Origin: a virus | Strand: one strand, 5' to 3' | Virus genome (UHGV): UHGV-2079495 | DNA length: 10,457 nucleotides | Part shown: positions 1 to 10,457 of the stretch, piece by piece | How positions within the stretch are numbered: the first letter of the stretch is position 1 | How the letters are laid out: each line of letters opens with the position of its first letter | Position numbers and translations under genes: made by a program | The notes under the pieces: model-generated | The model's database searches: none | What the model saw: only the letters and a program-made list of their open reading frames with translations | What the model was told of the DNA's origin: nothing

Positions 1-903
1 TTATGAAAGCATAGACCGTTTACCCTCCCTGGGTACGACGGAACAGGGGTCCTGATGGATAATCACATCCGATCCCGGAAAACGCCGTAAAATAGCCTGC
101 TCTACCTGATCCGCCACCATATGTGCCTGAACCAAAGGCAGAGAGTCTTCCATTTCCAAATGAATCTGAATAAAGCGGGTCGGCCCTGACTGCCGCGTGC
201 GAAGATCGTGAGCGCCGCTAACACCCGGCCAGGAAGTCACGATATCAATAATTTCTTGCCGTTCCTCATCAGGCAATGCGCGATCCAGTAATGACTGTAC
301 CGCCTCATATCCCATGCGTAACGCGCTATATAAAATATAGATGCCGATTCCCAATGCAAACAGAGCATCGGCGCGATGCCAGCCGTACCAGGACAACCCC
401 AGCGCCAGCAGAATTGCGCCGTTCATCATAACATCAGACTGGTAATGTAGCATATCAGCCCGCACCGCCTGGCTTTGCGTCCGGCGCACCACCCAACGCT
501 GAAACGAGACAAGGATAATCGTACAAATTAGCGCCACAATTGTCACGATAACCCCGACGCCTGGATCTGTCATCGGTGTTGGAGATATCAGATGTTGAAT
601 ACCCGTCAAAAACAGGAATAGTGCCGAACCGGAGATAAACATACTTTGCGCCAGCGCCGCGAGGGACTCTGCTTTACCGTGACCAAACGAGTGATTATCG
701 TCGGCAGGTTGCAGGGAATATCGCACCACCAGTAAATTCGTCAACGACGCGCCGATATCCACCAGCGAATCCACCAGCGCGGCGAGAATACTCACCGACC
801 CGGTATACCACCATGCAAAAATTTTAATCAGCAATAGCAACGAAGCCATCGCCGTCGCAGCAATCGCCGCCCGACTGACCAGCCGTCCATAAGATTGATT
901 CAT
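1..903 (-). CDS. fieF: Cation-diffusion-facilitator family ferrous-iron/zinc efflux transporter FieF (YiiP), complete; the window begins at its stop codon
   Basis: The 306-aa ORF translation contains, from the internal Met ([37 protein letters not shown]...), a 300-aa protein that I recognise as essentially full-length enterobacterial FieF/YiiP. It has multiple hydrophobic TM segments and a C-terminal cytoplasmic domain. Minus-strand SD GGGAG lies about 8 nt upstream of the ATG at 901-903. The ATG at 919-921 is an in-frame upstream alternative, judged less likely. Confidence 0.93.
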
Positions 904-929
904 AAATACTCCCGCTATCAACTGACGCT

Positions 930-959
930 AGTATAACGGAAGCAAATCATCTGCAATGC
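930..959 (-). promoter_or_regulatory. Candidate sigma70 promoter for fieF (minus-strand -10 TATACT at 935-930, weak -35 TTGCAG about 15 nt upstream)
   Basis: Read on the minus strand: ...TTGCAG-ATGATTTGCTTCCGT-TATACT-AGCGTCAG..., followed by the SD and the fieF ATG. Hexamer match judged by eye only; the spacer is short. Confidence 0.3.
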
Positions 960-984
960 ATTAAGCAGCAGGCAAATTGAGGAT

Positions 985-1011
985 AAAAAAAACCCCCACA
1001 TCATGTGGGGG
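985..1011 (-). terminator. Rho-independent terminator (minus strand): 8-bp GC-rich stem CCCCCACA/TGTGGGGG, 3-nt loop, then a U8 tract
   Basis: Plus strand reads AAAAAAAA-CCCCCACA-TCA-TGTGGGGG. On the minus strand this is a hairpin immediately followed by TTTTTTTT. Confidence 0.7.
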
Positions 1012-1102
1012 AAGACAGGGATGGTGAAGAAATCCGGCCAGTAACACAATGGAATAAAAGGATTTATTCTAATCTTCGTCTACATTTTGACTACACTTCG
1101 AC

Positions 1103-1128
1103 AAAAAAAGCCCCGTGCATTACGGGGC
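1103..1128 (-). terminator. Rho-independent terminator (minus strand) directly downstream of the cargo operon: 7-bp stem GCCCCGT/ACGGGGC, 5-nt loop, U7 tract
   Basis: Plus strand reads AAAAAAA-GCCCCGT-GCATT-ACGGGGC, beginning 12 nt beyond the stop codon (1140-1142 on the minus strand) of the secreted-protein gene. On the minus strand it is a hairpin followed by TTTTTTT. Confidence 0.75.
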
Positions 1129-1139
1129 TGCACACCGCA

Positions 1140-1772
1140 TTACTTCCATCCACACGCTTTTTGAAGTGGCTTCAATGCCTCAGACAGACCAGCAACATCA
1201 AATGTCGCGCTCACGGGACTTTCATTGTAAGGCGTGATCTGAGTAAACATTGAGTTAGCCTGGCTCAGCGCCTTGACGAACTCAATGACATTGCCACGAT
1301 AAAATACCGATTTGGTATCGCTAGATATGTCCCATGTTTTCGTTTTTGCCTTCTGTTTATCCAAGCGAGATAACATCTGTGTTTCGTTCAACCCAAGATA
1401 GGTATCCCAATTGAGGAAAAGTTCTGTTTTTTTCTCGCGGCAAGTGATGTAAAGACTTGGTGTGATCGATTCCCCAAACTGTGACCGGAAAGAATCATTA
1501 GCAGAAAGGCTAATATAAACATTCTCTGAATCATCCACGGGTGAAGTTTTCGTGGATACCTGCCATTTTCCAACACCTACCACTGGCTTAGCCTCTTCGG
1601 CTACTTTCGGTGGAAGAACCTTATCGTAACAAGCTAAACGCGCATCACTTTTTGCCTCGGATTGGCATTTCATTAATGCGTCATTGTTAATATCGGCTTT
1701 AACTGGTTCTACCGCATACGCTGTTGATACAGCAGAAGAGCAAAGCGCCATAGCAATGATTATCTTTTTCAT
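1140..1772 (-). CDS. Secreted/periplasmic protein of unknown function with a Sec signal peptide and four Cys; carries a CYD motif. Family assignment (possibly VasI-like/DUF) is unverified
   Basis: ORF 1140..1787. The N-terminus MKKIIIAMALCSSAVSTAYA-VEP is a classical signal peptide with an AYA SPase I site. The preferred start is the ATG at 1772-1770, with AAGG about 8 nt upstream. The alternative ATG at 1787-1785 overlaps the upstream gene's stop as ATGA. The mature part is hydrophilic with Cys in MKCQSE, RLACYD, ITCREKK and KACGWK. A few hand-counted 60-nt lines give roughly 40-45% G+C. Confidence 0.7.
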   Translation of the reverse strand: MKKIIIAMALCSSAVSTAYAVEPVKADINNDALMKCQSEAKSDARLACYDKVLPPKVAEEAKPVVGVGKWQVSTKTSPVDDSENVYISLSANDSFRSQFGESITPSLYITCREKKTELFLNWDTYLGLNETQMLSRLDKQKAKTKTWDISSDTKSVFYRGNVIEFVKALSQANSMFTQITPYNESPVSATFDVAGLSEALKPLQKACGWK

Positions 1773-1783
1773 ACCATTACCTT

Positions 1784-2116
1784 TCATGATTTCGGGCGAG
1801 TAAAGAAAACAAACATTCCGATAATGATATCGCCAATAACCCAGATGGTTCCCAGCATCATCATCCCCAGCCCCGTACCAATTGCGGCTCCGGCCCGTTC
1901 TGCGTCTGAGGCTGCGTTATTGATAACGTCACTACTGCCGCCAGCCCCGGCAAAAATGCAATAGATCATAAAGATGTTAAACAGGATAAAAATCCATTTA
2001 ACGATCTTGCCAAATAATGAGCGCTTCGGCTTTCTGACCTGATGGCCGCAAGACGGGCATTTAAACGCTGAATCACTAATTTCTTTACTGCATTCCGGGC
2101 AGTTTACTAATGCCAT
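1784..2116 (-). CDS. Small zinc-ribbon membrane protein (N-terminal CPxC...CPxCG zinc ribbon, two predicted TM helices), unknown function
   Basis: ORF 1784..2137. Motif ...VNCPECSKEISDSAFKCPSCGHQ... is followed by hydrophobic stretches IVKWIFILFNIFMIYCIFAGAG and AAIGTGLGMMMLGTIWVIGDIIIGMFVFF. Preferred start is the ATG at 2116-2114 (MALVNCPEC), with GGAG/AGGA upstream; ATGs at 2137 and 2131 are alternatives. The stop overlaps the start of the downstream gene (ATGA), suggesting translational coupling. Confidence 0.65.
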   Translation of the reverse strand: MALVNCPECSKEISDSAFKCPSCGHQVRKPKRSLFGKIVKWIFILFNIFMIYCIFAGAGGSSDVINNAASDAERAGAAIGTGLGMMMLGTIWVIGDIIIGMFVFFTRPKS

Positions 2117-2180
2117 TTTCCTAGACTCCATAGACATGGTTACATAACCGCCATAAAGCCTATCAGTTGATTTTGTTTGA

Positions 2181-2215
2181 ATAAATAAAAATTAACCCGC
2201 CATATAGGCGGGTTA
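2181..2215 (-). terminator. Rho-independent terminator downstream of ogr (minus strand): 9-bp stem TAACCCGCC/GGCGGGTTA followed by a U-rich tract
   Basis: Plus strand 2193-2215 is TAACCCGCC-ATATA-GGCGGGTTA, flanked by A/T-rich sequence on both sides, so it could act bidirectionally. It lies immediately 3' of the ogr stop (2218-2220) on the minus strand, followed by AATTTTTATTTATT. Confidence 0.65.
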
Positions 2216-2217
2216 TT

Positions 2218-2460
2218 TTAGAGTGCCAGCGATAACTGATCTTCGCCGTGGTGACTTCGTGGAAAAGCTTCTTGTGGCACCATCGCGCCGGGCACTGGCT
2301 GGGTCTGATTTAGTGAACCGTCTATTTCCGTCATGCTGGTGAAACAGTACCCGCACAACATATTTTGACACTGGTGATAGCTGCGCCGTACAAGCAAACT
2401 CAGCTCAACGCTGGTTCTGGTTTTTGCTATTGCACGGCAGCGAGGACAGCGCATTGCCAT
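2218..2460 (-). CDS. ogr: P2 Ogr/Delta-family zinc-finger late-gene transcriptional activator
   Basis: 80-aa ORF MAMRCPRCRAIAKTRTSVELSLLVRRSYHQCQNMLCGYCF... has the Cys arrangement C-x2-C...C-x4-C and the RYHQCQN-like core I recall from P2 Ogr (about 72 aa). Strong SD AGGAGG lies 7 nt upstream of the ATG at 2460. It sits immediately downstream of gpD, as in P2. Confidence 0.85.
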   Translation of the reverse strand: MAMRCPRCRAIAKTRTSVELSLLVRRSYHQCQNMLCGYCFTSMTEIDGSLNQTQPVPGAMVPQEAFPRSHHGEDQLSLAL

Positions 2461-2498
2461 ACGCGGGCCTCCTTTCAGGACTGGTTAATATCAACGCA

Positions 2499-2527
2499 AG
2501 TATAACGCTTAAGACGTTGAATCGTCA
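2499..2527 (-). promoter_or_regulatory. Candidate sigma70 promoter for ogr (minus strand: TGACGA-N17-TATACT), overlapping the 3' end of D
   Basis: Minus-strand -10 TATACT at 2504-2499 and -35-like TGACGA at 2527-2522 with a 17-nt spacer, about 40 nt upstream of the ogr ATG. Judged by eye. Confidence 0.35.
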
Positions 2528-3627
2528 CTCTCCGCTGTCCAGTCGTCGATTTTTACTTCCAGTTCCAGCGACGTGGTAAACCCTCCCCCGCCAATATCGT
2601 GAACGCACCGCGTTATCGTCCAGTTCCCACTGTCGATCGTGGACTTAAAGCCGTAGACGCTGGCGGGCTGTTCCGGGTACAAATCTGCGCGGCCACGCGC
2701 TAGGGTGATGCTGAACGTCGCCGCCCCACGCTGCAACTCTCGCCACTTAGCCGCAGCGGCACGCTTCGCCGCCTTTTCCGTCTTGAAAGTTTTACGGATA
2801 ACAAAAACGTTACCTTCGGCCCCGGCCAGATAATCCCCTTCTTTTTTGCTTGATGCAGGTTCTTTCTTTTTGGCCTGGCTGGTGCGTCGCCTGCGGGTGG
2901 TTTTCTTCACGGTAGTGGATGGCTTTTTGCCAAAGTTGAGATCAAGCCAGTATGCAGTTACGCCCGTGTACGCGTCGCGGTCAGCTACGTTAAACCTATG
3001 TTTATCACCGCTTGACCGGACGATCTCGATCACTGGCAACGGCTTGCCGCTTTGCGTTACTCCCTTGCCCGGCGTGATAAACAGAAGCATACCGTTTTTA
3101 ATGGTTGCCACCGCGCCCAGCATTTCGGCCATACGCGTTAAGAAGCTGATATCTGATTCACTCGTCTGATCGGCGTGGTCTATCTCAATCTTCGCCAGTT
3201 CTTCGCTGACACCCGCACGCAGATCGTAGCGGCTGGCAATGCTGGCGACCACATCCCCCACGGTAATATCGTGCCAGCTATATTCCCGCTTCACGTTGAA
3301 GGTATCGCGGAAATCTGCGCTTCTGGCACTGATCGTTAGCTGGTCAGGCGGGCCAGCGTGTCCGATCTCGTCAACCGTATACACGCCCTTAAAAACCAAT
3401 GGATCATTATCCCAGCCCAGCGCCACCGATATCTTTGCGCCGCGTGATGGTAATGCTACCTGCCCGTCTGCATCATCCAGAGTCAGATCCAGTGTGTCCG
3501 CTTCGAAGCCCCGGTTATCTGTCAGGGAAAGGGAGATCAGCCGGTTATCCAGCGCCGTAAGCTGCTTACCTTCAATCTCAATACTGAACGCCGGGCGCGG
3601 CGAATATCGGTTTTCTGTCGTGTCCAT
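2509..3627 (-). CDS. D: P2 gpD-family tail protein (phage late control gene D protein)
   Basis: 372-aa ORF. Size (P2 gpD is about 387 aa) and position adjacent to ogr match, and the sequence character (MDTTENRYSPRPAFSIEIEGK..., C-terminal GGGGFTTSLELEV) fits the late-control-D family as I recall it. SD GAAGGGG lies upstream of the ATG at 3627. Confidence 0.88.
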   Translation of the reverse strand: MDTTENRYSPRPAFSIEIEGKQLTALDNRLISLSLTDNRGFEADTLDLTLDDADGQVALPSRGAKISVALGWDNDPLVFKGVYTVDEIGHAGPPDQLTISARSADFRDTFNVKREYSWHDITVGDVVASIASRYDLRAGVSEELAKIEIDHADQTSESDISFLTRMAEMLGAVATIKNGMLLFITPGKGVTQSGKPLPVIEIVRSSGDKHRFNVADRDAYTGVTAYWLDLNFGKKPSTTVKKTTRRRRTSQAKKKEPASSKKEGDYLAGAEGNVFVIRKTFKTEKAAKRAAAAKWRELQRGAATFSITLARGRADLYPEQPASVYGFKSTIDSGNWTITRCVHDIGGGGFTTSLELEVKIDDWTAESDDSTS

Positions 3628-3694
3628 ATCAACCCCTTCATCATGATGGGGTACATCGTCGCCACGCGCGCGCGCATGAACAACGCCCCGTCAT

Positions 3695-3762
3695 TGTTGC
3701 AGGTTGCTGACAACCCTTATTCATCGCATCGGCCTGCCATTGCCGCAATGATATTCGCAGTC
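3695..3762 (+). promoter_or_regulatory. Candidate Ogr-dependent late promoter (PF-like): TGT-N12-ACA dyad at 3695-3712 plus a -10-like GATATT at 3750-3755
   Basis: Sequence TGT-TGCAGGTTGCTG-ACA (extended TTGT...ACAA), centred at about 3703.5. That is about 55-60 bp upstream of a transcription start predicted from the -10-like hexamer, matching the architecture of P2 late promoters (TGT-N12-ACA centred near -55). It is followed by SD GAGG and the FI ATG at 3785. Confidence 0.55.
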
Positions 3763-3784
3763 ATTAAACTGGCGAGGCAAATAC

Positions 3785-4978
3785 ATGGCCACTAACTACC
3801 ATCACGGTGTAACCGTCACGGAAACCACCGACCTTAGCACGATGATCACCGACATTGATTCTGCGGTGATCGGCGTTGTCTGCACCGCTGATGATGCGGA
3901 CGAAACAGCGTTCCCGCTGGATACCCCTGTACTGATCACCCGCGTGGCTAACATGCTGGGCAAGGCAGGTAAAACCGGCACCCTGTTTACCACCCTGAAA
4001 GCGATTTCAGACCAGACCAGCCCGCAAACCATTGTGATCCGCGTTGCTGATGCTGCAAATATCGAACCGCCAGAAGGCGGCACCGCACAGACACAGGATC
4101 AACTGGTTATTGGCGGCACCGATGCAAACGGACGCTTTACCGGCATGTACGCGCTGCTGTCTGCCGAAATGCGCGTAGGCGTGCGCCCACGTGTGCTGGC
4201 TGTTCCCGGTCTTGATACGGAAGCGGTGGCCGCACAACTCGGCGTCATTGCCGAAAAGCTGCGCGCGTTTGCTTACGTGGCAGCGAACGGCTGCAACACT
4301 ATCGCCGAAGTGAAGGAATACCGCGAACAGTTCTCCCAGCGTGAAATGATGGTTATCTGGCCTAATTTCATCTGCTACGACACCAACGCCGGGGCGAATG
4401 CCACCGTGCCCGTGGGTGCCCATGCGGTTGGGATGCGCGCCAAAATCGACGCAACGCAGGGCTGGCATAAAACCATTTCCAACGTGCCCGTTAATAACGT
4501 GCTGGGGATGGATCGGGATATCTATTTCACGTTGCAGGGCACCGATACCGACGCCGACGAACTGAACGCAGCAGGCGTTACCACGCTGATCAAGCAGGAC
4601 GGCTACCGCATCTGGGGATCGCGTACCTGCGACGCGGAAACGTATATCTTCGAAAGCTATACCCGAACCGCGCAGATCGTTGCGGATACCGTCGCCGAAG
4701 CCCATTTCGCCTATGTTGATAAACCGCTTACCCCGTCGCTGGTAAAGGACATTGTGGACGGCATCAATAAGAAGCTGACCTCATATGTGACGGCTGGCAA
4801 GCTGCTGGGCGCCCGCTGCTGGTATGACCCGGAACCGAATACCTCGGAAACCCTGCGCAATGGTCAACTGACCATTAAGTACAACTACACCCCTGTTCCA
4901 CCGCTGGAAAATCTCAGCCTGGTACAGGAGTTCACCGACGAATATTTCGCTACGTTTTCCAGCGCAGTGAATAACTAA
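3785..4978 (+). CDS. FI: P2 gpFI-family contractile tail sheath protein
   Basis: 397 aa (P2 FI is about 396 aa). N-terminus MATNYHHGVTVTE... and overall sequence recognised as the myovirus P2-type sheath. Followed at a 12-nt spacing by the tube gene. Confidence 0.93.
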   Translation: MATNYHHGVTVTETTDLSTMITDIDSAVIGVVCTADDADETAFPLDTPVLITRVANMLGKAGKTGTLFTTLKAISDQTSPQTIVIRVADAANIEPPEGGTAQTQDQLVIGGTDANGRFTGMYALLSAEMRVGVRPRVLAVPGLDTEAVAAQLGVIAEKLRAFAYVAANGCNTIAEVKEYREQFSQREMMVIWPNFICYDTNAGANATVPVGAHAVGMRAKIDATQGWHKTISNVPVNNVLGMDRDIYFTLQGTDTDADELNAAGVTTLIKQDGYRIWGSRTCDAETYIFESYTRTAQIVADTVAEAHFAYVDKPLTPSLVKDIVDGINKKLTSYVTAGKLLGARCWYDPEPNTSETLRNGQLTIKYNYTPVPPLENLSLVQEFTDEYFATFSSAVNN

Positions 4979-4990
4979 CCGGGGGCGCTT

Positions 4991-5506
4991 ATGGCACTGC
5001 CTAAGAAACTCAAATATTTCAATATGTTCTTTGACGGGGATAACTACTTCGGCATGGTGCCGGAAATCACCCCCGCCAAACTCACCAAAAAAACCGAAGA
5101 CTACCAGGCGGGCGGTATGCCGGGTTCAGTTGCGGTGGATCTGGGCTTCGACGCTGGCGCCCTGGATATGGATATTACGCTGGGCGGCATGGATGCCGGG
5201 CTAATGAAAAAATGGGGCGTTACCACTGCGGACGGAATGCAGGTGCGCTTTGCTGGCTCTTACCAGGACGATGCGACCGGCGACGCCGTACCGTGCGAAA
5301 TCCAGACGCGTGGCCGCTTCACTGAACTGGATCCCGGTTCGGCAAAGGTTGGGGATGATACTTCGCATAAGTACACCCTGAAAAATACCTATTACAAGCT
5401 GACCATCAATAGCGAAGAAATTATCGAAATTGATGTGCTCAACATGATCTACAAAGTTGCCGGTGTGGATGTGCTGGAAAAACACCGCGCTAACATCGGC
5501 TTATAA
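4991..5506 (+). CDS. FII: P2 gpFII-family tail tube protein
   Basis: 171 aa (P2 FII is about 172 aa). Conserved position between sheath and E. N-terminus MALPKKLKYFNMFFDG... is typical of P2-like tube proteins. SD GGGGG upstream. Confidence 0.9.
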   Translation: MALPKKLKYFNMFFDGDNYFGMVPEITPAKLTKKTEDYQAGGMPGSVAVDLGFDAGALDMDITLGGMDAGLMKKWGVTTADGMQVRFAGSYQDDATGDAVPCEIQTRGRFTELDPGSAKVGDDTSHKYTLKNTYYKLTINSEEIIEIDVLNMIYKVAGVDVLEKHRANIGL

Positions 5507-5520
5507 GGAAACCCGGCACC

Positions 5521-5856
5521 ATGAGCAAGACCAAAGAAAACACCGTTATTCTTACCGCCCCTATTACGCGCGGTAAGACCAAAATCACCGAAGTGGCGAT
5601 CACTTCCGTGCTTAAACAGGCTGGATCACTGCGCGGCTTAAAAGCCTATGACGTGCTGACGTCCAACTATGACGCGCTGGTTATTCTGCTGCCCCGCGTT
5701 ACCGCTCCGGCATTAACCGCCGATGAGATTGCCCGAATGGATACCTGGGATTTTTGCCAGTTAGCCAACGCGGTGGTTGATTTTTTGCAACCCTCTTCGG
5801 ATCTGACCGCGACGGATACGGGCAACGAATCATCCGATGCCCCTGCGAACGCATAG
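5521..5856 (+). CDS. E: P2 gpE-family tail assembly chaperone (zero-frame product)
   Basis: 111-aa ORF immediately after FII and before the tape measure. Contains the TTTTTTG slippery heptamer near its 3' end. SD AAGGAAAC upstream. Confidence 0.85.
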   Translation: MSKTKENTVILTAPITRGKTKITEVAITSVLKQAGSLRGLKAYDVLTSNYDALVILLPRVTAPALTADEIARMDTWDFCQLANAVVDFLQPSSDLTATDTGNESSDAPANA

Positions 5857-5981
5857 AAGACCTGATGGCAGATATCGCCGTCATATTCCACTGGCGGCCG
5901 GTAGAGATGGACGCCATGACGGTACAGGAAATACTGTTATGGCGTGATCAGGCGGCTGCGCGCAGTGGTGGAGATCACTAA
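5521..5981 (+). CDS. E': gpE+E' tail assembly chaperone fusion made by a programmed -1 ribosomal frameshift at 5781-5787
   Basis: After a -1 slip on T-TTT-TTG (zero-frame codons GAT TTT TTG at 5779-5787), my hand translation from 5787 reads ATLFGSDRDGYGQRIIRCPCERIEDLMADIAVIFHWRPVEMDAMTVQEILLWRDQAAARSGGDH. This open frame stops at TAA 5979-5981, which directly abuts the tape-measure ATG at 5982, the same arrangement as P2 E/E'/T. Confidence 0.7.
5781..5787 (+). promoter_or_regulatory. Programmed -1 frameshift slippery heptamer TTTTTTG (X XXY YYZ in the E frame)
   Basis: Exact heptamer in the correct phase (T-TTT-TTG) relative to the E reading frame. The -1 frame is open for 64 codons and ends exactly at the T start. 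Confidence 0.7.
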
Positions 5982-8900
5982 ATGGCAGACCGCAATTTAA
6001 ATATCAGGGTGGCATTCAGCGCCCTGAATAATATGTCCCGCCCTGTCAACGCGGCGCGCCAGAGTGCCGCCGCGTTGGCGTCTCAAATCAATCAGACCAA
6101 AACCAGCATTAAAGGGCTTGAGCGTCAGGCAACCAGCTTTGACCGCCTCACCGCAGCCAATAAAAAAACCACCGAACAACTGGCCCAGGCGAAAGAACAG
6201 GCCCGGCAAATGGCGGCGGCTTATGGCCCGTTACGCCAGCGCAGCGCCGAACAGGTTGCCGCCCTCAATCAGCAACGTGCAGCCATTCGCCAGTTAACCC
6301 AGCAGCAGAAAGGCGAGCAGACGCAGCTTAACCAGTTGCGCGCCAGCTTCTACAGCGAAGGCATTGCGATCAGCAGCGCCAGCCGGGCGACGGAACAGAT
6401 CAACCAGCGCACCGCGCAATACAACCGCCAGCTTGCCGAACAGCAGCGACGGCTTGACGCTGTTAACCAGGCGCAGGCCCGTTACAGCCGCGCCAAAGAA
6501 ACCGGCGAAAAGATGATGAGCGGGGGGATGAAAACCGCCGCAGTAGGGGCGGCAACCCTCGCACCTGTCGCCGCTGCGGTTAAATCATACAGCAGCCTTG
6601 AAGACGCCATGAAAGGCGTAGCCAAACAGGTAAACGGCTTGCGTGACGACAGCGGCAACCGCACCCCGCAGTATGAAGAAATGCAGCGGGCGATCATGGA
6701 TGCCAGCGAAAAGCTACCAATGGCTAACGGCGCTGTTGACTATGCCGCCCTGGTCGAAGGTGGCGCGCGCATGGGCGTGGCAAACAGCGATGATCCGTGG
6801 GAAAAACAAAAAGCCGATCTGCTGGCTTTCGCCAGCATGGCGGCAAAAGCTTCGGTAGCCTTTGAACTGCCCGCCGATCAGCTTTCTGAAAGCCTCGGTA
6901 AGATTGCCGGGCTGTATAAAATCCCTACCCAGAATATTGAACAGTTAGGCGACGCCATAAACTACCTGGACGATAACGCGAAGTCGAAAGGCTCCGATAT
7001 TATCGACGTGCTCCAGCGCGTTGGCGGACTTGCCAGCCAACTGGATTACAAGCAAGCCGCCGCGCTGGGTTCCACCTTCCTGACGCTTGGATCACCTGCC
7101 GAAGTTGCCGCCAGCGCAACCAATGCAATGGTGCGCGAACTATCGATCGCCACAGTACAAAGCGATAAATTTTTGGGTGCGCTGGATGAAATCGGCATCA
7201 ATGCTGAAAAAGTCCAGAAAAGCATGTCAGTGGACGCGATGGGCACGATCATTTCAGTGCTGGAAGCGTCCAAAAAACTTGCACCAGATAAGCAGGTAGC
7301 CAACCTTACTCAGATTTTCGGTAAAGAGTTCGGCGATGATGCGCAGAAACTTGCGAACAACCTGCCCGAACTACGCCGCCAGATAGAACTGACGCAGGGC
7401 GCAGCCGCTAAAGGTTCCATGAATCGGGAATCTGATATCAATAAAGCGTCCCTTTCAGCTCAGTGGCAACTGACCAAAACCGGCGCGGTTAACGCATTGA
7501 GTTCAGCAGGGGAAACGCTCCGCGAACCGCTGATGGATATCATGCTTACCGTCAGTAAGGTGGTTGGCAGCGTCCGCCGCTGGGTTGAGGCAAACCCGGC
7601 TCTGGTTGGCTCAATCATGAAAGTCACCGCAGCCATAGGCGCGTTGCTGGTTGTCGTGGGTGGCCTGATGCTGACCATCGGCGCAGTGCTCGGCCCGATG
7701 GCACTTGTTCGCCTCAGCTTCACCACGCTGGCTGGCTCCGGTGGGGTAACTCCCCTCATAGGCTCGCTGGGAAAATTATCCAGCACATTACGCGGGCTGA
7801 TCCCCTCACTATCTGGCGTGGGCCGAAGTATTAAAGACTGGCCTGCCCTCTTCCGATCTGCTGCGTCTGGCATTACCCAATTTAGTAAACAAGCTATTGG
7901 CGGGTTAAACACAGCGTTAATGGCACTTTCACGCGGTGCTGTTGCTGCCGGACAGGGGCTATTTACCCTATTCACAAGGCCTATGACGGCTATAACCTGG
8001 CTTGGTAATGGCCTCAGAACTCTGGCGACCTCCGGTTTCGGCGCTTTGCTGAACGTTGGACGCACCGTAATGATGGCGTTGGGTGGCGGGTTATCATTAC
8101 TTCTTAGCCCTATTGGAATACTGGTAATCGCTTTATCAGCAGCAGCGATCGCCGTTATTAAATTCTGGGAACCTATAAAAGCCTTTTTCACTGGCTTTTA
8201 CACCGGGTTAATGAGTGGCTTACAGCCTTTAACCTCAGCATTTAGTACAGCCTTTGCACCACTAGCCCCACTCTTTGACTCTATCGGTAATGCTGTCGGT
8301 GGCGTCTGGGAGTGGTTCACAAAACTATTCGAACCTATCCAGTTCTCCAGCGAAGCGCTAGCCTCCTGCACCAGTGCCGGGGAAACGTTCGGTAAGGTTG
8401 TAGGTAACGCTCTATCTGCATTAACACCAATAATCGAAGGAATAGCGCGCGGTATAGGATGGGTACTGGAAAAACTCGGCGCCATCCCCGACGCAACAAA
8501 AGCAGCGCAGCAAGCTGCGGAAAGTATGCACAAAGACCCTGTTGTCTGGGAGTGGGATCCGCAGCAAAAGAAAATGGTTAAAAAGGGTTGGAACTGGTCG
8601 CCGAAAGACGATCAGCAGAAGAAAACCAACCAGAAGCAACAGCAGGCCATTGACCAGCAGAAAAAGCAGGAAAGCTTAATTAACTCGCTCAAGGGCCCGG
8701 CCAACATCGTGCCGAAGATGAGCAGCAGCCTGGATAAGATCGCCACCAATACCACGGAGAAGAAAGACGGCCCCGGCGAAATTGTCTTCAAGAATAAGCA
8801 GCCCTATATCCCGATCCGTGGTGGATATTCGGAACCGCTTAAGCAGGTGCAGCGCCAACTACCATCCCTTACCGATTGGGTGACGCAGCAGGCCGGATCG

Positions 8901-9152
8901 CTGATCGCTTCCGTTACGCCTTGGCAGGTTGAGAAGCCCGCCGCACGGATGCCTGTTTCGGCGTCTCCGTCTGCGGCTTCCGTCGCTGCGCTGATGCCTG
9001 CTCCGGGTGGCGATGTATATAACCTTAACTTCGACTTTAGCGGCCAGAAACTGGATGAAGAAACCATTATCAGGCGCGTGCGCGAAGAACTTGCGTTAGC
9101 GAAGCAACAGGCCGACCGGCGCAAGCGCTCCCAACTGACCGATCACGTCTAA
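5982..9152 (+). CDS. T: Tail tape measure protein (P2 gpT family)
   Basis: 1056-aa ORF immediately after E/E'. N-terminal Q/A-rich, coiled-coil-like region, a central hydrophobic Gly/Ala-rich segment and a C-terminal K/Q-rich region, typical of tape measure proteins. Position between E' and U is as in P2. Confidence 0.9.
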   Translation: MADRNLNIRVAFSALNNMSRPVNAARQSAAALASQINQTKTSIKGLERQATSFDRLTAANKKTTEQLAQAKEQARQMAAAYGPLRQRSAEQVAALNQQRAAIRQLTQQQKGEQTQLNQLRASFYSEGIAISSASRATEQINQRTAQYNRQLAEQQRRLDAVNQAQARYSRAKETGEKMMSGGMKTAAVGAATLAPVAAAVKSYSSLEDAMKGVAKQVNGLRDDSGNRTPQYEEMQRAIMDASEKLPMANGAVDYAALVEGGARMGVANSDDPWEKQKADLLAFASMAAKASVAFELPADQLSESLGKIAGLYKIPTQNIEQLGDAINYLDDNAKSKGSDIIDVLQRVGGLASQLDYKQAAALGSTFLTLGSPAEVAASATNAMVRELSIATVQSDKFLGALDEIGINAEKVQKSMSVDAMGTIISVLEASKKLAPDKQVANLTQIFGKEFGDDAQKLANNLPELRRQIELTQGAAAKGSMNRESDINKASLSAQWQLTKTGAVNALSSAGETLREPLMDIMLTVSKVVGSVRRWVEANPALVGSIMKVTAAIGALLVVVGGLMLTIGAVLGPMALVRLSFTTLAGSGGVTPLIGSLGKLSSTLRGLIPSLSGVGRSIKDWPALFRSAASGITQFSKQAIGGLNTALMALSRGAVAAGQGLFTLFTRPMTAITWLGNGLRTLATSGFGALLNVGRTVMMALGGGLSLLLSPIGILVIALSAAAIAVIKFWEPIKAFFTGFYTGLMSGLQPLTSAFSTAFAPLAPLFDSIGNAVGGVWEWFTKLFEPIQFSSEALASCTSAGETFGKVVGNALSALTPIIEGIARGIGWVLEKLGAIPDATKAAQQAAESMHKDPVVWEWDPQQKKMVKKGWNWSPKDDQQKKTNQKQQQAIDQQKKQESLINSLKGPANIVPKMSSSLDKIATNTTEKKDGPGEIVFKNKQPYIPIRGGYSEPLKQVQRQLPSLTDWVTQQAGSLIASVTPWQVEKPAARMPVSASPSAASVAALMPAPGGDVYNLNFDFSGQKLDEETIIRRVREELALAKQQADRRKRSQLTDHV

Positions 9153-9161
9153 GGCAATATC

Positions 9162-9611
9162 ATGATGATGATTCTGGGGATGTTCCCCTTTTCACTGCAA
9201 ACCACACCTTACCAGAGTGCGAATAAAACCAACTCCTGGCGGCACGTCAAAAACGATCGCGTGGGGAAATCCCCGCGCTATCAGTTCATCGGCGCAGATG
9301 AAGAACCGTTCGTACTCAGCGGCACGCTGTACCCCGAAATAAGCGGCGGTGATGTGTCGCTTGTCATGCTGGAAACTATGGCTTTTTCCGGGCGCCCGTG
9401 GCCCCTGATAGAAGGCACGGGCAGGATCTACGGCATGTATGTAATTGAGCAGATCACGCAAAACCGGACGGAGTTTTTTAAGGACGGGAAGGCAAAGAAA
9501 ATTGATTTCACGCTCAACCTGAAACGGGTAAGCGAGGACATACGGGAAAAGCTGGCTGAAACCACTACCGACGATCTCTTCTCTCTGGTGAAAACCAACC
9601 TTTCGATATAA
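9162..9611 (+). CDS. U: P2 gpU-family tail protein
   Basis: 149 aa (P2 gpU is about 159 aa), directly downstream of T (9-nt gap, SD AAGG). N-terminus MMMILGMFPFSLQTTPYQ... resembles gpU as I recall it. Confidence 0.85.
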   Translation: MMMILGMFPFSLQTTPYQSANKTNSWRHVKNDRVGKSPRYQFIGADEEPFVLSGTLYPEISGGDVSLVMLETMAFSGRPWPLIEGTGRIYGMYVIEQITQNRTEFFKDGKAKKIDFTLNLKRVSEDIREKLAETTTDDLFSLVKTNLSI

Positions 9612-9614
9612 GAA

Positions 9615-9640
9615 AAGCGGGCCATTGCCCGCTTCGTCTT
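9615..9640. terminator. Hairpin AAGCGGGC-CATT-GCCCGCTT between convergent U and invertase genes; possible bidirectional terminator
   Basis: 8-bp stem at 9615-9634, 4 nt after the U stop. The plus-strand downstream tract CGTCTTCC is only weakly U-rich; the minus-strand tract (TTTCTTATA) is better, but the stem lies about 85 nt from the invertase stop. Confidence 0.4.
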
Positions 9641-9717
9641 CCGTAATACACCACCATAACTGACCGTGCTACAGCACCGTTAAAAGTGACCGTACTCGAT
9701 ACACACGGCCAGCACGG

Positions 9718-10299
9718 TTATAACCGGCCATGCGTGCCGGAATTCTTATCTCTGGTCGCTGGGAATTTTTTGTAAAGCGTAGATATCCCAACATCATAAA
9801 TTATGGCAACCCTCCGGCGCGATTCCCCTGCCGCTATTAACCTACCCGCCTGCGCCCATTGTTCTGGTGTTAGTTTTGGACGTCTACCGCCGATCCTTCC
9901 CTGCGCGCGAGCGGCCACCAGTCCTGCACGCGTACGCTCGACAATCAATTCTCTTTCCATCTCTGCCAGTGCTCCCATAACATGAAAAAAGAAACGCCCC
10001 ATTGGTGTTGAGGTATCAATACTGTCAGTCAGGCTGCGGAAGTTCACGGAACGTTGCTTTAGTTCCTCCACCAGAATGACCAAGTTCCGCATACTCCGCC
10101 CAAGACGATCCAGCTTCCAGACAACAAGCGTATCTTCTGGAGAAAGGCGCTTTAGTAATTTTTTAAGCCCTGGCCTTTCCGCTGTTCTCCCGCTCATTTT
10201 ATCTTCAAAAATTATCTCACATCCTGACCGCTCAAGCGCATCACGTTGCAAAGCCGTGTTCTGGTCATTTGTTGATACGCGCACATATCCAATAAGCAT
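9718..10299 (-). CDS. pin: Serine-recombinase DNA invertase of the Pin/Gin/Cin/Hin family
   Basis: 193-aa ORF MLIGYVRVSTNDQNT...DTLVVWKLDRLGRSM...SLTDSIDTSTPMGRFFFHVMGALAEMERELIVERT...STLYKKF. It is near-collinear with E. coli e14 Pin and Salmonella Hin as I recall them, with the catalytic Ser in the RVSTNDQ motif and a C-terminal HTH. SD AAGGAA upstream of the ATG at 10299-10297. Confidence 0.93.
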   Translation of the reverse strand: MLIGYVRVSTNDQNTALQRDALERSGCEIIFEDKMSGRTAERPGLKKLLKRLSPEDTLVVWKLDRLGRSMRNLVILVEELKQRSVNFRSLTDSIDTSTPMGRFFFHVMGALAEMERELIVERTRAGLVAARAQGRIGGRRPKLTPEQWAQAGRLIAAGESRRRVAIIYDVGISTLYKKFPATRDKNSGTHGRL

Positions 10300-10353
10300 G
10301 GTTTTTCATTCCTTTAAAACGATAAATCATGCCATTCGGCTAATAATTATGCA

Positions 10354-10379
10354 TTTTCAAAAACGTTCGTTTTGGAGGA
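10354..10379. other. Candidate 26-bp invertase crossover site (gix/hix/cix-like): TTTTCAAAAACG-TT-CGTTTTGGAGGA with a 2-bp core at 10366-10367
   Basis: Imperfect inverted repeat of 12-bp half-sites around a central TT/AA dinucleotide. The half-sites resemble the hix/gix half-sites I recall (TTATCAAAAACC and TTATCCAAAACC). It lies 55 bp upstream of the invertase start, as gix/cix sites do next to gin/cin. Confidence 0.6.
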
Positions 10380-10382
10380 ACC

Positions 10383-10457
10383 ATGCAACCGCTTGTTACC
10401 GGTGACTCAATTGCATATGTTCCTATCGGAGCGCAGACATTGATTATTCAGATTGGC
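10383..10457 (+). CDS. 5' end of an ORF beginning just inside the putative invertible segment (MQPLVTGDSIAYVPIGAQTLIIQIG...); function unknown, runs off the window
   Basis: ATG at 10383 preceded by a strong SD, GGAGG at 10374-10378, which lies inside the right half of the crossover site. Only 25 codons are visible. It is not in the supplied ORF track, presumably because it is below the length cut-off. Confidence 0.3.
   Translation, partial: MQPLVTGDSIAYVPIGAQTLIIQIG

Follow-up and report, generated by a model that had tools for sequence, protein, structure and literature searches.

An att core at the 3' end of CpxQ as the probable fieF-side boundary of a P2-like prophage

Where does bacterial DNA give way to phage DNA in a viral sequence that opens with a host gene, and what has become of the gene that is usually next to it? 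The window analyzed here, by which we mean the whole 10,457-nucleotide stretch of UHGV virus genome UHGV-2079495, begins at the stop codon of fieF. In E. coli K-12 the genes cpxP, cpxQ and fieF follow one another in one direction, with cpxP directly upstream of fieF; a preliminary description of this DNA had given the same order for cpxP and fieF, in agreement with the K-12 annotation. cpxP is not within the window. We assign a probability of roughly 0.93 to the reading that positions 982-1026 are the attR core of a P2-like prophage (Peduoviridae, SEN4/SEN5 type) that is integrated at the Wphi site and has its ogr-proximal end here. The locus is thus an ordinary prophage boundary, already known in kind and in site.

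The end of host identity and the att core

The host side of the boundary comprises three features.

1-903, minus strand: coding sequence of the host gene fieF (RefSeq annotation), the window beginning at its stop codon
904-981, minus strand: host 5' region of fieF, on the right-hand side of the att core, with no difference from K-12 or ECONIH5
982-1026, minus strand: 45-bp att core of attR, CACCATCCCTGTCTTCCCCCACATGATGTGGGGGTTTTTTTTATC, made up of the 3'-terminal 42 nt of CpxQ together with ATC

Alignment to K-12 gives unbroken identity from fieF through position 1026, where it ends. Only 6 of these 1026 positions differ from K-12 (1020/1026 identical), so the host part is E. coli; a single position differs from ECONIH5. 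Within fieF itself there are 5 differences from the K-12 gene and 1 from that of ECONIH5. Prophage-free K-12, BL21 and an O157:H7 strain all part from the window at base 1027, and none of them shares 904-1140 and the sequence beyond it. The breakpoint at 1026/1027 therefore falls inside 904-1140, the interval in which a junction, and possibly an att core, had been expected from the sequence of the window.

The core was recognized from related lysogens. ECONIH5 carries a prophage whose end is 98.9% identical to the window over 1601 bases (window 700-2300), both cargo genes included. This prophage sits between fieF and cpxP with int adjoining cpxP, and its attL and attR share the 45-bp direct repeat CACCATCCCTGTCTTCCCCCACATGATGTGGGGGTTTTTTTTATC, with int and cpxP at the far end. 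The repeat is likewise present at attL and attR of SWYHX138.261ft. It matches, at all 45 bases, the attP cores of Wphi, fiAA91-ss and R18C, those of several P2-like phages of Yersinia and Salmonella, and further ones; attB differs from the repeat only at one polymorphic loop base. In K-12 coordinates, the repeat corresponds to the final 42 nt of the 58-nt cpxQ gene plus 3 nt, and it starts 26 nt past the cpxP stop codon. Insertion at the 3' end of the upstream host gene, as had been suggested, is borne out in that the core lies in the cpxP 3' UTR. A direct repeat shared with the other prophage end had also been anticipated. Such a repeat exists in the ECONIH5 relative, whereas the window's own attL is absent; the repeat at the other end is known from relatives only, because the window is without int, attL and cpxP. 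The int gene adjoins the P' arm in ECONIH5, SEN5, SWYHX138.261ft and a circular element, NZ_JBQJRQ010000002.1 from E. coli 2020N21-246-1. This element, of 32,330 bp, contains P arm, core, P' arm and int, that is, an intact attP. It is labelled a plasmid, and the chromosome of the same strain also has the arm adjoining fieF; an excised or replicating phage genome seems to have been assembled as a separate record.

Since only one end is present, we considered whether the element was truncated in its source genome, with the int side and attL, possibly together with cpxP, deleted. The window holds about 9.4 kb of phage DNA, and one prophage at this site does span only about 20 kb and contains IS150. 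Truncation nevertheless appears unlikely, given that the tail-module genes D, sheath, tube, E, T and U are all full-length open reading frames, that the ECONIH5 prophage has both ends with the repeat, and that a further relative is the circular molecule just described. The short prophage, a Wphi-type element in 51008369SK1 (locus L007, 763-2132; also L010), measures about 20 kb from attL to attR with IS150 after ogr, and has probably decayed in view of that span and the insertion sequence. On the reading of 982-1026 as attR, cpxP is displaced by about 32 kb to the int end of the prophage. The apparent absence of the usual neighbor of fieF is accordingly real for the window, but the gene has been moved rather than lost.

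The identity of the core with the end of CpxQ suggests how such an arrangement could arise. CpxQ is a 3'-UTR-derived sRNA that has its terminator in common with the mRNA, and was described in 2016, later than the att site (PMC9438474). In the proposed mechanism, the phage tyrosine integrase would have inserted the prophage into the cpxP 3' UTR, inside CpxQ. The phage would bring its own copy of the final 42 nt of the sRNA, terminator included, such that integration would rebuild an intact cpxP-CpxQ unit at attL with its 3' end taken from the phage. A 5'-truncated CpxQ remnant with the original host half of the terminator would stay behind at attR, before fieF. At attL of the relatives, the whole of CpxQ is indeed rebuilt from a host 5' part and a phage 3' part. 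At attR, the 3' 42 nt of CpxQ alone is present: phage DNA stands in place of the 16-nt 5' part, which the relatives retain in a complete CpxQ at attL, and the small first hairpin of CpxQ (AGACA/TGTCT) is disrupted. A full CpxQ, 58 nt long with its 5' seed and directly downstream of cpxP, is therefore absent from attR. An Rfam search of the window gave nothing at or above the gathering score, and the sub-threshold matches in 900-1200 were terminator-like and belonged to unrelated families, so that Rfam provided no independent support for CpxQ.

Strand exchange and the two terminators

The core overlaps the first of two hairpins and includes the probable site of recombination.

985-1011, minus strand: predicted cpxP/CpxQ intrinsic terminator, attR copy, with an 8-bp stem, 3-nt loop and T8, matching the 3' end of K-12 cpxQ
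1002-1026, no strand assigned: interval holding the strand-exchange point, from two lysogens with a loop marker base
1102-1129, minus strand: predicted intrinsic terminator of the phage cargo operon, beginning 10 nt past the TAA at 1140-1142

One base in the loop of the first hairpin (window 1001; position 4106371 of K-12, NC_000913) is polymorphic in E. coli and serves as a natural marker. It is C in K-12-type hosts, with an exact match to the K-12 sequence in about 1050 of 5426 genomes; an A is present in BL21, O157, ECONIH5 and the window, as well as in every attP examined. Two C-type hosts were found to be lysogens, 51008369SK1 with a Wphi-type prophage and SWYHX138.261ft with a window-type prophage. 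In both, attL has the phage A and attR the host C. It follows that the loop and the fieF-side sequence at attR (982-1001) are host DNA, and that exchange takes place on the cpxP side of the loop base, within 1002-1026, an interval deduced from one or two marker bases in two lysogens. The same segregation of the loop base, phage-type at attL and host-type at attR, led us to reject a model in which the terminator hairpin provides the two core-type Int sites and the crossover falls in the loop. That arrangement is also opposed in one lysogen, 51008369SK1, by a difference in G-run length (G4/G5) in the right half of the stem, which segregates like the loop base.

Within the remaining interval, attB contains a perfect inverted repeat, AGACA/TGTCT, around the 7-bp sequence CCATCCC (1018-1024), and to the left of CCATCCC phage/host identity ends after 2 nt in the window-type phage and after 4 nt in Wphi. 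An inverted repeat around a short overlap at the edge of identity is the usual layout of a tyrosine-recombinase core. We infer from this layout that CCATCCC is likely to be the 7-bp overlap region, and that strand exchange would occur in it, between the two halves of the attB inverted repeat.

Two tandem minus-strand terminators had been proposed near fieF, and both hairpins are indeed present. In the first, the stem occupies 1011-993 and T8 occupies 992-985, with a fold energy of -14.4 kcal/mol; in the second, a stem at 1129-1109 is followed by a T-run at 1108-1103, with a fold energy of -15.4 kcal/mol. Three terminator-like sites occur in 1.6 kb compared with 1.5 +/- 1.3 in shuffled sequences, so that the count alone is not significant. 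We judged both hairpins to be real because of where they are placed, one at the stop of the 1140-1787 open reading frame and one at the annotated 3' end of cpxQ. Each combines a G+C-rich stem-loop with a U-run that ends a transcription unit, as expected of intrinsic (Rho-independent) terminators, and both are predicted to act as such. Because the core consists of the last 42 nt of CpxQ plus 3 nt, the 993-1011 hairpin is the cpxP/CpxQ terminator. The suggestion that it is a host terminator left next to fieF is thus correct as to its identity and as to 982-1001, which is host-derived, but the hairpin is common to phage and host. The second hairpin closes the cargo operon, as had been supposed, its first base lying 10 nt after the stop codon. 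Together, the tandem terminators may shield fieF from phage transcription. A candidate fieF promoter that had been proposed upstream of the gene gained no support: no sigma-70-like site passed the promoter scan in 904-981.

The phage arm and its relatives

Beyond the core, the sequence belongs to the phage.

1027-1108, minus strand: phage P arm of attP, which adjoins the core in SEN4/SEN5, phiT5282H and the circular attP-bearing element

The stretch 1027-1112 is not the Wphi arm; with the core (982-1112) it is 98% identical to SEN4/SEN5 and 95.5% identical to phiT5282H. It contains paired repeats, TGTAGTCA at 1088-1095 and TGTAGACG at 1077-1084, and the P' arm of relatives has TGTAGACA twice. 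The consensus of the P2-type Int arm site is tgTGGaCa (PMC3448106), and the window's repeats match it at 6-7 of 8 bases, so we regard them as a variant of the P2-type repeat. An IHF-like motif at 1042-1054, a candidate by sequence alone, matches its consensus weakly. These features suggest that the P arm may bind Int and IHF.

Several features are common to this system and Wphi, including the host site, the identical 45-bp core (with identity 2 nt longer in Wphi), and an attP layout in which arm repeats are paired on each side and the P arm includes a bend-like, A/T-rich motif. The two differ in that the window type reads TGTAGAC/TGTAGTC where Wphi reads TGTGGAC at the same positions, in the order of the tail-module genes, and in the interval between ogr and attP, which is empty in Wphi but holds a two-gene cargo operon in the window's phage. 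The Int of the window's phage type, taken from the ECONIH5 relative, is 99% identical to that of SEN5 but only 68% identical to that of Wphi. Given this Int identity and the different arms, two diverged Int/arm lineages use one core. SEN4/SEN5 (Senquatrovirus, Salmonella) and phiT5282H (Enterobacter) have the same P arm and core as the window, and SEN5 also has ogr and D in common with it; the ogr-attP cargo of SEN5, however, is SEN5_30 rather than the zinc-ribbon/VasI-like pair.

We also considered whether the attR junction makes an RNA of its own, either a chimeric sRNA from a promoter at 1093-1066 on the minus strand or the 3' end of a cargo mRNA that reads through. Either RNA would join a new 5' part of phage origin to the CpxQ terminator. 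A promoter-like site is present there (9/12 matches), the phage stretch TTTTATTCCATTG downstream of it loosely resembles the CpxQ 5' end TTTTCCTTGCC, and the CpxQ terminator and its U-tail are intact at attR. However, an arm-type Int repeat encloses the -35 element of this site, and the weak IHF-like motif shares bases with the CpxQ-like stretch. attP function accounts for both features, and Wphi, though different in sequence, is laid out in the same way. Promoter-like sites were moreover no commoner than in shuffled sequences. The CpxQ seed for nhaB and cfa is the 5' end of the sRNA (PMC6755755), which lies outside the core, and the first CpxQ hairpin is broken at attR. A junction RNA has little in its favor, since attP protein-binding motifs occupy the positions of both the promoter-like site and the CpxQ-like stretch, and we consider it quite improbable. 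Its more specific form, a chimeric CpxQ-like sRNA with its own promoter, was set aside, as these features coincide with Int repeats and the IHF-like motif just as in the Wphi attP. The CpxQ-type terminator is the usual Hfq-binding part of such sRNAs. Transcription of the 3' module of CpxQ at attR (internal region, terminator and U-tail) from phage signals, whether 1093-1066 or cargo read-through, is likewise quite improbable; were it to occur, lysogens would make a second CpxQ-related, Hfq-binding RNA that is independent of CpxR, and lysogeny would alter the envelope-stress sRNA network.

The same attR as in the window adjoins fieF in two Citrobacter genomes. A pattern search of contigs returned 0 matches for the arm/core-junction pattern and 6 loci for the arm-repeat pattern. 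Other arrangements of these elements were observed. In Salmonella enterica s1 (L014, 7330-7620) and Kosakonia oryziphila (L012, 5450-5740), the window-type P arm and core are followed by Wphi-like P' sequence, not by fieF, and in s1 the P arm is preceded by the window's cargo terminator. Contig 55 of Citrobacter sp. NCU1 (L013, 1-270) has the arm and core followed by a window-type P' arm, with a compensated change in the hairpin stem. These arrangements could represent tandem prophages, hybrid att sites or excised forms. Enterobacter sp. Bisph1 (L017, 6390-6680) has the same arm repeats with a clearly different sequence at the core position, TTCGCCA-CCCTGAATTCCCC..., and may be a retargeted relative of the same integration module.

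The cargo slot and the occupied site

Between the P arm and the conserved phage genes lies a small operon.

1140-1787, minus strand: cargo gene 2, a predicted exported VasI/TagO-like protein of 215 aa (PF11319 VasI, E 3.4e-13; phrog_1848)
1784-2137, minus strand: cargo gene 1, a zinc-ribbon protein whose C-terminal part is DrpB-like (membrane protein) (zinc-ribbon Pfam, phrog_6586)
2193-2460, minus strand: ogr at 2218-2460 (PF04606 Ogr_Delta, E 1.5e-13) and its terminator at 2193-2215

For cargo gene 1, all zinc-ribbon Pfam matches fall below the curated cut-offs and the DrpB/YedR match is weak; RefSeq places its start at 2116, and 4 nt are common to it and gene 2. A PADLOC search with the two cargo proteins returned no match. 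The pair (1140-2137, minus strand) recurs in other P2-like phages, namely 500465-2, PhiR44_2 and Citrobacter Shae_phiSM, where it is about 72% identical in DNA sequence and again lies at the end nearest ogr (a relative of the pair lies in L020, 1588-2818). In 500465-2 another host gene, flk, is adjacent, indicating that movement of the pair is not tied to the integration site. The last conserved phage gene ahead of this slot is ogr, and the ogr-attP interval (1130-2217) is a variable cargo slot among the compared prophages. It is empty in Wphi and SWYHX138.261ft, and contains one unrelated open reading frame in SEN5, one hypothetical open reading frame in the circular element, a metallophosphoesterase in several E. 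coli, and IS150 with a hypothetical protein in 51008369SK1. A 2026 preprint on P2 hotspots names, in the part consulted, an integrase-to-att hotspot among several minor ones; that part contains no mention of an ogr-to-att hotspot.

The rest of the window contains a P2-like tail module (D, sheath, tube, E, tape measure T and U) and a DNA invertase, and thus structural and late genes of the P2 type. D (2509-3627, minus strand) and ogr are on the strand opposite to sheath, tube, E, T and U (3785-9611, plus strand), an arrangement unlike the P2 gene order. The tape measure protein has 1056 aa. A Hin/Gin-type DNA invertase follows U (9718-10299, minus strand), which suggests an invertible tail-fiber segment beyond the window.

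The variability of the slot bears on where the boundary is drawn. If the boundary were instead at the second terminator (about 1100-1140), 1027-1100 would be host DNA or the leftover of another element. The cargo does vary between prophages while 1027-1112 is constant (in matches covering query positions 1-413), a pattern that on its own could be taken for host DNA. However, 1027-1112 lies between the core and phage genes in SEN4/SEN5, phiT5282H and the circular attP element; it contains the paired P2-type arm repeats, mirrored in the P' arm beside int; and it is present in only 34 of 5426 E. coli genomes. A boundary at the second terminator is accordingly very improbable.

A survey of complete E. 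coli genomes shows how the site is used. cpxP-fieF is uninterrupted in 4591 of 5426 (about 85%; 4593 with a shorter query). A Wphi-type arm is present in 786 of the 5426 and a window-type (SEN4/SEN5) arm in 34, which together make up nearly all of the approximately 835 occupied sites. That there is no junction at all, the gene order being native and the sequence upstream of fieF ordinary host DNA, has a chance close to negligible, since no support for it was found (in all 5426 genomes the match to the query is confined to its fieF-side part), the uninterrupted cpxP-fieF order predominates, and the window matches phage genomes from 1027 onward.

Temperate elements are known in the 3' ends of tRNA, tmRNA and sRNA genes, such as 186 in tRNA-Ile and Fels-2/SopEphi in ssrA, where a copy borne by the element restores the gene. 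The element described here resembles these 3'-end integrators in its long block of identity, which covers a small-RNA gene between the crossover and its 3' end; because of this coverage, the gene is rebuilt at attL. It differs from them in its target, a 3'-UTR-derived sRNA whose terminator also serves the mRNA (CpxQ; PMC9438474). Long cores that preserve an intact tRNA gene have been described (PMC3448106), and in E. coli W further P2-like prophages occupy the sRNA genes rybB and cyaR (PMC3032704, Table 2). The site itself is also on record. The insertion list for E. coli W gives 'cpxP-fieF: Wphi1 (P2)' (Archer et al. 2011, PMC3032704, Table 2), the Wphi site has been placed at MG1655 position 4104392, with L-413C having the same core (Nilsson et al. 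2011, PMC3448106, Table 1), and a 31.7-kb prophage between fieF and cpxP has been reported in Salmonella Infantis (2026 preprint). Among the literature searched, we found no paper tying CpxQ to P2-like phages, prophage integration sites or integrases. The cpxP-fieF site is thus already in the literature, and only its overlap with CpxQ seems to have gone unremarked.

The importance of these observations is mostly one of correct annotation, in that the prophage boundary is set. This assignment explains the absence of cpxP from the window, and leaves fieF and its upstream region untouched. The natural loop marker narrows the crossover to 25 bp and yields a testable overlap sequence. To the published account it adds a small point, namely that the attachment site of Wphi is the 3' end of the CpxQ sRNA. 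Lysogeny in a C-type (K-12-type) host switches the loop base of the CpxQ terminator from C to A. More broadly, because the site is the 3' end of CpxQ, the CpxQ made by about 15% of complete E. coli genomes has a 3' end that comes from a phage.

What the first reader, a model, noticed from the sequence alone, without database searches (positions are those of the whole stretch)
1103..2215. Insulated, A+T-richer two-gene cargo operon at the ogr end of the prophage: zinc-ribbon membrane protein plus secreted Cys-rich protein
Between the last conserved phage gene (ogr) and host fieF sit two tightly coupled minus-strand genes: the stop of the first overlaps the start of the second as ATGA. The unit is bracketed by its own intrinsic terminators (2181-2215 upstream, 1103-1128 downstream). 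Its base composition differs visibly from both the tail genes and fieF (roughly 40-45% versus about 55% G+C in a few hand-counted lines). Gene 1 is a small N-terminal CPxC...CPxC zinc ribbon with two TM helices. Gene 2 has a textbook Sec signal peptide, four Cys and a CYD motif. This is the classic moron architecture, and the region between ogr/D and the att site is known to be variable among P2-like phages (empty in P2, the tum operon in 186). A membrane protein paired with a periplasmic protein is reminiscent of superinfection-exclusion pairs such as T4 Imm/Sp, so this could be an uncharacterised envelope-acting exclusion or defence module, or a lysogenic-conversion factor. I could not assign either protein to a characterised family with confidence; a VasI-like assignment for gene 2 is only a vague recollection.
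Basis: partly seen in the sequence, partly recalled or inferred. Interest (0 to 1): 0.78.

Follow-up and report, generated by a model that had tools for sequence, protein, structure and literature searches.

The report
Prophage cargo pair acting in envelope
At the end of a P2-family prophage sit two conserved accessory genes, for a small zinc-ribbon inner-membrane protein and a secreted VasI/IalB-fold periplasmic protein; they probably act in the lysogen's envelope, perhaps to exclude other phages, but their function is untested.

Summary
Window 1109-2215 holds a two-gene minus-strand unit between ogr and the prophage/host junction (about 1026/1027, inside the 3' end of cpxQ, upstream of fieF).

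- **Composition and terminators:** the unit is 44.1% G+C against 52-55% around it. It is closed by a strong intrinsic terminator and preceded by ogr's terminator.
- **Gene 1** (1784-2116, 110 aa) is a cytoplasmic CPxC...CPxC zinc ribbon plus a helical hairpin of two membrane helices carrying a GxxxGxxxG motif.

- The true starts are probably M8 and M6, so the genes are 11 nt apart rather than overlapping as ATGA.
- No convincing promoter is seen in this copy.
- Gene 2 is not the T6SS VasI equivalog.

The pair recurs at the ogr end of many Peduoviridae prophages and phages. It co-varies (r 0.92) and is under purifying selection (dN/dS about 0.07-0.08). Relatives of either gene sit in prophage repressor operons.

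No characterised function exists. Exclusion or defence is the best inference (about 0.4). The only experimental precedent, SDIC4B, shows no detectable sequence homology.

The parts
982..1026 (.). Probable att core: the 3' end of host cpxQ including its terminator hairpin (993-1011). The prophage/host junction is at 1026/1027.
   Evidence: K-12 identity ends at 1026, which maps inside cpxQ. The same prophage in a Salmonella chromosome aligns from 982 onward. Hairpin -14.4 kcal/mol.
1027..1108 (.). Phage-derived att arm, non-coding.
   Evidence: Window 1050-1112 is 94-95% identical to the int-proximal non-coding region of Salmonella phages SEN4/SEN5 and Enterobacter phage phiT5282H. It is absent from K-12.
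1109..1129 (-). Intrinsic terminator of the two-gene unit: an 8-bp G+C-rich stem followed by T7.
   Evidence: -14.7 kcal/mol, z -3.4.
1140..1772 (-). Gene 2: secreted VasI/IalB-fold periplasmic protein, 210 aa (an alternative ATG at 1787 gives 215 aa). It has a signal peptide ending AYA|VE, a helical C-x11-C 'RLACYD' motif and a C-terminal beta-sandwich with a second Cys pair.
1773..1783 (-). 11-nt spacer with an AAGG Shine-Dalgarno for gene 2. The stop of gene 1 (1786-1784) overlaps the alternative ATG at 1787 as ATGA.
1784..2116 (-). Gene 1: 110-aa inner-membrane protein (an in-frame upstream ATG at 2137 is probably not used). It has an N-terminal Cys4 zinc ribbon, a basic linker RKPKRS and a helical hairpin of two membrane helices with the GxxxGxxxG motif AGAAIGTGLG and a conserved TRPKS end.
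   Evidence: Alignment of 30 homologues, all about 110 aa. phrog_6586 2e-38. Zn-ribbon Pfam hits below cut-off. AF2 pLDDT 81, helices 34-66 and 71-105. dN/dS 0.068.
2117..2192 (-). Upstream leader. It is homologous to a conserved promoter-like element of relatives (TTGTCA-N16-TAAAAT followed by CAAAATGTTTTGTAACAAA) but is degenerate here (TTATTC-N16-TAGGCT). A GGAG Shine-Dalgarno lies 9 nt before the ATG at 2116.
   Evidence: No consensus promoter.
2193..2215 (-). Intrinsic terminator directly after the ogr stop (2220-2218). It separates ogr from the cargo unit.
   Evidence: -16.8 kcal/mol, z -3.7.
2218..2460 (-). ogr/Delta late-gene activator, the last conserved phage gene. It is not part of the cargo.
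   Evidence: Pfam Ogr_Delta 50.9 bits.

Best explanation
This is a horizontally acquired accessory (moron-type) operon of a Xuanwuvirus/P88-like P2-family prophage. The prophage is integrated in the 3' end of cpxQ, next to fieF.

**Shown**
- The operon makes two envelope proteins.
- Gene 1 is an inner-membrane protein with a cytoplasmic Cys4 zinc ribbon and a glycine-zipper helical hairpin.
- Gene 2 is exported by Sec to the periplasm. There it folds into a probably doubly disulfide-bonded VasI/IalB-type beta-sandwich behind a short helical Cys motif.
- Both are conserved, co-inherited and under purifying selection.

**Inferred**
- The unit is expressed from the prophage in the lysogen.
- It acts at the envelope to protect the lysogen from incoming phage, or from other puncturing or injecting devices.
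- The periplasmic protein binds an envelope or invader component during penetration or DNA entry.
- The membrane protein is its anchor, modulator or effector partner.
- In the wider family the zinc-ribbon/two-helix protein looks like a conserved core, paired with interchangeable extracytoplasmic partners.
For: **Position.** The unit lies in the variable ogr-att-int-C region of P2-family phages. [quoted passage not shown]

**Recurrence.**
- The pair is adjacent in 19 Peduoviridae phage records.
- It is adjacent after ogr in E. coli IHE3034-type prophages at a different integration site.
- It is adjacent in Dickeya and in 9-11 of 80 genome loci.
- Pairwise identities co-vary, r 0.92.
- dN/dS is 0.07-0.08.

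**Lysogen-type placement of relatives.**
- A 50%-identical VasI-like gene sits between the C repressor and int in a Serratia P2-like prophage.
- VasI-like genes directly follow repressor genes in Brucella phage BiPBO1 and Klebsiella phage ST11-VIM1phi8.1.
- The zinc-ribbon/two-helix gene follows the CI repressor by 31 nt in Rodentibacter P2-like prophages and is itself followed by secreted proteins.

**Envelope location.** Signal peptide, invariant Cys pairs and AF2 models.

**Partner pattern.** 47 of 79 loci of the gene-1 family have a tightly linked neighbour with an N-terminal signal or anchor, against about 25% background. These neighbours include VasI, weak IalB-like, DUF4352, OB-fold and DUF7424 domains.

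**Precedents.**
- Secreted SDIC4B, described as having a VasI-like fold, alone gives 10-200-fold phage protection (bioRxiv 10.1101/2024.01.28.577318).
- The periplasmic Glo protein of the P2-family Vibrio phage K139 is treated as an exclusion/immunity gene (PMC4870250; the original work is from my own knowledge).
Against: - There are no experimental data for this family.
- PADLOC finds nothing, and both PHROG families have unknown function.
- SDIC4B shows no detectable sequence relationship to gene 2: no blastp hit, hhalign probability 1.2%, no Pfam VasI hit. That precedent therefore rests on a fold similarity reported by others, which I could not test.
- No convincing promoter is seen in this copy, so expression in the lysogen is unproven.
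- The gene-1 family also occurs as a chromosomal orphan (Pantoea, between a MerR regulator and a copA-like ATPase). Only 8 of 80 loci have P2 hallmark genes nearby.
- VasI-like genes often occur without it, so an obligate two-protein mechanism is not established.
Confidence: 0.4

Rival explanations
1. It is a lysogenic-conversion or fitness factor unrelated to phage exclusion. The periplasmic IalB/VasI-fold protein and its membrane partner would alter envelope physiology, for example cell-wall or division-associated processes, stress tolerance, adhesion or invasion.
For: - The membrane part of gene 1 is colinear with the division protein DrpB/YedR, though weakly: NCBIfam 25.8 bits against a cut-off of 50, hhalign probability 19%.
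- Chromosomal orphans exist in Pantoea.
- The phiSM homologue was listed as 'virulence' cargo from annotation alone (PMC6456863).
Against: - IalB's own mechanism is unknown, and the Pfam IalB score is below cut-off (15.3 against 22.1).
- The DrpB similarity is not significant.
- Nothing links the pair to a host-interaction locus.
- Its distribution follows temperate phages in free-living, plant-associated and animal-associated bacteria alike.
Confidence: 0.25
2. It is a genuine type VI secretion accessory, as RefSeq's name TagO implies. The phage-borne VasI homologue would modulate the host's T6SS or protect the lysogen against T6SS attack.
For: - Pfam VasI membership and the RefSeq name.
- The VasI/TagO role in T6SS is itself listed as unknown (PMC13584744), so it cannot be excluded on mechanism.
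Against: - NCBIfam VasI equivalog TIGR03360 scores 41 bits against a cut-off of 124.2.
- No inspected locus has T6SS genes beside it. The neighbours are ogr, D, int, repressors or the host junction.
- It travels on phages between hosts.
- The authors of the SDIC4 study likewise found their VasI-like genes outside T6SS clusters.
Confidence: 0.1
3. It is an abortive-infection or lysis-type membrane effector. The glycine-zipper two-helix protein would oligomerise into a pore when triggered, and the periplasmic protein would act as sensor or inhibitor.
For: - GxxxGxxxG (AGAAIGTGLG) is nearly invariant in TM2.
- The protein is small and predicted as a helical hairpin.
- It pairs with variable partners while the core stays conserved.
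Against: - There is no similarity to known holins or 2TM defence effectors in PADLOC, PHROGs or BFVD.
- Stable chromosomal orphans without a partner argue against an intrinsically toxic protein.
- No toxicity data exist.
Confidence: 0.1
4. The two genes are independent passengers with no joint function, or decaying remnants.
For: - Each family occurs without the other.
- The promoter is degenerate in this copy.
- A frameshifted gene-1 copy exists in Izhakiella (L007).
Against: - Adjacency with 4-11 nt spacing is conserved across genera, and the pair co-varies, r 0.92.
- dN/dS is 0.07-0.08.
- Both reading frames are intact with Shine-Dalgarno sites.
Confidence: 0.1

Closest known systems
VasI / TagO family (Pfam PF11319; T6SS-associated VC_A0118, EvfG)
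   Same: Gene 2 matches the whole Pfam profile above the gathering score. It shares the signal peptide, the N-terminal C...RLxCYD motif and the C-terminal beta domain ending in C-x-W.
   Different: It is far below the NCBIfam equivalog cut-off (41 against 124.2 bits). It is never next to T6SS genes here and is carried by temperate phages. The family's function is unknown even within T6SS.
IalB (invasion-associated locus B, PDB 3dtd)
   Different: 14% identity. The Pfam IalB score is below cut-off. There is an extra helical Cys motif. IalB's mechanism is itself unknown.
SDIC4 anti-phage system of Serratia (SDIC4A + SDIC4B, 'VasI-like fold'; bioRxiv 10.1101/2024.01.28.577318)
   Same: A small secreted protein said to have a VasI-like fold, encoded with a second small envelope protein on mobile or defence DNA of Enterobacterales. 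The secreted protein alone protects 10-200-fold.
   Different: No sequence or profile similarity of gene 2 to SDIC4B, nor of gene 1 to SDIC4A, C, D or E. SDIC4B belongs to another family (PF27224) and does not hit Pfam VasI. The partner here is a zinc-ribbon membrane protein rather than a secreted one. No BrxR is nearby.
Envelope-acting superinfection exclusion genes of temperate and lytic phages (K139 Glo, T4 Imm/Sp, HK97 gp15, Ltp-type lipoproteins)
   Same: Small inner-membrane and/or periplasmic proteins encoded by accessory genes near the immunity/att region and expressed in lysogens. Glo is a periplasmic protein of a P2-family phage (the rest is from my own knowledge).
   Different: No sequence similarity to any annotated PHROG family of that kind. 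The resemblance is in architecture and position only.
DrpB (YedR), E. coli two-helix division protein
   Same: Colinear motifs across both membrane helices: R-S-x-GK-x-x-W-F, AG-x-x-G-x-x-G and TRP[KR]. NCBIfam E-value 1e-5.
   Different: Below cut-off (25.8 against 50 bits) and hhalign probability only 19%. DrpB has no zinc ribbon.

Membership tests
Pfam VasI (PF11319) | HMM score at or above the gathering threshold over the domain | tested here: met
   50.1 bits against 26.5, profile positions 1-184 of 184, residues 40-214. All 103 homologue clusters carry PF11319.
T6SS VasI/TagO equivalog (NCBIfam TIGR03360) | Score at or above the curated equivalog cut-off | tested here: not met
   41 bits against a cut-off of 124.2.
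T6SS VasI/TagO equivalog (NCBIfam TIGR03360) | Encoded inside a T6SS gene cluster (between vasH and tssA/vasJ in Vibrio) | tested here: not met
   The neighbours are the zinc-ribbon gene, ogr, gpD and the att/host junction here and in relatives. Other phage copies sit beside repressor or int genes.
T6SS VasI/TagO equivalog (NCBIfam TIGR03360) | Contribution to T6SS assembly or activity | not testable with these tools
   This needs Hcp secretion or killing assays. The role is listed as unknown even for canonical TagO.
IalB family (PF06776) / IalB fold | Pfam score at or above the gathering threshold | tested here: not met
   15.3 bits against 22.1.
IalB family (PF06776) / IalB fold | Same three-dimensional fold | tested here: met
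SDIC4 anti-phage system | Homologue of SDIC4B (PF27224) | tested here: not met
   No blastp hit. hhalign of the two family alignments gives probability 1.2%.
SDIC4 anti-phage system | SDIC4A partner (subtype I) or SDIC4C-D-E partners (subtype II) | tested here: not met
   No significant blastp similarity of gene 1 or gene 2 to any of them.
SDIC4 anti-phage system | Shared VasI-like fold of the secreted component | not testable with these tools
The claim for SDIC4B rests on the authors' HHpred and AlphaFold work.
SDIC4 anti-phage system | Reduces phage plating | not testable with these tools
   This needs an experiment.
Moron (autonomous accessory unit in a prophage) | Present or absent between conserved genes in related phages | tested here: met
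   SEN4/SEN5 share the att arm but carry another gene. Relatives carry a long-form partner with or without hok. K-12 has an empty site.
Moron (autonomous accessory unit in a prophage) | Deviant base composition | tested here: met
   44.1% G+C. No other 998-nt window falls below 47.8%.
Moron (autonomous accessory unit in a prophage) | Own terminator | tested here: met
   Hairpin plus T7 at 1129-1109.
Moron (autonomous accessory unit in a prophage) | Own promoter | tested here: inconclusive
   No consensus match in this copy. Relatives have a conserved TTGTCA-N16-TAAAAT at the homologous place.
PHROG families 6586 and 1848 | Significant HMM match | tested here: met
   2e-38 and 1.1e-35. Both have unknown function.
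DrpB/YedR (NCBIfam NF038392) | Score at or above the curated cut-off | tested here: not met
   25.8 bits against 50. hhalign probability 19%.
Known anti-phage defence systems (PADLOC-DB 2.0) | Match to any defence-protein model | tested here: not met
   Only two chance-level hits on the zinc ribbon. Nothing for gene 2.
T4 Imm/Sp-type exclusion pair | Sequence homology to Imm or Sp | tested here: not met
   The PHROGs scan returned only unknown-function families at E <= 0.01. The resemblance is architectural only.

The most novel reading that the evidence does not exclude
The 110-aa zinc-ribbon/glycine-zipper membrane protein would be the conserved core of a widespread, undescribed two-component envelope module. 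It pairs with interchangeable extracytoplasmic partners (VasI/IalB-fold, DUF4352, OB-fold, DUF7424 and small secreted Cys-rich proteins). The module spreads by phages and islands across bacterial phyla, with 55-60% identity between Enterobacterales, Bacteroidota, Synergistota and Planctomycetota. In prophages it would work as a new class of injection-blocking or exclusion system, with the partner setting specificity.
Probability: 0.25. Interest if true: 0.7.

Novelty: new member of a known kind. Interest (0 to 1): 0.5.

Why it matters
If the pair excludes phages, it would add an envelope-level protection module carried by common P2-family prophages of E. coli, Klebsiella, Salmonella and Citrobacter. 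That bears on phage therapy host range and on prophage competition.

It would also give the first function to the phage branch of the large VasI/TagO family, which has about 7400 clusters at 50% identity. The RefSeq name TagO ties this branch to type VI secretion, although no copy inspected here lies beside T6SS genes.

The conserved zinc-ribbon/two-helix protein with swappable periplasmic partners offers a simple, testable system. If no phenotype appears, the locus remains an ordinary uncharacterised moron.

Tried and rejected
- **PADLOC:** scan of both proteins found nothing.
- **PDB by sequence:** profiles of both families gave only chance hits.
- **SDIC4 link:** I took the SDIC4A, B, C, D and E sequences from the preprint's plasmid table. 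There was no blastp similarity. I used the last homologue search to build an SDIC4B family alignment. hhalign against the gene-2 family gave probability 1.2%. Membership in SDIC4 is rejected.
- **T6SS accessory reading:** rejected as a family assignment, because the equivalog cut-off is missed and no T6SS genes are nearby.
- **DrpB similarity:** followed up against K-12 drpB. It is suggestive but not significant.
- **BFVD fold search with the gene-1 model:** nothing at E <= 0.001.
- **AFDB50 fold search:** the library was unavailable.
- **Rfam scan of the whole window:** no matches, including no cpxQ hit.
- **Inverted repeats around the invertase gene:** none found within the window.
- **Promoter and P2 late-promoter dyad (TGT-N12-ACA) search upstream of gene 1:** none.
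- **Lipoprotein reading of gene 2:** rejected. The Cys in the signal peptide is preceded by Leu and is not conserved.
Full report
**Layout of the window**

ORF listing and Pfam scans give the following gene order:
- fieF (1-903, minus strand).
- A non-coding stretch.
- Two minus-strand ORFs (1140-1787 and 1784-2137).
- ogr (2218-2460, minus) and gpD (2509-3627, minus).
- On the plus strand, sheath FI, tube FII, E, tape measure (5982-9152) and U.
- A serine invertase (9718-10299, minus).

This divergent D/ogr versus FI-U arrangement is that of Xuanwuvirus (P88-like) Peduoviridae, for example Citrobacter phage Shae_phiSM and Escherichia phage PhiR44_2.

**Where the prophage ends**

Alignment with prophage-free E. 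coli K-12 shows identity from fieF up to window 1026 and none beyond. Position 1026 maps inside the annotated sRNA gene cpxQ. The prophage therefore sits in the 3' end of cpxP/cpxQ, and the hairpin at 993-1011 is the cpxQ terminator.

The same prophage in a Salmonella chromosome aligns from window 982 onward. The att core is therefore about 982-1026.

Window 1050-1112 is 94-95% identical to the int-proximal non-coding DNA of phages SEN4/SEN5 and phiT5282H. Those phages carry a different small gene at the equivalent place.

The two ORFs are therefore inside the prophage, at a variable position, and are not host genes.

**Checking the observation**

- **Terminators.** Both are real by consensus and by folding: 2215-2193 at -16.8 kcal/mol and 1129-1109 at -14.7 kcal/mol, z about -3.5. 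The upstream one follows the ogr stop directly, so it is ogr's terminator.
- **Composition.** G+C of 1140-2137 is 44.1% against 52-55% for every neighbour. No other 998-nt window in the sequence falls below 47.8%.
- **Start codons.** The ATGA overlap is present in the DNA. However, all 30 aligned homologues of gene 1 begin at the residue equivalent to M8 (MAL[IV]NCPEC) and are about 110 aa. RefSeq annotates the near-identical E. coli proteins at 110 and 210 aa. The probable coordinates are therefore 1784-2116 and 1140-1772, with an 11-nt spacer carrying AAGG. The genes are still tightly linked.
- **Promoter.** I found no promoter of 8/12 or better between the ogr terminator and gene 1. Relatives have a conserved TTGTCA-N16-TAAAAT followed by a conserved CAAAATGTTTTGTAACAAA. 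The homologous stretch here reads TTATTC-N16-TAGGCT. Autonomous transcription is plausible by homology but unproven for this copy.

**Gene 1**

Its features:
- A Cys4 zinc ribbon, with all four Cys invariant.
- A basic linker.
- Two hydrophobic helices.
- A nearly invariant AERAGAAIGTGLG segment (GxxxGxxxG) and a conserved TRPKS end.

Other results:
- AlphaFold (pLDDT 81) gives a small ribbon plus a helical hairpin, residues 34-66 and 71-105. With the positive linker this implies N-in/C-in topology and a very small periplasmic tip.
- It matches phrog_6586 (2e-38, unknown function) and only sub-threshold zinc-ribbon Pfam models.
- The membrane part is weakly colinear with the division protein DrpB/YedR, below every threshold.

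The family is very widespread and very conserved:
- More than 250 clusters at 90% identity were found.
- There are 116 genome loci across Proteobacteria, Bacteroidota, Synergistota, Planctomycetota and others, at 45-60% identity.
- Only 8 of 80 fetched loci have P2 hallmark genes within 6 kb.

Its contexts include:
- An Agrobacterium island with a reverse transcriptase and transposases.
- A chromosomal slot between a MerR regulator and a copA-like ATPase in Pantoea.
- Rodentibacter P2-like prophages, where it follows the CI repressor by 31 nt and precedes secreted small proteins.

**Gene 2**

- It has a Sec signal peptide ending AYA|VE. It is not a lipoprotein: the Cys in the signal peptide is not conserved and lacks a lipobox.
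- The motif is C-x11-C within CQSEAKSDARLACYD, and there is a second invariant Cys pair (C111, C207 in 210-aa numbering).
- It passes Pfam VasI over the full profile (50.1 bits against 26.5) but misses the NCBIfam T6SS VasI equivalog by a wide margin (41 against 124.2).
- It matches phrog_1848, unknown function.
- AlphaFold (pLDDT 84.9, above 90 over residues 70-210) gives two short helices and a beta-sandwich.
- BFVD finds only uncharacterised phage proteins.
- Sequence searches of the PDB find nothing.
- The superfamily is large: 7383 clusters at 50% identity with E <= 1e-3.
- Close relatives come in short (205-220 aa), middle (about 250 aa) and long (about 295-320 aa) forms. These differ by one, two or three copies of the Cys motif.

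**Recurrence of the pair**

- In complete E. coli genomes only 3 of 5426 carry this exact version. About 124 carry a 73%-identical gene 1. In IHE3034 this is followed by a 297-aa 'TagO' after ogr and hok, in a prophage at another site.
- In the phage collection, 19 Peduoviridae records have both genes adjacent: Klebsiella Kp48xx and 3LV2017, Escherichia 500465-2 and PhiR44_2, Citrobacter phiSM and Xuanwuvirus P884B11.
- The same ogr, zinc-ribbon, VasI order is found in Dickeya, Brenneria, Klebsiella, Raoultella and Salmonella.
- Pairwise identities of the two proteins co-vary over 13 loci, r = 0.92.
- dN/dS is 0.068 for gene 1 and 0.083 for gene 2.

Each family also occurs without the other. 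VasI-like genes stand alone in three settings:
- Between the C repressor and int in a Serratia P2-like prophage.
- After repressor genes in Brucella phage BiPBO1 and Klebsiella phage ST11-VIM1phi8.1.
- Among secreted proteins in Pasteurella phage Pmp14.

**A wider pattern**

In the 79 scorable gene-1 loci, 47 have a tightly linked same-strand neighbour with an N-terminal hydrophobic signal or anchor. The background is about 25% of long ORFs.

The neighbours fall into several families:
- VasI-like proteins.
- Membrane-anchored proteins with weak VasI or IalB-like matches.
- Zinc-ribbon, TM and OB-fold (tRNA_anti-like) proteins.
- DUF4352 and DUF7424 lipoproteins.

The small membrane protein thus looks like a constant element with exchangeable extracytoplasmic partners.

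**What is known**

- RefSeq calls gene 2 'TagO'. A 2026 review lists the TagO/VasI function as unknown.
- The phiSM homologue was tabulated as 'T6SS VasI family protein, virulence' from annotation alone.
- The only functional lead is SDIC4 of Serratia. SDIC4B is a secreted 157-aa protein that the authors describe as having a VasI-like fold and no BLAST identity to VasI. Alone it gives 10-200-fold protection.

I took the SDIC4 sequences from the supplement. No similarity to either of our proteins was detectable:
- There was no blastp similarity.
- SDIC4B does not hit Pfam VasI.
- The SDIC4B family belongs to PF27224.
- hhalign of the two family alignments gave probability 1.2%.

The window's pair is not a member of SDIC4. 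At most it works in a similar way.

P2-family phages are known to keep defence and exclusion genes in variable hotspots, including one between a tail gene and the CI regulator. Phage K139 has a periplasmic Glo protein treated as an exclusion/immunity gene.

**Conclusion**

The feature is real and is a typical prophage accessory unit encoding an inner-membrane/periplasmic protein pair from two uncharacterised families.

The most likely role is protection of the lysogen at the envelope. This rests on four things:
- Placement of relatives in repressor operons.
- The hotspot position.
- The envelope location of both products.
- Architectural precedents.

I put this at about 0.4. A non-exclusion lysogenic-conversion role (0.25), a T6SS-related role (0.1), a pore-type abortive effector (0.1) and 'no joint function' (0.1) remain open.

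It is a new member of a known kind. It has moderate interest because the hypothesis is directly testable and because the conserved zinc-ribbon/two-helix protein with swappable partners has not been described.

Noticed in passing
window 982-1112: The prophage is integrated in the 3' end of the sRNA gene cpxQ (the cpxP 3' UTR). The terminator hairpin at 993-1011 lies in the probable att core. The same site is used in a Salmonella chromosome (L006). The adjacent att arm is shared with phages SEN4/SEN5 and phiT5282H. Rfam did not report cpxQ here.
   Followed up: partly
window 2509-3627 (minus) versus 3785-9611 (plus): gpD and ogr are divergent from FI-FII-E-T-U, unlike P2 where (from my own knowledge) all are co-linear. 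This is the Xuanwuvirus/P88-type arrangement seen in PhiR44_2 and phiSM.
   Followed up: partly
window 5781-5983: A slippery TTTTTTG lies near the end of gene E, and the -1 frame stays open to 5983, just past the tape-measure start codon at 5982. This is the expected E/E' programmed frameshift of P2-type tail chaperones.
   Followed up: partly
window 7733-8655: About 920 nt inside the tape-measure gene do not align with the otherwise 96-98% identical prophage of E. coli MS 57-2. The tape measure is 1056 aa here and 975 aa there, so it has a variable internal segment.
   Followed up: no
window 9718-10299: A serine DNA invertase (Resolvase plus HTH_7) follows gene U. In the closest relative, MS 57-2, a tail-fibre assembly gene follows U instead, and similarity ends at about 9743. 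This suggests an invertible tail-fibre segment beyond the window. No inverted repeats were found within 9400-10457.
   Followed up: partly
L002, L003, L086, L009, L020, L022, L075 (upstream of the gene-1 homologue): A conserved promoter-like TTGTCA/TTATCA-N16-TAAAAT is followed by a conserved CAAAA-TG-TTTTG-TAACAAA element, a possible operator. Both are degenerate in the window's copy.
   Followed up: partly
L086 5580-5720; L002 1665-1805: In the IHE3034/PhiR44_2-type prophages a small ORF lies between ogr and the zinc-ribbon gene. It is annotated Hok/Gef family in IHE3034 and hypothetical in PhiR44_2. The ogr-att hotspot therefore stacks several small membrane-protein genes.
   Followed up: no
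alignment A3; e.g. L002 172-1065: Long forms of the VasI-like protein (about 295-320 aa) carry three tandem copies of the C-x(8-12)-RL-x-CYD motif before the beta domain. Middle forms carry two and the window's short form carries one.
   Followed up: partly
L093/L094 7001-7333 (Pantoea): The gene-1 family occurs as a partner-less chromosomal gene between a MerR-family regulator and a copA-like P-type ATPase in Pantoea. It was found in many contigs.
   Followed up: no
L091 3761-8203 (Agrobacterium): The gene-1 homologue sits with a zinc-ribbon/TM/periplasmic-domain gene and a secreted Cys-rich protein. They lie in an island with a reverse transcriptase, an HTH regulator, transposases and a resolvase, which is a defence-island-like context.
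   Followed up: no
BFVD matches of the gene-2 model: Uncharacterised proteins of phages RB16, KP15, Aeromonas 65.2 and Vibrio VH7D share the VasI/IalB-type fold (E 5e-7 to 3e-3). From my own knowledge most of these are lytic T4-like phages, so the fold may not be restricted to temperate phages.
   Followed up: no

Follow-up and report, generated by a model that had tools for sequence, protein, structure and literature searches.

Phage P2 carries the tail genes FI-FII-E/E'-T-U, followed by D and ogr, on a single strand that is read from the promoter PF. The Fels-2 record has the same polarity throughout, with the fibre segment, the invertase, FI through D and then ogr all co-directional, the invertase adjoining the fibre segment. 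In both phages the PF operon ends with D, which overlaps U; FI faces the fibre genes and invertase, and a TGT-N12 dyad lies upstream of FI at PF. P2 also contains a pair of divergent late promoters, PP and PO, which serve the packaging and head operons and share one annotated "activator binding site; pO, pP promoters" between them. According to the P2 annotation, their starts at 3016 (minus strand) and 3127 (plus strand) are 111 bp apart and lie 55.5 nt to each side of the centre of a TGT-N12-CCA dyad, with nAnnnT hexamers 43.5 nt from that centre on both sides. Promoters of this type are further characterised by a requirement, on both sides, for Ogr and for the alpha subunit of RNA polymerase.

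We analysed a stretch of 10,457 nucleotides (hereafter the window) from the virus genome UHGV-2079495, in which the canonical co-directional order FI-FII-E-T-U-D-ogr from PF is not found. Open reading frames and Pfam scans place ogr (2218–2460) and D (2509–3627) on the minus strand, FI-FII-E/E'-T-U (3785–9611) on the plus strand, and a serine invertase (9718–10299) on the minus strand, where it adjoins U across a gap of 106 bp (9612–9717). All seven P2-like tail and late-control families (FI, FII, E, T, U, D and Ogr) give Pfam matches. These results bear out every gene name and strand assigned in a sequence-only reading of the window, as well as its length of 157 bp for the D-FI intergenic region (3628–3784). 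That reading had also given the P2 gene order correctly, as the P2 and Fels-2 records show, and its placement of the fibre/invertase cassette upstream of FI in P2-like phages with invertible fibres is seen in Fels-2. Because P2 and Fels-2 are co-directional throughout, and because in SEN5 only FI-U runs opposite to the remaining late genes, D and ogr, which share one strand, its description of a clean flip of the FI-U block is correct: D diverges from FI, and it is U, rather than FI as in P2 and Fels-2, that abuts the invertase and faces the fibre side.

The genes themselves are those of the P2 and Fels-2 F operon. FI (3785–4978), which encodes the tail sheath, contains three Pfam sheath domains and is 53.5% identical to P2 FI; it is followed by the tail tube gene FII (4991–5506; Phage_tube, 4e-61) and by E (5521–5856; Phage_TAC_7). 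A slippery TTTTTTG at 5781–5787 lies in the E frame, the -1 frame is open to 5981, and the ATG of T is at 5982, an arrangement that matches the one annotated for P2 E/E' and points to a predicted E+E' product (5521–5981, plus strand) made by programmed -1 frameshifting. T (5982–9152; PhageMin_Tail) encodes a tape measure protein of 1056 aa, and the tail protein gene U (9162–9611; Phage_P2_GpU, 4.7e-39) closes the flipped block. On the other strand, D (Phage_GPD) encodes the tail baseplate hub protein and shares about 49% identity with the D proteins of P2-type phages, and ogr (Ogr_Delta, 1.5e-13) encodes a late-transcription activator of the zinc-finger type. All eight genes have their full length, and each gives a strong match to its family, in a window that covers one prophage end only. 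As in P2 and Fels-2, where the same eight gene families and the E/E' frameshift are present, ogr is followed by a terminator and then by the attachment site.

The terminator scan identified a 9-pair stem followed by a T run directly after ogr (2193–2215, minus strand), which is predicted to end the D-ogr unit and corresponds in position to the terminator that follows ogr in P2. Two cargo genes (1140–2137) lie beside ogr, and beyond them the attachment-site core (982–1026) is a 45-bp sequence that recurs with 100% identity in the attP regions of P2-like phages, among them Wphi and fiAA91-ss. The match to SEN5 starts at 982, and the host gene fieF occupies 1–921 on the minus strand. A P2-like (Peduoviridae) prophage close to SEN4/5 is integrated beside fieF, and the window covers one of its ends. 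At the 3' end of D, a consensus scan provides a candidate sigma-70-like ogr promoter, GTGACG-18-TATACT (2499–2528, minus strand), at the location where the -35 and -10 of ogr are annotated between D and ogr in P2.

SEN4/5 (Peduoviridae, Senquatrovirus) are collinear with the window from 982 to 9809, with 93.7% identity over 65% of the window; the similarity to SEN4 refers to this 10.5-kb window only, the remaining ~25 kb of the prophage lying outside it, and the ICTV genus rule applies about 70% nucleotide identity across the whole genome. The SEN5 proteins are 99.7% (D), 98.7% (U), 94% (FI) and 99% (ogr) identical to those of the window, and SEN4/5 share with it the layout of D on the minus strand and FI-U on the plus strand, the 157-bp D-FI gap, the dyad within that gap and the attachment core. 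They differ in having neither the two cargo genes nor the invertase, of which ~90 nt of the 3' end remain, and their tape measure protein has 974 aa rather than 1056, with the middle segment replaced; the T stretch 7736–8138 has no nucleotide match in SEN5 or in the related loci L005 and L006. The same flip is found at greater distance. In the Escherichia phage P88 (Xuanwuvirus) the order is fibre segment, invertase, U to FI and then D diverging, with the invertase adjoining U as in the window, and in the Klebsiella phage 3LV2017 (Reginaelenavirus) FI-U is likewise flipped and diverges from D, although the P88 and 3LV2017 proteins are merely 50–64% identical to the window's.

A wider survey shows that the flip is ordinary for the lineage, since a whole clade of working P2-like phages has it. 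Of 46 phage records with a D of 60% identity or more, 44 have D and U on opposite strands, whereas records with a D of at most 55% identity are co-directional (Fels-2, RE2010, SEN8, P2-type, Burkholderia and Ralstonia phages). Among genomic loci, the testable ones being those with FI near D, the two genes diverge at all 46, spread over ~20 genera of Enterobacterales. Neighbour-joining trees of D and of FI, built without bootstrap and with six reference phages as the whole of the canonical side, both place the flipped sequences (44–45) in a monophyletic group against these six; in both trees L005 falls beside SEN5 and L006, its D and FI being identical to those of the window. SEN4/5 form plaques and contractile-tailed virions (PMC5261728), and P88 and phiSM are active phages (PMC6456863). 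Rather than a defect of this copy, the FI-U inversion is an old character that is fixed in one monophyletic clade from Enterobacterales; Senquatrovirus, Xuanwuvirus (P88), Reginaelenavirus (3LV2017) and a large number of prophages belong to it. We found no published description of this inversion, which is known from deposited, annotated genomes.

At the other end of the block, the invertase is a serine DNA invertase of the Gin/Cin/Hin type (Resolvase, 8.4e-50; HTH_7, 3.9e-13). Its position and orientation relative to U are common to P88 and to the loci L015, L016, L027, L042, L043, L049 and L053, and it is 71–85% identical to the U-adjoining invertases of P88, L043 and L053. In L067 and P88 the same invertase is adjoined by tail-fibre-assembly genes that oppose each other. 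Beyond the invertase gene, we read a candidate 26-bp crossover site of 12+2+12 architecture, TTTTCAAAAACG TT CGTTTTGGAGGA (10354–10379), which we take to resemble hix/gix sites and which may lie at the border of the invertible fibre segment; it occurs once in the window, and its partner site would lie outside. Between U and the invertase, a GC-rich hairpin (9614–9635) of 9 pairs is followed by TTTTCTT on the minus strand, making it a good predicted terminator in that direction, whereas the T run on the plus strand is interrupted. The FI-U unit and the fibre/invertase unit would converge on this hairpin.

The sequence-only reading had weighed three explanations for the divergent arrangement, of which only a lineage-specific architecture survives the comparison with SEN4/5, P88, 3LV2017 and the 46 genomic loci; a populous clade of functional P2-like phages has exactly this arrangement, the observation that, by its own account, would make the layout normal for the lineage. 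That the block was rearranged recently in a non-functional prophage undergoing decay would suit a layout unlike that of P2, 186 and Fels-2, in a window where one prophage end alone is visible. We consider it very improbable, as plaque-forming SEN4/5, active P88 and phiSM and all 46 genomic loci have the same layout, the window is collinear with functional SEN4/5, and its eight genes are full length, with the slippery site and frame of E/E' intact. Inverted repeats flanking FI-U, which the sequence-only reading proposed to look for in the two intergenic regions (3628–3784 and 9612–9717), are absent. Equally slight is the chance that two elements have been joined here, a D-ogr remnant of one phage and the tail module and invertase of another. 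This idea draws on a slight shift in composition across the window, on the cargo genes beside ogr and on the occurrence of D-ogr without FI-U within 10 kb in some genomes (L046, L047, L050 and L054). The trees of D and FI nevertheless agree in clade structure, with the window beside SEN5, L005 and L006 in both, D (99.7%) and FI (94%) are each nearest to SEN5, with which the window is collinear, and the junction region is conserved across the clade.

It is also conceivable that the adjacent invertase switches FI-U back and forth between two orientations, or that the apparent flip is an assembly error, but this we regard as scarcely credible. The block ends have no inverted repeats or crossover-like sites that would pair them, the weak hix-like half-site at the end of U notwithstanding, and although the invertase adjoins U, the flip is present without an invertase in most clade members. 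Contigs that carry the invertase do break at the invertible fibre segment; however, independent metagenome contigs reproduce the window's gene order, and D, FI and U have one orientation at all 47 loci scorable for the three genes. The sole exception is CP052639.1, in which the gene order differs and the sheath gene is split. Since it is the marker of a large and successful clade that includes SEN4/5, P88, phiSM and many Klebsiella prophages, a divergent D and FI-U should not be taken as a sign of misassembly, chimerism or decay when met in a P2-like prophage of enterobacteria.

The 157-bp divergent control region between D and FI provides a possible explanation for how D is expressed in this layout. 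A core of ~110 bp aligns nearly gapless over 46 distinct relatives, and the alignment and an ungapped stack of these sequences show that a -10, a CG block, an 18-nt dyad and a second -10 are kept at fixed spacing across the clade. The dyad, TGTTGCAGGTTGCTGACA (3695–3712, centre 3703.5), is the single match to TGT-N12-ACA in the whole window and is the predicted binding site of Ogr. In the relatives it is always 18 nt long, at the same position and never gapped; about half have TGT-N12-AGA instead, the right arm in P88 also being AGA where the window has ACA, and in Providencia both arms have changed together to TCTC-N10-GAGA. On the FI side, AATGAT (3747–3752, plus strand), the predicted -10 of PF with a predicted start near 3759, begins 43.5 nt from the dyad centre, and Fels-2 PF has GAACAT at the same offset. 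On the D side, GACGAT (3655–3660, minus strand) is the predicted -10 of a promoter that we call PD, with a predicted start near 3648, and its first base is again 43.5 nt from the centre. Among the 46 relatives, the A at position 2 and the T at position 6 occupy these exact offsets in 45 for the FI-side hexamer and in 43 for the D-side hexamer, counts that are not independent as the relatives are linked phylogenetically. The other hexamer positions vary among them, and GACGAT matches TATAAT at only three of six positions. A predicted -35-like element, TTGTTC (3678–3683, minus strand), of which TTG is conserved in the ungapped stack, lies 17 bp upstream of GACGAT, and the spacer contains an alternating CG block, CGCGCGCGCGC (3665–3675), that is conserved across the clade. 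Judged by geometry and conservation, PD is a good candidate for the D promoter, and this conserved dyad with its symmetric candidate hexamers supersedes the earlier remark that no D promoter was obvious.

In its dyad and -10-like hexamers, the D-FI gap has the same geometry as P2 PP/PO. The predicted PF and PD starts would each lie ~55.5 nt from the dyad centre and 111 bp apart, whereas the P2 PF start is 57.5 nt from its own dyad centre; the PP/PO starts are mapped, and those of the window's D-ogr/FI-U counterpart are predicted only. By sequence reading, neither P2 nor Fels-2 has a D-side -10 hexamer opposite PF. We consider it likely that a lineage-fixed FI-U flip and a shared Ogr site serving divergent PF and PD promoters together account for this locus. 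The inversion would have brought the PF control region up against D in back-to-back orientation, and the single dyad-symmetric site at 3695–3712 would then activate two divergent late promoters, PF reading FI-U and PD reading D and probably onward into ogr, which probably also retains its own promoter at the D end.

An Ogr-independent promoter for D, constitutive or otherwise regulated through sigma-70 and located in or near the gap, would instead leave the dyad to activate PF alone and make the D-side hexamer something other than a functional -10. As the -35-like TTG 17 bp from this hexamer is conserved, a promoter here could work without the activator; a second minus-strand consensus match, TCGCCA-16-TATCAT (3775–3748), lies inside the gap, and a conserved CGCGCGCG block has no assigned role. 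We nonetheless find this unlikely. The 3775–3748 match sits in a poorly conserved part of the alignment, and such a promoter gives no reason for spacing held across ~110 ungapped bp, nor does it fit a hexamer mirrored at exactly 43.5 nt in 43 of 46 relatives, which is the geometry of P2 PP/PO.

Should the shared-site promoter exist as predicted, the lineage accommodated an operon inversion by reusing a symmetric activator site, and D, the baseplate hub gene, came to head a late transcript of its own that also includes ogr. A fuller account, to which we give even chances as a whole, is that the dyad symmetry of the Ogr site is why the inversion was tolerated and later became fixed, that the PP/PO design was thereby recreated independently, and that the conserved CGCGCGCG block within the promoter spacer is an undescribed, lineage-specific late-promoter element. 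In SEN5, dyads of a similar kind lie at the predicted V promoter and within the P/O region, and on the P side of the latter a similar CG block lies at an equal distance from the dyad.

The window covers one end of a P2-like prophage in its integrated state, as a gene for a FieF-type cation efflux protein (1–921, Pfam scan) is followed by a segment (982–1026) that shows complete identity to attP regions of Wphi and other P2-like phages and at which the phage match starts. From left to right it contains the att core, two cargo genes (1140–2137), ogr, D, the flipped FI-U block, an invertase gene, and the edge of an invertible fibre segment. The gene calls and strands of the sequence-only reading are borne out by the window's large open reading frames and Pfam matches, with ogr (2218–2460) and D (2509–3627) on the minus strand and FI (3785–4978), FII (4991–5506), E (5521–5856), T (5982–9152), and U (9162–9611) on the plus strand. 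The serine invertase (9718–10299, minus strand) was identified by its Resolvase and HTH_7 Pfam match. D and FI are separated by 157 bp, and U and the invertase by 106 bp. The P2-type E/E' arrangement is intact, as E contains a slippery TTTTTTG (5781–5787) and the -1 frame is open to 5981, one base short of the T start codon.

The canonical P2 order given in the same reading is correct, as the annotated P2 and Fels-2 records show. In P2, one strand carries all of FI-FII-E/E'-T-U-D-ogr, and the F operon (FI through D) has its annotated transcription start immediately 5' of FI; in Fels-2, the fibre segment, invertase, FI through D, and ogr run in one direction throughout. The closest matches are organized differently. 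SEN4/5 (Senquatrovirus) match 982–9809 as three collinear pieces (93.7% identity, 65% of the window covered), and SEN5 has a single strand for D and ogr together with every head, lysis, baseplate, and fibre gene, FI-FII-E-E'-T-U alone running opposite. In P88 (Xuanwuvirus), the fibre gene, assembly gene, inverted alternates, and invertase are followed by U-T-E'-E-FII-FI on one strand and then by D on the opposite strand, an order that matches the window exactly, and in the Klebsiella phage 3LV2017 (Reginaelenavirus) the block is likewise flipped, with no invertase present.

Among phage-collection records whose D is at least 60% identical, D is opposite U in 44 of 46, scored from the tblastn strands of D, FI, and U; the remaining two are a 6-kb KSP20 fragment, which is not scorable, and CP052639.1. 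The latter, deposited as a 32-kb linear Klebsiella pneumoniae plasmid ("plasmid unnamed"), is the genome of a P2-like phage belonging to the flipped clade. Because its invertase is truncated and its sheath gene consists of two partial pieces that lie on opposite strands, we regard it as a rearranged or misassembled record rather than a third arrangement. Records with D at most 55% identical are co-directional (for example RE2010, Fels-2, SEN8, and P2-type, Burkholderia, and Ralstonia phages), and this order is seen in the annotation of P2, Fels-2, SEN8, vB_YenM_201.16, RSA1, and LPM4. The adjacency of the variable fibre region and the sheath gene described in one paper for the Xenorhabdus xnp1 tailocin suggests the canonical order there too.

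A D-protein scan using one genome per bacterial species returned 52 loci, and D and FI diverge in all 46 that have FI near D. The genera represented include Salmonella, Citrobacter, Enterobacter, Klebsiella, Hafnia, Pectobacterium, Photorhabdus, Xenorhabdus, Yersinia, Providencia, Morganella, Brenneria, Serratia, Erwinia, Pantoea, and Edwardsiella, and the invertase adjoins U in the window's orientation at loci L015, L016, L027, L042, L043, L049, and L053. Neighbour-joining trees of D and of FI, built without bootstrap and with few canonical references, place the 44–45 distinct flipped sequences in one clade separate from the six canonical phages, consistent with the clean identity gap among phage records. 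Loci in Yersinia ruckeri, Erwinia amylovora, Brenneria, and Providencia (L046, L047, L050, and L054) have D or a D fragment with FI-U absent within 10 kb and are probably prophage remnants; an ogr adjoins D in all of these except the Providencia locus, where none was found.

Phages with this layout are functional: SEN4/5 were recovered as plaque formers with myovirus morphology (PMC5261728), P88 can be induced and lyses E. coli, and Citrobacter rodentium phiSM is spontaneously active (PMC6456863). The papers describing them (PMC5261728, PMC6456863) do not mention the inversion, and general literature searches gave nothing relevant. The sequence-only reading had offered three interpretations, of which the lineage-specific architecture stands; a well-populated clade of working P2-like phages shares the divergent layout, and the locus, a SEN4/5-like prophage, is organized as is standard in its clade. 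A decaying prophage with a recent rearrangement is contradicted by the same layout in working phages, a juxtaposition of two different elements by the agreement of the D and FI trees and the collinearity with SEN4/5, and an assembly artefact by the clade-wide occurrence of the layout. A switchable FI-U block is likewise contradicted, as its ends share no inverted repeats or invertase sites. A look for short inverted repeats at both breakpoints had been suggested, but none pair 3628–3784 with 9612–9717, and the 25 longest inverted pairs of the region are scattered. Nor was a pair of invertase crossover sites found there; the 26-bp site (10354–10379) is unique in the window. The final U codons (9585–9611, plus strand; GTGAAAACCAACCTTTCGATATAA), where the flipped block ends on the right, resemble in their left half the hix/gix half-site TGAAAACCAA. 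A loose half-site pattern matches here with one mismatch (9592–9603; 1.6 chance hits expected), a resemblance that is probably fortuitous because the D-FI gap holds no partner and the sequence is coding.

The D-FI gap (3628–3784) contains the single TGT-N12-ACA in the window (3695–3712). This pattern, which we take to be the P2-family Ogr site, is expected by chance ~1.8 times in the whole window and ~0.03 times in the gap; the annotated sites of the P2 record read TGT-N12-CCA instead. Across 46 distinct relatives, the gap aligns with a nearly gap-free core of ~110 bp, and when these 46 sequences are stacked on the dyad, ungapped, it spans 18 nt in all of them and reads TGT-N12-ACA or TGT-N12-AGA or, in Providencia, TCTC-N10-GAGA. 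The Providencia dyads (L017, L018, L045, L055), compared with TGTC-N10-GACA in other relatives, are altered jointly in both arms, as expected of a site co-evolving with a dimeric binding protein.

Hexamers flank the dyad symmetrically. On the FI side, a -10-like AATGAT (3747–3752) begins 43.5 nt from the dyad centre, and of 46 sequences, 45 have A2 and T6 at this exact offset. Its mirror counterpart on the D side, GACGAT (3660 to 3655, other strand), also begins 43.5 nt away, with A2 and T6 at the exact offset in 43 of 46. A TTG lies 17 bp 5' of the D-side hexamer, with a CGCGCGCG block in between, and this alternating block (3665–3675) is conserved clade-wide in the predicted D-promoter spacer. 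From the hexamer positions, transcription is predicted to start near 3759 (plus) and 3648 (minus), 111 bp apart. The D start would then precede the D ATG by 21 nt, an AAGGGG ribosome-binding site lying in between. A 50-codon open reading frame (3643–3795, plus strand) crosses the promoter region and has "hypothetical" counterparts in SEN5 (SEN5_27) and P88 (gp50); lacking a Pfam match and overlapping the gapped portion of the alignment, it is probably not a gene. An Rfam scan at gathering thresholds returned no matches.

The geometry of the gap, with its predicted starts, is that of the P2 pP and pO promoters. In the P2 record, positions 3057–3087 are annotated as one "activator binding site; pO, pP promoters", P starting at 3016 and O, on the opposite strand, at 3127. 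In the P2 sequence, each start is 55.5 nt from the centre of a TGT-N12-CCA, one to either side, and the nAnnnT hexamers TAGCCT and GAAACT lie at 43.5 nt on each side. SEN5 has similar dyads 5' of V (TGTGGCGGGTTGGTGACA) and between the P and O genes, and on the P side of the latter region a CGCGCGCG block and a TAGCCT hexamer occur at the same offsets as in the window; the block is at ~30491–30500 in SEN5. In the P2 and Fels-2 sequences, no such hexamer lies opposite PF, the FI promoter, at the D-side position. On our reading of the sequence, the inversion would have placed PF back to back with D, and the symmetric activator site probably now serves both directions, PF and the D promoter. A D promoter acting independently of Ogr seems unlikely to us. 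A plain sigma-70 consensus scan gave 10 sites against 9.0 expected in shuffled sequence, and with no excess it cannot by itself place the promoter.

Other signals include a sigma-70-like match (2528–2499, consensus scan) at the position of the P2 ogr promoter, a strong minus-strand terminator after ogr (2215–2193, terminator scan), and a hairpin (9614–9635) between the converging FI-U and fibre/invertase units, whose terminator quality is good in the minus-strand direction and lower in the plus-strand direction. Beyond the invertase, a 12+2+12 near-palindrome (TTTTCAAAAACG TT CGTTTTGGAGGA; 10354–10379) is probably the crossover site, and the open reading frame just 3' of it, which runs from 10384 (plus) past the window end at 10457, is probably a silent fibre-segment gene. 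Metagenome contigs with this invertase or identical proteins end at the invertible segment, as expected if both orientations coexist in the population. Of the window's invertase gene, SEN4/5 align to only the last ~90 nt (9718–9809; ~18480–18572 in SEN5), within a non-coding stretch between their own U and fibre-assembly genes, and a deletion seems to have removed their invertase and invertible segment.

T encodes 1056 aa, compared with 974 aa in SEN5 and ~815 aa in P2, and no tandem repeats that could account for the extra length were found in it. The gene is mosaic, as 7736–8138 has no nucleotide match in SEN5 or in the related loci L005, whose D and FI are identical to the window's, and L006. 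The two cargo genes (minus strand), which separate the ogr terminator from the att core, encode a VasI/TagO-like protein (T6SS-associated family, 3.4e-13) and a small zinc-ribbon protein. Both are found in L005 (97.6% identical) and are missing from SEN4/5, and the zinc-ribbon gene is ~72% identical in PhiR44_2, 500465-2, and phiSM.

Follow-up and report, generated by a model that had tools for sequence, protein, structure and literature searches.

Results

Gene organization around the D/FI intergenic region

The window, which is the whole 10,457-bp stretch of viral DNA analysed here (UHGV-2079495), is by its sequence a SEN4/SEN5-like prophage of the P2 family. Positions 3400–4000 share 98.5% identity with the Salmonella phages SEN4 and SEN5 (Peduoviridae, Senquatrovirus), and the host gene fieF adjoins the prophage in the window. 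The tail/baseplate hub protein gpD is encoded by D on the minus strand (2509–3627; Pfam Phage_GPD, 6.6e-19). D is followed on the same strand by an ogr homologue (2218–2460; Pfam Ogr_Delta, 1.5e-13), whose 80-residue product contains an intact CX2CX22CX4C motif. A sigma-70-like site, GTGACG-18-TATACT, lies inside the 3′ end of D on the minus strand (2528 to 2499) and is a candidate ogr promoter, and an intrinsic terminator with a 9-bp stem and a T run (2215–2193, minus strand) ends the D-ogr unit. Both the promoter-like site and the strong terminator directly after ogr mirror elements annotated in P2. On the plus strand, gene calls and Pfam matches define the tail operon FI-FII-E-T-U (3785–9611), which consists of the sheath gene FI (3785–4978, sheath domains), the tube gene FII (4991–5506), the chaperone gene E (5521–5856), the long tape-measure gene T (5982–9152) and U (9162–9611). 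The two units are separated by a 157-bp intergenic region (3628–3784) that extends from the D start codon (complement of 3625–3627) to the FI start codon at 3785. Scans of the window for Rfam families and tRNA genes gave no hits.

D and FI are divergent because the FI-U block is inverted relative to P2. The P2 record displays the order pF-FI-FII-E-T-U-D-ogr on one strand throughout, whereas in SEN5 and the window the D-ogr and FI-U units diverge from a common intergenic region. The divergent layout is also found in the Novemvirus phiT5282H and the Reipivirus ST16-OXA48phi5.4. All 79 viral contigs that show both genes have it (FI identity of 67% or higher), as do 36 of 80 species-level genome loci, from ∼20 enterobacterial genera. 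Relatives with an FI identity of ∼55% or less have the P2 layout.

The window has several other features. Its match to SEN5 comprises three pieces that cover 65% of the window, and T encodes 1056 residues in the window and 974 in SEN5. Two cargo genes, a zinc-ribbon gene (1784–2137, minus strand) and a VasI/TagO-like type VI secretion-associated gene (1140–1787, minus strand), lie between the ogr terminator and fieF, and similar genes are found in Citrobacter and Escherichia P2-like phages. Directly after U, a Hin/Gin-type serine DNA invertase gene (9718–10299, minus strand; Resolvase and HTH_7) occupies the position of a tail-fibre assembly gene in SEN5; the similarity to SEN5 stops near 9809, and an invertible tail-fibre segment may lie beyond the window. 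At the fieF end, positions 904–1026 are 100% identical to the end of the P2 prophage record KC618326, and positions 982–1112 are 95.5% identical to an unannotated stretch adjoining int in phage phiT5282H. From these matches, the 904–1112 segment is probably the attachment core or the prophage end beside fieF.

A conserved Ogr-type dyad between D and FI

The middle of the D/FI intergenic region contains an inverted repeat, TGTTGCAGGTTGCTGACA, at positions 3695–3712. It reads exactly TGT-TGCAGGTTGCTG-ACA, as an earlier note on this DNA had stated, and extends by one base pair on each side to a perfect TTGT-N12-ACAA dyad (3694–3713) with its centre at 3703.5. In P2, TGT-N12-ACA is a feature of the four late promoters, all of which require Ogr, a protein with a CX2CX22CX4C motif (PMC3931495). 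The inverted repeats bound by Ogr have their centres near −55, and Ogr-dependent transcription also requires the RNA polymerase alpha subunit, through a contact with its C-terminal domain (PMC3152322).

TGT-N12-ACA occurs only once in the whole 10,457-bp window, but the bare motif is at chance level there, with 1.79 matches expected and at least one match in 169 of 200 shuffled sequences. The significance of the dyad consequently rests on its position and conservation. Allowing one mismatch is uninformative, yielding 126 matches in SEN5 versus 128 expected. The longer form, TTGT-N12-ACAA, is found exactly three times in the complete 33.5-kb SEN5 genome (0.54 expected), once in each of the P/O, S/V and D/FI gaps. 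All three sites are located upstream of late operons, at places that match pP/pO, pV and pF of P2.

The dyad was followed through 114 related divergent-layout loci from ∼20 enterobacterial genera with FI identities of 56–100%. In 110 of these loci, a TGT-N12-ACA dyad or its one-mismatch form, mostly with AGA, is located 83–97 bp before the FI start codon. The terminal TGT and ACA are kept, while the N12 interior varies freely between lineages (TGCAGGTTGCTG, TGCGGTCTGCTG, TATACGCCCCTG, CACGGCTCTAAG, GTCAGCCCTGAT and CGCGGGTCGGTG). An Ogr homologue is encoded downstream of D and on the D strand in 111 of the 114 loci, with the exact CX2CX22CX4C motif in 106. The proposal in the earlier note that the activator is encoded on the divergent D unit is thus supported. 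The Ogr homologue of the window is 30% identical to P2 Ogr and is assumed, by analogy, to share its binding specificity. Judging from its position and conservation, the dyad is very probably bound by the phage late-gene activator Ogr.

One sub-group deviates from the consensus. In Enterobacter, Klebsiella, Kosakonia and related genera, the D/FI dyad ends in AGA instead of ACA, in the conserved context TTTTTGTTGTC...CAGAC (loci L003, L004, L103, L107, L110, L116, L118, L120 and L124). The Ogr proteins of this sub-group form a separate sequence group, 37–47% identical to the window Ogr, and co-variation of site and activator is possible.

A hairpin at 3702–3715 (GGTTG-CTGA-CAACC) was flagged as terminator-like but dismissed, as its 5-bp stem lies inside the dyad and its T run is poor.

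Mirror-image −10-like hexamers at a fixed distance from the dyad

The intergenic regions of 36 non-redundant divergent-layout representatives, which are mutually related so that the counts given below overstate independence, were anchored on their dyads and profiled with a sigma-70 −10 weight matrix against distance. The matrix consists of approximate literature frequencies. A single sharp peak is observed on each side of the dyad, where the hexamer begins 43.5 bp away from the centre. The FI-side peak reaches +2.1 bits and the D-side peak +0.8 bits over a background of approximately −7 bits. A score of at least 1.61 bits at the 43.5-bp register is attained by 35 of the 36 representatives on the FI side and by 26 on the D side, versus 1.1 expected.

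In the window, the FI-side register is occupied by AATGAT (3747–3752, plus strand; 2.9 bits, top 1.9% of window hexamers), the putative −10 of pF. The same hexamer at the same distance from the dyad is found at SEN5 pO. The mirror position on the D side contains GACGAT (complement of 3655–3660; 1.6 bits, top 3.2% of window hexamers), a weak −10 that lacks a T at position 1 and is the putative −10 of pD. The earlier note had found no recognizable −10 for D on the minus strand. That view is not supported, since GACGAT lies at the exact mirror position of the pF hexamer, its score is reached in 26 of 36 representatives, and the far-side hexamer is missing in P2-layout relatives without a divergent gene. 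The same note had placed an FI promoter downstream of the dyad with GATATT as its −10 and GAGG as the Shine-Dalgarno sequence. Both elements are located where it put them (3750–3755 and 3774–3777), and the FI promoter itself is supported. GATATT overlaps AATGAT and starts 3 bp further downstream; it scores slightly higher in the window (3.5 bits), but the family-wide mean at its register is −0.6 bits and the conserved register is that of AATGAT.

From the dyad centre to the FI start codon, the distance is 81.5 bp in the window. It is 82.5 bp at P2 pF, and the 36 relatives have a median of 82.5 bp as well, which agrees with the earlier placement of an Ogr-type site ∼55–60 bp upstream of the FI transcription start. 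On the other side, the D start codon is 76.5 bp from the centre, which is also the median. By analogy with P2, FI transcription is predicted to start within 3758–3762 (plus strand), near the A at 3759, 55.5 bp from the centre, or at ∼3762 if GATATT serves as the −10. The predicted D start is at 3647–3648 (minus strand), 55.5–56.5 bp from the centre. These starts would generate a leader of ∼26 nt for FI that contains GAGG (3774–3777, plus strand) and a leader of ∼21 nt for D (CATCATGATGAAGGGGTTGAT-ATG) that contains AAGGGG (3633–3638, minus strand).

The −35 regions are poor. Only 2 of 36 representatives have an FI-side −35 whose best match covers four or more of the six positions; an outward D-side −35-like hexamer of this quality is present in 19 of 36, versus a background of 15%. 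The AATGAT (2.9 bits) and GACGAT (1.6 bits) elements thus combine a recognizable −10 with a poor −35, as is typical of a weak core promoter. The region contains every sequence-level element of a P2-type Ogr-dependent late promoter: the dyad, the position at a late operon, an encoded activator and a weak core. It also displays the arrangement of a pP/pO-type common site, in which one dyad is flanked at equal distances by two hexamers, each facing a late gene.

In some lineages, a start codon is located where transcription is predicted to begin. The D start codon of two loci of a Yersinia lineage (L070 and L071) and the SEN5 P start codon (2990–2992) lie 55.5–56.5 bp from the dyad centre, and in the P2 record the base annotated as the pV start site (10308) is also that of the V start codon. 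This coincidence suggests that some lineages produce leaderless late mRNAs.

Orientation of the two proposed promoters

Three bases of the −10 registers are conserved, namely the A residues of flank positions p36 and p39 and the T of p40. They are kept in 35, 36 and 35 of the 36 representatives on the FI side and in 33, 29 and 31 on the D side, respectively. The hexamers are quasi-palindromic, and the conserved bases act as A2 and T6 on either strand. The −10 score alone consequently failed to fix the strand of the promoters in the 36 representatives, with the inward reading scoring as well or better; the FI-side hexamer averages 4.2 bits when read inward and 2.1 bits when read outward. The strand assignment therefore rests on the P2 precedent, a control with P2-layout loci and the −35 support.

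The inward readings lack a conserved −35, with at least four of six matching positions in 8 of 36 and 5 of 36 representatives against a background of 15%. Moreover, an inward bias of the FI-side hexamer is also seen in 27 P2-layout pF loci, where there is nothing upstream to transcribe. No hexamer is found on the far side of the dyad at P2 pF, at SEN5 pV or in the 27 P2-layout loci (approximately −6 to −10 bits). Since the far side is empty at unidirectional promoters, the D-side hexamer is present only where D can be transcribed. D has no co-oriented gene upstream, and its promoter must accordingly be in the D/FI gap.

Promoters were compared with each other in an ungapped, dyad-anchored manner, since a MAFFT alignment of eight promoters introduced gaps into the P2 rows. 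The window pD and SEN5 pV share 44 of 69 positions, the highest value of all promoter pairs (median, 25 of 69). Their dyads are identical at 17 of 20 positions when the window is read towards D.

An alternating (CG)n run beside pD

A (CG)5.5 run is located between the dyad and the putative pD −10 (3665–3675), at approximately −28 to −17 relative to the predicted D start. In the SEN5 genome, pP, pV and pD are the only sites of the 9-mer GCGCGCGCG, with runs at 3012–3020, 9298–9308 and 20827–20837. Runs of 6 nt or more were found on the D side of 28 of 36 representatives, compared with 3 of 36 on the FI side and 2 of 144 background segments.

We tentatively consider, at rather low odds, that the promoters with a CG run (pD, pV and pP) form a distinct Ogr-dependent subclass in which the run is a second regulatory input. 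If so, each bidirectional site would pair a CG-run promoter with a promoter that has AATGAT and no run (pF or pO). The run could then be a supercoiling- or Z-DNA-sensitive spacer, a methylation-sensitive element or the site of a second factor. The two sides of one activator site would differ in strength or timing, and the positive feedback of Ogr on the D-ogr transcript would be gated separately from the expression of the tail structure.

Comparison with known Ogr-dependent promoters

The closest known counterpart of the D/FI region is the pP/pO region of P2 (NC_001895), where a single Ogr/Delta site (3057–3087) serves the divergent promoters pP and pO. The P2 dyad is centred at 3071.5, and the mapped starts at 3016 and 3127 are each 55.5 bp away. 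The −10 hexamers TAGCCT and GAAACT both start 43.5 bp from the centre. Across P2, mapped starts are 55.5–58.5 bp from the dyad centre. The P2 and window regions are alike in having one dyad between two divergent late operons and hexamers at 43.5 bp on both sides. They differ in that the P2 dyad is partial (TTGT-N12-CCAT) and the window dyad perfect, in that P and O flank the P2 site whereas the D and FI pair was created by the FI-U inversion, in the (CG)n run on the D side of the window and in that the starts are mapped in P2 and predicted in the window. The P/O region of SEN5 is built in the same way as P2 pP/pO, and its P-side hexamer, TAGCCT, is identical to that of P2.

P2 pF precedes the same genes, FI, FII, E, T and U, and shares the poor −35. 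Its −10 hexamer GAAAAT starts at 44.5 bp from the dyad centre, compared with 43.5 bp for AATGAT in the window. Unlike the window region, P2 pF is unidirectional, with a far-side score of −10.7, and its operon includes D; in the window, D lies apart on the opposite strand and would have a half-promoter to itself.

Beyond the P2 genome, dyads of this kind have been predicted routinely in papers on P2-like genomes (PMC3931495, PMC5694545). One dyad of Smp131 was assigned in silico to two divergent promoters, PP′ and PO′ (PMC3931495), and TGTTGT-N13-ACAACA was predicted in phiRSY1 and phiRSA1 (PMC5694545). These phages resemble the window in their in-silico TGT...ACA inverted repeats upstream of late operons and in a zinc-finger Ogr homologue, but differ in host, gene pairs and spacing (N13 in the Ralstonia phages), and none has the D/FI divergence. 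In an incomplete coverage of the literature, the paper describing SEN4 and SEN5 and a 2026 survey of P2-like phages do not mention the D/FI pair, ogr, the promoters or the inversion. The pD/pF pair appears to be the ordinary design already known from P2 pP/pO, applied to another gene pair.

Discussion

The D/FI intergenic region is best explained as a bidirectional pD/pF promoter pair that depends on Ogr and has one common activator site, a reading to which we assign a probability of roughly 0.7. The dyad, the mirror-image hexamers and the P2 pP/pO precedent all point to it. Observed directly are the dyad and the hexamers, with their spacing, conservation and joint occurrence with an Ogr homologue. 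By analogy with P2, we infer that Ogr binds the dyad, where each transcript begins, on which strand each −10 is read and that both promoters depend on Ogr.

Three other explanations can be weighed against this evidence. The dyad could activate pF only; an Ogr-independent promoter within the D/FI region would then serve D and ogr, or D would be expressed in some other way. The weakness of GACGAT, the lower D-side peak (+0.8 versus +2.1 bits) and the conserved extra (CG)n run, which could belong to a different control system, are consistent with such an arrangement. We nevertheless regard it as unlikely, because the D-side hexamer occurs at the exact mirror distance far more often than expected and is gone where there is no gene on that side. 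In addition, pD resembles the dyad-bearing late promoter pV of SEN5, also in the (CG) run, and in P2 D is a late structural gene within the Ogr-dependent F operon. Alternatively, the TGT-N12-ACA match could have arisen by chance, given the 1.79 matches expected per window, or the region could encode a small protein. RefSeq annotates a 50-residue hypothetical protein across it (SEN5_27, NC_028701), corresponding to a plus-strand ORF at 3643–3795 that spans the whole D/FI promoter region and extends over the FI start. This ORF is intact in only 10 of 36 representatives and is probably not a gene. A chance origin is difficult to reconcile with a dyad whose position is conserved in nearly all of the 114 loci while its interior varies, and with the location of all three SEN5 sites at late operons. 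The conservation pattern effectively refutes both the chance and the coding explanations, and we consider them extremely improbable.

The remaining alternative reverses the direction of both promoters. The hexamers would be −10 elements read inward, and D, for example, would be transcribed across the dyad from TCGCCA-16-TATCAT (3775 to 3748, minus strand), which a generic scan reports as a 9/12 sigma-70 match. The dyad would then be located at approximately +37, downstream of the start, and would act as an operator or roadblock rather than as an activator site. The high inward scores of the FI-side hexamer, which are at least 2 bits in 94% of representatives, fit this arrangement, but the accompanying −35 is not conserved, the same bias is found in the P2-layout loci and the P2 starts were mapped outward. 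The inward orientation also leaves unexplained the fixed 43.5-bp distance from the dyad and the short leaders with Shine-Dalgarno sequences. We judge it improbable.

For the bidirectional pD/pF pair, the following mechanism is proposed. Ogr would first be made from its own promoter-like site within D (GTGACG-18-TATACT). The Ogr protein would bind the TTGT-N12-ACAA dyad and, from approximately −55 on either side, recruit sigma-70 RNA polymerase via the alpha subunit, as in P2. Its targets would be two weak core promoters with poor −35 regions. With a start near 3759, pF would drive FI-FII-E-T-U. On the opposite strand, pD would start near 3648, drive D and read on into ogr up to the terminator at 2215–2193. 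Late read-through into ogr comes from pF in P2 and would come from pD in the window.

The bidirectional reading leaves the current picture of P2 late regulation unchanged and yields precise predictions, namely two start sites, three conserved bases per −10 and one dyad. It also provides an annotation rule for a widespread group of enterobacterial prophages, as the divergent layout is found in ∼45% of the species-level FI relatives sampled: the D/FI gap would be annotated as a regulatory region and not as the small RefSeq ORF of SEN5. For the phage, the arrangement would show how an essential tail gene remained under late control in a member of the P2 family whose genome had undergone an inversion. 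By inverting, the FI-U block would have carried its Ogr site to a position beside D, where a second core promoter, on the opposite face of that site, would restore the expression of D and the read-through into ogr.

Follow-up and report, generated by a model that had tools for sequence, protein, structure and literature searches.

The 157-bp gap between genes D and FI (positions 3628-3784) probably houses two Ogr-dependent late promoters, placed compactly back to back and served by one common activator site. This assignment was read from a 10,457-nucleotide stretch of viral DNA (UHGV virus genome UHGV-2079495, hereafter the window), in which D runs on the minus strand and FI on the plus strand, and from a comparison of the gap with its relatives. 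An earlier note on this DNA had singled out two motifs upstream of D, an interrupted palindrome overlapping the D Shine-Dalgarno sequence and a 16-nt alternating pyrimidine-purine tract, and had proposed that they belong to a structured D leader and may relate to D expression or to a rearrangement. The second of these motifs falls within the spacer of the predicted D promoter, P_D, and represents a strongly conserved alternating CG spacer that was apparently undescribed in the literature searched.

The window is part of a Senquatrovirus (SEN4/5-like) prophage of the P2 family adjoining fieF. It is 98.5% identical to SEN4/5, a Salmonella phage of the genus Senquatrovirus in the family Peduoviridae. 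SEN4/5 is a viable, plaque-forming myovirus (PMC5261728), and the same prophage is present beside fieF in ~31 complete E. coli genomes. Gene identities were assigned by Pfam search. On the minus strand the window carries fieF (1-921), genes for a VasI-like protein (PF11319, 1140-1787) and a zinc-ribbon protein (1784-2137), an ogr-like activator gene (2218-2460; PF04606, E = 1.5e-13) and, upstream of the latter, gene D for the tail/baseplate hub protein (2509-3627; PF05954, E = 6.6e-19). The D reading frame starts with the ATG at 3627 and is 99.7% identical to SEN5 D. On the plus strand, the tail sheath gene FI (3785-4978, recognized by its sheath domains) heads the FI-FII-E-T-U operon, with FII (tube) at 4991-5506, E at 5521-5856 and U at 9162-9611; the long reading frame that separates E from U (5982-9152) was assigned to the tape measure gene T by its position and the SEN5 annotation. 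A gene for a serine invertase of the resolvase/invertase family (Hin/Gin-type; 9718-10299, minus strand) lies directly beyond U.

Some features outside the D/FI gap also deserve mention. The two overlapping genes at 1140-2137 (minus strand) form a cargo segment between the ogr terminator and host fieF. At this spot, SEN5 and E. coli 0H26 harbor a different small gene and Salmonella strain s1 harbors the same version; the segment has the appearance of an exchangeable moron locus at the end of the prophage. For the central part of T (7733-8655), BLASTN gives no match to SEN5 or E. coli 0H26, while the flanks match at 93-99%, and the T product is 1056 aa long in the window versus ~975 aa in these two relatives. 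Near the end of E, a TTTTTTG slippery heptamer (5781-5787) lies where the -1 frameshift conserved in P2 E/E' is expected. The same D/FI region is also found in a separate 32,330-bp record from E. coli 2020N21-246-1 (NZ_JBQJRQ010000002.1), with a chromosomal copy in a related assembly. The record probably represents a phage genome that has been excised as a circle and would then point to an active prophage.

The architecture of the gap is centered on the sole TGT-N12-ACA match in the window, an Ogr/Delta-type activator box (TGTTGCAGGTTGCTGACA, 3695-3712) that would be common to both promoters. On the D side, the core of the predicted promoter P_D consists of the -35-like hexamer TTGTTC (3678-3683, minus strand; letters 12-17 after the box), a 17-bp spacer (ATGCGCGCGCGCGTGGC, 3661-3677, minus strand) that contains nearly the whole of the alternating tract, and the -10 hexamer GACGAT (3655-3660, minus strand), at a distance of exactly 34 nt to the box. 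Toward FI, the core of the predicted promoter P_F (TCGCAT, 17 bp, AATGAT) is arranged in the same way, with its -10 hexamer at 3747-3752 on the plus strand, again 34 nt from the box. Extrapolation from phage P2, where transcription starts 7-8 nt after the hexamer, predicts a D start at 3647-3648 and an FI start at ~3759. The predicted starts 3648 and 3759 are 111 bp apart, and the center of the box is 55.5 bp from both.

This geometry closely reproduces that of the P2 pP/pO pair. Our P2 promoter data come from the P2 GenBank record and a secondary citation; the record lists one 'activator binding site; pO, pP promoters' in the interval that separates these two divergent promoters, and their mapped starts (3016 for pP and 3127 for pO) are likewise 111 bp apart. 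The rule of box, 34 nt, -10 hexamer, 7 nt and start is exact for both of these promoters and holds within 1-3 nt for pF. Common to the two pairs are the dyad site midway between back-to-back late promoters, the hexamer 34 nt to each side and a G+C-rich spacer on the arm serving a low-copy protein (CGCGGGGCGCG in P2 pP, (CG)5 in the window). They differ in the operons that they drive, P-Q and O-S in P2 versus D-ogr and FI-U in the window, and in the strict CG alternation of the window spacer; moreover, the P2 starts are mapped, whereas those of the window are read from sequence. In P2, D lacks a separate promoter and stands at the end of the F operon. A wider resemblance links the gap to P2 pF, the promoter of the FI operon, and to the Delta/B-activated late promoters of P4 and 186, which combine a TGT-N12-ACA-type box around -55 with a weak -35, an A2/T6 -10 and an Ogr/Delta zinc-finger activator. 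P2 pF differs in being unidirectional, in having fun(Z) upstream and in lacking an alternating CG spacer. The window thus displays the hallmarks of an Ogr-type late promoter, namely a dyad box ~55 bp before the predicted start, its own Ogr-family activator gene and a weak core with an A2/T6 -10 ahead of a morphogenetic operon, together with the hallmark of the pP/pO type, one box equidistant from two divergent -10 elements.

Comparison with related prophages offers a greater level of detail about which parts of the gap are maintained. We collected 44 distinct D/FI intergenic sequences from ~50 species, grouped them at 85% identity into 19 lineages and aligned them with MAFFT, anchored on the columns of the box. 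The activator box is conserved across all 44 gaps. On the D side, the spacing from the box to the A2/T6 hexamer is 34 nt in 41-42 of the 44 gaps and 35 nt in 2. The FI side displays the same spacing, and A2 and T6 of its -10 are ~90% conserved. A similar level (~90%) is reached by the TT of the -35-like element of P_D, for which the consensus is TTGTnn. The best-conserved columns of the D side are the proximal half of the box (GCGACAAC), this TT and the CG tract. Hence, with regard to the earlier proposal to compare the D-upstream region across relatives, the tract proved to be among the best-conserved elements of the gap, whereas the palindrome is confined to the closest relatives. Three Providencia loci (L016, L017, L044) have a TCT-N12-AGA box instead of TGT-N12-ACA, with both half-sites altered symmetrically, and a TCT-N12-ACA box is found in many other lineages. 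The symmetric change in Providencia suggests a co-evolved activator specificity.

A generic sigma-70 scan of the window called neither P_D nor P_F. This outcome is expected for promoters of the activator-dependent type, but the scan lends them no support. GACGAT is a poor -10 hexamer, and in the group to which the window belongs the TG lies one base too far upstream for a canonical extended -10. The scan returned two matches, with 0.7 expected. TCGCCA-16-TATCAT (3775-3748, minus strand) was considered as a D promoter with a long leader and set aside; it mirrors the P_F -10 and the FI Shine-Dalgarno sequence. Two small ORFs that overlap each other in this region were rejected as well. One (3643-3795, plus strand, 50 aa) is listed in the SEN5 annotation under hypothetical protein SEN5_27; it covers the activator box together with both promoters and is probably not a gene. 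The other is at 3537-3713 on the minus strand. Both were dismissed because a 1-nt indel in the NA3664-type lineage breaks the two frames.

The arrangement of the genes around the gap suggests how the pair could operate. The Ogr-like zinc-finger protein encoded by the prophage itself has a CX2CX22CX4C cysteine motif that matches the description of Ogr in PMC3931495, which also gives the TGT-N12-ACA consensus. We infer that this protein binds the dyad at 3695-3712 and, from a position at about -55, would recruit RNA polymerase to two weak, symmetric core promoters, each 34 nt from the box. P_F, with its -10 AATGAT and a start at ~3759, would then drive the genes for the sheath and tube as well as E, T and U. 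P_D (TTGTTC, GACGAT at 3660-3655, start at ~3648) would drive D, the first gene of its unit, together with ogr, which follows D after 48 nt. The unit probably ends at a strong intrinsic terminator located directly after the ogr stop codon (2215-2193, minus strand), in which a 9-bp stem is followed by a T-run. Since the P_D unit reaches a terminator past ogr, P_D would not only transcribe D but also read into ogr late in infection. A sigma-70-like site, GTGACG-18-TATACT (2528-2499, minus strand), lies inside the 3' end of D, ahead of ogr. This promoter-like site and the terminator mirror the P2 GenBank record, in which ogr has the promoter Pogr and shares a terminator with the F operon. The suggested link of the flagged motifs to D expression can therefore be retained in part: the gap carries a predicted D promoter and the CG tract is its conserved spacer, but a role of the palindrome finds no support.

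The alternating tract was described correctly in the earlier note. Positions 3663-3678 read CACGCGCGCGCGCATG, a perfect 16-nt pyrimidine-purine alternation with (CG)5 at 3665-3674. As for its frequency, 0.36 alternating runs of 16 nt are expected per window, and at least one was found in 42 of 200 shuffles; for CGCGCGCG, 1.0 occurrence is expected per window. Taken alone, neither the tract nor the palindrome is more than what chance would produce. The significance of the tract emerges from its conservation. CGCGC is present in the D-side -35/spacer segment of all 19 lineages (more than 15 genera), at a background of 6.3% of 23-nt windows in the same loci, and CGCGCG is present in 16 of 19, at a background of 1.1%. 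Binomial P values for such counts are inflated, since the lineages are related, and the FI arm of the same gaps was used as an internal control for the D arm. Only 2 of 19 lineages have CGCGC on the FI side, and the median alternating run is 4 nt there versus 12 nt on the D side. The tract start shifts among lineages from letter 17 to letter 24 after the box. The last letters of the tract before the hexamer are (C/T)GTGn or CATGn in most lineages, and its 3' end thereby also supplies the TGn of an extended -10.

The same element recurs at other late promoters. The SEN5 genome contains CGCGCGCG at four places, three of which are P_D, P_P and P_V, at the same offset from a perfect TGT-N12-ACA box and preceded by GCGTTGTT or TATTGT. 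P_P and P_V serve operons other than that of D, those for portal/terminase and baseplate, respectively; their core is nearly identical to that of P_D and consists of the box, ~10 nt, GCGTTGTT, (GC)4-5, 5-6 nt and the -10. A weight matrix built from the D-side sites only ranks P_D, P_P, P_V and P_O as its top four matches in SEN5. At P_P, tracts are found just before TAATCT in P88 (TCGCGCGCGGG), phiT5282H (ATCGCGCGCGGGG) and 3LV2017 (TACGCGCGCGCGGG). These recurrences argue for a promoter-class element that is not specific to D. Within the back-to-back pairs, it is the arm driving low-copy products (P_P, P_D) that has the tract; the arm for abundant products (P_O, P_F) usually lacks it, an exception being P88 P_F, which carries TACGCGCGTG. 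The SEN4/5 paper (PMC5261728) neither annotates nor describes the SEN5 P_P and P_V promoters. In SEN5 (2987-3004), the P_P start predicted by the spacing rule nearly coincides with the annotated ATG of the terminase gene (2992), which implies a leaderless mRNA or a mis-annotated start codon.

The P2 pP promoter also indicates on which side of the transcription start the tract is to be placed. In pP, CGCGGGGCGCG occupies the tract position upstream of the -10 of a mapped start, indicating that the tract is untranscribed spacer DNA and not leader. By this homology the tract of the window is upstream of the predicted D start, and the earlier assignment of the tract to the D leader has to be abandoned.

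What the alternating spacer does for the promoter can be approached from its composition. [quoted passage not shown] The most likely and most conservative reading is that the tract makes the core promoter deliberately poor, and thereby strictly activator-dependent and/or supercoil-sensitive, as part of a conserved core-promoter type that SEN5 would use at P_P and P_V as well. Such a role leaves the strict CG alternation, beyond mere G+C richness, unexplained (for example CGCACGCACATGC in P88 P_D). It is possible, though we hold it to be unlikely, that the strictly alternating spacer is a dedicated element that marks one arm per pair (P_P and P_D, as opposed to P_O and P_F, in most of the phages compared) as well as P_V and sets promoter output in a structure-specific way, either by torsional coupling to the partner promoter with B-to-Z-like untwisting or by recognition through RNA polymerase, Ogr or another factor. 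If so, the element would fix the ratio of low-copy products (portal, terminase, baseplate hub, Ogr) to high-copy products (capsid, sheath, tube).

Two narrower explanations of the tract were weighed in this context. With its 16-nt perfect alternation including (CG)5 next to a divergent promoter, the sequence resembles Z-DNA-forming (CG)n tracts upstream of genes and might adopt this form; it differs from them in lying inside a promoter spacer. The CG tract of the window is much shorter than the tracts that flip to Z-DNA in vivo. A torsion sensor, in which negative supercoiling from the partner promoter or from replication would convert the tract to Z-DNA or a strongly untwisted state, shift the phasing of the -35 and -10 and so couple P_D to P_F, would account for the preservation of the pyrimidine-purine alternation where CG is lost (CGCACGCACATGC in P88, TACGCGCACGCGTGCG in Photorhabdus) and for the presence of the tract on one arm of each back-to-back pair. 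It also agrees with the influence of spacer GC content on supercoiling sensitivity (PMC8695583). The energetics, roughly estimated, place a 16-bp tract near break-even at sigma ~-0.04, but leave it unfavorable by ~+6.5 kcal/mol at sigma ~-0.025, the typical unconstrained value in vivo. Moreover, most lineages have runs of only 7-12 nt, the Xenorhabdus run is interrupted (CGCGCCCGCGC), and SEN5 P_V has the tract with no obvious divergent partner. We therefore consider a torsion sensor distinctly improbable. A lower probability still is given to the idea that the tract, or the palindrome at the start site, is a site for another protein, such as a repressor or a second activator contact, defining one class of late promoters. 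Conservation far tighter than usual for a spacer and the recurrence at P_P, P_V and P_D would fit such a site, and so would the operator-like appearance of the sister-lineage palindromes, a 24-bp near-palindrome right after the -10 in the NA3664 type and perfect 10-bp arms in IMG/VR contig L105. However, we found no candidate protein, the position of the tract within the spacer varies between lineages, and the palindromes differ in sister lineages and are missing elsewhere. The poor, activator-dependent core promoter remains the reading that we prefer.

The palindrome itself is present as the earlier note had it. At 3633-3651 the sequence reads CCCC TTC ATCATGAT GGGG (CCCC-N11-GGGG); read on the D strand, its 3' arm corresponds to the D Shine-Dalgarno sequence GAAGGGG (3639-3633, minus strand), located 5 nt before the ATG. 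This arrangement resembles leader hairpins that sequester a Shine-Dalgarno sequence, in that a G-rich ribosome-binding site stands opposite a C-run able to pair with it. The stem of the window comprises four G-C pairs and a weak inner helix, probably straddles the transcription start, is unconserved and is broken in variants, all of which set it apart from such hairpins. In isolation, the 19-nt element folds with -7.3 kcal/mol and has its GGGG paired. As a suggestive parallel, the sister lineage of the E. coli NA3664 type, with members in E. coli NA3664, Hafnia, Dryocola and Enterobacter soli, carries at the same place another palindrome (CCCTCAccaaTGAGGG, -7.7 kcal/mol) that also pairs the Shine-Dalgarno sequence, and the natural substitutions in this type are G-U compatible or extend the stem.

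Other folding results and the natural variants point in the opposite direction and weigh more heavily. The 123-nt D-upstream RNA folds like its shuffles (z = -0.32), at odds with the structured D leader that had been proposed. The predicted start (3648/3647) falls within the 5' arm or past it; a leader beginning at this predicted point folds with only -1.0 kcal/mol (z = +1.6). In the other 17 of 19 lineages the hairpin is absent, and their short leaders are mostly less structured than shuffles. A change of GGGG to GGAG (IMG/VR L097, L102) destroys the stem and improves the Shine-Dalgarno sequence, and a change of ATCATGAT to ATGATGAT (IMG/VR L005, L098) destroys the inner helix; neither is compensated. 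A search for covariation in the Shine-Dalgarno pairing among relatives yielded no compensatory double change, with the hairpin in 2 of 19 lineages, and Rfam searches, both with the gathering threshold and with E <= 1, gave no match. A CCCC/GGGG hairpin in the D mRNA that occludes the ribosome-binding site and so limits or regulates D translation is not supported, in view of the weak folding of the predicted leader, the narrow distribution of the hairpin and the variants that break the pairing, and we rate it as very unlikely. In our preferred interpretation, the palindrome would span the start site and the first ~15 nt of the D mRNA. We regard its GGGG arm as no more than the ribosome-binding site and assign the C-run to the start site or the discriminator. 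In the sister lineage, the 24-bp near-palindrome GGTACCCTCAccaaTGAGGGAACC follows directly after the P_D -10 (L002, 8146-8180), and the arms in IMG/VR contig L105 correspond to -18.4 kcal/mol as RNA. The sister-lineage palindrome could be a lineage-specific operator or a 5'-terminal stem-loop.

The divergent orientation of D and FI had been taken to reflect an inversion, to which the two motifs might be related. Relative to P2 the FI-U block is indeed reversed, so that D faces FI across the gap. The same layout is shared by Senquatrovirus, Xuanwuvirus (P88), Novemvirus (phiT5282H), Reginaelenavirus (3LV2017) and prophages in ~50 species. Among 52 genome loci with D relatives of 60-100% identity, whose hosts range from Salmonella as far as Photorhabdus, Providencia and Erwinia, FI is divergent directly upstream of D in essentially all that are long enough. 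The distribution therefore indicates an ancient layout common to at least four Peduoviridae genera and not a recent event. That the motifs are scars or recombination sites of an FI-U inversion, perhaps brought about by the neighboring Hin/Gin-type invertase, has next to nothing in its favor beyond the reversal itself and the location of the invertase gene (9718-10299) directly past U. Against it stand the breadth of the layout over four genera and the prophages of ~50 species, its occurrence in SEN5 and 3LV2017, which have no annotated invertase gene, and the position of the invertase, which adjoins the usual target of such enzymes, opposed tail-fibre assembly genes. No inverted words of 8 nt or longer are common to 3600-3800 and 9590-9740, and the longest inverted repeats of the window include nothing relevant to the FI-U borders and no paired sites of the hix/gix type. 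The proposed connection with a rearrangement accordingly fails on both the age of the layout and the lack of inverted repeats joining the block borders. In E. coli 0H26 and P88, the invertase lies beside opposed tail-fibre assembly genes, with which it forms a host-range switch.

Taken as a bidirectional Ogr-type late promoter, the D/FI gap would be of known design, the new aspect being that D appears to have acquired an arm of its own. This would explain the expression of D, and probably of ogr, in a large, widespread P2-like branch in which D is split from the FI operon. The branch comprises Senquatrovirus, Xuanwuvirus, Novemvirus, Reginaelenavirus and the prophages of ~50 enterobacterial species, and in it the design of P2 pP/pO would have been reused. 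The succession of box, 34 nt and -10, combined with alternating CG in the spacer of one arm, may serve as an annotation signature for late promoters in such prophages. The unusually conserved spacer could further provide a tractable case for studying how spacer sequence or structure controls activator-dependent transcription.

Follow-up and report, generated by a model that had tools for sequence, protein, structure and literature searches.

Among described DNA inversion systems, those closest to the locus considered here are the G segment of phage Mu and its counterparts in Fels-2 and other Peduoviridae. The locus is at the right-hand end of a 10,457 nucleotide stretch of viral DNA (UHGV virus genome UHGV-2079495), which is referred to here as the window. 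The Mu system comprises the invertase Gin, the sites gixL and gixR, and the gene pairs S/U and S'/U', and the window resembles it in several respects. The invertases are identical at 136 of 193 residues (70%), the 26 bp crossover site stands in register with gixR, and the distance from its core to the invertase start codon is 67 nt in both. As in Mu, the invertase gene flanks the invertible segment, with transcription directed away from it, a constant fibre N-terminus is found beyond the distal site, and two C-terminal cassettes are placed head to head, each with its own chaperone. There are also differences from Mu: the segment of the window is 1.24 kb, compared to approximately 3 kb; its cassettes consist of short Gp53-like_C tips, each about 100 aa in length, compared to the long variable parts of S; the core of its site is TT, compared to GA in the Mu copy; and its host phage is P2-like.

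P2-type tail modules containing H, G, G', and H' are present in Fels-2 and in the Peduoviridae S164, pro483, and SEN8, where the invertases are 79–82% identical to that of the window. The site in S164 is of the same ACG-AA-CGT type and aligns in register with the window site. In these phages all genes are on one strand, H being followed by the segment, the invertase, and then FI, FII, E, T, U, and D, whereas the FI-U block is flipped in the window. This flipped block is shared by SEN4 and SEN5 of the genus Senquatrovirus, but these have no invertase. Because many Peduoviridae, including S164, pro483, SEN8, and Fels-2, have invertases 79–85% identical to that of the window, and because the order H, segment, invertase is common in the family, the locus adds a further member to a well-known kind. 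The switch is an ordinary one of the Mu/Fels-2 type, and no open question is advanced by it.

Salmonella Hin belongs to the same recombinase subfamily, its core is likewise 2 bp of A/T, and the hix half-site, which we take to be TTATCAAAAACC, is very similar to that of the window. As for Hin, the 5' part of the invertase gene would be expected to contain an enhancer. Hin, however, inverts a promoter along with its own gene, and so turns a downstream gene on or off, whereas in the window the invertase gene lies beyond the segment and 3' ends of coding sequences would be exchanged by in-frame fusion, with no uncoupling of a promoter or Shine-Dalgarno sequence. P1 Cin, p15B Min, and e14 Pin are of the same family and follow the same logic, with fibre cassettes exchanged between unrelated phages at crossover sites; the idea of horizontal exchange of fibre cassettes reportedly goes back to Sandmeier et al. 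and Haggard-Ljungquist et al. in 1992. The p15B Min system has six sites and many cassettes, in contrast to the two sites in the lineage of the window.

The invertase gene (9718–10299, minus strand) is identified from its open reading frame and homology as encoding a 193 aa serine recombinase of the Gin/Cin/Pin/Hin type. A phmmer search of the PDB returned the Mu Gin structure 3uj3 (E=2.2e-85, residues 1–183), two Mu Gin crystal-structure sequences being matched at E=2e-85 and 6e-84 (residues 1–183), while the match to gamma-delta resolvase is weaker (E=3e-27 vs 2e-85). The Pfam Resolvase (169 bits) and HTH_7 (49.7 bits) domains are both present. Together with the 2e-85 match to Mu Gin, these bear out the original prediction of a Pin/Gin-family invertase at this position. 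The sequence YVRVSTNDQ aligns to the catalytic Ser9 of Gin. In Hin numbering, the residues that contact the enhancer and Fis are Q151, R154, L155, and those of the basic helix B, and the motif Q-x-x-R-L in helix 1 of the DBD and the basic helix B are unique to Fis-dependent invertases (PMC3798978). From the alignment with Gin, the window invertase has QAGRL and GLKKLLKRL. The protein therefore has the traits of this group, namely a resolvase catalytic domain with its serine, a C-terminal HTH, and the Fis/enhancer contact residues. A scan for σ70 promoters around the crossover site found nothing on either strand, and the promoter of the invertase was not located.

The invertase-proximal crossover site, equivalent to gixR, is at 10354–10379 and is recognized from the sequence itself, from alignment, and from the breakpoints described below. 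It is made up of two imperfect 12 bp inverted half-sites, the outer half-site TTTTCAAAAACG (10354–10365) and the inner half-site CGTTTTGGAGGA (10368–10379), on either side of the 2 bp core TT (10366–10367), with the half-sites being complementary at 9 of 12 positions. From the near end of the site to the first base of the invertase start codon there are 55 nt, and the 26 bp imperfect palindrome had been placed 55 bp upstream of the invertase, with coordinates and sequence that are correct. When scored as a gix-type double half-site, the site reaches 19/24, a figure that is slightly circular as the half-site consensus was drawn partly from the same family of sites; the next best 26-mer in the window scores 14/24. 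In 60 shuffles the best score had a mean of 14.8 and was never above 17. The exact pattern AAACSNNSGTTT is found once in the window, at this site.

There are no other gix-like sites in the window, where the remaining best scores are at chance level. The sequence AAACCAACCTTT at 9592–9603, at the end of gpU, was considered as a second site and scores about 12/24 by hand. A layout of the Hin type, in which the invertase would lie inside the segment by means of a second site in the window, was rejected, there being no second gix-like site.

Comparison with relatives places the breakpoint at this same site. When 5,426 complete E. coli genomes were searched by megablast, the invertase region was 99.5% identical in 17, and every one of the matches ends at window positions 10372–10377, which is inside the site. 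Ten contigs encoding an identical invertase protein are the same up to the core dinucleotide and then continue into at least five unrelated sequences. That homology to relatives breaks exactly at the core supports the earlier view of the palindrome as a recombination site. Six IMG/VR contigs that share the outer flank carry further cassette types and, where they are long enough, have an inverted partner site (...CCAAACC AA GGTTTTGTAGAA) 1.87–2.07 kb away. The complete relative NZ_CP061764 has the order invertase, fibre tip, Tfa, Tfa, fibre tip, the N-terminal part of an H-like fibre, I, J, W, V, in which the two tips and the two Tfa genes form the segment. This layout matches the geometry of the Mu G segment and that of the Fels-2 annotation. 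There are exactly two sites in the complete relatives belonging to the lineage of the window.

Inversion itself is seen between the sibling E. coli isolates 0H26 and 0H23. These are identical over the 9.7 kb compared except for one stretch of 1825 nt, which in one isolate is the exact reverse complement of that in the other, without a single mismatch. At its invertase end the stretch is flanked by TTTTCAAAAACG TT GGTTTGGG, and at the end inside H by TTCTACAAAACC TT GGTTTGGG. The invertase of these isolates differs from that of the window by 1 aa (I29L), and the switch is active in this near-identical relative. The A...B segment of the window is also present in both orientations beside a single invertase flank, P0001 reading MPVSRYLCIFLNV/RFGGT and P0004 reading MPVSRYLCIFLNV/GLEDVV, with the slash at the junction. 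The alternative orientation is therefore present among relatives, in both the 0H26/0H23 and the P0001/P0004 pairs. Among contigs with the exact invertase flank of the window, the A...B segment is seen only with cassette B next to the invertase, and none is joined to cassette A. Comparison with these relatives suggests that the segment would also invert in the window's own genome.

The segment of the window was rebuilt from two overlapping metagenome contigs, L006 and L015, which come from other samples. The first of these matches the window at every one of 1764 nt and contains the whole of cassette B, 97 codons from the junction (RFGGTMQPLV...CHWIAIGY), followed by a 144 aa Tfa (Caudo_TAP). 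The window itself has the first 30 of the 97 codons (RFGGTMQPLVTGDS..., 10368–10457, plus strand). The second contig overlaps the first by 758 nt with 1 mismatch and runs on through a convergent 76 aa Tfa' and cassette A into the fibre gene, where the constant part is 100% identical over 376 nt to the H of the E. coli relatives. In this composite, the distal site is inside the P2 H-like tail-fibre gene and has the sequence TTCTACAAAGCC TT GGTTTGAAAGAT when read along H. A distance of 1242 bp separates the proximal and distal cores, which are inverted, being TT and AA on the plus strand, in agreement with the expectation of a second, inverted site some 1–5 kb away. The genome of the window presumably carries exactly this rebuilt distal part.

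Both cassettes match Pfam Gp53-like_C, cassette B at 32.2 bits and the other at 60 bits (cut-off 24.9), and in both the domain begins approximately 20 residues past the junction. Fibre tips and tail-fibre assembly genes are thus what the segment holds, in keeping with the tail-fibre switch that had been proposed. As assembled, H reads ...ENVSVFLQSL/GLKDVV...WRALGK*, and following inversion in silico at the cores it reads ...ENVSVFLQSL/RFGGTMQPLV...WIAIGY*, in frame. Fusions of the same kind occur naturally and are also in frame: ...GTVKTALENL/RFGGTMQ in L021, ...GKDVAGLLAYL/RFGGTMQ in L023, and ...AAISTALTNL/RFGGTMQ in the IMG/VR contig L030. In the last of these, the upstream genes are of Mu type (DNA_circ_N, GpP, Baseplate_J, Mu_Gp48), and 87 nt are identical to window positions 10368–10454. 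The locus therefore has the traits of the Mu G segment, these being a constant N-terminal fibre part outside the segment, in-frame C-terminal joining, and a convergent Tfa for each cassette. Cassette B was not found in the GTDB representative genomes, and megablast of the complete E. coli genomes with it gave only weak Tfa matches; in the JGI metagenomes, L015 is the only match. The ORF that runs off the window does have homologues, with the closest, P0002 on L016, being 74% identical, and L021, L023, and L030 carrying others.

The end of the window is very probably the invertase-proximal boundary of an invertible tail-fibre segment of the Mu G-segment (Fels-2) type, in which the inner half-site codes for part of a silent cassette B. 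The Gin-like invertase would bind two 26 bp sites, that at 10354–10379 and an inverted one about 1.24 kb rightward in the H-like gene, cut both at the central TT/AA, and flip the DNA between them. The segment would be laid out as cassette B and Tfa converging on Tfa' and cassette A. The constant N-terminal part of the fibre would lie outside the distal site and be read through it, so that the fibre is completed by cassette A in the orientation of the window and by cassette B following inversion. Each cassette would provide a Gp53-like C-terminal tip domain of about 95–105 aa, then its own assembly chaperone. Cassette B would be the silent copy in the orientation of the window, equivalent to S'v of Mu. 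A change of host range is the expected consequence of such a switch.

A different role had been proposed for the sequence just inside the site, where a GGAGG was described 5 nt before an ATG that opens an ORF running off the window. The motif (10374–10378) and the position of the ATG (10383–10385) are as described, although the gap between them is 4 nt rather than 5. The frame of this ATG is open upstream across the whole of the site, as far as a TAA at 10341–10343, reading ...LCIFKNVRFGGTMQPLV. In the frame of the cassette, GGAGGA-ACC-ATG is Gly-Gly-Thr-Met, and the inner half-site CGTTTTGGAGGA is Arg-Phe-Gly-Gly. The purine-rich outer end of the half-site is GGATAA in Mu, GGAGAA in the E. 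coli relatives, and GGAGGA in the window, and this GGAGGA appears to be simply the cassette's version of that end of gix half-sites. In P0002, the closest cassette homologue, GGAGGA is kept but the ATG is replaced by CTA (Leu). Sister cassettes have ...NV G/R L/F G x G... at the same position, with no start codon nearby. Because the fusions are in frame, CTA stands in place of ATG, and the sister cassettes have no start here, the apparent Shine-Dalgarno sequence and start are read as codons, most likely the Gly-Gly-Thr-Met codons of a silent alternative fibre tip in which the ATG is an internal Met.

It has to be weighed against this that the ORF at 10383 could be an independent first gene, translated from the GGAGG, with inversion separating its Shine-Dalgarno sequence and ATG from upstream expression signals, as in the original prediction. 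The GGAGG is indeed 4 nt before the ATG, gene callers start a 92 aa product at this ATG in three contigs (L006, L020, and L025), and the Gp53-like_C match is complete within these 92 aa. Such a gene is nonetheless very improbable. The frame remains open through the site; three natural contigs, like the inversion made in silico, join the cassette in frame to a fibre N-terminus; the ATG is not conserved in P0002 even though the GGAGGA is; and the sister cassettes have no start codon there. The σ70 scan gave nothing promoter-like facing the ORF, whose neighbour on that side is the divergently transcribed invertase. A conserved start of its own and expression set by the flip, the traits of an expression switch of the Hin type, are absent from the window ORF. 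Nor would inversion uncouple the ATG from what lies upstream, as the cassette, once inverted, would be read in frame through the site. Independent translation of the 92 aa remainder does not seem to be needed to explain anything, and it is not conserved. Improbable too is the compound idea that either the GGAGGA and ATG drive internal initiation, giving a free 92 aa Gp53-like tip domain, or some backbones have a layout with three sites. The source of a free tip of this kind may be the fibre mRNA or, in the silent state, antisense or read-through transcripts.

A segment that was once invertible could also have become frozen, through loss or degeneration of the partner site or inactivity of the invertase. 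With the exact flank of the window, the one orientation seen is that with cassette B beside the invertase, and derivatives that have no invertase do exist, SEN5 retaining only a piece of the 3' end of the invertase gene and MLG42 an orphan site and silent cassette. That the window contains such a relic is more improbable still, since it has an intact invertase ORF, whose product differs by 1 aa from one that evidently inverted its segment between sibling isolates, the distal site, as rebuilt, shares the TT core and has half-sites of a quality similar to the active E. coli pair, and the same segment occurs elsewhere in both orientations. An arrangement with more than two crossover sites, like that of Min or a shufflon, would allow cassette B to join several partners, perhaps with the invertase inside a larger invertible unit. 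This would account for L020, in which the site of cassette B is connected not to a fibre gene but to the sequence preceding the tail-sheath gene (FI), together with L021, which has the same invertase flank as L020 and has cassette B joined to a fibre gene; there is, in addition, a homologous orphan half-site next to FI in Yersinia phage MLG42. However, L020 is a 1.7 kb metagenome contig at 3x coverage that could be chimeric and belongs to a different phage backbone, there is one gix-like site in the window, and the complete relatives of its lineage have exactly two. A multi-site system is thus scarcely credible here, and the two-site tail-fibre segment is the reading retained in what follows.

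For this two-site switch, dependence on Fis and an enhancer would be expected from its kinship with Hin and Gin. A candidate recombinational enhancer is at 10215–10278 (minus strand, +22 to +85 of the invertase gene), a stretch homologous to what is presumably the position of the Hin and Gin enhancers. A crude consensus scan of this region, which is also coding, found Fis-like 15-mers near +29/30 and +78, approximately 96 and 145 bp from the core. The 15-mers share alignment columns with Mu gin, P1 cin, and S164, and the distal Fis-like core does not have the consensus C at +7. The same stretch also encodes the catalytic motif and conserved protein motifs. In Hin, the proximal Fis site is approximately 100 bp away from hixL, and the two Fis sites are separated by 47 bp (PMC3798978). 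The geometry of the pair in the window fits these figures, as far as a crude scan of a region under coding constraint can be read, and is suggestive of a candidate Fis enhancer at +22 to +85.

There are consequences for the annotation of such regions. Short "phage tail protein" ORFs that have been started at or near sites of this kind would be silent C-terminal cassettes rather than genes that have a start of their own, and the fibre genes of such prophages are often mis-called as pseudogenes or as truncated, NZ_CP061764 being one example. Breaks in assembly at this spot would also be explained by the switch. The locus documents a Gin-type switch, presumably of host range, in a Senquatrovirus-like prophage, with one cassette common to a Mu-like phage, the 87 nt that can be compared being identical.

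The element carrying the switch is a P2-like (Senquatrovirus-like) prophage inserted beside fieF (1–921, minus strand). In the listed gene order, two cargo genes and ogr are between fieF and gpD (2509–3627, minus strand), followed on the plus strand by the tail sheath FI, tube FII, gpE, tape measure, and gpU genes (3785–9611). The last of these, gpU (9162–9611), converges on the invertase gene, and between the two is a G+C-rich hairpin (9614–9635) with a terminator-like match, which is likely to be a terminator and the outer limit of the invertase module. A megablast search of the phage collection with the region of the switch gave no match, relatives being found only through protein or distant DNA searches.

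Compared to the canonical order in the Peduoviridae, the FI-U block of the window is flipped, as it is at 97.5% identity in the Salmonella phages SEN4 and SEN5. Scanning of the block's borders found 0 inverted repeats and 0 gix-like sites. A flip of this block made by the invertase was rejected, given these borders and the occurrence of the arrangement in SEN4 and SEN5, which have no invertase. The flipped FI-U block is a genus-level trait of Senquatrovirus.

The tail block FI-FII-E-T-U (window 3785-9611) is inverted relative to the order seen in the canonical P2, Fels-2 and S164 genomes, with gpD (2509-3627) on one side of it and the invertase gene (9718-10299) on the other, and as a result gpD and FI are divergent. 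Neither inverted repeats nor gix-like sites are present at the borders of the flipped block. The Salmonella phages SEN4 and SEN5, of the genus Senquatrovirus, have the same flipped order and are 97.5% identical to the window over the junction between D and FI, whereas in P2, Fels-2 and S164 the tail block is unflipped. The fact that SEN4 and SEN5 share this arrangement means that the inversion is a trait of the lineage and is not a product of the invertase.

Salmonella phage SEN5 carries neither an invertase nor an invertible segment. Directly after its Tfa gene, however, there is a remnant of the invertase gene: SEN5 6939-7148 matches window 9600-9809 at 85%, a stretch that covers the intergenic region between gpU and the invertase, as well as approximately 90 nt at the 3' end of the invertase gene. 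SEN5 thus has the look of a phage from which the switch has been deleted.

Cassette B, the silent alternative tip of the tail fibre in the window, is also found outside the P2-like phages. Within 9707-10087 of an IMG/VR contig (UViG_3300029508_000005), a Mu-like phage carries it as the expressed end of its tail-fibre gene, and the 87 nt of the cassette that are all the contig offers are identical to the window. This occurrence in the fibre gene of a Mu-like phage, with such identity, indicates that cassette B has recently been exchanged between P2-like and Mu-like phages at the crossover site.

In the metagenome contig L020 (1355-1480), the cassette-B site is joined to a half-site, CCTTTGAAAGAA, rather than to a fibre gene, and this half-site is immediately 5' of a terminator, a promoter and the tail-sheath gene. 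The Yersinia phage MLG42, which has no invertase, carries a homologous orphan site at 3937-3962 that adjoins FI, with a silent fibre cassette in reverse orientation. It is possible that a third crossover site accounts for these junctions; a larger flip that takes in the invertase gene is also possible, as is an assembly chimera.

A weak gix-like string, GGTGAAAACC AA CCTTTCGATA, is located at the 3' end of gpU (window 9583-9608), about 110 nt past the stop codon of the invertase, and AA-CCTTT also occurs in the half-sites on the FI side in L020 and MLG42. Scored by hand, the string reaches about 12/24, which is chance level, and it was set aside as a coincidence.

In the RefSeq annotation of the complete relative NZ_CP061764 (11271-12464), the fibre gene is a pseudogene "missing C-terminus" accompanied by a separate small "phage tail protein", and short ORFs beginning at the crossover sites are entered as genes. 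The invertible segment has probably misled the annotation here, and these calls are likely to be artefacts.

The tape-measure gene (window 5982-9152) is 3171 nt (1056 aa), as it is in NZ_CP061764. E. coli 0H26/0H23 has a prophage that is near-identical apart from this gene, which there measures 2928 nt (975 aa; L013 1126-4053), a difference of 243 nt that would alter tail length.

Two cargo genes (window 1140-2137) separate ogr from fieF, a gene of the host, one for a type VI secretion-associated VasI/TagO-like protein of 215 aa and the other for a zinc-ribbon protein with a faint match to DrpB. Both may be morons at the prophage end.
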